A DNA stretch of 64,000 nucleotides, from the IMG/VR virus record IMGVR_UViG_3300044765_000092, positions 94,679 through 158,678 of that record, one strand, 5' to 3'. Of the stretch, positions 1-64,000 are shown piece by piece (positions within the stretch are counted from its first letter, which is position 1; each line of letters begins with the position of its first letter). The notes below the pieces were generated by a model. That model saw only the letters and a program-made list of their open reading frames with translations. It was not told the origin of the DNA and did no database searches. The DNA is from a virus (lineage: Duplodnaviria; Heunggongvirae; Uroviricota; Caudoviricetes). Position numbers and translations under genes: made by a program.

Positions 1-304
1 AGTCTGTGTGGCGAGGCTCTTTGATCAACACGTCGATCCATACCTTGCGCATATTGTCAGGCGATGCAACGACCGTATGAGCAAGGTATTCTGATCTATC
101 TGGTAACTGCGTTGGGTACGCGTAGCCAAGAGTCTGTGCCAAGAACACGAACGAGAACAGAGCACCAGCCAACAGAACAGGAATCAAAGCGAACTTGAGT
201 TTGTACCGATTATCTGTCTGCACAAAGACGTAGAGTGTCAAGGCCGATAGCAGACCAAACACAACGATAAGCGGCAGCATCAGCAGGAAAGACTGGATCC
301 ACAT
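1..304 (-). CDS. Membrane protein, third gene of the MotA/ExbB-like cluster (3' end runs off the window)
   Basis: Not in the ORF track. Hand translation from ATG at 304: MWIQSFLLMLPLIVVFGLLSALTLYVFVQTDNRYKLKFALIPVLLAGALFSFVFLAQTLGYAYPTQLP..., with two hydrophobic segments and no stop before base 1. It starts 2 nt after the stop of 307..939. Confidence 0.75.
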   Translation of the reverse strand, partial: MWIQSFLLMLPLIVVFGLLSALTLYVFVQTDNRYKLKFALIPVLLAGALFSFVFLAQTLGYAYPTQLPDRSEYLAHTVVASPDNMRKVWIDVLIKEPRHTD

Positions 305-306
305 GA

Positions 307-939
307 TCAGTTCCCTCCAACCTTTGGGGCCACGAACGGGACATCAGCTTCTTGGTCGATATTGGTAATCGTACCATCAGCGTCGACGTCGAATGCAAAC
401 GCAGTTACTTGTTGTCCAGAATCCTGTAGCTCGACATTCTTCGACACAAGATCGCGTACATCAGGGTTCAAAGCAATGATCTTGACTGTGGCAGTCACTG
501 GCCCATCACTGTTTGGCAACCCAAACTGCTCGCCTGCGAAACGATTGTAGAAGAAGACGTTAACAACGTAGTGACCAGGATAGATAGCGCGAACGGCGAT
601 CACTTCCTTGTTCGATGCAATGATCTGTGTCTTTCCGTCCGGCGTGCGGAACACATCACCAAACGCTCCACGATCATCACGATCTAGGGTCGCAATCCCT
701 GCGTCTTTATGGTTGAACCCTACGGTCTGCCCGTTGGGTAGCAACATCCACAGGTCTAGGTCGTGCGGACTCTGATCTGGCCACGTGAGCTCGACCAGGA
801 ACTCGGCTTTCCGCTCGACCCCCTTGTGGTGTTCGGCTACTGGTCTCATCTGTACGACGGCCAGGGCATAGAGCAGGAGGAACACCAGCAGTAGGTTCAA
901 CAGCATGTCGATGTATGCTGTGCTCGTGCTCTTATTCAT
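307..939 (-). CDS. Single-TM protein with MotB/ExbD-like N-terminus and YfaP/DUF2135-like soluble domain
   Basis: TM helix preceded by a conserved-type Asp (YIDMLLNLLLVFLLL), then LTWP...DLDLW...LDRDDRG...E...PGHYVVNVFFY. Overlaps the stop of the MotA-like gene. Confidence 0.6.
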   Translation of the reverse strand: MNKSTSTAYIDMLLNLLLVFLLLYALAVVQMRPVAEHHKGVERKAEFLVELTWPDQSPHDLDLWMLLPNGQTVGFNHKDAGIATLDRDDRGAFGDVFRTPDGKTQIIASNKEVIAVRAIYPGHYVVNVFFYNRFAGEQFGLPNSDGPVTATVKIIALNPDVRDLVSKNVELQDSGQQVTAFAFDVDADGTITNIDQEADVPFVAPKVGGN

Positions 940-1435
940 GTTCTTGGACCCCAGCTCCGGTCCCAGCTCCAGCCTTGGTCGCTAGCGCGTTTAGATTCAG
1001 TACCTGAATGTTGAGCAGAATGTTGCAGACAAGACCCAACAGAGTATTGACCAGCGCGATTGACACACTCGACGTGATCTTTTGCATGGTGTTAGTGGCG
1101 GCTGCAACATCAGCGGCCCCGGCGTGGGACACTGCGCCCAACAGCAACATGAAACCAACCACTGTGCCGATCAGGCCTAGTTGAGTCATGAGGTTGACTG
1201 AGAAGTCCGCGGCTTGTGATTTGAACAGTTTCCACTGTTCGTATTCGGAGTGCGTGACCTGATAGGTTAGTCGGCCAATATAGGTGCTCAGCACCAAGTA
1301 GACGCCGATGATCACGAATCCGATTTTGAATCGGTCGATATCCCACAGCAGAGTCATCGTACCCGACAGTGCGCAGCCCACAAGAGTAGCGACACTGCAC
1401 ACAAACACAAACCACCATTTCAACATTCCGACCAT
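932..1435 (-). CDS. MotA/TolQ/ExbB proton-channel family protein
   Basis: LGLIGTVVGF and IALVNTLLGL motifs of the ExbB/TolQ/MotA TM2/TM3 pair; about 4 hydrophobic segments. Confidence 0.8.
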   Translation of the reverse strand: MVGMLKWWFVFVCSVATLVGCALSGTMTLLWDIDRFKIGFVIIGVYLVLSTYIGRLTYQVTHSEYEQWKLFKSQAADFSVNLMTQLGLIGTVVGFMLLLGAVSHAGAADVAAATNTMQKITSSVSIALVNTLLGLVCNILLNIQVLNLNALATKAGAGTGAGVQEHE

Positions 1436-1465
1436 TTGATACTCCTAGTCAACCACAGTCGTTGT

Positions 1466-1693
1466 TCAACCGTTCAGCGCGTCAATTCGATTCCGGATAT
1501 TGTCAATCTGCTTCTCTATAGCCTCCGTATCAGTTCCCGCGTTCTTACGCTTTTGCATCTCGACTTCCAGTTGTTTGATCTGAAGTTCGAGTTGACCTTT
1601 GAGCGTCTCCCGATCCTTCTTCAACTGGTCCTCGGCGTGTTCGTCAGCCAACTCGATTCGCTTCATTTCACACTCGCCGTGTATGCGTTTCAT
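1466..1693 (-). CDS. Small coiled-coil hypothetical protein
   Basis: Co-oriented, fills the gap between neighbours, heptad-like charged sequence. Confidence 0.6.
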   Translation of the reverse strand: MKRIHGECEMKRIELADEHAEDQLKKDRETLKGQLELQIKQLEVEMQKRKNAGTDTEAIEKQIDNIRNRIDALNG

Positions 1694-1706
1694 GATCTAT
1701 CAGTTC

Positions 1707-2366
1707 TCACTTTGCGTATGCTACGTAGTAGCCGTCGGACGCAGCAGTCGGAGAATCCCCGGACCGATCAGGGTCCCACTTCAACAACTGCTTCAGCGTC
1801 TTTGTACTCCCGTCTTGCATCTTGAACACCGGGTACGTCATCTTTCCGATCTTTTCCCAGCCTACGATCTTCACGTCCATCGCCTTTCCATTAGGGCCAA
1901 GACCCTTGGGAAAGTGATAGACAACACGATAGGTCTTGGCCAGAGACGCCCAAAGACTGGACGAGAACTGGCTGAGATTCATGTCGGACGCCAGCTTGCC
2001 CATGTCTTTGATGGCCGCATCATACAGCATACGCCCAAGACCTAGACCCTGGAATTTGGGCGCCACGTATGTTCCAGTCACAGTCAGTTCACCATACTCG
2101 TTCCGTTGTAGAGCCAAGAATCCAGTTGGAAACATTGAACGAGTTGGCGAGCACACCCAATACGTTCTGTCGTACTTAGGGTTCTGACCTTCTACCCATA
2201 CGTGAGAGTCGCTCTTCGAAAGAACAATCTTGGCTCGACCCGGGTTGTCGATCAGGACCTCTACGCGATCGTGGATCGCGTCAACGACCGCCATGAACGA
2301 ACCGGACTTGTCTACACTAGTCGGGTCCCATGCCAATTCAAGTCTAGCTTGTGCTTCGGTCTTCAT
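1707..2366 (-). CDS. GNAT-fold acetyltransferase-like protein
   Basis: Acetyl-CoA motif A: YVAPKFQGLGLGRMLYDAAI. Confidence 0.7.
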   Translation of the reverse strand: MKTEAQARLELAWDPTSVDKSGSFMAVVDAIHDRVEVLIDNPGRAKIVLSKSDSHVWVEGQNPKYDRTYWVCSPTRSMFPTGFLALQRNEYGELTVTGTYVAPKFQGLGLGRMLYDAAIKDMGKLASDMNLSQFSSSLWASLAKTYRVVYHFPKGLGPNGKAMDVKIVGWEKIGKMTYPVFKMQDGSTKTLKQLLKWDPDRSGDSPTAASDGYYVAYAK

Positions 2367-2375
2367 ACAATCCGC

Positions 2376-3608
2376 TCAATAAGGTGTGCGCGGTGCCATA
2401 GTCACGTCCTCGTGATGCGACCAGCGACCCGAGCCATAGTGTTCACGATTGAAGAAGCGCATCATGTCGACCGTACAACGTGTGATGGCCCCGGTATCCG
2501 GATCTTGTACGAGACGGGTAATGCCACCGCCCACGTGGAAGTCCAGCCGCTTCTTACGACCAAACGGGGTTTGATCTTGCGTGCAACCTGTCTGGATAAC
2601 CCACACGTTGCGGATGTTGATGCACTCCATCTTGTGCCAGTGACCCAACAGAACGACAGCCGGTTTCTCACCCCCGTCCAAGCTCTCGATGTACTTTTGC
2701 GGAGCATAGGACGTTGCGTAGCTAGAACCACCACCAGGGTGAGCGACCCGCAATCGGGTCTTGACACCAGACTCTGCGTGGGTCAATGCAATGTCGGCTT
2801 CCATATAGCCAAGGTCGACCCAATCACGTCGTTCCACATCACGGAACTTCATTTCGGCGTAGCGACCAATATCTACACCTTCACGCTGGCTATACCATCC
2901 TTCGTGATCGTCTCCAGTCACGGCGTAGGTAGTGATGCCATCACGTTTCGGCCAGTTTTCAGCCAGATAGCGACACTGCGCGTCCATCCCGTGGACCAGC
3001 AAGTCGTGTTTATTGAAGTGAGCTTCACCGTCAATCCAGTTGCCGGCGTGAAACACACGATCGACGCCCACTTCAGCAAACGCGTCGAACAACTTGTTGA
3101 GCACATCCAGCCGAGAATACTTGGACCCAAGGTGCGTGTCCGACAGCCAGCCAAACACGTAGGAGCCATCGGCACGCGATTTGTATTCGTGCTTATGACC
3201 CAGATCGGTCCCGGATTGCGGCCGAGTGATCAGCCAGTACGAGTCGCCACTCTCTTGAATGGCAAAACCCTCGGCTCTCATTTGCTGAATGGCAGTTACG
3301 ACTTCAGCCGGGGTAGTTTTGAATGTCTGCGCCAATGATTCGACGGTAGTATGGCCCATGCGCAAGATACGGCGCATCGCCAGTCCATCGATCAGAGGTT
3401 TGTCATCCGCTTTTGCAGCCGTCGGTGCTGGAATGGACATATCGAGCCCAAGCCGACGAGCCTTTTCTATACGCGAAGACGCGGCTGTCCGACTGAGACC
3501 CATGATTCGAGCCATTTCAGAGACATTGCCGCCAACCGTCTTCCATACGTTGACTGTTTCTTCGATCTGTTTCGGAGTAAGATCGGTGCTACGCTTAAAG
3601 TGTACCAT
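2376..3608 (-). CDS. Calcineurin-like metallophosphoesterase with N-terminal HTH domains
   Basis: SDTHLGS, HAGNWIDG, GDDHE, HPGGG and GHWH motifs; N-terminal NVSEMARIMGLSRTAASSRI HTH. Confidence 0.8.
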   Translation of the reverse strand: MVHFKRSTDLTPKQIEETVNVWKTVGGNVSEMARIMGLSRTAASSRIEKARRLGLDMSIPAPTAAKADDKPLIDGLAMRRILRMGHTTVESLAQTFKTTPAEVVTAIQQMRAEGFAIQESGDSYWLITRPQSGTDLGHKHEYKSRADGSYVFGWLSDTHLGSKYSRLDVLNKLFDAFAEVGVDRVFHAGNWIDGEAHFNKHDLLVHGMDAQCRYLAENWPKRDGITTYAVTGDDHEGWYSQREGVDIGRYAEMKFRDVERRDWVDLGYMEADIALTHAESGVKTRLRVAHPGGGSSYATSYAPQKYIESLDGGEKPAVVLLGHWHKMECINIRNVWVIQTGCTQDQTPFGRKKRLDFHVGGGITRLVQDPDTGAITRCTVDMMRFFNREHYGSGRWSHHEDVTMAPRTPY

Positions 3609-3614
3609 TTGTGA

Positions 3615-4034
3615 TCAAGCCTTGAGTTTTTCGATTTGGAGCTCACCGCCTGATTGAGCATCAACCAAGCACGTGATTCGCACTGCTTCAGCCGCATCGT
3701 GTCCAGCTTCCATCAGTGCCATTGCCGCTATGCTACCTGTACCGATAGCATACCAGTCACGTTCAATAGGAACTTCGCCATCAGTTGCGGTCCAATAGGA
3801 CACGCCTTCGGCGCTCAAAATCAGAACGATGCACTCTCCTTTCGGGGCTTTCCCACGTCGATTGTTCAGAAACCACTTACGGACCGCCGTCAGGGGGCCC
3901 ATGTCCCCTGCGAATCCATAAAGTGACCCTCCGATTCGTTCAATCTTCTTCATTGGGTGCCACACAGTTCCATCACTACAGCGACTGTCACTCACCATAG
4001 TGCCGGACCGTGCGTCGGCCACAATAGTCGTCAT
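3615..4034 (-). CDS. HslV/proteasome-subunit-like Ntn hydrolase
   Basis: Starts MTTI (Thr1 after Met removal), with SDSR, GFAGD and AIGTGS motifs. Confidence 0.75.
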   Translation of the reverse strand: MTTIVADARSGTMVSDSRCSDGTVWHPMKKIERIGGSLYGFAGDMGPLTAVRKWFLNNRRGKAPKGECIVLILSAEGVSYWTATDGEVPIERDWYAIGTGSIAAMALMEAGHDAAEAVRITCLVDAQSGGELQIEKLKA

Positions 4035-4056
4035 GAACTACTCACTTGATCAAGAG

Positions 4057-5247
4057 CTACTTGATGAGACCAAACTTGGCGCTGTAACGACCCCAATTTG
4101 TAGCTGGGCTGATAGTGATACCCAACGAACCAGCGGCTCCATAAGCCTGCTGAGTTGGATCCACATTGCCGTCACCGCCAAGAAGGCCCCGCTTGACCAG
4201 GATCGTTTTGAACGCCTTGCATTCGTTGTCCATAACGGCCTGGAGGCTATCTGCCAATCCCTGGAAGTATTGAGTGCGGTCCACATCGAGACTGACGCTT
4301 TGACCGCTGAAGTTGAAGACACGCTCACCTTCCATAAGGAACTGAGCCCGCAACGCTACGATCTCAGAGAATCGCAGCCAATACTCGCGTACTGGACCAG
4401 TAGCATTGAGCATCGTGAAATTGGTCGGTACGCCATACGCACCGTTGAACATATCACGACCACGACGTAGATAGGCCAGCAGCAGAGGGTCTGTGAAATC
4501 GATCTCAGACAACCCGTCGATCGACGCGCTCATCTTATCGATGAGGGCACGCATGTCGGCCAACGCGCTCAAAATGCTTGGGTTGACGACAAACAGTCGA
4601 CCAGTCTGCCGACTGATATTCGACGGTGTAGCCAAGTTCCAACCACTCCACACAACCGTGTACGATTCAAGCGCCGCGCTCAGTGGTGGATTCGGGTTCT
4701 GTGTCGTGCTGTAGTACCATCCATCAGCCGTCTGTTGTGGATTCGGAACAATGACCTGAGGCATTGCCGTGTCGTTCTGGCTGTAGATCGTGACTGCCAC
4801 GTTATCGTACTTGGTGGGTGTCACGTAGTTGAGATTCAGCGGATCAAACGCCAATTCAACTGCGTCCTGTACGCCCTGAGGAACAGAGTACGGTGCAACA
4901 ACTCGCAGCTGTTCAAAACTGTAGAACGATTGACTGCCAATCAGCAACGTCCACCGGATTTGATACGATTGACCGTTCAGTGTTTGAATCGCATCCGATG
5001 GAACGTTGACAATCGCGTGGGACTCGATACGCACCGAGTCCACGGTGTTGTAGATCGCGTAGTCGAAAGCGTCGCCGCTCGACAACGTTGCACCATCCTG
5101 ATTAAGAAGCGCCCAGCTCACAGTTCCGGCGCTGGCGTCAAAACCAGCAGGGAACGTAAAGACGGCAGTGCCGGTTGCACTGTCACCGGCCTGAAGCTCT
5201 CCGACTAGCGCCTGAAACGCATCAGGATTGTTGGTCATATAAGTCAT
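4057..5247 (-). CDS. Putative virion structural protein (head-tail/neck-like)
   Basis: 396 aa, Ig-like beta-rich N-half and helical C-half, in a structural gene block. The function is inferred. Confidence 0.45.
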   Translation of the reverse strand: MTYMTNNPDAFQALVGELQAGDSATGTAVFTFPAGFDASAGTVSWALLNQDGATLSSGDAFDYAIYNTVDSVRIESHAIVNVPSDAIQTLNGQSYQIRWTLLIGSQSFYSFEQLRVVAPYSVPQGVQDAVELAFDPLNLNYVTPTKYDNVAVTIYSQNDTAMPQVIVPNPQQTADGWYYSTTQNPNPPLSAALESYTVVWSGWNLATPSNISRQTGRLFVVNPSILSALADMRALIDKMSASIDGLSEIDFTDPLLLAYLRRGRDMFNGAYGVPTNFTMLNATGPVREYWLRFSEIVALRAQFLMEGERVFNFSGQSVSLDVDRTQYFQGLADSLQAVMDNECKAFKTILVKRGLLGGDGNVDPTQQAYGAAGSLGITISPATNWGRYSAKFGLIK

Positions 5248-5252
5248 TTACC

Positions 5253-8177
5253 TTACCCATGCTGATTTTGATTGATGAGGAATTCTCCAGGTTGGAGAAC
5301 ACGTACCTCATCACCATCCACTACTACTGCTGTACCTGGAACGGTGGTCTGGCCACGGCGTTGCCACAACGCCAGTGTCGAAGGATCCAACACCAACGGA
5401 TACAGACCGGAACTGAACTCGGCATCCGACAGTTCACGCCACGAACCATCGATCCGAACACATACGCCACGAACTGAGTGAGCAACGCCGACGGTGGACC
5501 CGACTATGTCTCGTCCCTCAGTCAGCGCAGTATCACTGTGTAGACCCAGGGTAACGCTGCCGCTGGTCACCACGTCATTGTTCTCAGTGGGTGTAGCCAC
5601 AAGATTTATGTATGTGGTCAGACCACTGCCGCCACCCATAGTGTCATTGAGCTCGATAAACGGACCAGTTCGAGCATGCAACGACACAGAAGCTGATGAC
5701 GCCAGCGTGTCTCGGCCTTCTATAGGTTGGGCCACGCCACTGATCTTCGGACTGGCATTGGCCGTTGCTCGATCCCGACCTTCTGTCGGTAGGGCCGTCC
5801 CACTAATCTTGGGGCTACCACTCATCGAGTACGGAACATCGTTACCCTCAGCCTGCGATAGAACGATGTTGCCTTCGGATGCTGCGCTGAAGATTGTTGT
5901 ATCGTTCCGTTCCCGTGGTGATCCTTGGGCATGCAACGACACTGAGCCGGCAGCCGACACATTGTCGGCTGCACCATGAATCGAGGCGTTAGCGTGCCCC
6001 TTCCACGATGCCGAAGACACCGATGTGTCAGCCCCCTCAATGGGCTGAACCACAATACTGATCTTCGTTGTGTCAGTTACAGCAAGTGTGTCCGGTCCTT
6101 CGGTTGCCGACAGCACTGCCTGAACGATCGAATGGGCTTGCGCTACAATCTGATCGTTCGCTACCTGCAACAGTGCCGAGATTCCAATGTATGTGGTGCC
6201 TGACGACGCTACCGTGTCGTCGGGCAGCAGATTGTTGGACACCGCGTCAACAGTCACTGACCCGTTGACGATCGAACTATCGCCCGTATCGGTGACCGAA
6301 ACAACAAAGATCGAACCATCATCCAGACGAGAACCGACAAAGTCGCCGAGTTCAGTCAGTGTGGCGATGCCGTCCAGTGTTTCGGACGAACCACCAGACA
6401 GCGTATCGGGCGCGCCTACCAGATTGGCAATCGCGTGTACAGACCAATGAGCAGTAGCACTACCGATGAAGTCTGAAGCTTCCTGCACCGAGGTGGTCAG
6501 GTTCGTCGTTATTGTGCCTGACGCAGTATCGGTGTCCGGCGCTTCGACCACTGAGAGACTTGCACTTGGCGACGCCGAACTACCCGACGACTCAGTGTCT
6601 GATGCTTCGGTCATCGAGACCGCTGCATCGATAAGAGTGCTGACCAACACCCCGACAGTATCACCGTCGTCAGTCTTGGTAAGCGTTGCGTCGAGTGGTG
6701 AGTGACTTGTGGTCGAAAGAGTGTCAGGGCCTTCGGTTGGCGAGGCCGCTGCGTGGATACCATCCCACGAAGTGGTGCTCACCACCGTATCGTTAGGTCC
6801 AATCAGAGTGGCAACCGCATCAACCACTAGGCTGGCGGCCGACACATCAGTGTCGTTTGCCTCCAGGATCACCGCGCCGATTAGGATCGCGGTCCCAGCA
6901 GCTGACAGAGTGTCGTTACCCTCGATGACCGACAAATCTGTCGACGTCGGCAGCGAGGCTTCAGCTGCTAGTACGTCGCTGGGCTCGATAGGCGCACCCA
7001 CTGCCTTGTTCACATCGAAGAAGTAGGCATCAACGATCAACAGATCGCTGGCAGTGCCAACCGTCTCGGATGGGAATTCTACGTAAGGTGCTGTTGTCGT
7101 TACCTTGAACTCTTGACCGTGGTATTGAGCACCAGTCGGATCATCGTTCAGCGTAACGAGATAGTCAGAGTTGCCTGTGTACGAAGTCTGGGCCGCAAGA
7201 CTGGCAAACGAAGCGACCACAATACCAGTGCCGAGAATAGGCAAGCTATCGGTCGATGCAGTGGTCGCCGATTCCGCTGTACCCCAATTCTCGGACGCAA
7301 ACGGCAGTGTCAAATCCAAGCCCGAAAGCTCGGTCGACATGATGCTCGCACGATTGACCGGACTGCCGAAATTGACAGTCACAATGTCAGCCGAGTTACC
7401 TACGATGTCCTTGACGTAGAACATCTGCAGATGTAGGGTGTTGACACTCGTGCTACGCTGAGTTAGCGACGTCCAAGTATTGCCTGCCGTGTCGCTAATC
7501 GTAAGCGTAGTGGGCGAACCCTCGTACCGAACGCTCACAACCATCAGATTGTGGTCGAGCGTCAATTGACCATCAGTGCTGATAGTCGACACAGGACCGA
7601 CAGCCCATCCATTGGAGGTGGATTGGATACGGTCTTGTGGGTGAGCGAACGACGATACAATATCGTTCGCTTCAGTTATCGAGGTAGTGGCATCCAGCGC
7701 CACTGAACCCGATGCAGTTCGGCCGTCGTTAGCTTCCTGTTTGGAGAACGTGGCGTCGAGCGCCACTGAACCCAAAGACGAGAGCGTTGTGTTGGCTTCG
7801 ACGATCGACGTGTTGGCGTGCAACGCACTTGACGCCGAGGCCGATACGCTGTCGGACCCTTCGGTTTTCGATACCGTCGCGTGCCCGGTCCACGACACAG
7901 TGGACGAGCCTGTGGCCCCAGCTTCAGTGATAGACGCCAATGCGTCGATCTTTACGGAACCGGACGCAGCTCGTGTGTCGGACGACTCAACCACCGTGAC
8001 GGTAGCACCGTCGGTGGCCGACACGGTAGCCGACACGGTATCCGAACTTGATACAAGAGAGCCCGCCAGCGCATCGATCTTCACGCTGGAAGTCGACGCT
8101 ACCTGATCGCCAGCCTCCGTAACAGACAGAGAACCAAGGACGACAAGGCTTTGTAGATTACTGAAGTAAAGAAGCAT
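5253..8177 (-). CDS. Long S/T/A/D-rich repeat virion protein (fibre/appendage-like)
   Basis: 974 aa made of about 21-22 aa degenerate repeats with an E-x-x-D-T core, interrupted by a non-repeat beta domain. Confidence 0.65.
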   Translation of the reverse strand: MLLYFSNLQSLVVLGSLSVTEAGDQVASTSSVKIDALAGSLVSSSDTVSATVSATDGATVTVVESSDTRAASGSVKIDALASITEAGATGSSTVSWTGHATVSKTEGSDSVSASASSALHANTSIVEANTTLSSLGSVALDATFSKQEANDGRTASGSVALDATTSITEANDIVSSFAHPQDRIQSTSNGWAVGPVSTISTDGQLTLDHNLMVVSVRYEGSPTTLTISDTAGNTWTSLTQRSTSVNTLHLQMFYVKDIVGNSADIVTVNFGSPVNRASIMSTELSGLDLTLPFASENWGTAESATTASTDSLPILGTGIVVASFASLAAQTSYTGNSDYLVTLNDDPTGAQYHGQEFKVTTTAPYVEFPSETVGTASDLLIVDAYFFDVNKAVGAPIEPSDVLAAEASLPTSTDLSVIEGNDTLSAAGTAILIGAVILEANDTDVSAASLVVDAVATLIGPNDTVVSTTSWDGIHAAASPTEGPDTLSTTSHSPLDATLTKTDDGDTVGVLVSTLIDAAVSMTEASDTESSGSSASPSASLSVVEAPDTDTASGTITTNLTTSVQEASDFIGSATAHWSVHAIANLVGAPDTLSGGSSETLDGIATLTELGDFVGSRLDDGSIFVVSVTDTGDSSIVNGSVTVDAVSNNLLPDDTVASSGTTYIGISALLQVANDQIVAQAHSIVQAVLSATEGPDTLAVTDTTKISIVVQPIEGADTSVSSASWKGHANASIHGAADNVSAAGSVSLHAQGSPRERNDTTIFSAASEGNIVLSQAEGNDVPYSMSGSPKISGTALPTEGRDRATANASPKISGVAQPIEGRDTLASSASVSLHARTGPFIELNDTMGGGSGLTTYINLVATPTENNDVVTSGSVTLGLHSDTALTEGRDIVGSTVGVAHSVRGVCVRIDGSWRELSDAEFSSGLYPLVLDPSTLALWQRRGQTTVPGTAVVVDGDEVRVLQPGEFLINQNQHG

Positions 8178-8194
8178 CGCCGTCCCTTATGTGA

Positions 8195-9574
8195 TTAGCG
8201 GTACGAGATCGTGATGTTTGGCGCTGTGCCCGACGATGTTACCACTGCGAACAACCCGTTCGCGAACCAGGTATTGAACTGGAACGAACGAGCAGCACTG
8301 CAGTCGATGATCGCAATTGGAGTCGTAGCTGCCGACGGATTATCGTACAGGCTCAACAGGGAACCAGCGGCACCCCCGTTTGTCACGTTCACAGCATGCA
8401 ACATTCCCTTGTTGCCTTTGATCGCCGTACCCGCGGTCGTCGCACTTATTGCAAAGTACGTGAATTCCAGCGTCACCTTCATGTAGCCGAACAGATCGGT
8501 CAGCACATAACAGATCGATCCGTCGGATACACCAAGAGGATAGTTCAGCGCGTCTTTTGCACGACCGCTGACCATCACTGGGTTGCCAGTTGGCGTACCC
8601 CCGTGACTGTTTTGGCCGTTGATACCCAGATTGACACCTGAGTGAATATCGGCTAGAAATCCAGCGCGACTGGCACTACCAACGATAGTCCAAGGTCCAG
8701 TTCCAGCGGTCGAAACCCGAGCGCGGAAATAGCGCAGACGCCGAGGAAACACCAGAGGGATGGCCGTAGTCGATGTGCCGACCGTGGCGTTTGTGCCGCT
8801 ACCGGGATTCCAGCCCAGAGCATTGTCCCATGTCGTTTGGTCTTCAGACCATTCGTATGAGATAGTGCTTGTGCTGCCGGCCGACGTAACACGCAGACCA
8901 ACCGATTCGTAGCCACCGGCTAGATCGATCATGAACAGGACGTTTGCAGTACCTGTATGACCGCCTGACCCTGCGCTCGTTGTGGCGATAGCCGATCCGC
9001 CCTTGGTGAACGCGATGTTGAAATTGTTGGAATCGACCACCGACTGCACATAGACCGTGTTACCGGCAATCAACGGCGATGGCAGTGTGCCGGCCGTGGT
9101 CAAGACTACAGAGTCACCAACCGAGAGTCCATGTGACGGCCAGTTGACAACCGCAGGACTCGCTTGCGAAATCGTGACCGTCGATGTGCGACTGGAGGTC
9201 AAGCTACCGCTAGCCGACAGCCCGTCGCGCAGATCGACCGGCATACGGGACGAATCGGTAGTCGCAGTGGTAGTCCATTTAGACAACAGGGACGTCCAGT
9301 TCTGTAGCGCGCGTTTGATCAACGCGACCACGCTGAATGTCCCTGTGTCAGTTGTTGCAGCCGAGTCACTGGCTTGACCCACAACCCCGTCCGATGATAG
9401 AACCACCGGCACGGAGTTAGCCATCGTCTGCTGACCAGCCGAAATCAGATGCTCGGTTGAACCTGCACCACCGAGATCGAGCTGAACAACTTGGGTCTTG
9501 ACACCGCTTCCGCGGTCAATATCCCGGATTTGGTCACCGCCGGTGCCCGCGTTTAGAACGGTGTTATCGGACAT
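8195..9574 (-). CDS. Putative virion decoration/fibre protein
   Basis: G/S/T-rich, 459 aa, with a SPAVVNWPSHGLSVGDSVVL segment (FCCH-like beta module common in phage fibres). Confidence 0.55.
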   Translation of the reverse strand: MSDNTVLNAGTGGDQIRDIDRGSGVKTQVVQLDLGGAGSTEHLISAGQQTMANSVPVVLSSDGVVGQASDSAATTDTGTFSVVALIKRALQNWTSLLSKWTTTATTDSSRMPVDLRDGLSASGSLTSSRTSTVTISQASPAVVNWPSHGLSVGDSVVLTTAGTLPSPLIAGNTVYVQSVVDSNNFNIAFTKGGSAIATTSAGSGGHTGTANVLFMIDLAGGYESVGLRVTSAGSTSTISYEWSEDQTTWDNALGWNPGSGTNATVGTSTTAIPLVFPRRLRYFRARVSTAGTGPWTIVGSASRAGFLADIHSGVNLGINGQNSHGGTPTGNPVMVSGRAKDALNYPLGVSDGSICYVLTDLFGYMKVTLEFTYFAISATTAGTAIKGNKGMLHAVNVTNGGAAGSLLSLYDNPSAATTPIAIIDCSAARSFQFNTWFANGLFAVVTSSGTAPNITISYR

Positions 9575-9586
9575 AGGATCCTCTTA

Positions 9587-9817
9587 TCAGAAAGGGCCGC
9601 TGCTCGTGGTCATGGTATCGTCGCCACTGGTAGACGGGTCTGTCCCAGTTGCAGTTTCGGCCGATGTGGGCTCGTTTTCAATCCGGTTGATTTCGTTCTC
9701 GATAAAGACCAGAACAGCCTTTAGCTGGTCAACACGCATCGCCACCGGCTGGTCACGATGCGTGCTGATAGAACGGACTGACTGTTGAAGATGTTGAAGT
9801 TTACGTCCGAGATCCAT
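9587..9817 (-). CDS. Hypothetical protein
   Basis: Co-oriented, tightly packed, GGA-type RBS. Confidence 0.6.
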   Translation of the reverse strand: MDLGRKLQHLQQSVRSISTHRDQPVAMRVDQLKAVLVFIENEINRIENEPTSAETATGTDPSTSGDDTMTTSSGPF

Positions 9818-9822
9818 AGTCG

Positions 9823-10239
9823 TTAGTTACCAGCAGTGATGGAGAAGGTGTCGACCGTCAGGGTTTGGCCCGTGGCAATGCTATTGTTGTTCAACGTCAT
9901 GTCACCGCCACCACCAGTAGCCGTCACTGTACCTTGGATGTGGCAGTTCGTGCCCGTCGAATCGTAGATTCGGAAGAACGTGGCAGCCGTGCCGGTGCTG
10001 GCACCTGCTTGACCAGTCAAAGTCCAAGTACCCGACTTGGCTTTAGAACCAGACGAAGCGTTGGCCATCCAGTCGCTCGGCAGAGTGCCTTGTGCGAGCA
10101 GCGTGTTGCTCGACAGAGCAGTGTCGGCGTTGGCCGGAGCCGTGCCGTTGTACAGATTCAGAATCGGACTCGTGCCGATTGTGGTTTCCGTCTGGTCCAG
10201 ACGGGCGTTCTTGACGGTGACGCTGTAGCTAAGAGTCAT
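9823..10239 (-). CDS. Small phage structural protein (usually beside repeat fibre genes)
   Basis: VKNARLD...LNLYNGTAPANAD...ATFFRIYD...QGTV...DMTL pattern typical of phage virion proteins. Confidence 0.6.
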   Translation of the reverse strand: MTLSYSVTVKNARLDQTETTIGTSPILNLYNGTAPANADTALSSNTLLAQGTLPSDWMANASSGSKAKSGTWTLTGQAGASTGTAATFFRIYDSTGTNCHIQGTVTATGGGGDMTLNNNSIATGQTLTVDTFSITAGN

Positions 10240-10254
10240 TTGGTACTCCGTGGA

Positions 10255-10737
10255 TTATGCTAGGAAGACGACTGGCATCGGTGACACCAGGATCTGAGTT
10301 GCGGTGATAGCTACCGCGAGTTGTTTGAGGAACAAAGCCCCGAGTGGAAGCGATTGTGTGAGCGTGCCGTTGGCGCCGACCACAACTGGAAGACCTGGAG
10401 CCCAGGCCCAATTCGAACTGGTCATCAGACTGAGTAGCCTGACCGACACAGGTGACCCAGCGGTAACAGTGTTGACTGCGATACCGATCGAGGTGTATCC
10501 GTGAGCCTGTGTCGTACAACTGGCGGGCACCACTCCACCAGCGACCACCGCGATTGGCTGACCGGCAGTGATTGGTGATAGCGCCGTGAACTGCTGAACG
10601 ACACCAGATTCACCCGGAGCACCGACGGCTGAGGTCTCGATCACCGATGGTGCAGCCACTGACGTAACAATCACCGAGTTCGAGGTCTGGACTACGACAG
10701 TGCTTTGAACGCTGGTTACTGTTGTGTCGTTACTCAT
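10255..10737 (-). CDS. Putative virion accessory protein (cement/fibre-like beta fold)
   Basis: ITAGQPIAVV...IGIAV...WAWAPGLPVVVGANGTLTQ. Confidence 0.5.
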   Translation of the reverse strand: MSNDTTVTSVQSTVVVQTSNSVIVTSVAAPSVIETSAVGAPGESGVVQQFTALSPITAGQPIAVVAGGVVPASCTTQAHGYTSIGIAVNTVTAGSPVSVRLLSLMTSSNWAWAPGLPVVVGANGTLTQSLPLGALFLKQLAVAITATQILVSPMPVVFLA

Positions 10738-11105
10738 GGTGATGGAACATAGCTCAAGTTGGTGACTGCCGGACTGACGGTCACTGTGCCACTCATGATG
10801 CGTGTCACGTCACCTGACGGAGCAACCAAATCTACGTCGTACACCAGCGTAGGTGCTACGATCGCCGCTGATTGCGTTGACGTGATGACCAACGTAAACG
10901 TGCCACTCGGCCCGTCGATCAACACACCACCATTTGCAGTAGTCAGATCAAGCAGAGGCACCGTGTCGGTGATAAGCGCTTTGAACTGACTACGTGCCGT
11001 GTAGTTGGTCAGGTCGACGATCGAACCATTGAGTTTCCAGGTGAACGCTTGTCGTAGCGTTGCTCCCTGATAGAGCGTGAAGTTGAAGGTTCCTGGACTA
11101 GTCAT
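10734..11105 (-). CDS. Ig-like beta-sandwich phage protein (BppU/LtfC-like)
   Basis: FTLYQGAT...VDLTNYTARSQF...GTFTLVIT...VYDVDL...GTVTV. Confidence 0.6.
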   Translation of the reverse strand: MTSPGTFNFTLYQGATLRQAFTWKLNGSIVDLTNYTARSQFKALITDTVPLLDLTTANGGVLIDGPSGTFTLVITSTQSAAIVAPTLVYDVDLVAPSGDVTRIMSGTVTVSPAVTNLSYVPSP

Positions 11106-11143
11106 GGTAGATCTCTGTTGTGGTTAGATTAGATCAGATCGGA

Positions 11144-12406
11144 TCAGCCGTTGATGATCCTCGTGACTTGACGCAGCTTCTGGTCGTCAAGGCCATATTG
11201 CTGCTTCAGGAACTCCAGCTCGTGAACATTGATTTGGTTGTCCTTAGCCAGATTAGCGAGCAGGAAGGTGACGGCCGGTTGTCCATCCACTGTCTTCTGT
11301 CGCATCTTGAGCTTGACCTTTGGTGCAGTCTTACGACCATCTGGTCCAACATCGGAGATGCCTGGCACATCGTTCATCAAGCTGCGCACTTCAAGGTACA
11401 GGGCTTTGAACGTGTTCTCGACCACTGCTTCAGTCAGGTTCGGCATAAGCACGAAAGTCAGACTGCCCTCGTCAACTTGGATCTTGTTGATGCGCTTCGC
11501 CACACTGAACTTGCTCTTGGTGATTGCCGCCGGATCCAGGTTATGAGGCAGCGTACCGATGTCGTTTGCCACGTTCTCCAGACTGAGCAACGCGCCAATT
11601 GCGTTGCTTGCCTGAGTCGCGTTCTTGACGTTCTTACCAGGACTGAACTTACCCGGAGTCGCGAACTCGTGCAGCACCGTCACATAGTACGCAGCATCAA
11701 GTTGAGCTTTGGTCTCGCCTGGACGCAGGATACAGGTGAACACCAAGAAGAATTCCGGATGCACGTTACCTGCTTCGTCACGCAGATTCTTCAACTGAAC
11801 CCACACCGTGAACGTCATGTGACCTTCGATGTTTGTGGATGCAGCCGCTCGTGTCGTATAGCTGTCGTATTGCAGTTGATCACCAAGCAGTTCAAGCGTT
11901 TGGACAATCAGCTTCTTGAACGGCTTAGGTGCGTATTCCTTACCCACCTTTTCCAGGAAGTCGAGCGCCTTGCTGATCTGATCCTGAACACGCTTCTGCA
12001 TGTCCTGGATGTTCTTTAGCATCTGTTCGCTACCCTTGACGCCACGGAAGTTGACCGTCACAGAGTTGGACAGCGCTCGTAGCTGATCAAGCTTATCCCA
12101 CAGACTGTTGACTACGTCAAAGTTGCGTTTCAACAGATCAAGGTTTGGTACCGAGAAGCTGTCGATGGTCGTCAGCTTGATCTTTGGATTGGCTGCCCGT
12201 GGAGTTATCTCAAACTCAAGCGACGCAGCCTTCTGAAATGATTTTCCTGCCAGTCGTGCAAACTGCTTCTCGTACGATTGAAGCAAGCTCTCGTCCTGGT
12301 CCAGGTCCTCACCAATCGCATTGAGCATCTTCTCAACATCAACTAGCGAACGGAAGTTCGTTTCACTGATGGCAGAAGTGCTGATCACCAACCGTTTGAG
12401 TGCCAT
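11144..12406 (-). CDS. Hypothetical protein, 420 aa
   Basis: Long co-oriented ORF with typical codon usage; no recognised motif. Confidence 0.75.
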   Translation of the reverse strand: MALKRLVISTSAISETNFRSLVDVEKMLNAIGEDLDQDESLLQSYEKQFARLAGKSFQKAASLEFEITPRAANPKIKLTTIDSFSVPNLDLLKRNFDVVNSLWDKLDQLRALSNSVTVNFRGVKGSEQMLKNIQDMQKRVQDQISKALDFLEKVGKEYAPKPFKKLIVQTLELLGDQLQYDSYTTRAAASTNIEGHMTFTVWVQLKNLRDEAGNVHPEFFLVFTCILRPGETKAQLDAAYYVTVLHEFATPGKFSPGKNVKNATQASNAIGALLSLENVANDIGTLPHNLDPAAITKSKFSVAKRINKIQVDEGSLTFVLMPNLTEAVVENTFKALYLEVRSLMNDVPGISDVGPDGRKTAPKVKLKMRQKTVDGQPAVTFLLANLAKDNQINVHELEFLKQQYGLDDQKLRQVTRIING

Positions 12407-12462
12407 GATGGATCTGTAGTATGTGTTGTAGTAGGATTGACCGTTTGGTCTACCCGTTCAAA

Positions 12463-13728
12463 TTATGCTGACTCTGGAGGTACGGCGTTGGACCGTGCAG
12501 GATTACTCGACTGTTGGGCTGTCCGATGTCGACGCGGAAGCACATTCGCCCATTCTTCTGGTTGAACAACGTGAGCGTTGCATTCCCAACCGTAGAAATT
12601 GCGATTACGATCCGACCACGGAGTTACGTCTTCAACCGAGAAGGCTTTGCCGAATACTGATTCGATGATCACGTCGCGTGCTTGAAGCACAGGCACCCGC
12701 GAACTGCAAACCAGCTGAACCGAGTTGGTCTTGTCGAGTTTTGCCCCATCCGCTGACTGCGCGAGCTTCGGAATGTCGACACGAATCGGATTGTTTGTCA
12801 AGTTGATCTGCAGTTCCAAGTGAGTGAAATACGTCAGCTCATCGAATTGCACACTAATAGTGTGCGACCGACCATCACACACAGAACGTAGCACATCCCA
12901 CGAGTACGGAACTTGATCGACAAGCAATGTCTGTGGCGCAACCACATCCATGTTGTTCCACAGACGAATCGTGTCGATGTTGACACACCCAGAGGGCATC
13001 ACTACGTTGAAATCAACTTGTGTGGCAAAGAATGCGTGTGGAACTTGATTTGCTTCGACCGTGCCATTGAGGACTGATATGTTGGCCCACTGAGTGGACA
13101 GACATTGACGCCACGCACCGACCGGCGAGTAACCTCCGACAAAGCCGGTGCCCAAGCAGATCATGCAGCGACTGTCTGACAGATCGATGTTGTCAAACTG
13201 TTCGGTAATGTCGTCGAGCGATACAGCAGTTCCGGGTCCGTTTGCAGAATCAGAAATCGAGGTCTCGATATCCTTTGCATACGTGTCGGTAATGTCGGGA
13301 CTTGCGTTGTCGAACACAAGCACATCCTCGTCGTCGACTTCACCCCACTGCTGATCAGGTTGAATTGGTTCGGGGATGTTTCGCACGCCACGTAGATCCT
13401 CACGGGGTGGCACGCGCTCGGCATACGGAGTAACGGTGAATTCCATGCCACCGGTCAACAGTTCGTTGATCTTACCGATGGGCAGCTTTCCGTCTTCGCC
13501 GAGTTGCGAAGTCAAGACCGAACGGTGAGCTTGACAAGAACACGGGATACCGTGCGCAAGCCGCTTGTACAGAATCACTTCGTACCCGTTGGTCTGAATC
13601 GCATTGTCGTTCTTACGCTGCTGATACGCAGCGAGTTGACCGATCATGCGCTGAGCGATCGTTGTTGTACGATTGTTCTGCGGCAGGATCTGGTTGTTTG
13701 TCCGGCTAGGTGTCGTCTTGATACCCAT
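12463..13728 (-). CDS. Putative virion structural (neck/tail completion-like) protein
   Basis: CSC...CMICLGTGFVGGY motif typical of large-myovirus structural proteins; start placed at the second Met (13728). Confidence 0.55.
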   Translation of the reverse strand: MGIKTTPSRTNNQILPQNNRTTTIAQRMIGQLAAYQQRKNDNAIQTNGYEVILYKRLAHGIPCSCQAHRSVLTSQLGEDGKLPIGKINELLTGGMEFTVTPYAERVPPREDLRGVRNIPEPIQPDQQWGEVDDEDVLVFDNASPDITDTYAKDIETSISDSANGPGTAVSLDDITEQFDNIDLSDSRCMICLGTGFVGGYSPVGAWRQCLSTQWANISVLNGTVEANQVPHAFFATQVDFNVVMPSGCVNIDTIRLWNNMDVVAPQTLLVDQVPYSWDVLRSVCDGRSHTISVQFDELTYFTHLELQINLTNNPIRVDIPKLAQSADGAKLDKTNSVQLVCSSRVPVLQARDVIIESVFGKAFSVEDVTPWSDRNRNFYGWECNAHVVQPEEWANVLPRRHRTAQQSSNPARSNAVPPESA

Positions 13729-13802
13729 GCGATGTGCCTCCACACGCGAGTAATTTGAGTGCGATAGATGCAATCAAATTAACCGGACAGGATGTAAATT
13801 CA

Positions 13803-14405
13803 ATGGTGAGAAAGACAATCTTCGCCCATGATCCAGGCACCAGATCGTACGGATACGCGATCGTGGTGATAGAACGTGATGGTCGAGGCAAGCTCCGGGC
13901 TCAGGTAGTTGAGAACGGGCTGTGTCCGTCGACTATCGTGAACCTCAAGAACCCAAAGGTAATGACGGCCGAACACCGAGCTTACGGTCAGTGGTTGTAT
14001 CAAGTAATGTCGCGCCATAAGATTGACGCGATCTCAGCTGAACGATACATGACACGTGGGATCAAAGGCCCGACAGTCGAGGCCGTGAACATGATGATCG
14101 GAACACTATTGTGTGCCGGAGCAACGTTTGGAATCCCAGTCAAGGTTATGCCCGCGGCTACGTGGAAGAACGCAGTGCGTCGTAGCGGAATTGAATTGGC
14201 TACGATGTACAAAGCAGTGAGAGTAACGCCTCACCAACTAGATAGTTCACTTCAGGGGATTTATACCGGCTGCTCAGGATTCCGCGTGAAAGACTACGGT
14301 GACCTAAACTTGCGGTCGATCGCACGATCGCTAGTGAAGCAGATCGATGCGAGTTCAACCAACCGATTGATTAACAGAAAGACGATTGATGTTCTGTCCT
14401 CTTGA
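13803..14405 (+). CDS. ruvC: RuvC-like Holliday junction resolvase
   Basis: IFAHDPGTRSYGYAIV (catalytic D), ISAERY (E) and HQLDS (D) in the RNase H-fold order. Confidence 0.75.
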   Translation: MVRKTIFAHDPGTRSYGYAIVVIERDGRGKLRAQVVENGLCPSTIVNLKNPKVMTAEHRAYGQWLYQVMSRHKIDAISAERYMTRGIKGPTVEAVNMMIGTLLCAGATFGIPVKVMPAATWKNAVRRSGIELATMYKAVRVTPHQLDSSLQGIYTGCSGFRVKDYGDLNLRSIARSLVKQIDASSTNRLINRKTIDVLSS

Positions 14406-14853
14406 GCTCATAGAACTGAAGACTGAACTGTGTCCGGCACGGAGCTGCATGTACAAGACATCCGTCGGTCAGTGCGCGCACGACCAATTGACAGATCCTG
14501 GTGTCGATGTGCAAGACATTGCGACTGCACGTGGACAGAAAGTGTACATCATCCGTCAGTTAGCTGCACAAGCGAAACAGAGTGTGCAGGCCGGAATTGT
14601 GATCGACAAGTATTCGTCGTTCGTACGAGAGAGCTGGCCAACAAAGACAGGTCAAACTGTAAATGCGAAGGCAACAACGGTCGATGAGAAAGAACAACAC
14701 GAGTCAACCGTTCTCCGCAAAGTTTTTGGACTGTCTGCCGAACAACAAGCTCTCTTCTGGGATACCGAACGGTACGAAGGGTGGCGGACCAGAAACTCAG
14801 TAAGTCTGTCGTTGACGGAACTGCGACAGGCGCTATTGACAGCCAAACTCTGA
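14386..14853 (+). CDS. Hypothetical Cys-containing protein
   Basis: CPARSCMY...CAH at the N-terminus; overlaps the ruvC stop. Confidence 0.65.
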   Translation: MMFCPLELIELKTELCPARSCMYKTSVGQCAHDQLTDPGVDVQDIATARGQKVYIIRQLAAQAKQSVQAGIVIDKYSSFVRESWPTKTGQTVNAKATTVDEKEQHESTVLRKVFGLSAEQQALFWDTERYEGWRTRNSVSLSLTELRQALLTAKL

Positions 14854-14876
14854 ACCGGAAAAGTATTCACTACATC

Positions 14877-15569
14877 ATGGCAACTGTTAGCAAAACTCAT
14901 TCGTCGGCCACAGCCACACGTCGGATTCGCAAGTGGACAACCCTTGACGAGCTGGAACAAGAAGACAAGGGTCGTGTCTTCGTCATCAATAACTCTGAAG
15001 GCGCGCAGCGCGGGATGATCCTGATCCCGGTGCAGAAGCAGAACGGCAAGTCCGAGCTGGTGCGCGTTCCAAAGACCTACATTCCTGTTGACCTGACTCA
15101 ACAGATCACCAAGAAAGCTCTGCTCGAGAGCTCGGAGTTTCGACGCACGGTCATGCGTGGTCTCATTCAGCTGGTGAGCAGCGAATACGCGACCTATGTG
15201 CTGTCGACCGAGGAAGGCAAAGCTGAGAAGCAGCGCATCGACAACGAGATGAAGGCTGCTCAACAAAGCGTGTTGGCCGCAACCACAATGGAAACGGATG
15301 GCAAGCCAGCGAAAGACGACGATGACGGATTTGTCGAAGTCGAGGACGTCAAGGCCGAACTCAAGACCAAGGCGGTGCAGACAGCTACTGCAGACCAGAA
15401 GGTCAAGCAAATGTGTGCTGACGCAGTCCACGAAGAGTGGGATCAGCTCAAGATTGTCAACTGGATGCGCAGCTATGGCAAGATGACAACGGCTGATCTC
15501 AGGTACGTGAATCAGCGTCTAGGCGACAAACCCAAGGTTGCCAAGTTCATGAAGAGCTTGGCTCAGTAA
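14877..15569 (+). CDS. Hypothetical protein
   Basis: Long ORF ending just before a strong terminator; start placed at MATVSKT. Confidence 0.75.
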   Translation: MATVSKTHSSATATRRIRKWTTLDELEQEDKGRVFVINNSEGAQRGMILIPVQKQNGKSELVRVPKTYIPVDLTQQITKKALLESSEFRRTVMRGLIQLVSSEYATYVLSTEEGKAEKQRIDNEMKAAQQSVLAATTMETDGKPAKDDDDGFVEVEDVKAELKTKAVQTATADQKVKQMCADAVHEEWDQLKIVNWMRSYGKMTTADLRYVNQRLGDKPKVAKFMKSLAQ

Positions 15570-15585
15570 GCGAATCCACCAAGTC

Positions 15586-15625
15586 AAAAGGGGGCGTGTC
15601 CGCAAGGACACGCCCCCTTTCTTTT
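15586..15625. terminator. Bidirectional rho-independent terminator
   Basis: AAAAGGGGGCGTGTCC-GCAA-GGACACGCCCCCTTTCTTTT between convergent genes; GNRA loop with A and T tracts on either side. Confidence 0.9.
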
Positions 15626-15646
15626 GGGCTGACGAATTGTTCGTGC

Positions 15647-15916
15647 TCAGTTGGTGAGGTCAGTGAGGTTGCGGCGCTGAGCTTCAGCCCGAACCATCGC
15701 CAGATGTGCTCGAAGCTGTTCATCGGACATGGACGCTGTGTCAGCACCATTGATCGTTGCCTGGGCAAAGCCAAGCATGTACGCTCCGTTGAGCGCAGCG
15801 CAATAGAACGCGGCGTTCTCGGTCGATTCGGTCTCGAAATCGACCGCAGGTCCCTTGACCTGATAGTTTTTGTGCACGATGTATGGCTGATGATCAGTCA
15901 ACTTAATGGTTGGCAT
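15647..15916 (-). CDS. Hypothetical protein
   Basis: Start MPTIKL with AGGAG RBS. Confidence 0.7.
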   Translation of the reverse strand: MPTIKLTDHQPYIVHKNYQVKGPAVDFETESTENAAFYCAALNGAYMLGFAQATINGADTASMSDEQLRAHLAMVRAEAQRRNLTDLTN

Positions 15917-16133
15917 GGTCTTGGTTCTCCTGTTGTTTGACCCTGGTCTTCTGCACTTGCACTTGAATCTTCTCCAAGAAACGCCGTTGCACATATACTA
16001 CCCGACCGCCCGTCAGGCCATTTCTGGGATCAGGCACAAGTTCCACGACTGGGACCAACGGTTCTAGATACGTGGTCGGCACTCCTATGTCGCATAGTGG
16101 ACACAGTTTAACGGGTGGTCGATCAGTCTTCAC
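15903..16133 (-). CDS. Small hypothetical protein (CxxC)
   Basis: Fills the gap with short overlaps at both ends; CPLC motif. Confidence 0.5.
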   Translation of the reverse strand: MKTDRPPVKLCPLCDIGVPTTYLEPLVPVVELVPDPRNGLTGGRVVYVQRRFLEKIQVQVQKTRVKQQENQDHANH

Positions 16134-16425
16134 GCTCTACTCCATCGTCTTCGGCGTCCACAACTTCGGGGCGCGGACGACGTTCAGCATCATTGACCTC
16201 CACAGAACGTAGTTTGGTTCGCAGCAGATGACGCGCCGAGTACGCCGACTCGATGTATCCGCGACGAAACGGGAAGTTCCGCCCGTACTTTGCACGCAAT
16301 GACTTGCATGCTGCTCGATACACTTTGATCATCTGCGTGGCTGCGGACACCGCACCGTCAACACCGTCACGCTGACGGTAGAATTCAAGACGCTGAGCTT
16401 CATAGTCAGGGTTCAGCATTGTCAA
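16123..16425 (-). CDS. Hypothetical protein
   Basis: ATGA-coupled to the upstream gene. Confidence 0.7.
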   Translation of the reverse strand: MTMLNPDYEAQRLEFYRQRDGVDGAVSAATQMIKVYRAACKSLRAKYGRNFPFRRGYIESAYSARHLLRTKLRSVEVNDAERRPRPEVVDAEDDGVERED

Positions 16426-17000
16426 GCTCCCATCAGTGGACCCGCAATCGCCAACACTGGATCTGGCATGTCGTCCGCTAGGTCAAGAACCAAATGAGCA
16501 GGCCACTTGACGGGCCGACCGATGGTCTTTCCTTCGTTGAGCGCCTTGTAGTTGCGATATCGCACCCACGACCAGTAGTTATCGGCGTAGCCTTTGTGAT
16601 CGCGTTCACGACGGGCCTTGTCCTCACGTTCCGACCTAAGCCACCACTTGTGATGGCCAAAGGCCCATGCCAGCTTGCGGCTGGACACGTTGATGTTTCG
16701 CCGGGCCCGAAGAAAGAGGTTCTGCCTGCCGTTGCTGGTCTTCAGGTCGTAAGGTATGTTGGGCATCCGCATACACTTGCGATACAGGTAGCCAGCCTTG
16801 ATCTCCAGTGGTGGTCGACCTAACGACTCCCACACATAGTAGGAAGGTTCGTCCTCGTCCAGGAGTTCGACCTTCACGTACTTGTTGCCGTCGTACCCAA
16901 CGACTTTGACGTGACGAATCGGTGCCAGTTGACCCGGCACGTCACCGAGCTCGTCGAACGGATAGTCGGTCCACCCGGTGACGCGTTTGCACTTTTTCAT
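16422..17000 (-). CDS. Hypothetical protein
   Basis: Start MKKCKRVTGWTDYPF with GGAGG RBS. Confidence 0.7.
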   Translation of the reverse strand: MKKCKRVTGWTDYPFDELGDVPGQLAPIRHVKVVGYDGNKYVKVELLDEDEPSYYVWESLGRPPLEIKAGYLYRKCMRMPNIPYDLKTSNGRQNLFLRARRNINVSSRKLAWAFGHHKWWLRSEREDKARRERDHKGYADNYWSWVRYRNYKALNEGKTIGRPVKWPAHLVLDLADDMPDPVLAIAGPLMGA

Positions 17001-17001
17001 C

Positions 17002-17586
17002 TCAGTCCTCCAGGTCCACGACATCAGCCAGCTTGGCCGCGTAGGCCACGAGCAGCTTCTTGACCGAATCACGGTTCAGGCATTCGTTGCCGCACACCCA
17101 GCCCGTGCCATCGTCCTTCGGACGAACACTCAGCTGACCAAAGCCGACGCCCGACCAACTCCAGCTGAAGTGGATTTTCGCGGCCATGACGTCGTGGGCT
17201 GTAACCTGCGGCTCAAACTTCATTGGTTCGGGCGTCAGGCCAGCCCGATGGACTTCGAGTTGGATGGCCCAACGGTAGAAGGCCTGACAGTAGTCTTCCA
17301 CCTGTTGACGCGACCAGACTGGGGTTTTGGCCCCAAGGCCACGCGCTACGTCTGTTACTTCGAACACCGGCTCCGGCATCCGCGGCTTGAGCAACGGACC
17401 ACGCTGCTCTTCCATGTTGTGGGCTGCCAACGCGATCTCCTGAAGATTGCGCATCTGCTGTGCCAGCTCTTCCAGCCAGATCTGGCATTCGGTCGTCAGG
17501 GCTTCGGCCCCGACCACTTCGACAAAGCGTTCGACCAGACGAGGCAGAATGAACTTCGTGTGGGAAGTGGATTGATCGTTGTTCAT
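17002..17586 (-). CDS. Hypothetical protein
   Basis: AAGGAG RBS; packed ORF. Confidence 0.7.
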   Translation of the reverse strand: MNNDQSTSHTKFILPRLVERFVEVVGAEALTTECQIWLEELAQQMRNLQEIALAAHNMEEQRGPLLKPRMPEPVFEVTDVARGLGAKTPVWSRQQVEDYCQAFYRWAIQLEVHRAGLTPEPMKFEPQVTAHDVMAAKIHFSWSWSGVGFGQLSVRPKDDGTGWVCGNECLNRDSVKKLLVAYAAKLADVVDLED

Positions 17587-17613
17587 ACGTTTCTCCTTGA
17601 GGGCGGAGTTGAG

Positions 17614-17820
17614 TTAGTCGGGTGAGGGCCCGATGTCAACGGTTTCGAGCTTGATAACCTCGATCGGCGTAGGGTCGTCCCAATCTGTTCTAGCAGTCAT
17701 CACTTCGGGTTCGAGCCTTATTTCATAGAGCTCATTGAAGTGACCGACGACGCCAACAGGTTTCCTGAGATCGTTTGGATTCTGTGACCGGAGCCAGCGA
17801 AGCAAGTCGTATCCAGTCAT
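17614..17820 (-). CDS. Small hypothetical protein
   Basis: Start MTGYDLL with GAGG RBS. Confidence 0.6.
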   Translation of the reverse strand: MTGYDLLRWLRSQNPNDLRKPVGVVGHFNELYEIRLEPEVMTARTDWDDPTPIEVIKLETVDIGPSPD

Positions 17821-17827
17821 ACGGACC

Positions 17828-17953
17828 TCAGTCGTCCAGATCGAACAGGAGGAAGGCCAGAAAACCAAGGACGGTACGTACTCCGTAGACGAGGCCTTCG
17901 CCAAGGAGGACAATACTGTCGCTCCACTCCTCAGCCGTTGGAAGCAGTTTCAT
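17828..17953 (-). CDS. Small hydrophobic peptide (41 aa)
   Basis: MKLLPTAEEW...LGFLAFLLF with AAGGAG RBS. Confidence 0.45.
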   Translation of the reverse strand: MKLLPTAEEWSDSIVLLGEGLVYGVRTVLGFLAFLLFDLDD

Positions 17954-18899
17954 CGTTTGCTCCTTGTTCGTTGACGTAGTGTGGCAGCAACAAGGTTGCG
18001 AGCTTGGCGAGTGCGAACTCGTTGAAGTAGGCCGAACCATCGGTTGCACACGTGACGCCACAGTCTTTCAGGGCCCATCGCAGTGCGTCGCCCGGTCCTG
18101 GACACTGGTTCCTGGTCTTGGCCTCGGTAGCTTTGATCTCGTCGGGTGTCGGCGTATGCACTCGTACGTGCTTCGGGTTGTTTCCCAAGTCACAGCCGGG
18201 TTCCCATTTGCCAGGACACTTGTCAGCTGGTCGGTCCTTGCAGGCGCACAGCGCCTGTAGATCGGCTGTAGGTTGAGCGTCCGAGTAAACTGGAATGTGC
18301 TTGATACCCTGTTCCTCCCAGCGCCGCCTCGTTTCCGCCTTGCGGGTCAGGGTGTCTTGGCCACGAACCCAGCCGAATGGTATGCGGTTCGGGGTTTGCA
18401 CCGGGTGACCGATGGGGAAGGCGGCACGAAACGCTTCACGCGCTGCTTCAATTCCTTGCAGTCCGTCATGAGCGCGTCCGTAGGCCATCACCGCGCGGTC
18501 GATCTGCTCATCCGTCAGTCCCTGCGCCACCGCCTCTGCTGCCCCCTGCTGCGCCACGGGAGGGCGGGCGGCGAGAAGGTCGTGGACAGCGCCGAACGCT
18601 CGGCGAGCCGACACATGCCTCGGTCTGCGATCTTCCGGCAGGTCGTCGGAACATTGAATCTCGCCACGGATCAAGGCCCGTATCGCATCAGCGAGCAATT
18701 CCTCACGGTCGGCCGCCACCGGCTCGGCCTGCGGCTGGGCTGTGTGAACAGTGTATAGAGCTTCTCGCGTGAGGTTGTCCGCTAACTCGTAGAGCCTGAC
18801 CTGAAGTGGGTCACAGTCGGCTACGTTTGGCATGCGATCCGCGATCTTTTTCAACTCAGCCGCCAGCGCCTCGGCCGTCTTGGTGGTGGTGTCGGTCAC
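17931..18899 (-). CDS. Mosaic phage early protein
   Basis: 322 aa; modules joined by AQPQAEPVA / AQGLTD linkers. Confidence 0.7.
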   Translation of the reverse strand: MTDTTTKTAEALAAELKKIADRMPNVADCDPLQVRLYELADNLTREALYTVHTAQPQAEPVAADREELLADAIRALIRGEIQCSDDLPEDRRPRHVSARRAFGAVHDLLAARPPVAQQGAAEAVAQGLTDEQIDRAVMAYGRAHDGLQGIEAAREAFRAAFPIGHPVQTPNRIPFGWVRGQDTLTRKAETRRRWEEQGIKHIPVYSDAQPTADLQALCACKDRPADKCPGKWEPGCDLGNNPKHVRVHTPTPDEIKATEAKTRNQCPGPGDALRWALKDCGVTCATDGSAYFNEFALAKLATLLLPHYVNEQGANDETASNG

Positions 18900-19312
18900 T
18901 TGTGTTCTCCGGTTGAGAGGGCGGCACGGACAGCAGCCCGAAGGCTTTCGTGCTCACTGATGATCGGTTGATCGCCGAAGATCGCCACGACCTCCGTCGT
19001 CTCGTCTGCTCTATTTCGACCGATGGTTACTGAGTCGGCGAGTTCGAGCCAGTCAAGGACCGCCGCATCCGTCAGTCCCTGCGCCACTGGCTCGGCCTGC
19101 GTCTGTGCCATTGTCGCTGCCGCCGTCGCTGCAGCGACAACCGCAAAGATCTCAGGCGCGAGAGTTTCGCGGATATGGATCGCGAAGTAACCGGCCTCAG
19201 TCTTCACAGTAGCCATGCGACCGAAGAGCGCTTCGTGCTTTTGAAGCACGGTCCGTAGGGCCTGAGTCAGGGCCTCGGCAGTCGTAGTGCGAGGTTGTTG
19301 AGCGTTGTCCAT
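18896..19312 (-). CDS. Hypothetical protein sharing linker sequence with the downstream gene
   Basis: GGAG RBS; AQTQAEPVAQGLTD linker. Confidence 0.7.
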   Translation of the reverse strand: MDNAQQPRTTTAEALTQALRTVLQKHEALFGRMATVKTEAGYFAIHIRETLAPEIFAVVAAATAAATMAQTQAEPVAQGLTDAAVLDWLELADSVTIGRNRADETTEVVAIFGDQPIISEHESLRAAVRAALSTGEHK

Positions 19313-19342
19313 CGTTCGTTGCTCCGTTGGGTTGGACAGTGA

Positions 19343-20461
19343 TTACTGCTGAGTGAAGTGGGACAGCTCGGCCTTTAGCCGGCTGATGAACTTGCGCGCC
19401 TTGTCCACAGGGATGCCCATGAACTCACGCACCTTGTTGGCATATTCGTAGCGCTCCATCCTGTCTGATGCTTCGTCGTTAGGTTGTCCCAGCCATTCGC
19501 TGAATTCCTCATCGAAGTTGCCCATCAGAAGGTGGAGGAATCGAAGGGATCGTGGATTGTGTTTCAGTCGGTTCTCGATCTGTAGCACAACCATCTGCAG
19601 ATCACGACTCCTGTCAACGTCAGACAATCGCTCGCCGTCGATTGTCCGACCGTCCAGTCCGGTCATCAGGTTGTTACCCACCTGACAGTTATCGTCGCTA
19701 AACAGCGCCGCAGGGTCCGACCCCGCAGGATTGAAGTTGAGGCTCAGGACCGTACCGCTGAACGTACCGTCCTCGTTGGCGATCACTCGATTACGCGATT
19801 GAGTGGTCTCGCTCTTGATCTTGTTGACTCCTCGGTTATGTAGCGTGGTGATCGCGATGTTGCGAAGGTGCATCGCGTTCTGAATCTCAGGGTACGCCCG
19901 GTACATGGCGTAGAGGCTAGCCTCGTAGAGTTCCTGCGCCTCGTCGTTGGCGTTGAGCTGTGAGCTCTGGGTCAGGAATTGGAACTTTACGGCCACCATC
20001 TTGCGACATGAAGCCAGCACGTCAGGCGTGACCTTGGCGATGATGTAGTCAAACGCAGCAAGCGATCGAGGTGGAAACCCACGTCGGTTGAATCGCTTGC
20101 AATGCTTGATGAATGCAAGAACCTCTCGGTTAGTAGTCCTGGTCAAGAACCCGCGAACAAATGCTTGATCTTCGCGGCTAATCGTTGGGTCTACATGCGG
20201 CGTACCCATCACAGCCGCATACACGTAGAACTTCAAATGCTTTTGGATGTATCCGGTCTTGATGACCTTACGGAATTCGATGCAGTCCTGGCCCGTCCAT
20301 TCCAGGATTTCTTTAAACTTGTCTCCGAGGTCTGCCGATTCGATGTCTCGAAAGACGTACCTAAGTACGGCAAACGAGAGCTCGAATCGCTGCTCTCTGT
20401 TGAGCAGTAGGAAGTCTGGATCAAACTCTGCGACCTTTGCGGCTATCGTGTGCATGGTCAC
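19343..20461 (-). CDS. Possible phage RNA polymerase sigma-like factor
   Basis: DEAQELYEASLYAMYRAY...LRNIAITTLHNRGVNKIKSETTQSR resembles the ECF sigma region 2 pattern; C-terminal helical/HTH-like end. Confidence 0.45.
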   Translation of the reverse strand: MTMHTIAAKVAEFDPDFLLLNREQRFELSFAVLRYVFRDIESADLGDKFKEILEWTGQDCIEFRKVIKTGYIQKHLKFYVYAAVMGTPHVDPTISREDQAFVRGFLTRTTNREVLAFIKHCKRFNRRGFPPRSLAAFDYIIAKVTPDVLASCRKMVAVKFQFLTQSSQLNANDEAQELYEASLYAMYRAYPEIQNAMHLRNIAITTLHNRGVNKIKSETTQSRNRVIANEDGTFSGTVLSLNFNPAGSDPAALFSDDNCQVGNNLMTGLDGRTIDGERLSDVDRSRDLQMVVLQIENRLKHNPRSLRFLHLLMGNFDEEFSEWLGQPNDEASDRMERYEYANKVREFMGIPVDKARKFISRLKAELSHFTQQ

Positions 20462-20510
20462 AACTCCTAGTCTTCTTGTCTAGCGGGACGGTGGGTCTAC
20501 TCGTTCGGGT

Positions 20511-21281
20511 CTAGCGTCCTTTGGCCTTCCCACCTTGACCGCGGACGGTGAATTCACTGGCCTTGGCCTTGCCCTTGTTGGCCTTTGGCTTGAGCTTGAC
20601 CTTGGGGTCGAACATCTCGCTCACCTTCTTGGGCTTGCGACCACGTTCGGCCTTGGACTCGAACCACTCGGCCGGCACCGTCTCCATCGAGGGCGGTTCA
20701 TAAGCCAGAGGGTCGTCGATCTTGGGTTGAGCAGTCCACAACGGCTTGGGGTCGTTGACCTTCTTGGCCTTTGCCAGTTGTGAACGCTTCTTCTTGAATG
20801 CAGTGATTGTGAACACCGAGTCGCGCATCAACGTCGCGATCAGTGGGCGCTTGCGCTGCGTACCATTAAGATCGGATGTGATGTAAATCTCGTCCTCGTG
20901 CAGACTGACGCCTGCGACAAAGCCACGGAAGTAGTTGGACAGGAAATCTGTGTTGCCGACACGGAAGTAAACCGGCTGGCCGAAGTCCAGGTCCGATTTC
21001 TTGCGTGCGTGAGCCGTCTGTCGAATGGTAGCCAGCAGGATGCGCGCTTCGCTGGGCGTGAAGTCGTGGAGCATCAGGCCAATCTGGTGAAACGCGTGAG
21101 GATTCTTCTTCGACAGGGCGAATACGTTGGGTGTGAAGCAGTCGGGTGCATCGGCGAACGTCTTGGTGCCGAGCTCGGCACAGGGCTTCTCGAACTTGGC
21201 ATGCCCTTTGAAGTGCATGCAGTCGCCGCATTTGAGGTTGAGTGTGTGACGCTGACGGGTTGAAGCGTCTTTTTTCAGCAT
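20511..21281 (-). CDS. Hypothetical protein (Cys cluster at N-terminus, Lys-rich tail)
   Basis: CGDCMHF...C...C motif; basic C-terminus. Confidence 0.7.
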   Translation of the reverse strand: MLKKDASTRQRHTLNLKCGDCMHFKGHAKFEKPCAELGTKTFADAPDCFTPNVFALSKKNPHAFHQIGLMLHDFTPSEARILLATIRQTAHARKKSDLDFGQPVYFRVGNTDFLSNYFRGFVAGVSLHEDEIYITSDLNGTQRKRPLIATLMRDSVFTITAFKKKRSQLAKAKKVNDPKPLWTAQPKIDDPLAYEPPSMETVPAEWFESKAERGRKPKKVSEMFDPKVKLKPKANKGKAKASEFTVRGQGGKAKGR

Positions 21282-21291
21282 GTTGTTTCTC

Positions 21292-21795
21292 CTAACGACT
21301 GAATATCCGTTGATAGAGTTGCTTGAGCGCGAGCTTTACGATAGCCTCTCGCGACAGCCGTGAGTGCGCTGATTTGAGCTTGCGGAGTTGCTGGTCTTCT
21401 TCTCCTGTTAGGTTGAGTACTAGGACTACCCGCCTATTGGGATCGTTCTGCACCAGGATACGTGCGTTGCACGCCACGGTCGCCAAGTACAGAATCTTCT
21501 TGTCCTTCTCCCGATCACCCGTCATTAGCTCGCCGTATGGCTTTCTCTTGAACAGGCGAAGGGAAACGTGGTGGACAGTAGTGTGATGCGAGTCACAAAT
21601 ACTGACCTGAGGACCATCAACACCACCATAGGCTCTAGGAATGATGTGATGGTCCTCACGGCGATTGCTCGGGTTAAAGGCTTCGCCACAGATCCAGCAG
21701 TGATCAGAGAGGCAGTGCTGAACCTGTCCCGACTTGACCTGGATCGTGGGTTGCGAACTCCCCGATGAGGTGGAAGGTCTCTTTGTTGTGGACAA
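21292..21795 (-). CDS. HNH endonuclease domain protein
   Basis: CWICG...EDHHIIPRAYGG...ICDSHHTTVH. Confidence 0.85.
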   Translation of the reverse strand: MSTTKRPSTSSGSSQPTIQVKSGQVQHCLSDHCWICGEAFNPSNRREDHHIIPRAYGGVDGPQVSICDSHHTTVHHVSLRLFKRKPYGELMTGDREKDKKILYLATVACNARILVQNDPNRRVVLVLNLTGEEDQQLRKLKSAHSRLSREAIVKLALKQLYQRIFSR

Positions 21796-22180
21796 GAGTG
21801 TGCTCCAGGTTGGCCAGGAAGTTCCTGATCGCCGAGCTGAGCGGTGGCATGTCGTTGATGGCGACCATGATGGGCAGGAACTCTCGTGGGTCCGTCCCTG
21901 TTTTGGTCGCCAGTTCTTGGCCGCGCGCCATCACCATAGGCGCTTCGAGTACCGCCAGCCATCGAGTCGCTTGGACTGTCGGATCGTACACGTATTTGCA
22001 GTCGCCGAACTGGAATGGGATGGGGCTTCCCCATTGGGTCAAAAGCGAGGGGTCGGCGTTGCCTGCCAACGGCACCCAGGCGTGCTCCCAATGGATGTAG
22101 ATAGGTGCCGACATACAGGCTTGCCTGAGGCGGGCCACGCTATCGGGATGAAGCTTGAGGATGATGTCGACAGTGTCCAT
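21704..22180 (-). CDS. Hypothetical protein
   Basis: Co-oriented, GAAGG RBS. Confidence 0.6.
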   Translation of the reverse strand: MDTVDIILKLHPDSVARLRQACMSAPIYIHWEHAWVPLAGNADPSLLTQWGSPIPFQFGDCKYVYDPTVQATRWLAVLEAPMVMARGQELATKTGTDPREFLPIMVAINDMPPLSSAIRNFLANLEHTLVHNKETFHLIGEFATHDPGQVGTGSALPL

Positions 22181-22186
22181 GGCAGA

Positions 22187-23158
22187 TCAACCTTCTCGGG
22201 CTTGTCTACGGATGTCTTCGAGCGCACGCGTCTTGCCCGGCCGAACGTCCGACTGGAATGGGAAGGACCAGCGCTCGATGTGCAGATGACCGCCTGGACA
22301 CGCATCGCGGATCTTCTTTAGATCGCGGTTCGGCACAAGCCAGACCCAGAACATGCGTCCACGCTTGAACGCATTGCCCATGACCGTGAAGTTGCGGCCA
22401 CTGCGCTCGTTCAGCTCAGAGACGGCAAAGTCAACGGCGTACCCAAGCGCCTGAACGATGTTGTCAGGCGCGCCCTTTTTGGTGTCACGCTCGAACTCGG
22501 GGTCCTCGGCCATCCGTTCAACCCACGTCTGGTTGATGCCCAGAACGTTCTGGTTCTCGAGGATAGGATAGCCAAACACCGAGTTCTGTGCCAGACCATA
22601 GCGGCTGAGCTTGTCCATGAACATCGGTGGATTGGAGATCGGAACGATTGGGATGCGCAGTCCCACGAACTTCTTGTTCGTCTGTGCCGGGACTAGAGCG
22701 TTGAACTTGTTGTACTTGAGGAAAATGCGCTGAGCGTCGTCGCTGAGGTCAGCGACCTGCACGTCAACACGGGTCATCGTCGATGTGCGCTGTTTTCGTG
22801 CTTCTCGGTCGATGGCGGCCGCTGCCTTGTCCTTGAGTGCAGCGTGGATCGCCTGCATCTCGGTCATGAAGCCACGCACATCGTCTTTCGATGCTTCGTT
22901 GGTCTTGAGGCCCTCGGCCAACGAACGTGTGGAGTTGAAGGCGATCTCAACCGATCGCTTCTGCACAGGTGGCGTGACCTTCGCCAGTTTGGCGAGCGCT
23001 GCCTGCATCGAGGACAGTGCTTTGATCTGTGTCTTGGGTGGAACGGACTGGAGCTTTCGGCTCACAGCCACGAACTTGCTGAACTCGTCGATGACGGTGG
23101 ACGGATTCGCTTTCTGCGTGGTTGCCATCTGTTCGTGCCTCTGTGCGAGCGAACGCAT
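22187..23158 (-). CDS. Hypothetical protein, 323 aa
   Basis: Long co-oriented ORF. Confidence 0.75.
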   Translation of the reverse strand: MRSLAQRHEQMATTQKANPSTVIDEFSKFVAVSRKLQSVPPKTQIKALSSMQAALAKLAKVTPPVQKRSVEIAFNSTRSLAEGLKTNEASKDDVRGFMTEMQAIHAALKDKAAAAIDREARKQRTSTMTRVDVQVADLSDDAQRIFLKYNKFNALVPAQTNKKFVGLRIPIVPISNPPMFMDKLSRYGLAQNSVFGYPILENQNVLGINQTWVERMAEDPEFERDTKKGAPDNIVQALGYAVDFAVSELNERSGRNFTVMGNAFKRGRMFWVWLVPNRDLKKIRDACPGGHLHIERWSFPFQSDVRPGKTRALEDIRRQAREG

Positions 23159-23165
23159 AAACGTG

Positions 23166-23196
23166 GAAACCCCGGGTAACCGAAGCTACCCGGGGT
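23166..23196 (-). terminator. Terminator after the histone-like gene
   Basis: On the minus strand ACCCCGGGTA-GCTTCGGT-TACCCGGGGT-TTC: a 10-bp stem with a UUCG-containing loop. Confidence 0.8.
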
Positions 23197-23217
23197 CGAA
23201 TCAGACTGATTTCAGGC

Positions 23218-23700
23218 TCAGTCGTCGAGCCATGCGTCGTCGGCCTTCTTGCTCTTCTTGGCGGGAGCGGCGGAAGCCGCTTCCTTCTTCGGAGTCTTCT
23301 TGGCCGCGGCGGCGGCGGAGCCCGCTTTCTTGGCCGCCGGCCCCTTCTTGGCCAAAGCTGCCTTCTTGGCCGCCGGACCCGTCTTGCCGGCGCCGGCCTT
23401 GGCCTTGCGACCGCGCTGGACCGGGGTCTCGTCCGCGTCGTCCTCGGACGGACGTTGCTTGCGACCCTGGAGCTTCGCTTGCTTGGTCTTGGGACCCTTC
23501 TTGGCCGCGGGACCGGCCTTCTCGGCGCGGATCTTGCGACGACCCGCCGCCCCGTTGCCAGCCGCCTTTTTGGCCGCAGGCTTGGTGGCGCCGCCGCTCA
23601 GGCGTGCGTTCTGCTTCGTCAGCTTCGCGTTCTCACGCTCGAGACGGTTGACTTGGCGCACGAGGGTACGCATTTGACTCGCGATGGTGGCAGTTGCCAT
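23218..23700 (-). CDS. Histone H1/Hc2-like basic nucleoid-associated protein
   Basis: N-terminal coiled coil, then K/A/G-rich PAAKK repeats; AAAGGA RBS. Confidence 0.75.
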   Translation of the reverse strand: MATATIASQMRTLVRQVNRLERENAKLTKQNARLSGGATKPAAKKAAGNGAAGRRKIRAEKAGPAAKKGPKTKQAKLQGRKQRPSEDDADETPVQRGRKAKAGAGKTGPAAKKAALAKKGPAAKKAGSAAAAAKKTPKKEAASAAPAKKSKKADDAWLDD

Positions 23701-23822
23701 GATCGGTTCCTTTCGTTGAGGTTGCTGGTTGAACTACGGTCAGGCATCCGCATGTTGGTTTGGGTCGCGCTACTTGCAATGGTGATCGGACCTCTACCGC
23801 GACGGAGCTTTGCCCGTAGTTT

Positions 23823-23921
23823 ATTGTAACACACTTTTGGTGTCACGCGGTAAGAAATTGTAACAAAGTGTAACAGCCCGTTTTGCCTCATTTTGAGGCA
23901 GATGTCACGGACTAGCGTCAC
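23823..23921 (-). promoter_or_regulatory. Cluster of TGTTACA(A/C)T / GTGACA repeats upstream of the histone-like gene (extended -10 elements and/or operator)
   Basis: Plus-strand tgtaac at 23825, 23859 and 23869, and tgtcac at 23841 and 23903; TGCCTCA-AAA-TGAGGCA hairpin at 23884-23900. Confidence 0.5.
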
Positions 23922-23945
23922 ACACCCACAGAACTCGTTCTGGTC

Positions 23946-24191
23946 TTACTTCTTGGCTGCGGAAAACTTCCGATCTTCGTTCACGGCTTTTTGCACCGTA
24001 GCAATGTTCGACCTGACGACGACGATGCCGTCATCAAGACCTGGTTGTTCCGAGTCGAGCACGATGCTCTCGCTATCGAACTCGATCACGCGGCCGATGA
24101 GCCGCACGCCGTTGAACAGATAGACAGCTGCCTTTGTGCCGTCCGCCTTGTATTTGGTCAGACGCTCGGTCATGATTTGCGAGGTTGCCAC
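23946..24191 (-). CDS. hfq: Hfq-like Sm-fold RNA chaperone
   Basis: VYLFNGVRLIGRVIEFDSESIVL (Sm1; cf. [23 protein letters not shown]) and VVVRSNIATV (Sm2; cf. MVYKHAISTV). GTG start with AGGAG RBS. Confidence 0.85.
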   Translation of the reverse strand: MATSQIMTERLTKYKADGTKAAVYLFNGVRLIGRVIEFDSESIVLDSEQPGLDDGIVVVRSNIATVQKAVNEDRKFSAAKK

Positions 24192-24223
24192 TGGAATTCT
24201 CCTTTGTTAGAGGCAGCCTCAAA

Positions 24224-25384
24224 TTACTGGCTGTCGGCCGAATCTGTAGCCGGAGCAGCTACAGTGTCCTTTCGGACCGGCAGTGACACCGTAGGAATCT
24301 TGTACGGCTCGCCGTTGTTCCCCATCGCCGCCCAGGCACGCAGATCTGGAATGGGCAACGGAGTCGGGCCAAACACCAGACTGTTGTGCTGGTAGGTCAC
24401 GGGTTTGCCCTCGAAGAAATTCTTCTGGCTACCGTTGATGTTCGAGTACTCGTCAAACCACGGGAACGGATTCTTATCGCGTTCGTGCACACCGGTGATG
24501 CCCAGGGCTTCGGCTCTCTTGTTACCCAGACTGCGAATGAACTGAGTCATCGTCCGCTTGTCGGTGCCGGTCACGCCTTCTTCGATCACGTAATGACCCC
24601 ACGCGATCTCCCTTTCCACTGCATCGAGGATGATTTCTCGACACTCGCGGATCAACTGCTGAGTAAACACCTCCGGCATTTCGGCCCTAAGACTGTGCCA
24701 CATATTCGTGAACAGCTTGAGGTGGGTCAACTCGTCGCGCTGGATGTACTTGATCTGATCGACTGTGCCAATGATGTAACCACCGGCGCGGGCAATCGCG
24801 TAGAAGGTAAGAAACCCCGAGAAGAAGTAGATGCCCTCCAGCACCACATTGGACACTATGGCCTTGACAAAGGCTTCGGGGCTGAAGTTGACCCGAACCT
24901 GCTCACCCTGAGAGATGATGAAGTCATTCTTGCTCGCCAGTTGCGGAACATGGCGATACATATCGTAGATGTCCAGTGGGTCTTCCAACACTGTCTCGAC
25001 GATATGCGAATAGGCTTCAACGTGGATCCACTCTTCAGCCGTCTGCTGTGCCACCACCTGTTGGATCGTCGGATCGGTGATGAACTGGTAGATGTTGCCA
25101 CTCAGATTGTCGACCTGAATGGCATCCAGGTTGGAAAGGAATGCGAGCGCTCGACGATACGCAGTTTGCTGACCTTTTGGAAGTCTGCTGAACCCGGCTT
25201 TATCGGTGTTCATCGCCACCTGATTGGGTTCCCAACGATTGTTGATCATGTCACGGTACACTTCCCGGGTCCACGGGTAGCGCGTGGCACTCACGGCCCT
25301 GAGCTTGTCACTCGGCCCCATGATTACCCGCCGTGCATTGACGATGTCTTGGACTGTCCGTTGATTGTCACTACTGCTTGGCAT
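24224..25384 (-). CDS. nrdB: Ribonucleotide reductase class Ia beta subunit
   Basis: Di-iron ligands and radical Tyr are present: NLDAIQ, EEWIHVEAY, LEGIYFFSGF, RDELTH. Confidence 0.95.
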   Translation of the reverse strand: MPSSSDNQRTVQDIVNARRVIMGPSDKLRAVSATRYPWTREVYRDMINNRWEPNQVAMNTDKAGFSRLPKGQQTAYRRALAFLSNLDAIQVDNLSGNIYQFITDPTIQQVVAQQTAEEWIHVEAYSHIVETVLEDPLDIYDMYRHVPQLASKNDFIISQGEQVRVNFSPEAFVKAIVSNVVLEGIYFFSGFLTFYAIARAGGYIIGTVDQIKYIQRDELTHLKLFTNMWHSLRAEMPEVFTQQLIRECREIILDAVEREIAWGHYVIEEGVTGTDKRTMTQFIRSLGNKRAEALGITGVHERDKNPFPWFDEYSNINGSQKNFFEGKPVTYQHNSLVFGPTPLPIPDLRAWAAMGNNGEPYKIPTVSLPVRKDTVAAPATDSADSQ

Positions 25385-25459
25385 AAACGAATTGTGTTAG
25401 ACAACCGTGATGTGGCCCACGGTCAGGCACTTGTCTCACTTGAATTTACAGCATAGTGG

Positions 25460-25633
25460 TCAGCTGAAGGTCGGTGGCCTGAACACCTGTTCCAAAACTC
25501 CACGTAGTTTGGACCGTTCTTCAGGCGTCCAGGGTTGGATCACATCTCCAGTGCTGATCTCGATGCCTTGTTCACGCATCGACTCCAGCAGAAACTGCCT
25601 GAACCACGGATCGGTTTGTATTGGATTGTCCAT
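25460..25633 (-). CDS. Small hypothetical protein
   Basis: Start MDNPIQ with AGGA RBS. Confidence 0.55.
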   Translation of the reverse strand: MDNPIQTDPWFRQFLLESMREQGIEISTGDVIQPWTPEERSKLRGVLEQVFRPPTFS

Positions 25634-25889
25634 TTCGGATCTCTTCCTGATGCACGCCGCGCCACCATGGTCGGACCTTGAGGCGCTTGACCGGCTTGAC
25701 ACGGGCGATCGTCACCCATTGAGTGTCGTGTGGATGATCAGTATCAGTGAATTTGACGATGCAACGATTCGGTCTACGGCTGTCGTGCTTGAACACGGTG
25801 GCTGGTCGTCCATAGACTATGACCTCCGATCCAAGCGGCATCGTCATGTGTTTCCAGCACGCAAACTTACGACGTTGGTGAGCGTTCAT
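25572..25889 (-). CDS. Hypothetical protein
   Basis: ATGA-coupled to the upstream gene; overlaps the next ORF by about 60 bp. Confidence 0.55.
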   Translation of the reverse strand: MNAHQRRKFACWKHMTMPLGSEVIVYGRPATVFKHDSRRPNRCIVKFTDTDHPHDTQWVTIARVKPVKRLKVRPWWRGVHQEEIRNGQSNTNRSVVQAVSAGVDA

Positions 25890-26113
25890 CGTTCGTTCCT
25901 TTCACGCTGATCTACACGTATGTTCCACAACTCAGCTATAGATGCGTACAGACCGACTAACGGCGGCACTGCAAATAGCAGAACCAAGGTCAGGGTCAGC
26001 CGATCTAGTTTGTTGTGGTAGACTGCAGTGGTCTGATACACCGCCCAGGCCAGAACTGCGAGTATCAGCAACTCGATCGTAGCAATTGCGAGCTGTCCCT
26101 TAGCTGCTCTCAT
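25886..26113 (-). CDS. Small two-TM membrane protein
   Basis: Two hydrophobic helices; ATGA coupling. Confidence 0.65.
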   Translation of the reverse strand: MRAAKGQLAIATIELLILAVLAWAVYQTTAVYHNKLDRLTLTLVLLFAVPPLVGLYASIAELWNIRVDQRERNER

Positions 26114-26319
26114 GATTTCTGCCCTGGAATCGGATTTACATACAAAGTGCAGGCACAAGTCGGGCACTTGATGTATCGTAGAACGCCGTTACTTATGCCG
26201 TTCGACGCTTGCGTATCCGATTGCAGACACTCGACCTCCGTCTTACAATTGGTGCAGCGTCCGTTGTATTTGAGGTCTTCGGGCTTGATGCCTTGCTTTG
26301 TGATCTTAATCGCCATCAT
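26110..26319 (-). CDS. Small zinc-ribbon protein
   Basis: CTNC...CPTC; AAGGA RBS. Confidence 0.7.
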   Translation of the reverse strand: MMAIKITKQGIKPEDLKYNGRCTNCKTEVECLQSDTQASNGISNGVLRYIKCPTCACTLYVNPIPGQKS

Positions 26320-26444
26320 TCAGTCCTTTCTAGTTAAGCGAAAACCTACCCACCACAGGTCTAGGCGGAAGAACCAGCGACCACCGTGTAGACCAAAGCC
26401 TACACGCAGCATCCGGTTCTTCGCGTCCAGCGGGAGTCGGGTAA

Positions 26445-28820
26445 TCACTGACAAGCCTCGCAGTCGGGCCCCGCATCAATCGAGCACACTCGACCACCAG
26501 TCCAGTTCTCGCCACCGAGCTGTTCCTCCTGGGTAGGGGCATCGGTCGGTGCTTTCTCGTCGCGTTCTACCCGCTTGTTCAACGTCTGAGGCTCGGATTC
26601 CGACGCACGTGAGTACAGATAGTAGTTGGTCTTGACCCCACAACGCCACGATTCAAAGTAGTTGGCACTGATGCGATCGCCAAGCGAGTCGAAGTCCTCG
26701 TTCGGATCGTAGAACGAATTGAGCGACTGGCTCTGGTCGATCCACACCTGACGGGCGGCTGCACACCAGATAGACCATCGTTGGTCTACGTCCTTGGCAC
26801 ATGGGGTTGGCAGACCATACGGGTTGTCAACCACCGTCGGCGCAATGACCTTGAAGATGCCGCTCAGGTTTTCCTTGTGCGACACAAGTTCCCACGGCAG
26901 TTCGTGTGACTGCAAGACACCTGTGATGTTCGCAATCGTTGCCGTAGGAGCAATGGCCATGAGCTCGCTATTGCGCATCCCACCCTTGACCAGGTCACGC
27001 AGCTCGCTCTCTGTGGCAAACGGAGTATCAAGCTCGATCGCGAGTCCAAAGTCGAGGATACGCTTGGTCGTCAACGTGTCGGGTGGCAACACACCATCAG
27101 CCCACAGCGACTCGCTGAACTTGGGATAAGTTCCACGTTCTCGTGCCAGCAGCGCACTTTCGTGAATGGCGGTCAGGCTGATCTGGCGCCAGACTTCGAA
27201 CGCATACTTGACGTGGTCGACCGAGTCGTATGGGATGCCAAGCATTTGAATGGCCTGTGCTTCGCCCATCGCCCCGAGGCCGATTGCCCGATCCTCGTTT
27301 TGGAACTTAGTTCCACGTTCGTGCGGCACGAACCCAACACTGATCACGCTGTCTAGGTTGCGGACCTTGAGGCGAACTGCCTTTTCGAGATCAGAGTTCC
27401 ACTCGTATCCGCCTTTCTGATTCGGCGTCAGCAAGTGTCGCTGGTGCGCCAAATTGATGGACCCAAGGTTGCAGACGAAACTGATATCGGGCCCGTCTCG
27501 CAATAGGATCTCAGTACAGAGATTTGAGTGATGGACCGTGCCCGAGCGCTTCTGCATATAGCGAGCGTTGCTCGTGTCCTTGAAGCAAGGCCACCATGTT
27601 CCGTGCTGAAACGCGCGGGTCAGGATCTTTTGCCAGAGCTTGACAGCCGGCATCGTGCGCTTGGCCAAGCCAGCTTCTTCGTATTGCTTGTAGAGTTGCG
27701 TGAACTTCTTGTTGCCCGGCTCGTCATAGACTTCGTGCAACATTGGCACGTCTTTGGGGTCGAACAACGACCAGTCGGCCTTGGCTTCGACTCGACGCAT
27801 GAACTCGTCAGGAATCCACAGCGCTGGGAACAGATCGTGAGCACGTCCACGCTCGTCGCCGGGTTCCCGTAGATCGAGGAACGCCTCGATATCAGCGTGC
27901 CACGGCTCCATGTACACGGCGCCGCTGCCCTTGCGCTTACCACTCTGGTCAAAGCCGATCAGAGTGTCGTTGTACATCTTGAGGTATGGGATCGGGCCAC
28001 CAGCTCGACCACCAGTGCTGCTGATCTTACTGCCGTGTGCGCGAATGGGAGTGACCGAAATCGAATCGCCCCCAGCGAACTTGGAGTAGTTCGCGGTCTC
28101 GCGCAGGCAATCGAAGATGGCATCAGTGTCATCGTCCATGAAGTGGCCGAAGCACGAGCTCAGTTGCGGGAACACGGTTCCAGAATTGAACAGCGTTGGC
28201 GTGCTGTTCATGTCACGAAAATCAGAGTATTGGTTGTAGTATTCGAGTGCGTAATGGGTACGCATCTCTTTTGTCGGCTCGTCGAGCGCGACGCCCATTG
28301 CTACTCGCATCCAGAAGAACTGCGGCAACTCGATGACCGTGCCTTCTTTGTTGCGGATAAAGTAACGATCGGCCAAGGTCTGGAGACCTAGATACTGAAA
28401 CTTGAGATCGCGGGACGGGTCGATAGCCTTGTTGATGGCATCCAGGTCAAACTGGTCAGGGTCCATCAACTGTGACGAAAGCCGACCAGCATCGATACCG
28501 CGTTGTAGATAAGTTGAGATGTGAGGGTACTTGACGGACCCTTCGTTGGCGAACTTGTAGATCATCTGCAGAAGCAGACGAGCTGACATGTACGACCATT
28601 CTGGTTCTGTGGCTGAGATCCGCTCGGCAGCGCTGACGATAGTCAGTCGTTGAACTTCTGCCGTCGGCATTTCTTCATACATTGGAATCTGCTCGAGAGC
28701 CTCAAGGCTGGCCTCCGGCAGATTAAGCCCGTGAGCAGCCCACCGGATTGCCCGGCGATGCTTCTCTCCATTAAAGGGCTCGATGGTACCGTCTCTTTTG
28801 GTTACGCGGGTAACAGACAT
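26445..28820 (-). CDS. nrdA: Ribonucleotide reductase class Ia alpha subunit with ATP-cone
   Basis: VTKRDG ATP-cone, TPTLFNSG, NLCTEI (Cys radical site), VCNLGS, NYY and a C-terminal Cys cluster. Confidence 0.95.
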   Translation of the reverse strand: MSVTRVTKRDGTIEPFNGEKHRRAIRWAAHGLNLPEASLEALEQIPMYEEMPTAEVQRLTIVSAAERISATEPEWSYMSARLLLQMIYKFANEGSVKYPHISTYLQRGIDAGRLSSQLMDPDQFDLDAINKAIDPSRDLKFQYLGLQTLADRYFIRNKEGTVIELPQFFWMRVAMGVALDEPTKEMRTHYALEYYNQYSDFRDMNSTPTLFNSGTVFPQLSSCFGHFMDDDTDAIFDCLRETANYSKFAGGDSISVTPIRAHGSKISSTGGRAGGPIPYLKMYNDTLIGFDQSGKRKGSGAVYMEPWHADIEAFLDLREPGDERGRAHDLFPALWIPDEFMRRVEAKADWSLFDPKDVPMLHEVYDEPGNKKFTQLYKQYEEAGLAKRTMPAVKLWQKILTRAFQHGTWWPCFKDTSNARYMQKRSGTVHHSNLCTEILLRDGPDISFVCNLGSINLAHQRHLLTPNQKGGYEWNSDLEKAVRLKVRNLDSVISVGFVPHERGTKFQNEDRAIGLGAMGEAQAIQMLGIPYDSVDHVKYAFEVWRQISLTAIHESALLARERGTYPKFSESLWADGVLPPDTLTTKRILDFGLAIELDTPFATESELRDLVKGGMRNSELMAIAPTATIANITGVLQSHELPWELVSHKENLSGIFKVIAPTVVDNPYGLPTPCAKDVDQRWSIWCAAARQVWIDQSQSLNSFYDPNEDFDSLGDRISANYFESWRCGVKTNYYLYSRASESEPQTLNKRVERDEKAPTDAPTQEEQLGGENWTGGRVCSIDAGPDCEACQ

Positions 28821-28930
28821 CTGTGTTTGCCTTGGCTTGTTAGGAAGTACAGAACGCACAGCGCCACTGACTTAGCCTATCCAGTGGCGGAGCGCTCAAA
28901 TTAAACTTCCGATTTTCCGTTGTTTGCCGT

Positions 28931-30232
28931 CTAATTTACAGGCTTATCAGGGTCTACCGGCGTAGAGTCGGTACTCGGCTGTGCGTAGAGCTTGGTGACC
29001 TTGTCCTTGAGTTGATCGATGAGCACGCCGATCTGGCCAGCAGTGTCCAACGCCAACCAAGCTTCCTCTATCAGCTTGTTCTCGGTGAGCATGCGCCAGC
29101 GTTGAACGTAGTCCTCACCGTAGAGATGAAGGAATGACACGAAGTCAGGCTTGGCGATCTGACCTCCGAGCATTGCAACGTGAACCTTCTCAGGGTCTTG
29201 CAAGTAGTCCTTGTACTCCTTGAGCTGTCTGGTCAGCGACACGCGCTCAAGCCTCTCTTTCATCGCAGCTTCAGGCCACGGCACTCCATCAGGCCCCTTG
29301 AGTTTGTCTTCCAGCAGATGGATCCTGGCCCACAGCTCAGCTTCGGTGGTCGATACACAGAATGTGTTGAGCGCCTCTCGCAACTCGGCAGGAAACTCAG
29401 TGTTCGATTCTTCAAGGAAGAAGGTGTTGCTGAATTTCCTGAGCTTGAACTCAGGACTTGGTCCACGGATTCGGCCGGCATAGCACACACGACCGCTTGG
29501 ACTGATGCTGATCGACAGCATAGACCCTGTCTGGACGTCCGCCCAATCGAATCCGATATCACCGTCGTCCTCGATACAGGCTTCTGGTTCCTTGGTCTTT
29601 GTGTAGCGACCCGGCAGCTCACCTCGACGAATGTTTTGCGCAGCCTGACGGAGACGACCACCCGGTTCGGGTTCACCGGCGCCGCGCTGCATAATGTGAG
29701 CTAGGTCCTCGCAGAGTTGCGCACATCGCTCGCGTTCTTGCAGAAACGAGGGCGACACTCGCAGCTTTGAAGCCGATATCAGGCGCAGGACCACGGCGTA
29801 ATGGTCCGTTGCTTCGCAATGGTCGACCAGAGCATTGATCTCTTCGTCCGTTGGCATCTGCTTGGCGTCTTCAGCCTTGACCACCTCGATGTCGTACAGG
29901 CCGAGCCCTTGAGCATGGGCTGTCATCTGTTCGAGTGCCATCAGTTGATCACGCGATGGCCGCATCCCAGGCTCACGGTCGGCGTGCGGTTCACCTTCGC
30001 AGGGTTGATCGGCAAGCGTGGTGGCCGCATCGATGATGGCGATGCTTTGAGCCCAGCTCGGGGCTCCGCGCTGCTGGCCGACCCAAGTCTGGAGGAGTTC
30101 ACTGCGTTCGAACATCCAGTCACGACAAGTATCTTCGGGTGGACACTTGCCGGTCAGGAGTTCAATTGCGTGCCGGAATCGAGAAAGCCACGTCGTGCTA
30201 TTGTTAGGATGTTCAGTCTTCGGATAGCTCAC
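28931..30232 (-). CDS. Hypothetical multi-module protein, 433 aa
   Basis: Long co-oriented ORF, ATGA-coupled. Confidence 0.7.
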   Translation of the reverse strand: MSYPKTEHPNNSTTWLSRFRHAIELLTGKCPPEDTCRDWMFERSELLQTWVGQQRGAPSWAQSIAIIDAATTLADQPCEGEPHADREPGMRPSRDQLMALEQMTAHAQGLGLYDIEVVKAEDAKQMPTDEEINALVDHCEATDHYAVVLRLISASKLRVSPSFLQERERCAQLCEDLAHIMQRGAGEPEPGGRLRQAAQNIRRGELPGRYTKTKEPEACIEDDGDIGFDWADVQTGSMLSISISPSGRVCYAGRIRGPSPEFKLRKFSNTFFLEESNTEFPAELREALNTFCVSTTEAELWARIHLLEDKLKGPDGVPWPEAAMKERLERVSLTRQLKEYKDYLQDPEKVHVAMLGGQIAKPDFVSFLHLYGEDYVQRWRMLTENKLIEEAWLALDTAGQIGVLIDQLKDKVTKLYAQPSTDSTPVDPDKPVN

Positions 30233-30762
30233 TTGTGTTCCTTCAGATCAAGCGCGGCGTTGAAGCCAATCCAACTACTGTGCGTGCGACTGTCCGCGTA
30301 GGTGTGTGGCTCGTACGGCGGAGAACGCAGTGTCGCAATCGACAGATTCTCGGATTTACACCACCGTTCGAACAGCACGCGACGCGAGGGCCCAACACGG
30401 TTCCAAGTCTTAGCTTGAACCCGTAGGCCGCAGCAGTCGCAATAGACCGTAGGGCGCCCATCCTTGTAAACGGTGGTCAGGATCGCCAGTCGGTCGTTGT
30501 CACACTCTGGGCAGTTCTGTAGGTGAGCCCATGGATCAGATTCTGTTTCTGGTGCTGCAGACTGGTTCTCTGCCAGACTTTGCATGAGTTCCTGGCCCTG
30601 GTGACGATCAGCCTTCACCAGACTGACCCATCGCTTCAACTGCTTGATATGCTCCTGTACGACAGGCGCATCTCGACAGACCGAAGCTTCGTGGTTTTCG
30701 GTCTGCTCGTTCAGCCAGTTGATCAACGCTTCCCGGTCTTTGGTTAGATCAGCGTCGGCCAT
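30229..30762 (-). CDS. Protein with a Lar (restriction alleviation)-like zinc finger
   Basis: LQNCPECD...VYCDCCG...AKTWN pattern. Confidence 0.55.
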   Translation of the reverse strand: MADADLTKDREALINWLNEQTENHEASVCRDAPVVQEHIKQLKRWVSLVKADRHQGQELMQSLAENQSAAPETESDPWAHLQNCPECDNDRLAILTTVYKDGRPTVYCDCCGLRVQAKTWNRVGPSRRVLFERWCKSENLSIATLRSPPYEPHTYADSRTHSSWIGFNAALDLKEHK

Positions 30763-30955
30763 TGTTGTTCCCCTTGTTGTAGTACGGGCTGCCGGGCAGC
30801 GGAGCACCCGGACCGCTAGGCTCATAACCGTGGGCGCGCATGCGTTCCAACGTGCGCCGATAGTCGCTGTGGCTGCCGATCTCGTCGTAGTGAGCGAGCA
30901 GCGCCTCGTCCATCGACGGGTTGTACGGTCGGTTATTGTCGGTGGTGCTGTTCAT
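30749..30955 (-). CDS. Small hypothetical protein
   Basis: ATGA-coupled. Confidence 0.6.
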   Translation of the reverse strand: MNSTTDNNRPYNPSMDEALLAHYDEIGSHSDYRRTLERMRAHGYEPSGPGAPLPGSPYYNKGNNNGRR

Positions 30956-31275
30956 CGTGACGCTGCCTTGAACACCCAGAAAGCCTCGTAAGTCTCGTTG
31001 TATCCAGGTTTGTCGTATTCGACCTTCCAGCCCTGCTCACGGTACATAGACTCGAAGTTCAGCCAGTTAGGGTCGATGCTCCCACCATCGATACGACCAG
31101 CCATACGGATGGCCGCTTCTACTTCGCTACGGGTGAAGCGAACTGCTGGATACAATCCGATGCCAACCTTCTGCGCTAGCAGCGTGTTGACCGCCTTAAC
31201 CACAAAGCCCGGGATCACGTCGGCGACGGCAGCTTGCGCTTCTGCTGGGGTGAAGGGTTTGACCTTGTCGCTCAT
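30952..31275 (-). CDS. Hypothetical phage protein
   Basis: WLNFESMYREQGWKVEYDKPGYNE motif; ATGA coupling. Confidence 0.7.
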   Translation of the reverse strand: MSDKVKPFTPAEAQAAVADVIPGFVVKAVNTLLAQKVGIGLYPAVRFTRSEVEAAIRMAGRIDGGSIDPNWLNFESMYREQGWKVEYDKPGYNETYEAFWVFKAASR

Positions 31276-32369
31276 TGCTGCCCCCACGACCGCATCTCGT
31301 TGCGCAAGGCCTCACGTGAGGCCAGCATCTTCTGCGCGTCGGCCTGACGTTGGGTCCGGCCTTGCTGCTCGATGGCCTTGACCTGCTTGAGGCGATCGAT
31401 CAGCTTGGTCTGCGTGTACTCCAGGGTCTCGGTGTCGGCCACCGACGAACGCTGGCTCAGTTGCGCGGTCTTGATGCTGGCGTCGTGCAGTATATCGGCA
31501 CGACGGCGCATCAGCTCGTTGTTCCGATCGGCGATGGCGTTGCCCAACTCGGCTCGCCGCTGTTGCTTGGCCGCCTGGAGTGCCTCGGCCAGTTGGCGGC
31601 GCCACAGTGGAAGCGTCACCTCGATGATGTCGCGGAACGTCGACTCAGTGTCAACGTTGTTCTTCTGCATGGACCGGATGTCCGGCGCGTCCATCATGCC
31701 GATCTGGACGAAGCGTTCGAGGCGATCGATCTGGCGTTCGATGCGTGTCTGCACGTTCACCTCGTCTTGCACGAGCTGCGCGTGATCCATTGATTGATCG
31801 GACTGCGCCTTGAGTGATTCGACGTAGGCCACTTGCTGAGAAAGGATGGTCTTGAGTTGCTCGACGTTGGCTTGCAGCGCGTGGACTTCCTGCAGGTTGG
31901 CCTGATAGAGGTCGTCTAGCCACTTGTTCTCGTCGCGAATCTTGACCAGCTCGGAGCGCAGGTTGTCGGCGATCTTCTCGACTTGGGTGTTGACGTCCTC
32001 GAATTTTGAGATCATCTGGGTGCGCGTGTACTTGAACTTGCTCACCAGCTTGCCGATCAGGCCATCGCCGTCCTCTGCCGGAATGGTCTTGAGATCCACG
32101 CTCTCGGTCAGCGCCAAGATGTCGGTCACACCCTTGCCCAACGAACCTAGGTCAGAGCCCTTGACCTTGTTGAGCACTTGCTCGGCCAGCTGATTGACCT
32201 TGTCGGTGCTGGACTTCCCGATATCCTCGATCACGGTCGGCAATTGAGGCTTGGTCGCTGTGACCAGTGCCGTCTGGTTGACTTGAACGGTCGGCATTGT
32301 CAGGACCTCCACGCCAGGAGTAGGGGTGGCTGTCTTCTGGCCACCGAACATGCTGTCAAAGTTCTTCAT
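31272..32369 (-). CDS. telA: Toxic anion resistance protein TelA/KlaA family
   Basis: All-helical coiled coil of 365 aa with the LGSLGKGV...DIRSMQKNN...TLPLW pattern; next to terD and terC. Confidence 0.85.
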   Translation of the reverse strand: MKNFDSMFGGQKTATPTPGVEVLTMPTVQVNQTALVTATKPQLPTVIEDIGKSSTDKVNQLAEQVLNKVKGSDLGSLGKGVTDILALTESVDLKTIPAEDGDGLIGKLVSKFKYTRTQMISKFEDVNTQVEKIADNLRSELVKIRDENKWLDDLYQANLQEVHALQANVEQLKTILSQQVAYVESLKAQSDQSMDHAQLVQDEVNVQTRIERQIDRLERFVQIGMMDAPDIRSMQKNNVDTESTFRDIIEVTLPLWRRQLAEALQAAKQQRRAELGNAIADRNNELMRRRADILHDASIKTAQLSQRSSVADTETLEYTQTKLIDRLKQVKAIEQQGRTQRQADAQKMLASREALRNEMRSWGQQ

Positions 32370-32392
32370 TCGTTTCTCCTTCGATCCAGTGA

Positions 32393-33112
32393 TCAGGATT
32401 TCATCAGGCTATGGATGAGGCCCACGCACAGATTCTGTTGAGTAGGCAGTTCAACGTTCAGGAACTGGAGGACGTCACGCTCCCAACCAGCCATTGAAGC
32501 CACCAGTTGCTTCATCTGCGGAGCAGAGCTGGCAACCACTTGCTGTTGAGTGAGCAACGTGGCGATCCGCTTGTTCGCGTAATCGATATCCAGAGGGTCC
32601 GTCATCTGCGCTTTGTACGCCTCCAGCTCGGACCCGGCTTTGCCGAGTTGTTCGATCAAGTAGTCAAGCTGACTAAACGCTCGCTGCGCGCGAGTACACA
32701 GGAACAGGTCTGGTCGTTTGGCTGTGTTTACCTTTTGGACGATGCCGTTGATGTGACGCCGGAAGTCGTCCATCAACTCCTGAGGGTCAGGAGCCTTCTT
32801 AAACAGACGAGTCAGTCCGGACGGTGGCTGTGTTTTCTCCTCAACGATCTTGGACAGGTCGATCAGCTCCTGTCGTGCCCGTTCTACAGGATTGGGAGGC
32901 TGCGAAGCGAGTTCAGTGAACAGCTCCGTGTTCTCCCGCATCTTTTCGCTCAGGTCAGCTCGGTAGTCCAAAATGGCAGGCCCGCTCAAGCCTTTCGGCA
33001 GGGCGGGCGTGGTCCGAGTCGGGGCCGAAGCCTTGTCCTGGACAGGCCCAGGACTAGCCTGGGCCTTCTGCTGATTTTGGAACATCCGGCTGAAATCAGC
33101 CGGGGTGGTCAT
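32393..33112 (-). CDS. Second TelA/KlaB-like helical protein
   Basis: Helical; ATLLTQQQVV...QMKQL resembles the TelA C-terminal helices. Start MTTPAD. Confidence 0.5.
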   Translation of the reverse strand: MTTPADFSRMFQNQQKAQASPGPVQDKASAPTRTTPALPKGLSGPAILDYRADLSEKMRENTELFTELASQPPNPVERARQELIDLSKIVEEKTQPPSGLTRLFKKAPDPQELMDDFRRHINGIVQKVNTAKRPDLFLCTRAQRAFSQLDYLIEQLGKAGSELEAYKAQMTDPLDIDYANKRIATLLTQQQVVASSAPQMKQLVASMAGWERDVLQFLNVELPTQQNLCVGLIHSLMKS

Positions 33113-33128
33113 GTTGGCCCTAGATCGA

Positions 33129-33809
33129 TCAGGCCGTCTGAAACCCGTAGAGCTTGAAGAACTCGTCCAGTCCCTTTTGGAAACCCTGGTTGACGGCCGA
33201 CACCGTCCACACGCCGTTCTTCTTGCGGATCTCGACGAACAGCAAGGCTGTCGCGTCCGGCGCATCGTCTTCCAGATCGTAGTTGGCCAGCACTTCGTTG
33301 GTCGCCCCGTTGACCATGCGTGCGAACGAATTGCGCACCTGCCCGAAGTTCTGCTTGCGGTTCACCGCATCGTGAATGGTGACGATGCAGTGCAGGACAT
33401 TGACCTCGGCTGGCAGCCGATCGAAGTGGATTTCGATGGTCTCGTCCGGCTCCTTGTCGCCGGTACCACTGCCGCCCGTCGTGTCGTCACCACTGTGGAT
33501 CAACGCGCAACCCGGTGTCGTGGGCTTGCCACGTTTCGGCACATTGGTGTCAACGAACGTGGTCTTGCCGTCTTCCGTGCGGGTTTGGCTGTTGTAGTAG
33601 AGAACGAAGTCCTCGCTGTAGCCCTTTCCGAACGGATAGGCCGGATCGCCGTTATCGACCAGCGCGACGATCGATGCATCGAGATCGTAGTCGCTGCCGG
33701 TGCCGAACTGCTGCGGTGTCCAGCCGAGCTGGAGAATCATGTGGTTGATGGCCGAGCCGTCGGCCTTTTGCATCTTGAGCTTGGAGCCCTTGGTCATTTG
33801 GAGAGCCAT
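33129..33809 (-). CDS. terD: TerD/TerZ family protein
   Basis: LGW...DYDLDAS...HSGDDTTG...DETIEIHFDRLP...NFGQV...VEI...WTVSAVNQG. Confidence 0.92.
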   Translation of the reverse strand: MALQMTKGSKLKMQKADGSAINHMILQLGWTPQQFGTGSDYDLDASIVALVDNGDPAYPFGKGYSEDFVLYYNSQTRTEDGKTTFVDTNVPKRGKPTTPGCALIHSGDDTTGGSGTGDKEPDETIEIHFDRLPAEVNVLHCIVTIHDAVNRKQNFGQVRNSFARMVNGATNEVLANYDLEDDAPDATALLFVEIRKKNGVWTVSAVNQGFQKGLDEFFKLYGFQTA

Positions 33810-33830
33810 GATCAGATTCCTTTCGTTGGT

Positions 33831-34130
33831 TCAGAGCGGCGTTGTTTCTACGCCGTTGTTTGGAGCGCTGACATTCGGTTCGTCAGCATCGTGGACTACA
33901 CCTGCAGGCCGCTGCTGCGCACCGTAATACTCGTCGTTGTCCACAGCTACTATAGCGACCGCCTTCATCGACTGCCTGAACGCTTCTGTAGCCGGACCTT
34001 GGGTCTTGACGATTGTGCAGGTCGTTTGTTCCCCATTGGCTTTGCGGTTCAGCTTTGACAGCAGGGTTTCGAGATTGCGACGACTGAGGTATACGGTTTG
34101 CACAGCACGGTTACTCCGACTAGAAGACAA
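33831..34130 (-). CDS. Small hypothetical protein inside the Ter cluster
   Basis: VYLSRRNLETLLSKL...IVAVDNDEYY; the start is uncertain (possibly GTG near 34103). Confidence 0.6.
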   Translation of the reverse strand: MSSSRSNRAVQTVYLSRRNLETLLSKLNRKANGEQTTCTIVKTQGPATEAFRQSMKAVAIVAVDNDEYYGAQQRPAGVVHDADEPNVSAPNNGVETTPL

Positions 34131-35157
34131 CTGCTTGTGACTGCGCCTCGTCCTTACGCGCTACCAGCGAGTGAAGGAACGCAGTCCCGATGATCAGCAA
34201 GCTGCCGCCTGCGGTTGCCAATTCACCGATGTCGTGGCCCGCGGCCGACATGAACATGACCACGACTAGGAAGGCGATGGCGTAGAACGCGCCGTGCTCC
34301 AAGTACGCGAACTGTTCGAGCTTGCCGGTGTCCACCAGATAGAGGGTCAGGCTTCGGACGAACATGGCACCGATTCCGAGACCTAGGGCGATGATCAGGA
34401 AGTTGTTGGTGATGGCAAACGCAGCGATCACGCCGTCGAACGAGAAGCTGGCGTCCAGCACTTCCAGATAGAGGAAGCTGGCGATACCGGCTTTGGCGAC
34501 CGCCACACCAGCCTCACCGTCCTCCGCACCGAGGAACGCGCCGATACCGTCGACCAGTATGTAACCGACGATGCCGAGCAATCCTGCTGTGAAGAACTGC
34601 TTGGGGTCCTCCATCAGATTGTAGGTCAGCAGCACAGCCACGATTGCTGCTGCCGCCTGCACGCTTTCGATCTTGCCGATGGACACCAGATGTCGCTCGA
34701 TAAACGCAAGCCAGTGCTCGTCTTTGTTGGCGTCGAGGAAGAACTTGAGCGCCACCATCATCAAGAACGTGCCACCGAACGCCATGATCGACGTGTGTGC
34801 CGACACAATCGATGCCTCGTACTGCTTGGGATCAAACAGCGCCATGTGAACGGCCGCCCACGGATTGATGTGTGAAGCCACGCTCACAATCAGGACCGGG
34901 AACAGGAGTCGCATGCCAAAGACGGCAACGACCATACCCCAGGTCAAAAACCTGTGTCGCCATTCAGGCGACATGGTCTTGAGCGTAGACGAATTGACGA
35001 TCGCGTTGTCGAAGCTGAGACAGGTCTCGATGATGCCGAGCAGAGCGGCGCTCACCAGCGCAGCCAGCGGATTGCCATAGAACATGCCGACGATTGCACT
35101 GACGATGAGTGCAACTATGGCAAAGAGGGCCGACCCTCCAAAGTATTTGGCGAACAT
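34120..35157 (-). CDS. terC: TerC-superfamily (DUF475) integral membrane protein
   Basis: ETCLSFDNAIVN and LEVLDASFSFDGVIAAFA acidic TM motifs; about 9 TMs. Confidence 0.9.
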   Translation of the reverse strand: MFAKYFGGSALFAIVALIVSAIVGMFYGNPLAALVSAALLGIIETCLSFDNAIVNSSTLKTMSPEWRHRFLTWGMVVAVFGMRLLFPVLIVSVASHINPWAAVHMALFDPKQYEASIVSAHTSIMAFGGTFLMMVALKFFLDANKDEHWLAFIERHLVSIGKIESVQAAAAIVAVLLTYNLMEDPKQFFTAGLLGIVGYILVDGIGAFLGAEDGEAGVAVAKAGIASFLYLEVLDASFSFDGVIAAFAITNNFLIIALGLGIGAMFVRSLTLYLVDTGKLEQFAYLEHGAFYAIAFLVVVMFMSAAGHDIGELATAGGSLLIIGTAFLHSLVARKDEAQSQAVVF

Positions 35158-35205
35158 GGCGTTGATGCCTTTCTTGGTCGTTGAGGTTGAGTAGTGACCC
35201 TAGGG

Positions 35206-35970
35206 TTAGGCTTTCGGCTGATGCTTGATCAGCCAGTCGACCGCCTCCTTGGACAGGATTTGGTCGTACATCGTGTCATCGCTGACGCTGAGATCGCTGA
35301 AGTGGCAGAAGCCCACGTGATCGTGACGGTCAGCCACTTCCTTCAGAAGTCCGAAATCGCTTGGGTTGCCGACCCCGATCATCATGAAGTATTGCTCGGG
35401 ATGTGCGGCCAACAGGTCCTTGAAGTGGCCGCGATCACCACGATCGTCACCATCTGTGACGAACAGATGGAACGACGGGTAGTCTGGAGGCGTGACCTGC
35501 TGTTGTTGCGGCTGTTCTTGCTTCGGTTCCTTCTTGGAACCGAACAGGTTGCCGAAGAAGCTCTTCTTTTCTTCTTTCGGGGGTGGTGCCGGCTCGTCAG
35601 CATCGGGGGCCACTGCCGCAAACACGGCAGCCGCGTAGTTGGTGCCGGTCATCCAGGTGCCGCCGGCGCGGGACTGTTGCTGAAAATCATGTGCGATGTA
35701 GCCCGAGATCTGGTCTTCGGTCACGTCACCGTGTTTGTACGCCTTGGACCCAAAGCTGTAGACTTCGAGTTTGCCGTCCGCATCGAGCCGCAGAGCCACG
35801 GCCATCAAGCGTTCGGTCAGTTCCTGCATGTGACCGCGCTTGTAGAGATCCTCAGTCGAGCCGCTGACATCGAGTTCGAACTTGATCTGCGCCTTGATCG
35901 ATGGTGCGGCACCCCGCTTCTCCATCACCAGCTTGACCTTCTCGACACGCTTTTCCATGGTGAGAGCCAT
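35206..35970 (-). CDS. vWA domain protein (TerF-associated type)
   Basis: MIDAS DVSGS...GT.Y...FVTDG; FMMIGVG; AAGGA RBS. Confidence 0.88.
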   Translation of the reverse strand: MALTMEKRVEKVKLVMEKRGAAPSIKAQIKFELDVSGSTEDLYKRGHMQELTERLMAVALRLDADGKLEVYSFGSKAYKHGDVTEDQISGYIAHDFQQQSRAGGTWMTGTNYAAAVFAAVAPDADEPAPPPKEEKKSFFGNLFGSKKEPKQEQPQQQQVTPPDYPSFHLFVTDGDDRGDRGHFKDLLAAHPEQYFMMIGVGNPSDFGLLKEVADRHDHVGFCHFSDLSVSDDTMYDQILSKEAVDWLIKHQPKA

Positions 35971-36004
35971 TTTCGTTCCTTTCACGGTTTGGCTACAGGT
36001 GGAC

Positions 36005-36030
36005 AAAGAGGGGCGCACGGCCCCTCTTTT
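36005..36030. terminator. Stem-loop (terminator or leader hairpin) upstream of the vWA gene
   Basis: AAAGAGGGGC-GCACG-GCCCCTCTTT. Confidence 0.65.
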
Positions 36031-36039
36031 ACTACAACT

Positions 36040-36249
36040 TCATTTACAGTTTGGTCTGGTGGTCTTGACTGACCACGAACGGGCTTCGTTGGCTGCTACT
36101 TCCTGCGGATGTTGGTCTCGAACCTCGTTCCACAGGATGGTTGCCATAACCATCAGTATGTCGGCCTGAACATCGGGCCGCAGATCCAGCAGTTTTGATG
36201 CGCACATCCGAATCCACGGAGTGCGTGGCATGTAGTACGCGATAGCCAT
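36040..36249 (-). CDS. Small hypothetical protein
   Basis: AGGAG RBS; packed. Confidence 0.6.
   Translation of the reverse strand: MAIAYYMPRTPWIRMCASKLLDLRPDVQADILMVMATILWNEVRDQHPQEVAANEARSWSVKTTRPNCK
36041..36051 (-). promoter_or_regulatory. Recurrent motif AACTGTAAATG (putative phage promoter), exact copy
   Basis: Exact copies also at 39948, 44524, 46866 and 53554 (minus strand) and 14655 (plus strand, in the plus-strand island). Confidence 0.65.
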
Positions 36250-36250
36250 T

Positions 36251-36481
36251 TCATCTCCTTGCTAGCTCGCACCGACGTCTTCGATCTTCGGCTGGTTGCG
36301 CCGACCGGTCGACCTCGAACTCGACACCCACGTTGTTCTGGTTGTTGATCAGCCAGTTGCCGACGGCCTGAAGCATGGTCCGTCCTCGGCCGACGTATGG
36401 CAATCCCGGAGCAGCCGGCTCGTCGACCACGAATTGATCACCCTCCTTGGCGATCTTGAGTTTGCGTTTGCCGTTGGTCAT
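36251..36481 (-). CDS. Small hypothetical protein
   Basis: ATGA-coupled to NAMPT. Confidence 0.65.
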   Translation of the reverse strand: MTNGKRKLKIAKEGDQFVVDEPAAPGLPYVGRGRTMLQAVGNWLINNQNNVGVEFEVDRSAQPAEDRRRRCELARR

Positions 36482-38007
36482 GCGGCAAGCCTTTCCCGGA
36501 TAGCCGACAACCTGGGCTCGTTGTACACGATGCCATTCTTGTAGACGAGCTCGTGCTGGTCTTCGTAGTTGTTGGGCATTGTGCCATCTGTCAAGAAGTC
36601 CCAGACCTTGAGTTCGCCGTTGTCCAGGTTGCGAGCCAGGGTCAGCAGACCGGTACGTGACTTCTTGCCTGGATCAGTGACCGGATCCTTGGATGCACCA
36701 ATCCACACTTCCTGGTCGTCGGCGTAGTGATGTTCGCCGTCGAAGAACGAAGTGCCACGAACAACCCACAGGGCACAGATCTTCTGCGCCCACTTGTAAG
36801 TGTCGCGGTTGACCTTCTGCAGCAGAGCACCACCAGAACCGAACACGAAGTTGTCAGGCGCCCACCCAGCGACCATCATGTTGCCGAGGATCGTCTGGAT
36901 GGCCATCGTGTCGATGCCGTCACCCCACAGCACGCCAACACCTTTGAGCGTGCGATAGTGCTTGGCGTTCTCGGTGTAACCGTAGGCCGAAGCCAGTTTG
37001 GTCATCACCTTGGGAATGATCTCCAGCGGATCGCCACTGTCTGGCCGCAGGACCACCTTGAGCGCGTTTAGGCTCTTGACGTACTCGACCATTTCGGGTG
37101 AGCAGAACACGTCGAGCAGACGCCACATGTCGTAGCCATCGCACACGATGGAACAGATGGTGCCGGGTCGGGCGTTGGCCAGACAGGCCATCAGGTAGTC
37201 CTTGTCGGACTGTGGACCCGTGTTCCCATACTGCATCTGGATCGAGTGCTCCGACGCAAACACCGAGAAGGCCGACATCTCCTCGTTAAAGTAGTGGTTG
37301 GCGTGGACCACTCCCTCCACAGTGTCACTTCCCATGAAGTTGAACGTGTGCCGACTACCGCCGATCTCAGCCTGCTCGCCACAGGTGACGCCGCGACCCC
37401 CAAAGTCGTGTAGTGCAAACGGGAGCATGTCGAGCGAACAGCCGGCGAGTTCGTAGAAGTGCTTGATCTTGAGCTTGGCGTCGTAGTCGTTCGTGGCGAT
37501 CGTCGACGGATACCACGCGGCTCTGAGCGTCGGCGTCTCCATACCAGAGGCCATCCAGTGGAGGTCTGGGTCCGTGCAGGTGACCGTGTACATCGGGTCC
37601 TGGCCCCTGGCCTTGAAGCCGCCGGGCAGCGACCTGATGGTCAGCGGCACGTGTCCGTGGTACGTATTGACCACCTTGTTCCAGGCCTCTTCAGCAAACA
37701 GGGGTCGCCCAAAGTGCTTCTGGGCAAACGCCTTGGCACGGAGGACATCGTCGTTGGTGATGCGCTGCTTCACCAGATACTTTTCACAGAAGTCGTGCAT
37801 ATCGCCGGCGACGATCGTCTGCTGAGGACTGACGCGGGCAGTGCCGTAGGCCGACTGGCCGATGACATTGGGGTTTTGGGCGAACGGGTGACCGAACTTG
37901 TAGCTATCGGTCCGCAGGATCATGCTGAGAATCGGGTCGTCCTTGGCGATGTACGGGACATCGTCGTTGGAAGCGCCTTGGATGAATTGGTCGAGAGTGC
38001 GTGCCAT
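36478..38007 (-). CDS. nadV: Nicotinamide phosphoribosyltransferase (NAMPT)
   Basis: TDSYK, HDFGGRG, SEHS, IVCDGYD, RPDSGDP, WGDG, FGSGGALLQKVNRDT, SKDPVTDPGKKS. Confidence 0.95.
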   Translation of the reverse strand: MARTLDQFIQGASNDDVPYIAKDDPILSMILRTDSYKFGHPFAQNPNVIGQSAYGTARVSPQQTIVAGDMHDFCEKYLVKQRITNDDVLRAKAFAQKHFGRPLFAEEAWNKVVNTYHGHVPLTIRSLPGGFKARGQDPMYTVTCTDPDLHWMASGMETPTLRAAWYPSTIATNDYDAKLKIKHFYELAGCSLDMLPFALHDFGGRGVTCGEQAEIGGSRHTFNFMGSDTVEGVVHANHYFNEEMSAFSVFASEHSIQMQYGNTGPQSDKDYLMACLANARPGTICSIVCDGYDMWRLLDVFCSPEMVEYVKSLNALKVVLRPDSGDPLEIIPKVMTKLASAYGYTENAKHYRTLKGVGVLWGDGIDTMAIQTILGNMMVAGWAPDNFVFGSGGALLQKVNRDTYKWAQKICALWVVRGTSFFDGEHHYADDQEVWIGASKDPVTDPGKKSRTGLLTLARNLDNGELKVWDFLTDGTMPNNYEDQHELVYKNGIVYNEPRLSAIRERLAA

Positions 38008-38058
38008 GATAAGCTCCTTATCGTAGTGGCGGTGTTGAACGGCTGGCCCTTCGTCGGG

Positions 38059-38430
38059 TCAGTCGCGAGAGAATTTGTAGTGACGATCGATGTAGTCGAT
38101 CGGAATGCGCAGTTCCATGGCCAGATTGATTTCGTCGGCCACTCCAGTGGACACAGCGTAACCAGGATATCGGTAAACTATCAGCCGATCGCAACGCCGA
38201 AGCAGGTCACGTGAGTACTCCTTCCAGAAGGGGTAGTCAGCGCCCATCTCGGTGTCAGGAACCTGCTTGAGCACAAAATGGTTAAACAGCGGGCTGACGA
38301 TATGCCATTCTTGGCATTCACCACCTTCGCAGTCTTGGGTGTTTGCATCGCTGATCAACTGCATCAGTTCCTGCATCAGTTCTTCTTTGTTTTCGGCCTT
38401 GCTGTACGGGGCCGCGAGATACACGAGCAT
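38059..38430 (-). CDS. DUF1937 / nucleoside 2-deoxyribosyltransferase-like Rossmann protein
   Basis: MLVYLAAPYS...SPLFNH...LLRRCDRLIV...STGVADEI; AAGGAG RBS. Confidence 0.75.
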   Translation of the reverse strand: MLVYLAAPYSKAENKEELMQELMQLISDANTQDCEGGECQEWHIVSPLFNHFVLKQVPDTEMGADYPFWKEYSRDLLRRCDRLIVYRYPGYAVSTGVADEINLAMELRIPIDYIDRHYKFSRD

Positions 38431-38459
38431 TATTCGCTCCTTCTTTAGGTTTTGTAAGC

Positions 38460-38576
38460 CTACAGTGGCTTGACGCCGTAGACCTTTGGATCGTTGGTCT
38501 CGCGTGGGCGGATCAAGTACAGGTATGAACCTCCGCCCAAAATCCGAGACCAATATGCGTCGTCTGGTATGTCCAT
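38460..38576 (-). CDS. Small ORF (38 aa) below the track cutoff
   Basis: MDIPDDAYWSRILGGGSYLYLIRPRETNDPKVYGVKPL*, with GGAG RBS. Confidence 0.45.
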   Translation of the reverse strand: MDIPDDAYWSRILGGGSYLYLIRPRETNDPKVYGVKPL

Positions 38577-38632
38577 GGGTTACTCCGTGTAGATGGTTCC
38601 GGGTACTACCTTGAACTCGATTCGAGCGCTTT

Positions 38633-38662
38633 CGCTGACGTACATGACGCTGACGTACATGA
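38633..38662. repeat. 15-bp perfect tandem duplication
   Basis: CGCTGACGTACATGA x2. Confidence 0.85.
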
Positions 38663-38663
38663 T

Positions 38664-39887
38664 TCAGTCCTTCAGCTTGCTGACCATCGTCCGCAGGATC
38701 GGATCGTGATCCTCGAACCACTCATCTGGCATAGACAGCGCTCTGGCAATCGGGATCCACTGTGCGTCCAGCGTTTCGACCTCGACACCGCCACCCGGTT
38801 CCCCTTCTGGCACCTTTTGGCCGCTGACCACAGGCAGAGGCTTGGTGTCGTCGAGCTTGAACATGAAGCAGATTGTGAGTGTTCGTCCTCGGTTGCTACG
38901 TTCCGGATCGTCAAAGTATTCCCAGCAGACGACACTACCTCGGAGGATATCCTTGGTGATGTCGAGGGACCGCTTGCCGTCTGCTAGACGGATGCCAGTC
39001 TCTTCGGTGAGTTCTGCCAAAGCAGCTTCAAGCAGTCGCTGCTTGCCCTTGACAAATCCACCAGGGAGAGCCCACAGGCCACGCCCAGGATAATTGTTGC
39101 GTTGGACCGCGAGAATATGCCCAGACTGGACTACCACGCAGTCAACAGTAATGTACTGCGCCTCGTGATCAGGAGCACCAATGAATTGGTGCTTCGCCCG
39201 GTAGTCTTCGATGAACGCCCACTCAGCACACAGATCCTTGTACGAGTTGCGGTCACTGACGTGCAACGTACCGTGGACGTACTCCTGCAAGAACTGCAGA
39301 GTCGTTGGTGGAACATCCAGCCAGTCATCGGTTGCAAGATTCGGCGTCGCAGATGTGAACAGGCGGCGACGTAGGGCTGTGGCGTTTAAGTCCTTGCCAG
39401 CCGGAACCGGCGGTTTGAGTTCGAGCTTCCACCCAGGAAAAGCATGGAGGTACCACGTACTGTGATCGCGGTCACTGCCGACCAAAATGATCTCAGGGTC
39501 GTCCCAGTCCAGCGGGTTATTGGCGTCCTCTTCGACGTTCGATAGGCCAGTGCGAACAGCTTCTTGGACCGATTGGATCCACGCAGTGTCGTTGTACGGA
39601 TGATCTTGAAGTGGAAGTACTGACCACTCTTTCGTGCGAAAGGTGTCGTGCGCAGCAATCCAACGAAGAATCATGTCCTTGCGTTCGTCGAACGTGAACG
39701 GATTCTTGATGTTGCGCGATCTGAAAGATGAGCCCACTAGGATGATGACTGCGTCACCCTTGCGGAAAGCGTGCTGAAGATTCTCGACGTGTCCGTTGTG
39801 CAGGATCTGCATACGTCCAATATAGACGTAGACCTTGGGTCTACGCAGCGTCGGTTTGCTGAGCGTGATGGTCTTGCTGGTTGCCAT
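38664..39887 (-). CDS. nadM: Bifunctional NMN adenylyltransferase / ADP-ribose pyrophosphatase (NadM-Nudix)
   Basis: IGRMQILHNGH (HxGH) N-terminal domain; Nudix box GGFV...AALAELTEETG; RSNRGRT...FEDH. Confidence 0.93.
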   Translation of the reverse strand: MATSKTITLSKPTLRRPKVYVYIGRMQILHNGHVENLQHAFRKGDAVIILVGSSFRSRNIKNPFTFDERKDMILRWIAAHDTFRTKEWSVLPLQDHPYNDTAWIQSVQEAVRTGLSNVEEDANNPLDWDDPEIILVGSDRDHSTWYLHAFPGWKLELKPPVPAGKDLNATALRRRLFTSATPNLATDDWLDVPPTTLQFLQEYVHGTLHVSDRNSYKDLCAEWAFIEDYRAKHQFIGAPDHEAQYITVDCVVVQSGHILAVQRNNYPGRGLWALPGGFVKGKQRLLEAALAELTEETGIRLADGKRSLDITKDILRGSVVCWEYFDDPERSNRGRTLTICFMFKLDDTKPLPVVSGQKVPEGEPGGGVEVETLDAQWIPIARALSMPDEWFEDHDPILRTMVSKLKD

Positions 39888-39970
39888 GATAGCTCCTATC
39901 GTTGGCGGGTTAAAGGTGTAGAGCACTTCGGCGTGCCCTACACTGGTCATTTACAGTTCGTGGTGTGTGG

Positions 39971-40306
39971 TCAAGGACCAGACTTCACGATAGTGATCGG
40001 CTTGGACCCGATTGGGGCCGGGGCCGGTGTGGCAGCAGGAGCCGCCGGAGACGGGGCTGCTGGTGCTGGTGCTGTGACTGGAGTTGGAGCAGCTACCACG
40101 GTCTGCTCAACAGTGGTCGGAACGTTTTCCCAGTCGGTGTAGGCGGAGATCAGCGCATTGCCCATTTGAGCGTTGCACATGAGCTTTCGCACCTGAAGCA
40201 CGGGTTGACCCGTTGACACAACGACTCCAGTGGCTGTCACCGACTGCTGTGTCACGTAGCGAAAATCGAGATCCTGAAGGAACGGCAATACTGCTTGGCT
40301 GTTCAT
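39971..40306 (-). CDS. Hypothetical protein with P/A-rich tail
   Basis: AGGA RBS. Confidence 0.65.
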   Translation of the reverse strand: MNSQAVLPFLQDLDFRYVTQQSVTATGVVVSTGQPVLQVRKLMCNAQMGNALISAYTDWENVPTTVEQTVVAAPTPVTAPAPAAPSPAAPAATPAPAPIGSKPITIVKSGP

Positions 40307-40358
40307 CTGTAGTCCTACGAGTTAACTCCCTCGATCGTTGTTCTTAAGCACGATCAAA

Positions 40359-41891
40359 TTAACCCGTAGCTTTGACAAAGACCTCGCGCAGTGACTCCAA
40401 GTCAGCTGCGACTTTACGCACTGGCTTTTCCAGCCACGTCTGCAGTTCTTTCAGTTGGGCCTTTTGCTTCTTCAGTGTTTCCTGCTGCGCGGCCTTGTTC
40501 AGCGCGCTGAGTGTCCGCACCTGCCGATCGAGGATGATGTTGGCGTCGTCAACTGAGATCTTCAGCCCTTTTGCGATATGGGCTGCCGGATCCTTGGTCT
40601 TCAACGCATCGAAGATGACCTTGAGGTTGTCGGCCGCTAGGATCATCAGCTCGGTGAAGCGGATAGCCTTGTTCTGTTCACCGATGCGGTACTGAAGCGC
40701 TTTGGCCTCTGTCTTGCAGCGCCATTTGAGCCACTGGATCAGCAGCTGTGGTACGGTCCACGAGTGGAACTTCACGTTGATGGTGCCGGGTTCTTTCGGG
40801 TCCTTCGGGTGTGGAACGTACACACGTTCGGTCACATTCATCACGTAGGACATGGAACCCGACAGCAGCTTGCGGATCTTTTCGACGGCAGCTTTGAGCT
40901 GGACGTCAGGCAGCTTCTTGAGCGTAATCTCGAAGCTTATACCGTAAGCGTCTTTCTTGCTCGATGTGTTGTCTACTCGTTGTACGGCCGCCATTTCGCG
41001 CAGGCGATCAAACAGTTTCTCTGGCTTGGTTGTCCCGTCGGCAAACGTATCCCACCGAATAGTCCGCTTCTCCATGTTGATCTGGAGGTTTGGCTCGAAT
41101 TCGACGCGGCCGCGACCGGTCTTGTAGAACTCGACGATCGATCGGCGATTTTCTTTTGTGCGCTTGGCCACTCCACCATAGCGGTTCTTGAACACCAAAG
41201 CGTCGGCGAAGTCTTTGGCTTCCAGCTTCTCGTTCTTGAGCAAGCGTATGCACGTCTCGATGACGGACAGAGGCTCGTAGCTTGGAATGATGGCCGTGGT
41301 ACCGACCCCAATGCCAGCTTGCTCGCCTAACAGAAGGATGTTTGGCAGCGGCGTTGGGATCACGACGGGTTCTTGGTCTTTGTCGTCGTAGTTGGGCACA
41401 AAGTCCGTGATCGCCATGTAGGCTTTCTGGAACTGAAGTGCACCGATCTTCGATTGACGGACCTTGGTGTAGCGCATTGCCGCCGGCCCGTCGATAGGCG
41501 TACCCCAATTGCCATCGCCATCGATGAACGGAGTTGGCGCGTTGACCAGCGTGTCAATCGCTCCGTATACCGACGAGTCTCCGTGAGGGTGGAATCGGCC
41601 CAGAACGTCCCCTACCAGACGAGCGGCGGTGTGCCATCCGGTCTGGGGGAATTGCGACATCGAGTACATGATGCGACGGGCCACAGGTCGATAGCCATCG
41701 CGGTAGTCGGGCATTGCCCGGTTTTCGTTGACCTCGGAGCCATAGATCTTCATGGCCCATCTGGCGTAAGTCAACAGACTCTCAGGCCGAATGTTCTTTT
41801 TGTTGTTGGCCGTGCTGTTGTTGCTGCTTCCACCCACAGACTTGGTCGCAGTGCCAGATGTGTTGCGGTTCTTGGTCTTTGGCTTTGGCAT
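40359..41891 (-). CDS. gyrA: Type IIA topoisomerase subunit A (GyrA/ParC-like, no C-terminal pinwheel)
   Basis: DGYRPVARR, FHPHGDSS, AAMRYT (catalytic Tyr); only 510 aa. Confidence 0.93.
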   Translation of the reverse strand: MPKPKTKNRNTSGTATKSVGGSSNNSTANNKKNIRPESLLTYARWAMKIYGSEVNENRAMPDYRDGYRPVARRIMYSMSQFPQTGWHTAARLVGDVLGRFHPHGDSSVYGAIDTLVNAPTPFIDGDGNWGTPIDGPAAMRYTKVRQSKIGALQFQKAYMAITDFVPNYDDKDQEPVVIPTPLPNILLLGEQAGIGVGTTAIIPSYEPLSVIETCIRLLKNEKLEAKDFADALVFKNRYGGVAKRTKENRRSIVEFYKTGRGRVEFEPNLQINMEKRTIRWDTFADGTTKPEKLFDRLREMAAVQRVDNTSSKKDAYGISFEITLKKLPDVQLKAAVEKIRKLLSGSMSYVMNVTERVYVPHPKDPKEPGTINVKFHSWTVPQLLIQWLKWRCKTEAKALQYRIGEQNKAIRFTELMILAADNLKVIFDALKTKDPAAHIAKGLKISVDDANIILDRQVRTLSALNKAAQQETLKKQKAQLKELQTWLEKPVRKVAADLESLREVFVKATG

Positions 41892-41899
41892 GATCTCTG

Positions 41900-42178
41900 T
41901 CAGAGAGTGGCACGGACCACGAATCCACGCTCGTTCACTTCAGCGTTGTAGATCTGCTGGTTCATGCGCAAGTCGTTGCAGTTGATGCCCTGTGTGTCCT
42001 CGTTGACGAGGAAGCGCTCCTGATCATAGACCGACAGGTCCACGACATAGGCGGTGCCAAACCCAGGATAGACTTCGGTCACGACCAAGGTCTTGATCCT
42101 GCGTGGTTCGCCCGGCGAGTGCGGTTGTTGGATCGCGGGCAGCGGCTTTTGTTGCTGCGGATGGTCGTCGTTCATCAT
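41900..42178 (-). CDS. Small protein, possible OB/cold-shock-like fold
   Basis: VVTEVYPGFGTAYV...FLV...LRMNQQI; AAAGG RBS. Confidence 0.5.
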   Translation of the reverse strand: MMNDDHPQQQKPLPAIQQPHSPGEPRRIKTLVVTEVYPGFGTAYVVDLSVYDQERFLVNEDTQGINCNDLRMNQQIYNAEVNERGFVVRATL

Positions 42179-42552
42179 GTTGCCTTTACAGGTGTGTCAG
42201 CGTGGTTGTGTATTGCCATAGCCTCGATGAAGGCTGACAGCAGGGCTTCTTGGATTGCGCGAAGGCCAGACGTGCGACGCAGCTCGATCTTGACGGTGCC
42301 AATGTTGATCTGCAGGCTGATGTAGATGTCCTTTGCCTTGAAGTCCCGGGCCAGTGTAGTTGGCAGACGCAGAAACGCAGTGTGCAGCCATTCGGCTACC
42401 GCGCGAGTCCCTCCCGGAAACTTGGCGATCGACGGCATGGTCACGCCGCCGGGCTTTTCAGCATAGATCTGGTACTCCGAAATGTTTTTGACCGCCGGCG
42501 TCGTGTACAAGACTACCAACTTACCGATCTCTACCTTGACGTGGTTTGTCAT
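42175..42552 (-). CDS. Hypothetical protein between the topoisomerase genes
   Basis: AGGAG RBS; ATGA coupling. Confidence 0.7.
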   Translation of the reverse strand: MTNHVKVEIGKLVVLYTTPAVKNISEYQIYAEKPGGVTMPSIAKFPGGTRAVAEWLHTAFLRLPTTLARDFKAKDIYISLQINIGTVKIELRRTSGLRAIQEALLSAFIEAMAIHNHADTPVKAT

Positions 42553-42570
42553 CGTTGTCTCCTACTTGGG

Positions 42571-44493
42571 TCAAACACCCAGCAGCTCTCTACGGTACTC
42601 GGGGTCTTCACCCATGAGTTTGACGAACTCCACCTGATCGCCCTGTTTGATCGCCTGCAACTGCACCAGTCGCCGAGTCGCTGGATTAAAGGCCAGCGGC
42701 TCAAGCACGTCGGCATTGATTTGCCCCCAGCCCTTTATGTGCTGGATGTCCGTACCTTTGGGAACCTGTGCTCGCACTTCTTCCAGGGTGTCTCCAGTTA
42801 TGACCGCACCCTTGACCCGGGCGTAATATTCTGGTGCATCAACCACATAGACCATGCCGCGTTCGAACAGTTCGGGCAGGTACTTGTAGATCAAGGTGCA
42901 GTTCAACGAGTTGATGTGTTTACCGTCTGGGTCGGGGTCGGCCAACATCATGATCGCGCCTGTACGCAGGTTCTGCATCGGATCGCGTGCCTTGGGATCG
43001 TAGCCGATTGCGGCAAGAATGCCTATCACTTCCTCTGATGCCAGTGCCTTTTCTGGCGTTGCACGCATCGTGTTGATGATCTTGCCCTTGAGGGGTAGAA
43101 CTTCCTGGAAGCCCTTGTCACGCGCTTGCTTGGCCGTGCCGCCCGCCGAGTCACCCTCAACCAAGTAGGTCTCGCGCTCGTGAGGCTTTGCCCGTGGTGC
43201 CGATGCAAACTTTGCGCTCAGGCCCATAGTCTTTGCTCGGTTGAGCTCGCGCATCGCCGCCTTGTTCTTGGCGAACTGCTCTTTCAGGCCCTTGAGCTTC
43301 ATGGCTTGCTCACACAATGTGGCTGCCAGCTTCTTGTTCTTGTCGAAGAAGGTCTTGAAGGCAACGAGCAGTTCCTCGTACAGAGGTACCTTGGCTCGCT
43401 CGTCGACCAGCTTTTCCTTGGTCTGGCCCCCGAATTTCGGGCTGCTGAGTTTGCAGTTCAGCACGCCAACGATGCCTTCCTTCAAGTCGTGAACCGTGAA
43501 CTCCGCCTTCTTCTTGCCTCGACCCTTGGCGTAGGGCTTAATGGCGTGGGCCAATGCCTTGAACATCGACTCGGAGTGTGAACCGCCTCCGCTGTTCTTC
43601 AGACCATTCGTGTAGAACGAGGTCGCGTTGTCTGTGTAGTTGGTGAACACCAGCGCCAGATCGACGAGCGGGCTCGTGTGGAAGAACGGCTTGCCCAACG
43701 GAGTCGCACCCAGCGACTTGATCTGGTCCTCGATGTAGTCCTTTGGACCGTTCTCGTAGTAGAACTCACGCGATTTGACATCACCCTTTGGCGTCCTGGC
43801 CTCGACCAAGACCCGAAACTTCGGCAGCATGTAGGCCGTGAGCTTCGACCACTCGAACACCACACTGGCCGGGAATCCGTTGTTGCCAAGGAGCGTCGGG
43901 TCCTGCTTGAAATGGATGACGGTGCCACGTTTCGGGTGTTTGCCGTTTGGCAGCTTTGGGGCCTTGCACTTCTTGATGGCCTCAACTTCCTTACCCTTTT
44001 CATAGGCCGTCGTGTACCATTGACCCTGATAGCAGGTCCATACCTGGAAGCGCGAGCTCAGTGCGTTTGTCGCCTTGATGCCCACACCGTGCGTGCCACG
44101 ACTTGTAGCATACGCTTTGTTGTCGAACTTGGCACCAGCGTGAGTCAGACTGACCACCGCCTTGAGGGCTGTCACCTTGTGGATCTTGTGAGTGACCGGG
44201 TCTTCGACCTTGATGTCACCGACAGGGATACCTTGACCGTTGTCTGCCACCCAATGACCAAGACGTTGATCGATGTGAATGTAGCAAAGGTTGTTTCGCC
44301 CGGCCAACGCTTCGTCCACCGTGTTGTCGGCAGCTTCACGCAGGATGGTCCATGGCGCGAGATCAGCGTCCCCGACGTACATTTCGAACTTCGAGCGAAT
44401 CGCCGAAAGGCCCGACAGAGCCTTGACTTGTTTCTCGCTGTAGCCTTTGGCTGTGGGGCTGCCACTTCTGGTAGCCAGTGTTTTCTCAGCCAT
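42571..44493 (-). CDS. gyrB: Type IIA topoisomerase subunit B (GyrB/ParE-like)
   Basis: GHKL motifs EAADNTVDE, DNGQGIP, HAGAKF and GTHGVG; TOPRIM motifs EGDSA, PLKGK and DPDPDG. Confidence 0.95.
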   Translation of the reverse strand: MAEKTLATRSGSPTAKGYSEKQVKALSGLSAIRSKFEMYVGDADLAPWTILREAADNTVDEALAGRNNLCYIHIDQRLGHWVADNGQGIPVGDIKVEDPVTHKIHKVTALKAVVSLTHAGAKFDNKAYATSRGTHGVGIKATNALSSRFQVWTCYQGQWYTTAYEKGKEVEAIKKCKAPKLPNGKHPKRGTVIHFKQDPTLLGNNGFPASVVFEWSKLTAYMLPKFRVLVEARTPKGDVKSREFYYENGPKDYIEDQIKSLGATPLGKPFFHTSPLVDLALVFTNYTDNATSFYTNGLKNSGGGSHSESMFKALAHAIKPYAKGRGKKKAEFTVHDLKEGIVGVLNCKLSSPKFGGQTKEKLVDERAKVPLYEELLVAFKTFFDKNKKLAATLCEQAMKLKGLKEQFAKNKAAMRELNRAKTMGLSAKFASAPRAKPHERETYLVEGDSAGGTAKQARDKGFQEVLPLKGKIINTMRATPEKALASEEVIGILAAIGYDPKARDPMQNLRTGAIMMLADPDPDGKHINSLNCTLIYKYLPELFERGMVYVVDAPEYYARVKGAVITGDTLEEVRAQVPKGTDIQHIKGWGQINADVLEPLAFNPATRRLVQLQAIKQGDQVEFVKLMGEDPEYRRELLGV

Positions 44494-44542
44494 GTGTGTG
44501 TCTCTTGTAGTGAATCTACAGGTCATTTACAGTTGGAACCGG

Positions 44543-44968
44543 TCAGGACTCGTAGGCTTTGAGGAACGTGAGTGTCATGTTCTTGGTATGCCGGCGAACT
44601 GAAATCTCAACTGCGATGTTGTGCGCCCTGTACCAAGAGGTCAACTGGTCTCGTAGCTTTTGAATCCGGTCTTCAGCAGTGTCACGTGGGAAGGTGAAGG
44701 ACAGACTGTTGGCAGTGCGACTCGACGTGCCGATTTTCCATAGGACGGTCGTCACCTTGTGAACCATCTCTTCTTCCAGGGCCTCGAAATCCAGAATCTG
44801 GACTCGCACATTGTGCTTCTTGGCCAAACCGTAGAGCAATGGTCCGTAGTCTGCACTGATCTCTTGGTTGTGAACCCCCATCGCGTGTAGGATGCCATAG
44901 TCATCGTCGCTCTTGGGGTATAGCTTCCCCGAACGACGCACCATCTTGAGAGTTGAGTTCGTGGCCAT
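44543..44968 (-). CDS. Hypothetical protein
   Basis: Co-oriented ORF. Confidence 0.7.
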   Translation of the reverse strand: MATNSTLKMVRRSGKLYPKSDDDYGILHAMGVHNQEISADYGPLLYGLAKKHNVRVQILDFEALEEEMVHKVTTVLWKIGTSSRTANSLSFTFPRDTAEDRIQKLRDQLTSWYRAHNIAVEISVRRHTKNMTLTFLKAYES

Positions 44969-45040
44969 AATGGGGAACAGCCCCATGAGGGGCTGTTCAG
45001 TTCAGTTGAGTTGTGTGGTACAACACACGCGCGTTCGCCG

Positions 45041-45652
45041 TCAGGCGGACCCACGTGCGAGCCGAAGCTGGATCTCAGCCATCACGCGCTGCTGAACCCA
45101 TTCCGGCTTGGTGGACAGCTTCTGGTACTTGCGAGCAAGTCCCATCGTGTCCTGTTCGTTCATCGACTTCATGATCCCGCGAACGATGCGGTCGGTGTCG
45201 ACCCCGATGACGATCTGGATCTCGGCAGCCGGACACTTGGTGTTGCCCTTGCTGTAGTGGCACTGCTTGAACGATTGCTGCGCATGCGGCACCAGATGCT
45301 TGCATTGCAGACAGTTCTCGCAGAAGATCTCGACCATGCCGGTGGTGTCTGTGAGCGCGGCGCTGGTTTCGTCCAGAATCTCGCTCAGGTCCATCAGCTC
45401 GGGATTGCGGGCGATTTCGATCGTGTCGTCCGAGGTTGCGGAATCGTTGGCAGCTTGATGGCCTGATCCCGGCACCGACTCGTCGATGATGACTTCATCA
45501 GCTCCGTCATCATCGAGGAAATTGGGCACCGCGTCGTCACCGTCGCTGTCGACCTCTTCCGGTTCCGGGGCTACCATCGTGTCCGGGTCTGTTTGCACCG
45601 GAGCACTGGTCGCCACCGCGATACTGGCTTGGTGGGTGGTCGTCTGAGACAT
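45041..45652 (-). CDS. Hypothetical protein (acidic N-half, Cys/Zn cluster)
   Basis: CENCLQCKH...CHY...CPA. Confidence 0.7.
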   Translation of the reverse strand: MSQTTTHQASIAVATSAPVQTDPDTMVAPEPEEVDSDGDDAVPNFLDDDGADEVIIDESVPGSGHQAANDSATSDDTIEIARNPELMDLSEILDETSAALTDTTGMVEIFCENCLQCKHLVPHAQQSFKQCHYSKGNTKCPAAEIQIVIGVDTDRIVRGIMKSMNEQDTMGLARKYQKLSTKPEWVQQRVMAEIQLRLARGSA

Positions 45653-45736
45653 CTTGTTTCGCCCGGTCAGTTATTAGCCGACCGGGCCTGTTGGTTGACT
45701 TGTGGTACTGTGCGTAGTGATTAGCTCACCCGCTGA

Positions 45737-46801
45737 TCACAGATCCCACTCATCGTCATCGTCTTCGTCGCTCGACTTCTTGCCACCCTTCTTGCCCTTC
45801 TTGGGGGCGGGTTCGTCTTCATCGTCGGACTCGTCTTCGTCGTCAGAGTCCTCGTCAGAGTCATCCTCGTCCTCGTCTTCATCGCGGGCCTTCTTGCCCT
45901 TCTTGGCGACCTTGCCCTTCTTGCCCTTGGGGGCCGGCTCGTCGTCCTCGTCATCGTCGTCGGACTCGTCGTCACCATCCTCATCGCCGTCTTCGTCGCC
46001 GTCCTCGTCGTCTTCGTCACCGTCTTCATCGGAGTCTTCGTCCGAATCGTCGTCGCCGTCCTCGTCGTCGGACTCGTCTTCGTCTTCGTCGTCTGCGGGC
46101 TTGCTCTTCTTGCCGCCCTTCTTGCCCTTCTTGGGCGCCGGCTCGTCTTCGTCGTCTTCGACGTCACCGAACTCACCGTCTTCCAGGTCGTCGCCGTCTT
46201 CGGCATCGGCCTCGTCTTCGCTGTCGGAGTCAGACCCAGAACCGGACTTCAGCATCTCGGCCGTGACCGTGGCATTGGCACCGTTGATCAGGTGCTTCTG
46301 GCCGTCGGTGTCGACCACCGTGTAGATGCCGTCCTTTTCGGACACGCTCTTAGCGAAGAACTCCGCGATCACGCGGTTGCCGCGGACATGGACGCCGGCC
46401 GCGTTCTTCATGACCACGCTGCTCATCGGTTCCAGCGTGCTGATGGTCTTGCCATTGCGCTTGTACTCGATGGTGAGCATCGTGCCGTCTTGTGCAGTGA
46501 CCTTGCCACCGACCAGACAGTGAACGGCCTGGGTCACCACGGTGACAAAGTAAGCGCCACCCTTGAGGGCACGCGGACTGCGAACTTGTTGGCCTTGTTC
46601 CTTCGCTGCTGCACGACCAGCCTTGGGACCACGCTTGTTCACCTTTTCTTCACGAGCTGCGCGACCACCGCGCGGAGCACGTTCTTTTGCGGCCGCACCA
46701 CGACCACCGGCACGAGCGCCTGCACCGCGACCGGCCTTCTTGGCAGCGGGCTTGTTGCGAGCGTTCTTCGGGGCCTTCTTGGCTGCTGCTTGACGAGGCA
46801 T
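45737..46801 (-). CDS. Bipolar low-complexity protein: basic N-terminus, beta-rich core, D/E tracts with PAPKKGKKGGKK repeats
   Basis: 354 aa; about 150 aa acidic C-terminus; AGGAG RBS. Confidence 0.85.
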   Translation of the reverse strand: MPRQAAAKKAPKNARNKPAAKKAGRGAGARAGGRGAAAKERAPRGGRAAREEKVNKRGPKAGRAAAKEQGQQVRSPRALKGGAYFVTVVTQAVHCLVGGKVTAQDGTMLTIEYKRNGKTISTLEPMSSVVMKNAAGVHVRGNRVIAEFFAKSVSEKDGIYTVVDTDGQKHLINGANATVTAEMLKSGSGSDSDSEDEADAEDGDDLEDGEFGDVEDDEDEPAPKKGKKGGKKSKPADDEDEDESDDEDGDDDSDEDSDEDGDEDDEDGDEDGDEDGDDESDDDDEDDEPAPKGKKGKVAKKGKKARDEDEDEDDSDEDSDDEDESDDEDEPAPKKGKKGGKKSSDEDDDDEWDL

Positions 46802-46932
46802 GTGAAACTCCTATAGGATTGATGCTGTGTGAATTGCAGTACGCGACGTCTTTGCGTACATGGCTCATTTACAGTTTGACTTTTGTCAAACCGCAGCATC
46901 AAAACTAATGGAGTTTTGGCACACCACAAATG

Positions 46933-46965
46933 CAAAAGCGGATGTCTCGTTAGAAACATCCGCTT
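46933..46965 (-). terminator. Rho-independent terminator
   Basis: On the minus strand AAGCGGATGT-N10-ACATCCGC-TTTT, directly after the stop at 46970. Confidence 0.8.
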
Positions 46966-46969
46966 CTGT

Positions 46970-47269
46970 TTAGCGAGTTGTAGGAATCGTCCGGCTCACG
47001 CGATGCGCGATGATCTTTGATCGGGCTGACTGAGAAGAACTGGTCGCCACCTTGATACTGTGCAGCGCGTGCAACACGTTGCTGCGAGCAGCCTCCAGCT
47101 CACTGATGACGAGCAGAACGGCCAACTCGGCTCGTCGCTGCTCGTTCGTTAGTTCGCTGTAAGGCAATTTCGGCATCTTCTGCCACCTATTGCGCAGTTC
47201 GTTGACGCGCTGTTCGATCCGCGCCACTTTGTCGAGCGCTGGATGGTGGAGGAAGTGTGACTCAGTCAT
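46970..47269 (-). CDS. Small helical hypothetical protein
   Basis: GAGGAG RBS. Confidence 0.7.
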   Translation of the reverse strand: MTESHFLHHPALDKVARIEQRVNELRNRWQKMPKLPYSELTNEQRRAELAVLLVISELEAARSNVLHALHSIKVATSSSQSARSKIIAHRVSRTIPTTR

Positions 47270-47321
47270 GGCTATGTTCTCCTCAGTACAACTATTGACA
47301 GCACATTCAGCTCAAATCGGA

Positions 47322-47945
47322 TCAACGCATCGGGAACGTGGTGGTCTCCGGCGACGTAGGTGACGTCGTGTCCACGGAGTATCGCCGTTTGCCCAACGCA
47401 GGGCCTTCCTGTCCACGCGGACGTCGCTCGCCCCAAAACATCTTCTGTTCAGTGGGGATCGTCAACGCCTTGACGCACGCAGTCTTGAGCATGTCACGGA
47501 TCAAAGCGCCGTAGCCTAGAGCGGTGATCTGCGTGTAGTTGCCGTCGATCGCGGGTTCAAGCCCCTCGCGGGTATGCTGACCCCGGTAGACCCACAGGGG
47601 TTCCAGATTGGCAGAACCCGCGATCTTGCCTTGGATCGGTGTGGTAACCAGCTCGTTGACCCGGCTGACACTGAGCGTGACCTCAAATTCTTGCGCCGGA
47701 TCACCAGTGTCCGGTTGCTTGTTGGCTGTCCTGAAGAATGCTTCGACGATGATCTGTCCGACCGCGCCGAAAAACGCGGCCTGCACCTGCGTCTTGTTGT
47801 GTGACACAAACGCAGCAGTCTGCTTTTCACCCTGAGGGCCACCGACCAGAACTGCGTCACCAAATCCGGTGCCTGGTATGTACTTGCCGCTTTCATAGAT
47901 GACGAAGTTGCGTTTGTCCGTCAGCTTAACCTGAACGTTGCTCAT
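47322..47945 (-). CDS. Hypothetical protein
   Basis: Start MSNVQV with AGGAG RBS. Confidence 0.7.
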   Translation of the reverse strand: MSNVQVKLTDKRNFVIYESGKYIPGTGFGDAVLVGGPQGEKQTAAFVSHNKTQVQAAFFGAVGQIIVEAFFRTANKQPDTGDPAQEFEVTLSVSRVNELVTTPIQGKIAGSANLEPLWVYRGQHTREGLEPAIDGNYTQITALGYGALIRDMLKTACVKALTIPTEQKMFWGERRPRGQEGPALGKRRYSVDTTSPTSPETTTFPMR

Positions 47946-47967
47946 GTTGAGTTCTCCTGCGCTGGTA

Positions 47968-48264
47968 CTAATGTACTGAAATGAGTTTCCTCGCAACCTG
48001 CTGAAGCAGATCGTCAAAGGTAGTCGCCTGATTTATCGAAAGGTCCAGATCACAACCCGGGAAGACATGTGAGAGAGCTGCGCACAACTCTCTGAGATCT
48101 CTTTCCGAGAACCCAAAGTGTTGCGACAGCGAATCTGCGTACATCACTTCTTGAGCTAGATCACCTGATGCCATCCCCGCTAAGGCCGAGCGTACTTCGT
48201 ACTCGATCCGTGACAATCTGAGTGTCCCGTCGTCGTCAGATCCGTCTGTCGCAGCCACGATCAC
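47968..48264 (-). CDS. Acyl carrier protein-like protein with Glu at the phosphopantetheine Ser position
   Basis: EVMYADSLSQHFGFSERDLRELCAALSHVF aligns without gaps to E. coli AcpP [30 protein letters not shown]; C-terminal TTFDDLL resembles TTVQAAI. Confidence 0.55.
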   Translation of the reverse strand: MIVAATDGSDDDGTLRLSRIEYEVRSALAGMASGDLAQEVMYADSLSQHFGFSERDLRELCAALSHVFPGCDLDLSINQATTFDDLLQQVARKLISVH

Positions 48265-48693
48265 TTACTTGGACCTCCGGGCCTTCATCTGGACGACTTG
48301 GTGTTGCTTCTGTTCGTCTGGCGCGGGTAGGGCCAGTGGTGGCTGAACCTCGGCCGGCGGCTGCTGCGGCAGGGCCTTCTTGTCGGTAGTACGACGAATC
48401 GGTTTCTTGGCCGCCATACGCTTGGCGAACTTGGTCCATGCTTCGGGGTCATTTGCGACCTTCTCCGCGAGCTCCCACAGATCGGGCGGCACAAAGGCTT
48501 TGATGACCGCGTCCTTGGCTGCGGACACAGCACTGCCGTGGGTCGTCGTATCGTAGTGGAAGCGCAGCGTCGGATGTTGGCGCGGCACCGGCTGCATGAG
48601 CATGGCGAGGGCAAACAAATGCTCCTCGTTCGTCGGGTCGAACGCCACCGCTGTGTGCGTTCGCAAGCTCTTGGACAACGAGTTTCCGTTCAT
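48265..48693 (-). CDS. Hypothetical protein
   Basis: AGGAG-like RBS; Pro/Gln-rich tail. Confidence 0.7.
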   Translation of the reverse strand: MNGNSLSKSLRTHTAVAFDPTNEEHLFALAMLMQPVPRQHPTLRFHYDTTTHGSAVSAAKDAVIKAFVPPDLWELAEKVANDPEAWTKFAKRMAAKKPIRRTTDKKALPQQPPAEVQPPLALPAPDEQKQHQVVQMKARRSK

Positions 48694-48778
48694 AGACTCC
48701 TCTACTGGTTGATTCTGAAAGATGGAGGGCCAGTGTCGGCGCCAGCCCTCCCATTTACACGATGGTGGGTCGGTCAGG

Positions 48779-49348
48779 TCAGGCAGTCGGGTTGCTGGCC
48801 GACAGCTGAATGTCAGGCCCCGGCCCGCGATTCACGTAGGTCTTCGGAACCTTTGCCAGTTTGCTGGCCTTGACCTTCTTGCTGGTCTTCGACGTGGACT
48901 TTGTCGGTGGCGTGACCAAGGCGCCGGTGCCGCTGTCCTTGGCCTTCTTGGTCTTGGCCTTGGTCTTGGGCTTGATGTCCTTCGGCGGCAGATGAGCCTT
49001 GCTTGGATCGCATGCAGTGATCGGGGCGTTGCCAGACGGGAACATCAGGGTCGCCGAGTTGACGAGATGATTTCTCTTGTACTCGATCCGCTGACCTTCC
49101 AGTTCGCGCGGGCAGGAAGACCCCGGAACCACGAGCGGAAGGGCTTCGTGGTCGTTGACCTTGACCATCAGGACCGCCGGATAGCGCCCGATTCCGTAGA
49201 AACAGCCACCAGTGTCGATGTGCTTGAAGGAGGTGTGCACCGGAGTGGTGTGCTCGCCGACACCTGACACTTGCCCGCAGATGGTCACTGGTCCGTGCAC
49301 CATCGACTGCGATGCGTTGAGATGGCTGGAGAGTTCGTCGAACTTCAT
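48779..49348 (-). CDS. Hypothetical protein (beta-rich N-domain, Lys-rich tail)
   Basis: AAAGG RBS; K/T-rich C-terminus. Confidence 0.7.
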   Translation of the reverse strand: MKFDELSSHLNASQSMVHGPVTICGQVSGVGEHTTPVHTSFKHIDTGGCFYGIGRYPAVLMVKVNDHEALPLVVPGSSCPRELEGQRIEYKRNHLVNSATLMFPSGNAPITACDPSKAHLPPKDIKPKTKAKTKKAKDSGTGALVTPPTKSTSKTSKKVKASKLAKVPKTYVNRGPGPDIQLSASNPTA

Positions 49349-49419
49349 GATGAGATTGCCTTTCTGACCCTATAGTGGTGTGGGTCGTACTTTCGCATGT
49401 GGACCTGAGAACGGGCAGG

Positions 49420-49725
49420 TCACTTACCCGTGAACTTGAGCGAGCCAGAAGCCTGCATCTGTTCAAGTTGCAGAGCCGTCTGCTTCCAGTTGTAGACCGA
49501 CAGCGACCGCCGTGCGTTGGCACTGGCTTCGATCCTTTGAGCCTCTAAATCTTTGGCCTGCGGTGATGCCCACCAGTCGCGGTCGCCGGACTCAATGGCG
49601 TCGTTCAGTAGTCGACCGTATCTGGACTGGGCAGCCATCCAACTAGCCATCGCATCCATGTAGTTTTCCCATAGCTGGTCGAGACTCAGCTCGAGGTTCG
49701 GATCGTCCTTGATGTCGATGGTCAT
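49420..49725 (-). CDS. Small helical hypothetical protein
   Basis: ATGA-coupled; AAGGAG RBS. Confidence 0.7.
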   Translation of the reverse strand: MTIDIKDDPNLELSLDQLWENYMDAMASWMAAQSRYGRLLNDAIESGDRDWWASPQAKDLEAQRIEASANARRSLSVYNWKQTALQLEQMQASGSLKFTGK

Positions 49726-50279
49726 GCTATCTCCTTGCCGGTCTTGGCTTGCTTCAAATGACCGTACCGAGAGTTGATCGAAGCCTGGAGCAGAGCGATC
49801 CGCGCGTTGAGCTCAGCAGCTTCGCGTTCCGTCTGATAGGGCCGAACGATTGGGGCGCCCACAACACGATGAGCGATCAGTCTCGACGGCTGCACAGGAG
49901 TGGCAACCACACGGCCAGCTTGCACCACGAGCTTGGCTTCACGGACCAGACTCTGGTCTTGTACCTTGGCCGCCCTTCGCAAGAAGAAGCGGTTCATGCG
50001 GGCAACGAACTTGAGCACCAGCGATTGGGTCAACGGGTTCGTGGAGAACACGTGATACCAGCCGCGACCCTGTTCGCAGATGCTGATCTGCGAAATCACA
50101 TGCTGGAACACCGGGCCGATGGTGGTCATGAACGCCTGGAACAGTTCGCGGGGGATTTGCAGCTTGACCGTGACTTCGCCGGATTGGCGGTCACGGAGCA
50201 CCGTGTACTGATAACCGGGGCCGTCATAGACGAATTCGTGGTCGTCCGACATGATGGCGCGGGAAACAAACTGAGTCAT
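49722..50279 (-). CDS. Hypothetical protein
   Basis: AAGGAG RBS. Confidence 0.7.
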   Translation of the reverse strand: MTQFVSRAIMSDDHEFVYDGPGYQYTVLRDRQSGEVTVKLQIPRELFQAFMTTIGPVFQHVISQISICEQGRGWYHVFSTNPLTQSLVLKFVARMNRFFLRRAAKVQDQSLVREAKLVVQAGRVVATPVQPSRLIAHRVVGAPIVRPYQTEREAAELNARIALLQASINSRYGHLKQAKTGKEIA

Positions 50280-50336
50280 GGTGGTTGCTCCTTGGAGCCG
50301 CAGTTGAGTAAGTCGATTGTGGAACGGAAATTGAGG

Positions 50337-50371
50337 ACAAGCGTCTAGCTCCGGCCTGGCTAGACGCTTGT
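50337..50371 (-). terminator. Strong stem-loop after the Ubl gene (likely terminator)
   Basis: ACAAGCGTCTAGC-N9-GCTAGACGCTTGT, a 13-bp perfect stem; the U-tract is weak. Confidence 0.7.
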
Positions 50372-50407
50372 ATCCCTCAGGTACTGCTCAGAATGTTGAA
50401 GCGGTGG

Positions 50408-50671
50408 TCAGCCGCCGCTGGCGTTGCGCGTGGCCGTGATCGTCAGATCGGTGCGGACGTTGCGGTCCAGGCTGACGACCTTGCCCGCTGCGTCGCGCAG
50501 CGCCAGACCCAGGGTGGCGACGTCCTCGCGGATCTTCTTCAGCGCGGCACGCACCGTGGTGCCGACCGGGACCTTGACCTCGCCGCTAATCTGGCCGCTG
50601 ACCTTCAGCTTCACTTCCTGCGTGGTGTTGTTGTCGTTGGTGTTGTTGCTGCCGTTGGTGTTGTCGTTCAT
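50408..50671 (-). CDS. Ubiquitin-like beta-grasp protein ending in Gly-Gly
   Basis: EVKLKVSG...EVKVPVGTTVRAALKK...LRD...VVSLDRNV...DLTITATRNASGG*; GAGG RBS; N/T-rich N-terminal extension. Confidence 0.85.
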   Translation of the reverse strand: MNDNTNGSNNTNDNNTTQEVKLKVSGQISGEVKVPVGTTVRAALKKIREDVATLGLALRDAAGKVVSLDRNVRTDLTITATRNASGG

Positions 50672-50801
50672 GGTAAACCTCTGAGGTTGAGTTGAGGGTT
50701 TCAGCAATGGACCTGTTGCTGAGCCAGGATCGCAGCACTGTCGCTGCGGATTCTGTTGATACTGAGCCGGTGGAACGGGAGGACTGTCGTCCTACCTACG
50801 T

Positions 50802-51521
50802 CTACATTTCCAGATCGAGTGCAGTCTTGAACTGCCTGCTCGTCATGGTCCATGGATCGACGCTGAACATAACTTCGTTCGGCGTCGCTGCTGGCCCCTG
50901 CATCACAAATGTAACAAACTGTAACGCAAGGTGCGCGGCCAGCATTTGGGCTGTGGGTCCCACCGACTGTATTGTACCACACGCCGCACGGTCGTGGGTA
51001 ACCTCGTCGTCAGAGTACAGCTCAGCTTGGTACTCGCGACGCTGCATCGGATCACGTGGTTCCAGGTAGTAGGAGGCACCGTTTTTCGAACCCATCCTGG
51101 CTTCGCCGTAAAAGTCCTGGTGGACCCGACACGAACCGAAGATGGCGGAACGCGCAGCCATGGAGTCCACGCAGACAAACACGTAGCTCTCGAACAAACG
51201 CTGCACCGACTTTTCGGGTTCGATACCATTGACGTACTTGGGCACCGCATTGACGACGATGGATTCGCCAACCTGCTCGGCAACGCGGGCGGCCGCGGCT
51301 TCGACCTTGAACCTACCCACGTCATTTACAGTATAGAGGTACTGGTTCGGCAGGTTGTGGAACTCCAGCACGTCAGGGTCGTACAGGTTGATGTTCTTGC
51401 AGCCGAGGCGTGCGAGATTCTGTAAAACCGCGCAGCCCAGGGCACCGACGCCGACGACAGCGATGAACTTGTCGTTCAGTTTGGTGGGGTCGAAAATGGT
51501 TCTGTGTTTGATCAGGTCCAT
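50802..51521 (-). CDS. E1-like ThiF/MoeB family adenylyltransferase
   Basis: GVGALG, YDPD, NLPNQ, GRFKVEAA, VDSMAAR, candidate catalytic Cys in AACG (codon 50979-50981); no CxxC zinc pairs. Confidence 0.92.
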   Translation of the reverse strand: MDLIKHRTIFDPTKLNDKFIAVVGVGALGCAVLQNLARLGCKNINLYDPDVLEFHNLPNQYLYTVNDVGRFKVEAAAARVAEQVGESIVVNAVPKYVNGIEPEKSVQRLFESYVFVCVDSMAARSAIFGSCRVHQDFYGEARMGSKNGASYYLEPRDPMQRREYQAELYSDDEVTHDRAACGTIQSVGPTAQMLAAHLALQFVTFVMQGPAATPNEVMFSVDPWTMTSRQFKTALDLEM

Positions 51522-51567
51522 TGAGATCTCCTAGTCTGGTGAACACGCGCGTGATCACTGCCGTTGT

Positions 51568-53331
51568 TTATTCGTCAGATTCGTCGTCCTCGCCTTCCCC
51601 GTCCTCCTCGTCTTCGTCAGCGAGTTCGTTGCCAATGTCATTGGACAACGCAGCACCGACCGAGTTGAACTCGAAGATGTGAACACGTTTGCTCTTCACC
51701 GGGTTCTCGGGCTTGCGCTCAGGGAACTTTGTGTTGAACTTGCTGACTGCGCCGCTGTCGTTCGGGTTGACCGTCTGCAGGAATTCCAGCACGGTTAGGA
51801 ACGCCGTGTAGAAGTCGAAGGACGTCAACGCCATTGTCAGCGCATCGTGATATGAGCCCAAACACACATCAGTGTTCCACCCATGCGGATGGATAGCTTT
51901 GTCTGGGTTGTACGTCGGGTCGAGCGCCAAGTTGCGAATGTAAAAGCCGCTGCGCAGATCGTAAGTCACCTCGTAACAACCGAGATAACGATGAACCAGC
52001 TTTTGGTCCACGAACTCGATGTCCTTGGTGACCATCACAATGGAATTTTGGGTCACTCGCAATTGTTGCGCCAGCGGATACGCCCGTAGCTCGTCCAGCA
52101 CCTTACGGAGCTTACGGCGAAGCCCCGCCTTGATAGTTTGTTGAATGAAGGTCTGCTTGCCGAAGTCTTCGGCAGCCTTTGCCAGCTCGACGCGCAATTC
52201 GCGGATTCGCTCCTGGAGTTGCATCCGCTGACGCTGGGTTTCAGCAGCCAACACAGACACCCAGCCCTTGGCCACCGTGTCGAAGTCCAGATCGGTCTGT
52301 CCGACCGTCAGGTTGTGATCCTCGGTCAGATCGTGCTCCACGAAGTAGACCGTGCATTTGTGCCACGAATCGTGGATCTTCCACACGCCAGGGATCGAAT
52401 CGTGTTTGCGGTGCTCGCTGTTCCAGAAGTTCTGGAGGTCCCTTCCAAGGAGGCCTTCCGTACCATAATGGATGCCACGGATACGGACGTTGTAGAGCAC
52501 GTAACTGCGCGCCTTGCCTGAGTTCAGGTCCTCGAGCCAGAAATCACGCGCAGTATTGCTCTTTGCTTGTCCGCTGTTTGTGTGGGAACGAATCTGGTCG
52601 GCGATGTCACGAAGTGCATATCGCTCGGCTTCGCCTAAGCGATCGGAGACATCGATCATGAGGCCGAACGCGTCAAACGCCGGATAATCATCGCCGTCGA
52701 TGACCAACGACTCGATATACGAGTCGTAAAAGAACGGTATCTCGATATTCGACATCGGCCCGTCGGGACCAGCACGGTTGTAGCCGAATCCGTGTTCCCA
52801 CGTCCATTCGGAACGCGGTTTGTCTGCGTACCGGTCTTTCATGGCATTGAGTGCGTGCTCAGCCATCATCGATGTCGGAAACCAGAAGTACAGATGCGGA
52901 GGCCAGTCGCCGTCTTCCATCAAGCGGGTCGGCCCGATCACCGGGTCGGAGTCGTCACTGCCCTCGTCGTCCTCTTCGGCTTCTGCTTCGGGGTCCACGT
53001 CGGAAGGACGCAGTTCGCGTGTCGTATCTTGACGAGCAGCGGCCTCGGCTTCCAACAGTGACTCCAATGACGGCAGTTCTTCAAACTTCCAAATGCCCTT
53101 GGGTCGCTTGGTCAGCCCAAAGAGGGGCTTGATCTGTGTGAGGACCGCAAACGTCGGCCAGTTGTAGTAGAGGTCGCGACCGCGGAAGTCTCCCTTGCAC
53201 AGGGCGATCATGTCGCCGACAAAAATGTTCTTGGGACCGAGGGGTGCTCCGTACGGGTGAACGGCGGCCGGAGACGGTTGTTCTGCCGATTGTTGGGCCT
53301 GGGCCTGTTCGATGGTCGATTGATCCGCCAT
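51568..53331 (-). CDS. Large protein with a C-terminal prokaryotic E2 (UBC-fold)-like domain
   Basis: IHPHGWNTDVCLGSY (cf. E2 HPN...ICL; Cys codon 51862-51864), preceded by beta strands and followed by LTVLEFLQTVN; central coiled coil; acidic tracts. Confidence 0.7.
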   Translation of the reverse strand: MADQSTIEQAQAQQSAEQPSPAAVHPYGAPLGPKNIFVGDMIALCKGDFRGRDLYYNWPTFAVLTQIKPLFGLTKRPKGIWKFEELPSLESLLEAEAAARQDTTRELRPSDVDPEAEAEEDDEGSDDSDPVIGPTRLMEDGDWPPHLYFWFPTSMMAEHALNAMKDRYADKPRSEWTWEHGFGYNRAGPDGPMSNIEIPFFYDSYIESLVIDGDDYPAFDAFGLMIDVSDRLGEAERYALRDIADQIRSHTNSGQAKSNTARDFWLEDLNSGKARSYVLYNVRIRGIHYGTEGLLGRDLQNFWNSEHRKHDSIPGVWKIHDSWHKCTVYFVEHDLTEDHNLTVGQTDLDFDTVAKGWVSVLAAETQRQRMQLQERIRELRVELAKAAEDFGKQTFIQQTIKAGLRRKLRKVLDELRAYPLAQQLRVTQNSIVMVTKDIEFVDQKLVHRYLGCYEVTYDLRSGFYIRNLALDPTYNPDKAIHPHGWNTDVCLGSYHDALTMALTSFDFYTAFLTVLEFLQTVNPNDSGAVSKFNTKFPERKPENPVKSKRVHIFEFNSVGAALSNDIGNELADEDEEDGEGEDDESDE

Positions 53332-53355
53332 GAGGAAATCTCCGTAGTGGTTGAG

Positions 53356-53502
53356 TTAGCGTCGGCCACGGGTTCGTGTGTGAACCTTGAGGCCGAACAG
53401 GAAGTAGCCGAGTCGTAAGCGATTATTTACGCGAACGGGTTCGATGTGGAAGAAACGATAGGCGATGCGGCCGAGGAAAGTGCGATGAGTGCGAATAACC
53501 AT
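53356..53502 (-). CDS. Small basic hydrophobic peptide
   Basis: GGAG RBS; MVIRTHRTFLGR... Confidence 0.5.
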   Translation of the reverse strand: MVIRTHRTFLGRIAYRFFHIEPVRVNNRLRLGYFLFGLKVHTRTRGRR

Positions 53503-53571
53503 GCTGAGTGCTCCCAAGTAGGGAGCAAACTGCTTGCGACCCCCTACACCCATCATTTACAGTTCGAGTAG

Positions 53572-53916
53572 TTATCTGCGCATCTTCGCCTGATCTTTTG
53601 CGTCCTCATCAGAGAACACTGGAACAGCGTTGGACTTGTGAAGTACGCCGATACCGATCATCTTGGTTCCTGTGTACTTCTTGTCCCGAGGTTTGGCCGT
53701 CGACCCTGCGTCCAAGCGCAGTTTCTTGGCCTTCTTGGTCTTGACAGTGACCGGAGGCAATCCCACTGGACCACGGACCACTGGATCTATGATCTTGGTC
53801 GGTGGCTTGATCTGCTGTGCCGGGTATTTCTGCATCAGCTTGTTCCAACTTGCCTCCAGTTCGCGTGCCTGCTTGGCGGCTTCAGCGCTTCGAAACTTTG
53901 GCTTCCGCTTCGGCAT
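53572..53916 (-). CDS. Basic hypothetical protein with a C-terminal YTGTKMIGIGVLHKSNAVPV motif
   Basis: Start MPKRKPK; the motif is reminiscent of a small conserved protein of T4-like phages. Confidence 0.65.
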   Translation of the reverse strand: MPKRKPKFRSAEAAKQARELEASWNKLMQKYPAQQIKPPTKIIDPVVRGPVGLPPVTVKTKKAKKLRLDAGSTAKPRDKKYTGTKMIGIGVLHKSNAVPVFSDEDAKDQAKMRR

Positions 53917-54493
53917 CGTCGAGCATCTTGTTGAATTCAGCGTTCCGCTCTTCGCGGGTCTTCCACCGATACTGCGTCTTAGCAGTCTCGACGCCGAGGA
54001 TACGTACCGCCCACTCAGTGGTATCGTTCCACCAGCTGGAGAGCGCGAGGTAGACGAGGAAACCGAGATCCTGGCAACCGTGTTGCTTGGCTGCCAGCTC
54101 GCAGGCTTCCTGCAGGTCGAGCCGGTAGAAACGACTGTAGTCGATACAGCTCGGGTAGACGAATTTCGGGTGTGCTTGTTCCCAGGCCACACGCTCCTTC
54201 TGGTCACGCGCAGTGGCTGCATCGGCCGCTGCGTGGTCGTAAGAGTCCTCGCGGATGATGGTAGCCGTCAGCACGATGTGCGCAGCCCGGAACACCACAT
54301 CATCGTCGTTGGAGGTCTGGCGTTCCAATCGCTCGGTCCACAGACTACGTAGGAACGGCAGGAGCTTGCTTTCGGGCATCGTGCCGGTCTCAGTAATGGG
54401 GCCGTGGAACGAGCCTCCCATAGCGCGCCAGACACCGCGCAGGTAGTCATCGGTCGGGGGCTGGACTTCAATGGGTGTGGTCTTGGTGGTCAT
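53882..54493 (-). CDS. Hypothetical protein
   Basis: GAGGA RBS; ATGA coupling. Confidence 0.7.
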   Translation of the reverse strand: MTTKTTPIEVQPPTDDYLRGVWRAMGGSFHGPITETGTMPESKLLPFLRSLWTERLERQTSNDDDVVFRAAHIVLTATIIREDSYDHAAADAATARDQKERVAWEQAHPKFVYPSCIDYSRFYRLDLQEACELAAKQHGCQDLGFLVYLALSSWWNDTTEWAVRILGVETAKTQYRWKTREERNAEFNKMLDDAEAEAKVSKR

Positions 54494-54921
54494 GATTTCC
54501 TCACATGAGGACTACGGGTAGAACGAGTGAAAGCCGGAACGAGAACTGATACGTAGAGGCGAGTGCCCGTCGCATCAGGCGTCATTCGGACTTCCTTGGT
54601 GGAAAAGGCTGAAGGATCGGTGGCAGGTCCGTGCTCGAATCTGCTAGGTTCCAACTGTGTGAACCCCATGTGGACTAACGCACGCGCGATCAGTTCGCTG
54701 GACTCCACGGGAAACGTGAGCTTGCCTTTGGTTGCCTCGCTCATCTGTTTGCCGGTGTACGAGAACTGTGGAACGTGGAGGTACGGTTTGTTGGTCTCGC
54801 GGTCCAGATGAAGCGTTGGCACGAACAGCTTTCCATCGAAACTCAGCTTCTCGGTCAGAATGCGCAGCAACACAAGCAGGTCTTGCTTCAAGCTCATGTT
54901 GTCAATGACGACAAAGCACAT
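54490..54921 (-). CDS. Hypothetical protein
   Basis: AAGGAG RBS. Confidence 0.65.
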   Translation of the reverse strand: MCFVVIDNMSLKQDLLVLLRILTEKLSFDGKLFVPTLHLDRETNKPYLHVPQFSYTGKQMSEATKGKLTFPVESSELIARALVHMGFTQLEPSRFEHGPATDPSAFSTKEVRMTPDATGTRLYVSVLVPAFTRSTRSPHVRKS

Positions 54922-54922
54922 G

Positions 54923-55765
54923 TCACTTCTCCTTCTTGGGCGTGATGCCCGCTGCTACGAACGAAAGCTCTTTGAACACGTCAGCAGACTGCGCATTCTG
55001 CCGGGCACGAAACCCGAGCTGCTGCCGTTTGCCCTGCACCTTCTCGCGTTTGTGCTGGATCTCGTCCTCGGACAGGATGAGGGCTTCGTGCTCCACGGAC
55101 TCAACGTGACGCCCAACCCGCTTGGACCGAGCGCGTAGGGCCACCGTCTCTTTGAAGTGCCCCTTGCGCAGAGGCGCATGCAATTGCTGAAGGGCCTTGC
55201 TGTAGAGGTCCTTCTTGATGACGTTAGCGGTCTGGCAGATGGTCGCCTGCTTCTTGCAGGTAAAGTCGACCAGCCACTGGAGCACCGAACGGGCTTCCCA
55301 CTTAGGCGCAGGCAGTTCGTACTCGTTGCGAAACTTGATGGCCTCCTTGGAGGGCTTGCTGGTCAAGCACTTGAGACGGGCTTTGCGCTCGTCTACGACC
55401 TTGACCTCGAGACCGAGTTCGCGGAACCACTTGTTGAGGTCCTCTTCACGACCGATGTTGTACAGGAGCCGAAAGGCTTGCGCTGCACGTTTGCCCAAGA
55501 CTTCGGCCTTGGGTCTTGACGATGGGAGTGGATAGCCGCCCTGATAGTAGACCATGTCGGAGAGCAGCTTCATGTTCGCAGCCCGTTCGCCGAACGTGGC
55601 CTTGAACACCTTGTACGCGGCCCGGAACTCGGGCCATAGGGTTTCGTCGAGATGGAGGCGGAGATCCGCACCCTGCTCCAGCAGTTCCTCGACGTCAGCG
55701 ACGGGGACGTGGTTCTCAGGTGGGTCGGCCTCAAGTTGAGTAGGGGTCTTGGCTTTACGCGCCAT
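54923..55765 (-). CDS. Hypothetical basic protein
   Basis: AAAGG RBS; 280 aa. Confidence 0.75.
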   Translation of the reverse strand: MARKAKTPTQLEADPPENHVPVADVEELLEQGADLRLHLDETLWPEFRAAYKVFKATFGERAANMKLLSDMVYYQGGYPLPSSRPKAEVLGKRAAQAFRLLYNIGREEDLNKWFRELGLEVKVVDERKARLKCLTSKPSKEAIKFRNEYELPAPKWEARSVLQWLVDFTCKKQATICQTANVIKKDLYSKALQQLHAPLRKGHFKETVALRARSKRVGRHVESVEHEALILSEDEIQHKREKVQGKRQQLGFRARQNAQSADVFKELSFVAAGITPKKEK

Positions 55766-55875
55766 GATGGTGTGACCTTTGTGTGCAAAAGGGAACGGGC
55801 ATGCCCACCATAGACACGCCCGCCCTTACCCATATTTTACAGCCTAGACTTTGGCCTGGGTATTAGGGCTTACCC

Positions 55876-56511
55876 TTACGTGGATGCGGCCTCGGTGCCC
55901 GGCACCGGCGCCGTGGGCAGCGGCGTGTTGAACGCGATGTCGAGCACGGCATGAGCGATCTCGAGCATCTGCGTGCGTTGCGGGTGGAGAGCCAGATAGC
56001 GGCGGCAGAACTCGTCGGTGTCACCGCACACGAACTCGTCGCGTTCCTCGCCGGTCATGCACCCGATGATCAGATTCGCAGTCGAAAGCCAGTGCGGGCT
56101 CACTTGAGAGGTCAGCACACTGAACCAGTGTGCTACCAGCTGATCGATGGTCGGACCACCTTGATGACACATCCCGTTGTCAAACGCCATGTCGACCAGG
56201 GCTCCACGCAGATTCGCGAACTCGTGCTCGTAGTCGCCGTGGAGGTTGACGAGGCACAGATTGTGGTTCGGCACTTTGCCGTCCAGCGGGTAGGCGACCA
56301 TGAACTCGCTGTGACCGGCGTCCGATCGCATGTCTGGGTTTACTTCGACCGCGACGATCATGGGGTTCGGTGCCATGTCGACGAAGCCGAGCAGTCGGGC
56401 GTGACGGCCGTCCTTGGTGCGGAACGGCAGCATGTGGGTGAACTTGCCGTCGAGACCGGGGGCCGGGGATTCTTGGACCGGGGTCTGGTCCGTGGTTTGG
56501 TCTTGGTTCAT
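55876..56511 (-). CDS. Hypothetical protein
   Basis: Start MNQDQTT with GAGGAG RBS. Confidence 0.7.
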   Translation of the reverse strand: MNQDQTTDQTPVQESPAPGLDGKFTHMLPFRTKDGRHARLLGFVDMAPNPMIVAVEVNPDMRSDAGHSEFMVAYPLDGKVPNHNLCLVNLHGDYEHEFANLRGALVDMAFDNGMCHQGGPTIDQLVAHWFSVLTSQVSPHWLSTANLIIGCMTGEERDEFVCGDTDEFCRRYLALHPQRTQMLEIAHAVLDIAFNTPLPTAPVPGTEAAST

Positions 56512-56542
56512 GTGGTTCTCCTCGGAGTTGAACGGGTGTTGA

Positions 56543-56920
56543 TCAGTTGGTGTAGCGGTTGAAGGAAAGGACCGTGTGCGGCGTGTGAACACGTCCGGCG
56601 ATCTGAATCCCCTCCAACGTTGGAACGCTGAACGAGGTGAGAATCGCCACATCGCGCCGGATCGCGTAGCCCGTGATGTTGTCGCGAGTGGTGATCAGGG
56701 TCGGACCATACATCAGGTCCGCGACGTTGAAGCGGTTCAGGATTTCAGCGTCCGGGTGACCAGGCACCAGCGCGTAGAACTTGCGCCGGTGTTTGAGGAT
56801 TTCGGTGACCGAGACCGCGAGGTCGAAGGTGCCGACGACGATGAACATCGGGACGATGGCCCATCGAGCAGCGGCTTCCAGCACCTGGATGATCTTGTTG
56901 TCTTGTTCGAGATTGATCAT
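56543..56920 (-). CDS. Hypothetical single-TM protein
   Basis: Hydrophobic segment WAIVPMFIVVGTFDLAVSV. Confidence 0.65.
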   Translation of the reverse strand: MINLEQDNKIIQVLEAAARWAIVPMFIVVGTFDLAVSVTEILKHRRKFYALVPGHPDAEILNRFNVADLMYGPTLITTRDNITGYAIRRDVAILTSFSVPTLEGIQIAGRVHTPHTVLSFNRYTN

Positions 56921-57126
56921 CAACCTTCTCCATGCTCTGAAGAGCAAAAGAAACTGGTGAGAAAGCCGAAGTCATCCATTACCCAACGGATGTGTTCGTA
57001 GCGCTCAATGGAACGCCAGTGCCGGCGATCTTCCGTTCGCACCAGGGTAGCGCCCGCGTACCGGGTGTAGCCTTGGCCGGGAGGCGGCTGGTAGGCCTCC
57101 AAGTAGTCGAAAGGTTGCTCTGGCAT
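56920..57126 (-). CDS. Small hypothetical protein
   Basis: GGAGG RBS. Confidence 0.6.
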   Translation of the reverse strand: MPEQPFDYLEAYQPPPGQGYTRYAGATLVRTEDRRHWRSIERYEHIRWVMDDFGFLTSFFCSSEHGEG

Positions 57127-57139
57127 AGGGCCCTCCGGA

Positions 57140-57343
57140 TCAGTTGCGCTGAACGTATGTGTTCAGCAGTTCGGGTATGTTGTTGGTGCCCTGTCGTGTG
57201 ATCTCCTGTTCTTCACGTTCACCACATGGTTCGCACAGGAGATATTGCACAGGCGAATACAGGGCCGATTCGTATTCGGTGGCTGGAAAGCGGATGGTGG
57301 TGCCGCACGCGCAGCAGCGAGTCACCGGGTTCGTTGTGTACAT
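57140..57343 (-). CDS. Small zinc-finger protein
   Basis: MYTTNPVTRCCACG...CEPCG. Confidence 0.6.
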   Translation of the reverse strand: MYTTNPVTRCCACGTTIRFPATEYESALYSPVQYLLCEPCGEREEQEITRQGTNNIPELLNTYVQRN

Positions 57344-57351
57344 GCTGCCCC

Positions 57352-57648
57352 CTACCCGAGAAGACCAGTGATGGGCGTGATGCGGACGCGCAGATGCTTG
57401 CTCGTGCGCTGACACTTCTTGTACTGCGCGGCCGTCAAGTATTTCTTGGCCACAGACGACAGGAAGGCCGTGTGCTTCTGTTCGAAGATCGTGGCCTTGT
57501 TCTCGAGACCGATCACGGTCTTGCCCTTGAACTTCTTGAACTTCTTGATCAGCCGTTCCTCCTCCTCGGCGAGGGCCTTCTTGTCCTCTTGGATTTCGAC
57601 CCAACGCTCGACGTCGAGCTGAATCTGTGAGGGAATGAATTTGGGCAT
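57352..57648 (-). CDS. Small basic coiled-coil protein
   Basis: AGGAG RBS. Confidence 0.75.
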   Translation of the reverse strand: MPKFIPSQIQLDVERWVEIQEDKKALAEEEERLIKKFKKFKGKTVIGLENKATIFEQKHTAFLSSVAKKYLTAAQYKKCQRTSKHLRVRITPITGLLG

Positions 57649-57660
57649 GATGTGCTGCTC

Positions 57661-57774
57661 CTAGAACAGGATGTAGAAGAAAACGACGACGCCGATAATG
57701 CGGGACCTGCAGATCCAGCCGATCAGCAAAGCCCAGAACAGCGCCGCCACCATGCGATCGATTGGATGGAACAT
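57661..57774 (-). CDS. Small membrane peptide (37 aa)
   Basis: Hand translation: MFHPIDRMVAALFWALLIGWICRSRIIGVVVFFYILF*. Confidence 0.5.
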   Translation of the reverse strand: MFHPIDRMVAALFWALLIGWICRSRIIGVVVFFYILF

Positions 57775-57786
57775 GGTTCGCTGGTC

Positions 57787-57915
57787 CTAGTTGTGCTTGA
57801 CCGCCAGAATGTGGGACATCAGGTCGGGTGCCACGTTCACCAGAACGGAGACCACAAAGGCCACCAGAACGATGCCGGCGATCAGGACGATGGTGAAGCC
57901 ACGATTGTTGTCCAT
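57787..57915 (-). CDS. Small membrane peptide (42 aa)
   Basis: Hand translation: MDNNRGFTIVLIAGIVLVAFVVSVLVNVAPDLMSHILAVKHN*; AGGAG RBS. Confidence 0.6.
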   Translation of the reverse strand: MDNNRGFTIVLIAGIVLVAFVVSVLVNVAPDLMSHILAVKHN

Positions 57916-57921
57916 GATCGA

Positions 57922-58266
57922 TCACTCCTGGTAAGTGAAGCAGAATTCGTAGTAGGTGCTGCGCTCGTCGCCGCCCGCTTCCTTGAAGAGGACGAACTTA
58001 GCACCATGCACCTGCGCGACGTGCGAAGCCAGGGCGAACAGACGTTGGCCCAACGACACCGGCACCATGCAGAATTCGGCCACCGACTCGTCGTTGGCCT
58101 TGTCGAAGTCGATCTCGATGTAGACGCTGATGGTGGTCTCGTCGATCGGGCAATCGTCCATCACGGTGCAGGCACCGAGATATTGCGGATTGGTGGACAG
58201 CGTCTCGCGCAGCATGTTGTAGATGGCGCCGGCAGCGGTCTTGCGTAGGTCGATGGTGGTGTTCAT
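57922..58266 (-). CDS. Hypothetical protein
   Basis: Start MNTTIDL with AAAGG RBS. Confidence 0.7.
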   Translation of the reverse strand: MNTTIDLRKTAAGAIYNMLRETLSTNPQYLGACTVMDDCPIDETTISVYIEIDFDKANDESVAEFCMVPVSLGQRLFALASHVAQVHGAKFVLFKEAGGDERSTYYEFCFTYQE

Positions 58267-58347
58267 GGCAGTGTGCCTTTGCAGTTGGGTAGGTGGGTAG
58301 CTGAGTTGTAACAAAATGTTACGGAGGGTGCGGGCTGGCCGCAGCCC

Positions 58348-58376
58348 ATTATAGCACGGAATTTGTGGTCGTGCAA
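58348..58376 (-). promoter_or_regulatory. Sigma70-type (early) promoter
   Basis: TTGCAC-17 nt-TATAAT with an extended -10 (TGC). Confidence 0.8.
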
Positions 58377-58390
58377 CCAGTAGGTGAAAC

Positions 58391-58633
58391 CTAGTGGTTC
58401 CAGCCCGTGCCCGGCAAGATCGGGCAGTGCAGATCGGCTTGGCCGACCAGAAAGTACACCCCGAGCATGATGCACTTGTTCTTGACTCCTGCATGAACTT
58501 TCCCGTGCCGCTCGACAAACACCACTTCGTCACCGGGCCGCACGTACAGTGAGTCACGACAGTTCTGCTCCCATTGTTCGCGGCTGATGGGTGTTTGGCG
58601 CCACGCCATTCGGTCGGATGGACTCATTGCCAT
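58391..58633 (-). CDS. Small hypothetical protein
   Basis: GAGGAG RBS. Confidence 0.55.
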   Translation of the reverse strand: MAMSPSDRMAWRQTPISREQWEQNCRDSLYVRPGDEVVFVERHGKVHAGVKNKCIMLGVYFLVGQADLHCPILPGTGWNH

Positions 58634-58827
58634 GCTCCTCGATCGTAAAAGCCATCGAAATACGCCTTGTACTCCGGACTGCCTTTGACGTAGTCCTTGG
58701 GGTCATCGGCACTGCGTTGACTGTGCCCTTCCTCGTAGGCTTGGGCTTCGGCGCGTGTCGCGTACACGCGACTCTTGCGCCCACACTGAGGATGGAACAC
58801 CTGGCTGAGTGGTTCGGTTGAGTTCAT
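58624..58827 (-). CDS. Small hypothetical protein
   Basis: Start MNSTEP with GGAG RBS. Confidence 0.65.
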   Translation of the reverse strand: MNSTEPLSQVFHPQCGRKSRVYATRAEAQAYEEGHSQRSADDPKDYVKGSPEYKAYFDGFYDRGAWQ

Positions 58828-58882
58828 GTACTGCTCTCCAATGTGGAACTGGAACTGTAACTGGGACCGGGACTGGGACGGG

Positions 58883-60016
58883 TCAGACCACGACGTTGTG
58901 TGTGCGCTGAGCGATCTCGCGAAGCACAGCCGACTGGCTGCCATCAACCGGGATCACTTCCGGGTAATAGGGCTTGAGCAGCTTCACGCCGTTCTGCGCC
59001 CATCGAGTGAGGACCAACACCAGATCGAACTTGCCGAGGTGGTCGAGACCGTGCGTCTGCTTCGACACCACGATCTCGGCGTTGGGGCAACGACGCTGGT
59101 ATTCAACCAGATGACTGTCCAAAGCGCCGTAGATCAGGATGCGAGGGCGTGCCTTGTTGTGGCTTTGCGGGTGTTGACTCTGTTGGTGTTCCAGCATCTG
59201 GGCCTTGTCCTCGGGTGTTGCCGAGGGCCCGGTCCAGAACTCGAACAGCTCCTTGCGGTGATGGTCGAGCATCGCCGCCACTCGCTTCTCGCTGGCTTCC
59301 AGCATCGAACCGATGCGCTCCAACAACGTCACGTGAGCGGTCGACAGTTCGTGCTGCACGATGTGCTTGACCACCAGATCGATAGTGGTCTTGGCCCCTT
59401 CGACCTTGAACGCAGCAAGCGGATCCTCGATCTCGACCGGCTTAGGTGCCGGAACCTTGATGGCAGGCGGCAGGTTGTGGACCGCGCGCTGAGTCGGGAA
59501 CGAATAGTCAACCTTGGCTGGGACCTTTGGTGTCGGGGGCACGACTGCTACTGGCGCGGGCTCGGATTCCGACTTGGTCCCGAACATTCCACCGGCGGCA
59601 CGCACAGCGGACGGAAGTTTGATCGCTGCTTTGACGGTCCCCGACGGGGCTGCCTTTGACGTGGTCGTTGTCGACGCCGCCTGTGCTGCGGCCAGCGCCT
59701 CGACTTCGGCTGTCGTCTCGGCGATAGCGTTCATCACCTCGCTCGACGGGATGGTCTTGATCAGCTCGATCAGAGAGTGATGCATGTGATGGATGGAGCA
59801 CGGATTGTTGACCCGACGGCGCCGGTCCGCGTTGAGGACGAGCATGGCAGCTTCGAGCTCGACCTTGCGCCGAGACTTGCTGCCCTCGAATGCGTTGGAT
59901 GCGAGAACTACGCTGTAGCGCAGCGCCACCGATCGCCACTCGTTGGGCTTCCAGATGACACGACCATCGGTCGTCGATTGGGGGTTGTTGGGCATCAAGG
60001 TCTGTGCATTGTTCAT
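58883..60016 (-). CDS. Hypothetical protein with a P/A-rich linker
   Basis: 377 aa; GAGGA RBS; C-terminal Rossmann-like RILIYGAL...FDLVLVLTRW. Confidence 0.75.
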   Translation of the reverse strand: MNNAQTLMPNNPQSTTDGRVIWKPNEWRSVALRYSVVLASNAFEGSKSRRKVELEAAMLVLNADRRRRVNNPCSIHHMHHSLIELIKTIPSSEVMNAIAETTAEVEALAAAQAASTTTTSKAAPSGTVKAAIKLPSAVRAAGGMFGTKSESEPAPVAVVPPTPKVPAKVDYSFPTQRAVHNLPPAIKVPAPKPVEIEDPLAAFKVEGAKTTIDLVVKHIVQHELSTAHVTLLERIGSMLEASEKRVAAMLDHHRKELFEFWTGPSATPEDKAQMLEHQQSQHPQSHNKARPRILIYGALDSHLVEYQRRCPNAEIVVSKQTHGLDHLGKFDLVLVLTRWAQNGVKLLKPYYPEVIPVDGSQSAVLREIAQRTHNVVV

Positions 60017-60102
60017 GGTATATGCGTCCTCGGGCGTAGTGTGGTGAGTTAAAGGTTAGGCTGAGTTTGCCGGGCCGGCCCTAGAGCGAGCCCGCGCGCC
60101 CT

Positions 60103-60131
60103 ATTGTACCACGGATCTGGCCCGGGCGCAA
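60103..60131 (-). promoter_or_regulatory. Sigma70-type (early) promoter
   Basis: TTGCGC-17 nt-TACAAT with an extended -10 (TGG). Confidence 0.7.
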
Positions 60132-60163
60132 TGGGTGCGGGCGCGCACGCACTAGGGTTTACC

Positions 60164-60619
60164 CTAAGTGGCTGAGAAATTGAAAACACCGTGCTGATCG
60201 AGCACGTACAAGATTCGTTGGACCATCGCAGCATATCGCGGGTCTGACTTTGCACCCTGACTCAGGCGCACGAGCGTGGCTAGCCTGAGACACAGGATCC
60301 ACATACGTGGGGACGGCACTTCAGAGTACATGAACATGTGAATCGCCGTCAACACACCAGTCGCCAATACGGTGAACCATAGGGCAGGGTGCGGTGAAGC
60401 ACACACATAGATCAAAAGTGCAATACCCAACAACCACTTGAGCATCCAGATCGTGCCATCGCAGATAGTGCGCAACACGAACTGACCTAGCACGTACCAC
60501 AACTGTTCCAGTTCTGGGCTCATCTGTAGCTCGTGTAGCGGACTCTCCAAGTCCACGAGGTTCGGATGTAGCTCGCCTTCGTGATCGGGTACGAGCTCAG
60601 TGCAAGGTTCAACTATCAC
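60164..60619 (-). CDS. Membrane protein
   Basis: Two to three hydrophobic helices. Confidence 0.65.
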   Translation of the reverse strand: MIVEPCTELVPDHEGELHPNLVDLESPLHELQMSPELEQLWYVLGQFVLRTICDGTIWMLKWLLGIALLIYVCASPHPALWFTVLATGVLTAIHMFMYSEVPSPRMWILCLRLATLVRLSQGAKSDPRYAAMVQRILYVLDQHGVFNFSAT

Positions 60620-60857
60620 GATCTAACCCTCGGTTCTTGCGGTCCTTCCACGTACGATGCAGCTTGTAGGCTTCGAGCCACATCTGGTGTTCGCGGATAG
60701 CCGCCTCGTTTGGCGGCTCGAGACCGTTGGTTTCGTCATACAAGATATTCGCCACATGGATAAGAACTACGCTCGGCACATCGGGCCGGAGCTTGTGCAG
60801 CGTCAGCGCACACATATTCTTCCAGGCTGAGGCGCGTAAAGGAGTACTCGTGTTCAT
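60609..60857 (-). CDS. Small hypothetical protein
   Basis: GGAG RBS. Confidence 0.6.
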   Translation of the reverse strand: MNTSTPLRASAWKNMCALTLHKLRPDVPSVVLIHVANILYDETNGLEPPNEAAIREHQMWLEAYKLHRTWKDRKNRGLDRDS

Positions 60858-60929
60858 TCGCCGTTTCTCCGTTGGCAGTTGACTGGCGCGCACACGGAGA
60901 ACTGCATACGAGCTGGTGTGACTCGCGTG

Positions 60930-61388
60930 TCACCCAGGTAGTCGAATGCCGAGCTCCGTCTTCATCGCGGTCTTTTGCCGCATCTTTGCAAGGTTCACCG
61001 GGTCCTGGGCTTGGAACACCCGATCGCTCATGTATTCCAGAGCAGACCCAGTCAGGGAATCATGCTGCCGAAATGGCAGCGTCGCGGTCAAACACGCGAG
61101 CATGATTCGCACGTCCCGCAGCTCATTAAAGAACTTGTGCGGGTCGGCAAACACCACGTTAGGACTGCGATCGTGTAGGGGGATCGAAACTCCGCTCGGC
61201 TTTGACCACGTATGTTTGACCATGCGTGTGGCAAAGCCGATGACTTCCTCCTCAGTGAACTCTCCGCTTGCGTGAAGCACTTCAAGCGTCTCTTCCAGAA
61301 GGCCGAGCATCTTGTTGGCCTTGGATTCTGGCCACAGGGCTTCGCACATGGTTGCGATAGCAACTTCTACGCTTTGTTCGATGTTCAT
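60930..61388 (-). CDS. Hypothetical protein (possibly MazG-like helical)
   Basis: KMLGLLEETLEV helix; AAGGA RBS. Confidence 0.55.
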   Translation of the reverse strand: MNIEQSVEVAIATMCEALWPESKANKMLGLLEETLEVLHASGEFTEEEVIGFATRMVKHTWSKPSGVSIPLHDRSPNVVFADPHKFFNELRDVRIMLACLTATLPFRQHDSLTGSALEYMSDRVFQAQDPVNLAKMRQKTAMKTELGIRLPG

Positions 61389-61458
61389 TTCGTGATCCTT
61401 TGAGCAACAGAGGTTAGGCGGACAGACCTGTATGGCCCATCCGCGTACCTTAGCTCAT

Positions 61459-62088
61459 TTACCGTTTGCGACGGTTCGGATCAACGCCCGACCGCAGGAT
61501 CAACGCGACGAGTTGGCCGACGGTCAGCACACCAGACCAGTCATCCTGGTTGATGTCAAACTCAAATCCAGTCTGCGTCAAGAGCCGCAGTTCCTCCATG
61601 TCGTGTTCGTCGGCGCCCAGATCGTGGAACGTGGTCATCAGCGTGACCGACACCTTGGAGTCGAGAACTGTTTGGATCAGTTCCTGGACGCGAGCAAGCG
61701 CCACGTTCTGCTTGTCGATCGGGAAATCAGGGTCGAGTATCAGGCTTTGCACCGACTCGTGATTCTCGACCCGTACTTGATTGCGGAACGCAGCGGTCAC
61801 CGTGTAGAACACGATCGGCTCATGCTCGGTAGTGGCCGAGAACTGACCGTTGCCGGTTCGGCTGTCGAACCGCAGCTGAAGGTACTTGGTACGATCGTCC
61901 TCCATCCAGGCTGAGGGGTTGCTGTTACGGAACTCCAGGACGGCCATCACGATCTCGAACGGCAACCACACGGGTGTGGCGGACACCTGAAGTACATCCT
62001 TCACGTATCGGTTTCGCTCTTGCGGACGAAACGTTGTCACGGGATTCATTTCATCTCCTGTCCAGATTCGCATTTCCAATGCCTTCAT
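61459..62088 (-). CDS. Two-domain protein with a C-terminal acyl carrier protein-like domain (DLGADEHD, Ser replaced by Glu)
   Basis: LARVQELIQTVLDSKVSVTLMTTFHDLGADEHDMEEL...FEFDINQDDWSGVLTVGQLVALI aligns along the length of AcpP. Confidence 0.8.
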   Translation of the reverse strand: MKALEMRIWTGDEMNPVTTFRPQERNRYVKDVLQVSATPVWLPFEIVMAVLEFRNSNPSAWMEDDRTKYLQLRFDSRTGNGQFSATTEHEPIVFYTVTAAFRNQVRVENHESVQSLILDPDFPIDKQNVALARVQELIQTVLDSKVSVTLMTTFHDLGADEHDMEELRLLTQTGFEFDINQDDWSGVLTVGQLVALILRSGVDPNRRKR

Positions 62089-62200
62089 GTTGATCTCCCG
62101 GTGGCTGAGAAGCCGCGTTCGCTTCGTCTTGTTGTGGCTACGCGAACACGGTTGTAGCTGAGTTACCGCTCTTTACGATTTGCGAGCAGGACCGTGTTGG

Positions 62201-62464
62201 TCACGGCCTGTTATTGGTCTTGTCCTTCTTGATCCGAGCTTCGCGCTCGAGAATGGCCCTCCACGCTTTTAGCGGTGGCCACAGGATGATGGCGCTGAGG
62301 ACTGCGAACATGATCCACATGATCAGCAATCCTTTGTGAACATTGAACATGGCGATGGCGAACCCCAGAAACAGGAGCATGCCAACCACGTAGAGTACCA
62401 GCGCGACGACCGGCACTCCACCCATGAACACTTGCTTCAACTCTTCTTTGGTGATGATCCGCAT
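62201..62464 (-). CDS. Two-TM membrane protein
   Basis: Hydrophobic helices; GAGGAG RBS. Confidence 0.7.
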   Translation of the reverse strand: MRIITKEELKQVFMGGVPVVALVLYVVGMLLFLGFAIAMFNVHKGLLIMWIMFAVLSAIILWPPLKAWRAILEREARIKKDKTNNRP

Positions 62465-62682
62465 TTCGATCTCCTCTCTTCAAAAGTGTTTATCGTATGA
62501 AAGGCTGAGTATCCAAGAGTGCGGCTCTTTGATCCGATAGGGCAGTTAAGAGTTACAGCCTTGTGGTCCCAACGACTTTTCTTGCAGTGGATGCACTTGG
62601 GGTCTGGCGGTCGAGTGCCAGCCAACAAGTGATCCACCCAGTCTTTGACTGGCCCTTTATGAACCGGAAGTTTTCGCACCAT
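62437..62682 (-). CDS. Small Cys/His zinc-binding protein
   Basis: CIHC...H...C motif. Confidence 0.55.
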   Translation of the reverse strand: MVRKLPVHKGPVKDWVDHLLAGTRPPDPKCIHCKKSRWDHKAVTLNCPIGSKSRTLGYSAFHTINTFEERRSKCGSSPKKS

Positions 62683-62689
62683 GACTGAG

Positions 62690-63013
62690 TCATCCGTAAA
62701 GGATGTCGCCCTTGGAAGTGGGGATCACACCCGACAACCAGCCGAAACTGTCGCCCGAACCACGGCGTACATGAACACCCTGGAGAGCAAGCCACTGGAT
62801 GTTAGCCCAATCACAGTCACCTTTCTCAGTGATGAGCACCGAGTCAGCAAGCATCTGGACCCGCTGGACCAACGGATGAAGTAACGACGGGTCGTACGAC
62901 CCGTCTTCAGCCTTGATGTGATCGGGCACTATCTTGGTGATAGCCGCGCACCGCTCGACGGCTTTGATGGCACGCAACAGATCCTGGGCCGTAGCCGTCT
63001 CTTCCTTGGTCAT
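62690..63013 (-). CDS. Hypothetical protein
   Basis: GGAG RBS; SGDSFGWLSGVI motif. Confidence 0.7.
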   Translation of the reverse strand: MTKEETATAQDLLRAIKAVERCAAITKIVPDHIKAEDGSYDPSLLHPLVQRVQMLADSVLITEKGDCDWANIQWLALQGVHVRRGSGDSFGWLSGVIPTSKGDILYG

Positions 63014-63044
63014 TTCCCTCTCCAGTGTGTAGTGAAGGCCGGTA

Positions 63045-63521
63045 TCAGCCCTGAGGTTTCTTGGCGATCAAGTCTTTGATCATGTTCATAGCCGCCTCGT
63101 ATTTCTCAGCCGGCGGGTACCGCTTGATGCCACCCTCGCGCGAATACTCAAACTGGTTCAGCACATCGTACGCGCGCTCCAAAGGTGGTTGATGCTGGCG
63201 CATCAGGTCAACACAGCGCGCGGCCAGTGCGCCGGCACCAAGGGGTAGGTGAAAGTCTATTCCTGGATGCGTTTCAGGGCGAGTGAACTTGAGTTCCAGC
63301 GGGGTGATGAGAGAGTCATCGGGTACGCATTGTGCGACGTCCTCAGCACACGAGGCCTGCACCCACAGGATCAAATCGTCGGTGGCGTCGTCGGTGGCGT
63401 CGTCGGCGGCGTCGTAGCCGGGCAGCGTGACTTCGAATATTCGCTGCATCATGGTCTGTTTAAGGACTGCGCCAGTGACCGACACTTGACGCGTAGTACT
63501 TTCTTGAATCGGCTTCTTCAT
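63045..63521 (-). CDS. Hypothetical protein with an internal DDAT repeat
   Basis: Start MKKPIQ with GGAGG RBS. Confidence 0.7.
   Translation of the reverse strand: MKKPIQESTTRQVSVTGAVLKQTMMQRIFEVTLPGYDAADDATDDATDDLILWVQASCAEDVAQCVPDDSLITPLELKFTRPETHPGIDFHLPLGAGALAARCVDLMRQHQPPLERAYDVLNQFEYSREGGIKRYPPAEKYEAAMNMIKDLIAKKPQG
63376..63415. repeat. 12-bp in-frame tandem repeat x3
   Basis: TCGTCGGTGGCG x2 plus TCGTCGGCGGCG, encoding DAADDATDDATDD. Confidence 0.85.
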
Positions 63522-63534
63522 AGTTCCTCCAAAT

Positions 63535-64000
63535 TCAGTTGAACTTCTTGGCAGTGGCTTCGATGTACGAAGAGCGGGCGTTCCACGATCTGAGGACAGA
63601 CACCGCGTCGCGCCGTTCGGTTGGTACCAGACCCAAGACGTGCCGAAGGTAGGCATAGCGTGTAGGCGCCACCGCCTCCAGCAGATGCGGGTTCAAGATG
63701 AACAGGCGCATCGTCTCGGCAAAGGCCTCCTCAGGGCAGGGCTCGTAGCTGCTGACCCGGTCCCGGCTCATAGCCCGCCAGTCCGCGCGGCCACCGTGTT
63801 CCATCACCCCGAGCATGAAGTCGACGTGATGACCAATCTCGTGGGCTACGACACCGACTGGCGTTCGGTCGGTCTTGTAGGTGGGGAACGACCACGCGAG
63901 GGCTACCCCTGGTGCGGGCTTGGCGCACAGCGAAGGCACGACCGACACGATCATTCGGCGGCGACCACGGTAATCGCGTTCATGCGAATACAGTCCGCAG
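63535..64000 (-). CDS. Zincin-like (HExxH) metallopeptidase domain protein (5' end off the window)
   Basis: VAHEIGHHVD...EEAFAE; the frame stays open to the window edge. Confidence 0.75.
   Translation of the reverse strand, partial: CGLYSHERDYRGRRRMIVSVVPSLCAKPAPGVALAWSFPTYKTDRTPVGVVAHEIGHHVDFMLGVMEHGGRADWRAMSRDRVSSYEPCPEEAFAETMRLFILNPHLLEAVAPTRYAYLRHVLGLVPTERRDAVSVLRSWNARSSYIEATAKKFN

Follow-up and report, generated by a model that had tools for sequence, protein, structure and literature searches.

The closest described systems for the phage protein analyzed here, which we call copy 2, are the acyl carrier proteins (ACPs) of bacterial type II FAS, exemplified by E. coli AcpP and B. subtilis AcpA (PF00550). 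The C-terminal domain of copy 2 shares with them the four-helix fold, the DLGAD turn, equivalents of D35, D38 and E41, and an acidic pI. Compared to AcpP, Ser36 is changed to Glu and Leu37 to His, the acidic E47–E49 patch is lost and the Pfam family is not matched. Furthermore, the domain is fused behind a foreign domain of 120 residues and is predicted not to be phosphopantetheinylatable at the canonical site. Small marine-phage ACPs (71–78 aa, DLGAD[E/D/A/P]FD) resemble copy 2 in that the serine is replaced, mostly by Glu or Asp, within an otherwise intact motif; in contrast to copy 2, they are stand-alone, score above the Pfam cut-off (40 bits) and form a separate clade. Their genes are flanked by a GH108 endolysin gene on one side and Rz-type spanin genes on the other, with DnaJ, peptide deformylase, a ClpB-like ATPase and PhoH encoded nearby. 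Copy 2 falls outside this lysis-cassette type, being a 209-aa fusion with unannotated neighbors, the motif DLGADEHD and a place in another clade. No publication on Ser-less or Glu-substituted phage ACPs came up in full-text literature searches.

Copy 2 is encoded in a window of 64,000 nucleotides, bases 94679–158678 of an IMG/VR virus record that is 238,018 bp long and estimated to be 99% complete. The GC content is 54.7%, and the long reading frames in the window are almost all on the minus strand. The window encodes a ribonucleotide reductase and both subunits of a type II topoisomerase, as well as a nicotinamide phosphoribosyltransferase that adjoins a cytidylyltransferase/Nudix protein. 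Since the topoisomerase is only ∼41% identical to those of the cultured jumbo phages (Xanthomonas PhiXhv phages, Burkholderia BcepSaruman/BcepSauron and Ralstonia phiRSL1), the genome is that of a new jumbo phage, whose host is probably a soil proteobacterium. Neither a megablast search of 24 kb of the window nor a search with the neighboring gene at 58883–60016 gave a match among phages. The genes flanking copy 2 have no Pfam or PHROG assignment. Upstream, on the minus strand, is a gene for an 87-aa protein with two transmembrane segments, and downstream, on the same strand, are genes for proteins of 152, 94, 151 and 377 aa. A promoter and terminator scan gave no signal above shuffled expectation.

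The gene of copy 2 occupies positions 61459–62088 of the minus strand and encodes a two-domain protein of 209 residues; 6 nt separate a GGGAG-type ribosome-binding site from the ATG at 62088. An alternative start codon at Met14 (62047–62049, minus strand; AGGAG 5 nt upstream), which is called in another assembly, would give a 196-aa form. The N-terminal domain comprises residues 27–122 (61723–62010, minus strand) with a conserved core at residues 33–106, and is followed by the C-terminal ACP fold (residues 120–204; 61477–61731, minus strand; pI ∼4.3). The motif of the latter is D156-L-G-A-D-E161-H-D163, set in T-T-F-H-D-L-G-A-D-E-H-D-M-E-E-L without any serine. The GAA codon at 61606–61608 (minus strand) specifies Glu161, which both alignments and model place at the phosphopantetheine-serine position, where helix II begins. 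Three independent assemblies carry copy 2 intact, all with Glu161: a 238-kb JGI contig and an 82.5-kb Logan contig encode the same protein, from which the version on a 1.8-kb JGI contig departs by a single change, Q181P. As GAA is at least two base changes away from every serine codon and the same residue is present in all three assemblies, Glu161 is not an error. Searches for a full-length homologue of the fusion were negative for cultured phages (tblastn), IMG/VR, a word-indexed set of 5.8 billion proteins and, exhaustively, 1.84 billion representative proteins. A search with the C-terminal domain alone for shorter proteins likewise gave no candidate.

The C-terminal domain was recognized by both sequence and structure. 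Its phmmer matches in the PDB (residues 131–199, best E value 0.01) are all ACPs, with Glu161 aligned opposite the serine of DLGADSLD, and PHROG 5934, “acyl carrier protein”, matches with E values of 1e-5 and 4e-7. The Pfam PP-binding model PF00550 does not match copy 2 at E ≤ 1; in a six-frame search of the genome its only match is a 356-aa protein discussed below. An HMM built from nine viral ACP sequences gives copy 2 a score of 36 bits. The AlphaFold2 model of the whole protein (mean pLDDT 76.6) places helices at residues 124–142, 161–175, 181–185 and 190–199. Residues 120–204 superpose onto solved ACPs in Foldseek with target-normalized TM-scores of 0.82–0.88 and an rmsd of ∼1 Å over 70–72 residues. 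The matches include E. coli AcpP in complex with LpxD, FabZ, FabD, BioI and MukB, with 28–30% identity to AcpP. In a VIA-align comparison with 48,161 chains (Z-scores up to 13.5), carrier proteins fill all 50 of the 50 best rows. Two ACPs were present in the AlphaFold2 input alignment, which biases the fold call somewhat, although the sequence searches alone already give ACPs. We conclude that the C-terminal half is a real ACP fold.

HMMER, MAFFT and structural alignments all place Glu161 on the serine column, equivalent to Ser36 of AcpP. Because the priming serine is replaced by Glu, phosphopantetheine or an acyl chain is predicted to be unable to attach to copy 2 at the canonical site. The first-pass annotation had proposed an ACP-like C-terminal domain, a Ser-to-Glu change at the GAA codon, and a domain that cannot be loaded. 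The PDB and PHROG matches and the Foldseek comparison with AcpP confirm the first of these, the second is upheld by the position of Glu161 exactly on the phosphopantetheine-serine column, and the third is borne out by an ACP fold that appears not to be primable at the canonical site.

The docking helix (helix II) of copy 2 keeps D160, D163 and E166, the equivalents of D35, D38 and E41 of AcpP, and E165 is also present. At the equivalents of E47–E49 the residues are Q172, T173 and G174, position 43 is Arg168, and the equivalent of Leu37 is His162. Thus, judged from the aligned residues, only the N-terminal half of the docking helix appears to be retained. These features bear on the possibility that copy 2 is a decoy of host ACP, in which the Glu-bearing domain would imitate holo-ACP, or an apo-ACP that cannot be primed. 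Such a decoy would titrate or block AcpS, Fab/Lpx enzymes, PlsB, SpoT or MukB, and lipid synthesis or stress signaling would be reprogrammed during infection. The retained ACP fold, D160/D163/E166 and DLGAD turn are in its favor, as is the reported finding of Keating, Carey and Cronan in 1995 that apo-ACP is toxic when overproduced in E. coli, where it inhibits glycerol-3-phosphate acyltransferase. However, with Q172, T173, G174 and Arg168, half of the recognition helix appears to be gone. The loss of the E47–E49 patch and the low identity to AcpP make a faithful decoy of the fatty-acid and lipid A enzymes less likely, while a narrower target is possible.

A second protein of the same phage provides an internal comparison. 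The 356-aa protein, encoded outside the window (genome ∼197.7–198.8 kb), has a C-terminal canonical ACP domain, DLGADSLDTVELVMAYEEAF, which scores 30 bits against PF00550. Like copy 2, it consists of an N-terminal domain without assigned function followed by a C-terminal ACP domain. Unlike copy 2, it keeps DLGADSLDTVEL and an acidic, near-canonical helix II (DSLDTVELVMAYEEAF), and has a poly-Asp linker before the ACP domain. No significant similarity between the two proteins was found beyond the motif. The earlier suggestion that copy 2 is a faithful mimic of host ACP is not sustained, as the second half of its helix II has lost the acidic residues and the 356-aa protein resembles the docking helix far more closely; that the same phage encodes such a near-canonical helix II, while copy 2 is only distantly similar to AcpP, also argues against the decoy. 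A fourth ACP-like tblastn match in the genome (223316–223456) was rejected as spurious, since it contains stop codons.

The third ACP-type module, copy 1, is a probable ACP-fold protein of 98 residues (47968–48264, minus strand) and is considered here for comparison only. Its motif reads F-G-F-S-E-R-D, with Glu54 at 48103–48105. Copy 1 has no Pfam or PHROG ACP match; its only PDB match is an ACP (E value 0.87), and it scores 0.8 bits against a small ACP HMM. Its own model in the ESM Atlas superposes onto PP-binding domains with TM-scores of 0.71–0.75, and its best Atlas feature match (0.93) is to a cluster with PF00550 in 18% of its members. All alignments (HMMER, MAFFT) place Glu54 on the serine column, and none chooses the register of the upstream A-D-S-L. 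The claim that two divergent ACP-like domains carry the same acidic change therefore stands as far as the Glu on the serine column of both is concerned, while the assignment of copy 1 as an ACP is weak by sequence. BLASTP and phmmer detect no similarity between copies 1 and 2, so that their treatment as paralogues is unsupported. Nor do the data favor a two-copy “system”: the copies are dissimilar and separated by 13 kb, their contexts are unrelated, and in the tree copy 2 groups with a Ser-bearing ACP.

This Ser-bearing relative, P0005, is a stand-alone ACP of 78 residues and the sole match of the C-terminal half among 1.84 billion representatives (E value 5e-5). In a pairwise comparison it is 38% identical to copy 2 over 72 residues (E value 8e-14). 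Used as a query in the phage genome, P0005 finds copy 2 with an E value of 1e-10, compared to 5e-4 for the canonical 356-aa ACP fusion. A maximum-likelihood tree of 22 viral ACP-type domains places copy 2 as the sister of P0005 (support 98/95), apart from the marine Ser-less clade (97/92). P0005-type ACPs, which are found on phage-like metagenomic contigs and carry ELGADSLDMQEL, are thus the closest sequence relatives of the C-terminal domain. They differ from copy 2 in that the serine is kept, the domain is unfused, and the gene is translationally coupled to a gene for a 197–214-aa protein that is missing from this phage. As the nearest relative of copy 2 bears the serine, the Ser-to-Glu change, together with the Leu-to-His change, is derived in the copy 2 lineage.

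Residues 33–106 of the N-terminal domain match only three proteins of 74–99 aa, P0002–P0004, among the same 1.84 billion representatives (phmmer, E values 1e-7 to 4e-5). The four sequences share 12 invariant columns, including W-L-P, P..W, K-Y and F-D.R.G, over a core of ∼70 residues. P0002–P0004 lie on short contigs of small same-strand ORFs without Pfam families, a phage-like layout, and no ACP-like neighbors were found in the three loci (L005–L007). By these comparisons, the N-terminal domain is a member of a rare family of stand-alone phage-like proteins, and its homology to them indicates that copy 2 is a modular fusion. Relatives were also sought in IMG/VR with profile-derived patterns, and in the three related cultured jumbo phages in a search without a positive control; none were found in either.

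Modeled alone, the N-terminal domain is an α/β structure (pLDDT 84.5) with the order β-β-α-α-β-β-β-α. No convincing relative of this fold was found in the PDB (best VIA Z-score 3.9) or in BFVD (E > 0.25). In the ESM Atlas the TM-scores were at most 0.40 in one search, and ∼0.5 to assorted families in another. The lack of a structural match does not prove that the fold is new. That this domain is stand-alone in other phage-like contigs, and that the fusion is unique to this lineage, would fit a reading in which the ACP-like domain is a structural remnant, a stable acidic solubilizer or spacer for an N-terminal effector without binding specificity of its own. Glu would then be present only because acidic residues stabilize the N-terminus of helix II once the serine is unneeded. 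We consider this explanation unlikely. Copy 2 retains the DLGAD turn, D163 and E166-L167, although many carrier proteins can fold without them, and Ser-less ACPs are maintained as free-standing genes across many phages and bacteria, so that the fold itself seems useful.

The residues that replace the serine in such proteins were surveyed in viral and cellular genomes. A scan of IMG/VR for D-[LF]-G-A-D-x-x-D-x-x-E-[LF], with any residue at x, gave at least 116 matches. Among the matches listed, 86 have Ser and 11 are clearly ACP-like without it (six Glu, three Pro, one Ala and one Asp); another 10 Glu occur in a ParB/methylase-like protein, and nine non-Ser residues in other non-ACP contexts. 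Exhaustive scans were limited to codons starting with G at the site and cover only proteins whose motif is otherwise intact. The exhaustive scan of IMG/VR returned 33 matches, all ACP-like, with Glu in 20, Asp in 10, Ala in three, and neither Gly nor Val; most belong to one low-GC marine family of 71–78 aa.

The exhaustive scan of 185,579 bacterial and archaeal genomes returned 115 matches, which were sorted by masking the motif and scoring the remaining flanks against an HMM built from nine viral ACPs that bear the serine. The 54 ACP-like matches have Glu (33), Asp (14), Ala (4) or Gly (3), and none has Val. By comparison, the residues are evenly spread in the 61 chance contexts (Ala 15, Gly 14, Val 13, Glu 10 and Asp 9). 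An acidic residue thus occupies the site in 30/33 viral and 47/54 bacterial ACP-like matches, versus 19/61 chance contexts; for the bacterial ACP-like matches the odds ratio relative to chance is 14.8 (p = 7e-10), although the rows are not independent. Clustering of the viral and bacterial Ser-less sequences at 70% identity gave 39 clusters, in which the majority residue is Glu in 19, Asp in 13, Ala in four and Gly in three. Among cellular organisms, such proteins occur in Nostoc and other cyanobacteria, Gemmiger/Subdoligranulum, Streptomyces and Bacteroidales. The Nostoc domain is the C-terminal part of a 241-aa fusion and scores 27.7 bits against PF00550.

Thus, the acidic preference at the serine site is real, recurrent and not limited to phages. 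The non-random residue spectrum across lineages argues for a retained function rather than decay. The survey of S-to-E frequency called for by the first-pass annotation therefore yielded a non-random acidic residue, while a phage-specific phenomenon is not supported, as the same substitution is present in Nostoc, Gemmiger/Subdoligranulum, Streptomyces and other genomes. The further idea that Glu is a specific mimic of the phosphodiester is not supported: the acidic preference agrees with a negative charge at this place, but Ser-less families whose members are otherwise nearly identical also include Pro, Ala and Gly variants. The first turn of helices generally favors Glu, Asp, Pro, Ala and Ser, and helix capping explains the acidic residue as well as phosphate mimicry does. 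The set of residues at the site (E/D/P/A/G) fits these preferences, a point in favor of the structural remnant.

For the decoy, the strong over-representation of E/D at the serine site of Ser-less ACPs is a favorable observation. It is offset by the toleration of Pro, Ala and Gly at the site in other Ser-less families, and by the occurrence of the same substitution in bacterial chromosomes, where a self-decoy is less obvious. Overall, we regard the decoy as a tentative explanation only. A broader proposal is that Ser-to-Glu/Asp ACPs are unrecognized, widespread and constitutive “charged-but-empty” mimics, with which both phages and bacteria would sequester or regulate sensors of the ACP state, with copy 2 tethering one such mimic to a phage effector domain and thereby bringing the effector to host machinery that binds ACP; it is speculative, and we think it improbable.

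ACP-type genes are present in all three cultured relatives: a Ser-bearing stand-alone ACP in phiRSL1, another in PhiXhv-16, and four ACP-type matches in BcepSaruman. One of the four is gp347 (QBX06760.1), a 177-aa hypothetical protein whose C-terminal ACP-like domain reads G-L-D-E-H-D. A 113-aa open frame has Asp on the serine column, and a 644-aa open frame accounts for two matches, apparently tandem ACP-like domains. The BcepSauron copy of gp347 is 91% identical. Copy 2 and gp347 are 26% identical over 113 residues (BLASTP, E value 4e-6 in a single comparison). Like copy 2, gp347 ends in a Ser-less ACP-like domain with D-E-H-D at the start of helix II, and it belongs to a distantly related jumbo phage; unlike copy 2, its N-terminal part is unrelated to the WLP...KY..FDSRTG domain. 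Orthology of gp347 and copy 2 is not established, since the 31-bit score does not exceed what copy 2 reaches against generic ACPs, and the two N-terminal parts are not related. The tree groups gp347 with copy 1 rather than copy 2, probably as a result of long-branch attraction. Common descent of the D-E-H-D form in gp347 and copy 2 is possible.

The D-E-H-D sequence could also be read as a new ligand site, in which the start of helix II would bind a metal ion or small ligand and serve a function apart from ACP docking. Asp, Glu, His and Asp are typical metal ligands, and in two C-terminal fusion domains that lack the serine, from distantly related jumbo phages, His stands in place of the conserved Leu of D-S-L-D. 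However, only two sequences are involved, the tree does not join copy 2 and gp347, and other Ser-less families have Phe or Leu at this position. A ligand site is therefore highly improbable.

The explanation that we favor, with a probability of about one half, is that copy 2 is a non-carrier adaptor or binding protein, in which a small phage domain is joined to an ACP fold now serving as a binding module. The ACP domain would descend from a Ser-bearing phage ACP and would have been co-opted for protein binding. Glu161 may cap helix II and hold a negative charge at its N-terminus, and the patch D160-E161-x-D163-x-E165-E166, together with the DLGAD turn, may form the contact surface for a basic partner. 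The putative partner could be a host protein that recognizes ACP-like surfaces or another phage protein, and the N-terminal domain would provide a second, independent interaction. The adaptor reading is supported by the fact that, despite the loss of the serine, the first half of helix II is still conserved, as is the DLGAD turn. Also consistent with it are the intact gene in three assemblies and the ending of the 177-aa BcepSaruman protein in an ACP-like domain with D-E-H-D, as well as the gene content of the phage: no phosphopantetheinyl transferase (PF01648), AMP-binding/adenylating enzyme or ketosynthase was found in its genome. Counting against it are the neighbors, all unannotated, the failure to find a full-length homologue, and the non-acidic C-terminal half of helix II, which leaves a surface unlike the one that known ACP partners use.

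ACP is among the most connected bacterial proteins. Copies of it that can never be loaded, yet are retained in many phages and bacteria with a preferred acidic residue at the loading site, point to a non-biosynthetic use of the ACP surface, and copy 2 adds to this a unique fusion with a phage domain that otherwise stands alone. A loadable ACP-type module and two non-loadable ones would coexist within one genome. The Ser-bearing P0005 and the Glu-bearing copy 2 offer a natural comparison for the effect of the substitution, and the related protein of BcepSaruman, a cultured Burkholderia phage, may serve as an experimentally tractable stand-in. Should the domain prove to be only a scaffold, the lesson would be one of annotation, namely that phage “acyl carrier protein” labels need a check for the serine.

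ACP-like domains in which the cofactor-bearing serine has been replaced occur in both viral and bacterial genomes. Low-GC marine viral contigs carry a 71–78-residue protein of this type (PF00550 at 40 bits), flanked by a GH108 endolysin on one side and Rz-type spanins on the other, as exemplified by the locus at L073:2612-10526 and its syntenic counterparts L024, L036, L063, L106 and L124. It adjoins DnaJ, peptide deformylase, a ClpB-like ATPase and PhoH, and the serine site is occupied by Glu, Asp, Ala or Pro among close relatives. Bacterial genomes also contain Ser-less ACP-like proteins with the rest of the motif intact (many loci between L164 and L278). These include a cyanobacterial family, represented by a 241-residue fusion protein of Nostoc sp. 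(L182:3784-4509), and further families in Gemmiger/Subdoligranulum and in Streptomyces. Two loci, L221 and L254, resemble enterobacterial-type AcpP with Glu at the serine site and may be contamination or artefacts. The peptide D-F-G-A-D-E-L-D-A-W-E-F, repeated at L017, L019, L021, L029, L032, L042, L089, L095, L110 and L115, was rejected as an ACP, being a chance resemblance to the motif within what appears to be a viral ParB/DNA-methylase fusion protein.

The cultured Burkholderia jumbo phage BcepSaruman (MK552140.1) encodes several ACP-type modules, every one annotated as hypothetical, at 223155-223688 (gp347), ∼69.0–69.2 kb and ∼251.7–252.1 kb (handles L159-L163). The C-terminal domain of gp347 is Ser-less and contains D-E-H-D. 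In a 113-residue open frame, Asp occupies the serine column. A 644-residue open frame has two ACP-like matches, apparently in tandem, one of which retains G-W-D-S-M-D.

The gene for P0005, the Ser-bearing ACP nearest in sequence to the C-terminal domain of copy 2 (61459-62088), overlaps the start of a conserved gene encoding 197–214 residues in the phage-like contigs L008-L011, where an AAA_23-type ATPase is also found nearby. Relatives of these two P0005 neighbours are absent from the present phage. Immediately upstream of copy 2 lies a gene for an 87-residue protein with two hydrophobic segments (62201-62464, minus strand), for which only weak, non-significant matches were obtained, to a holin family (E 0.033) and PHROG 6214 (E 0.0045). 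Elsewhere in the window, two adjoining genes (36478-39950, minus strand), one for a nicotinamide phosphoribosyltransferase and the other for a cytidylyltransferase/Nudix protein, form an apparent phage NAD+ salvage pair.

Copy 1 (47968-48264, minus strand) had no homologue except itself in a search of 5.8 billion proteins. Its GTG start directly follows the stop codon of a 142-residue ORF (48265-48693, minus strand), and the two genes may therefore be translationally coupled. Outside the window, at ∼197.7–198.8 kb of the same phage genome (G000:C1; L003:1396-2466, minus strand), a 356-residue protein ends in a canonical ACP domain (PF00550 at 30 bits), which reads DLGADSLDTVEL and is joined by a poly-Asp linker to an uncharacterised N-terminal domain. 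Thus, of the ACP-type modules in this phage genome, one is loadable and two are not.
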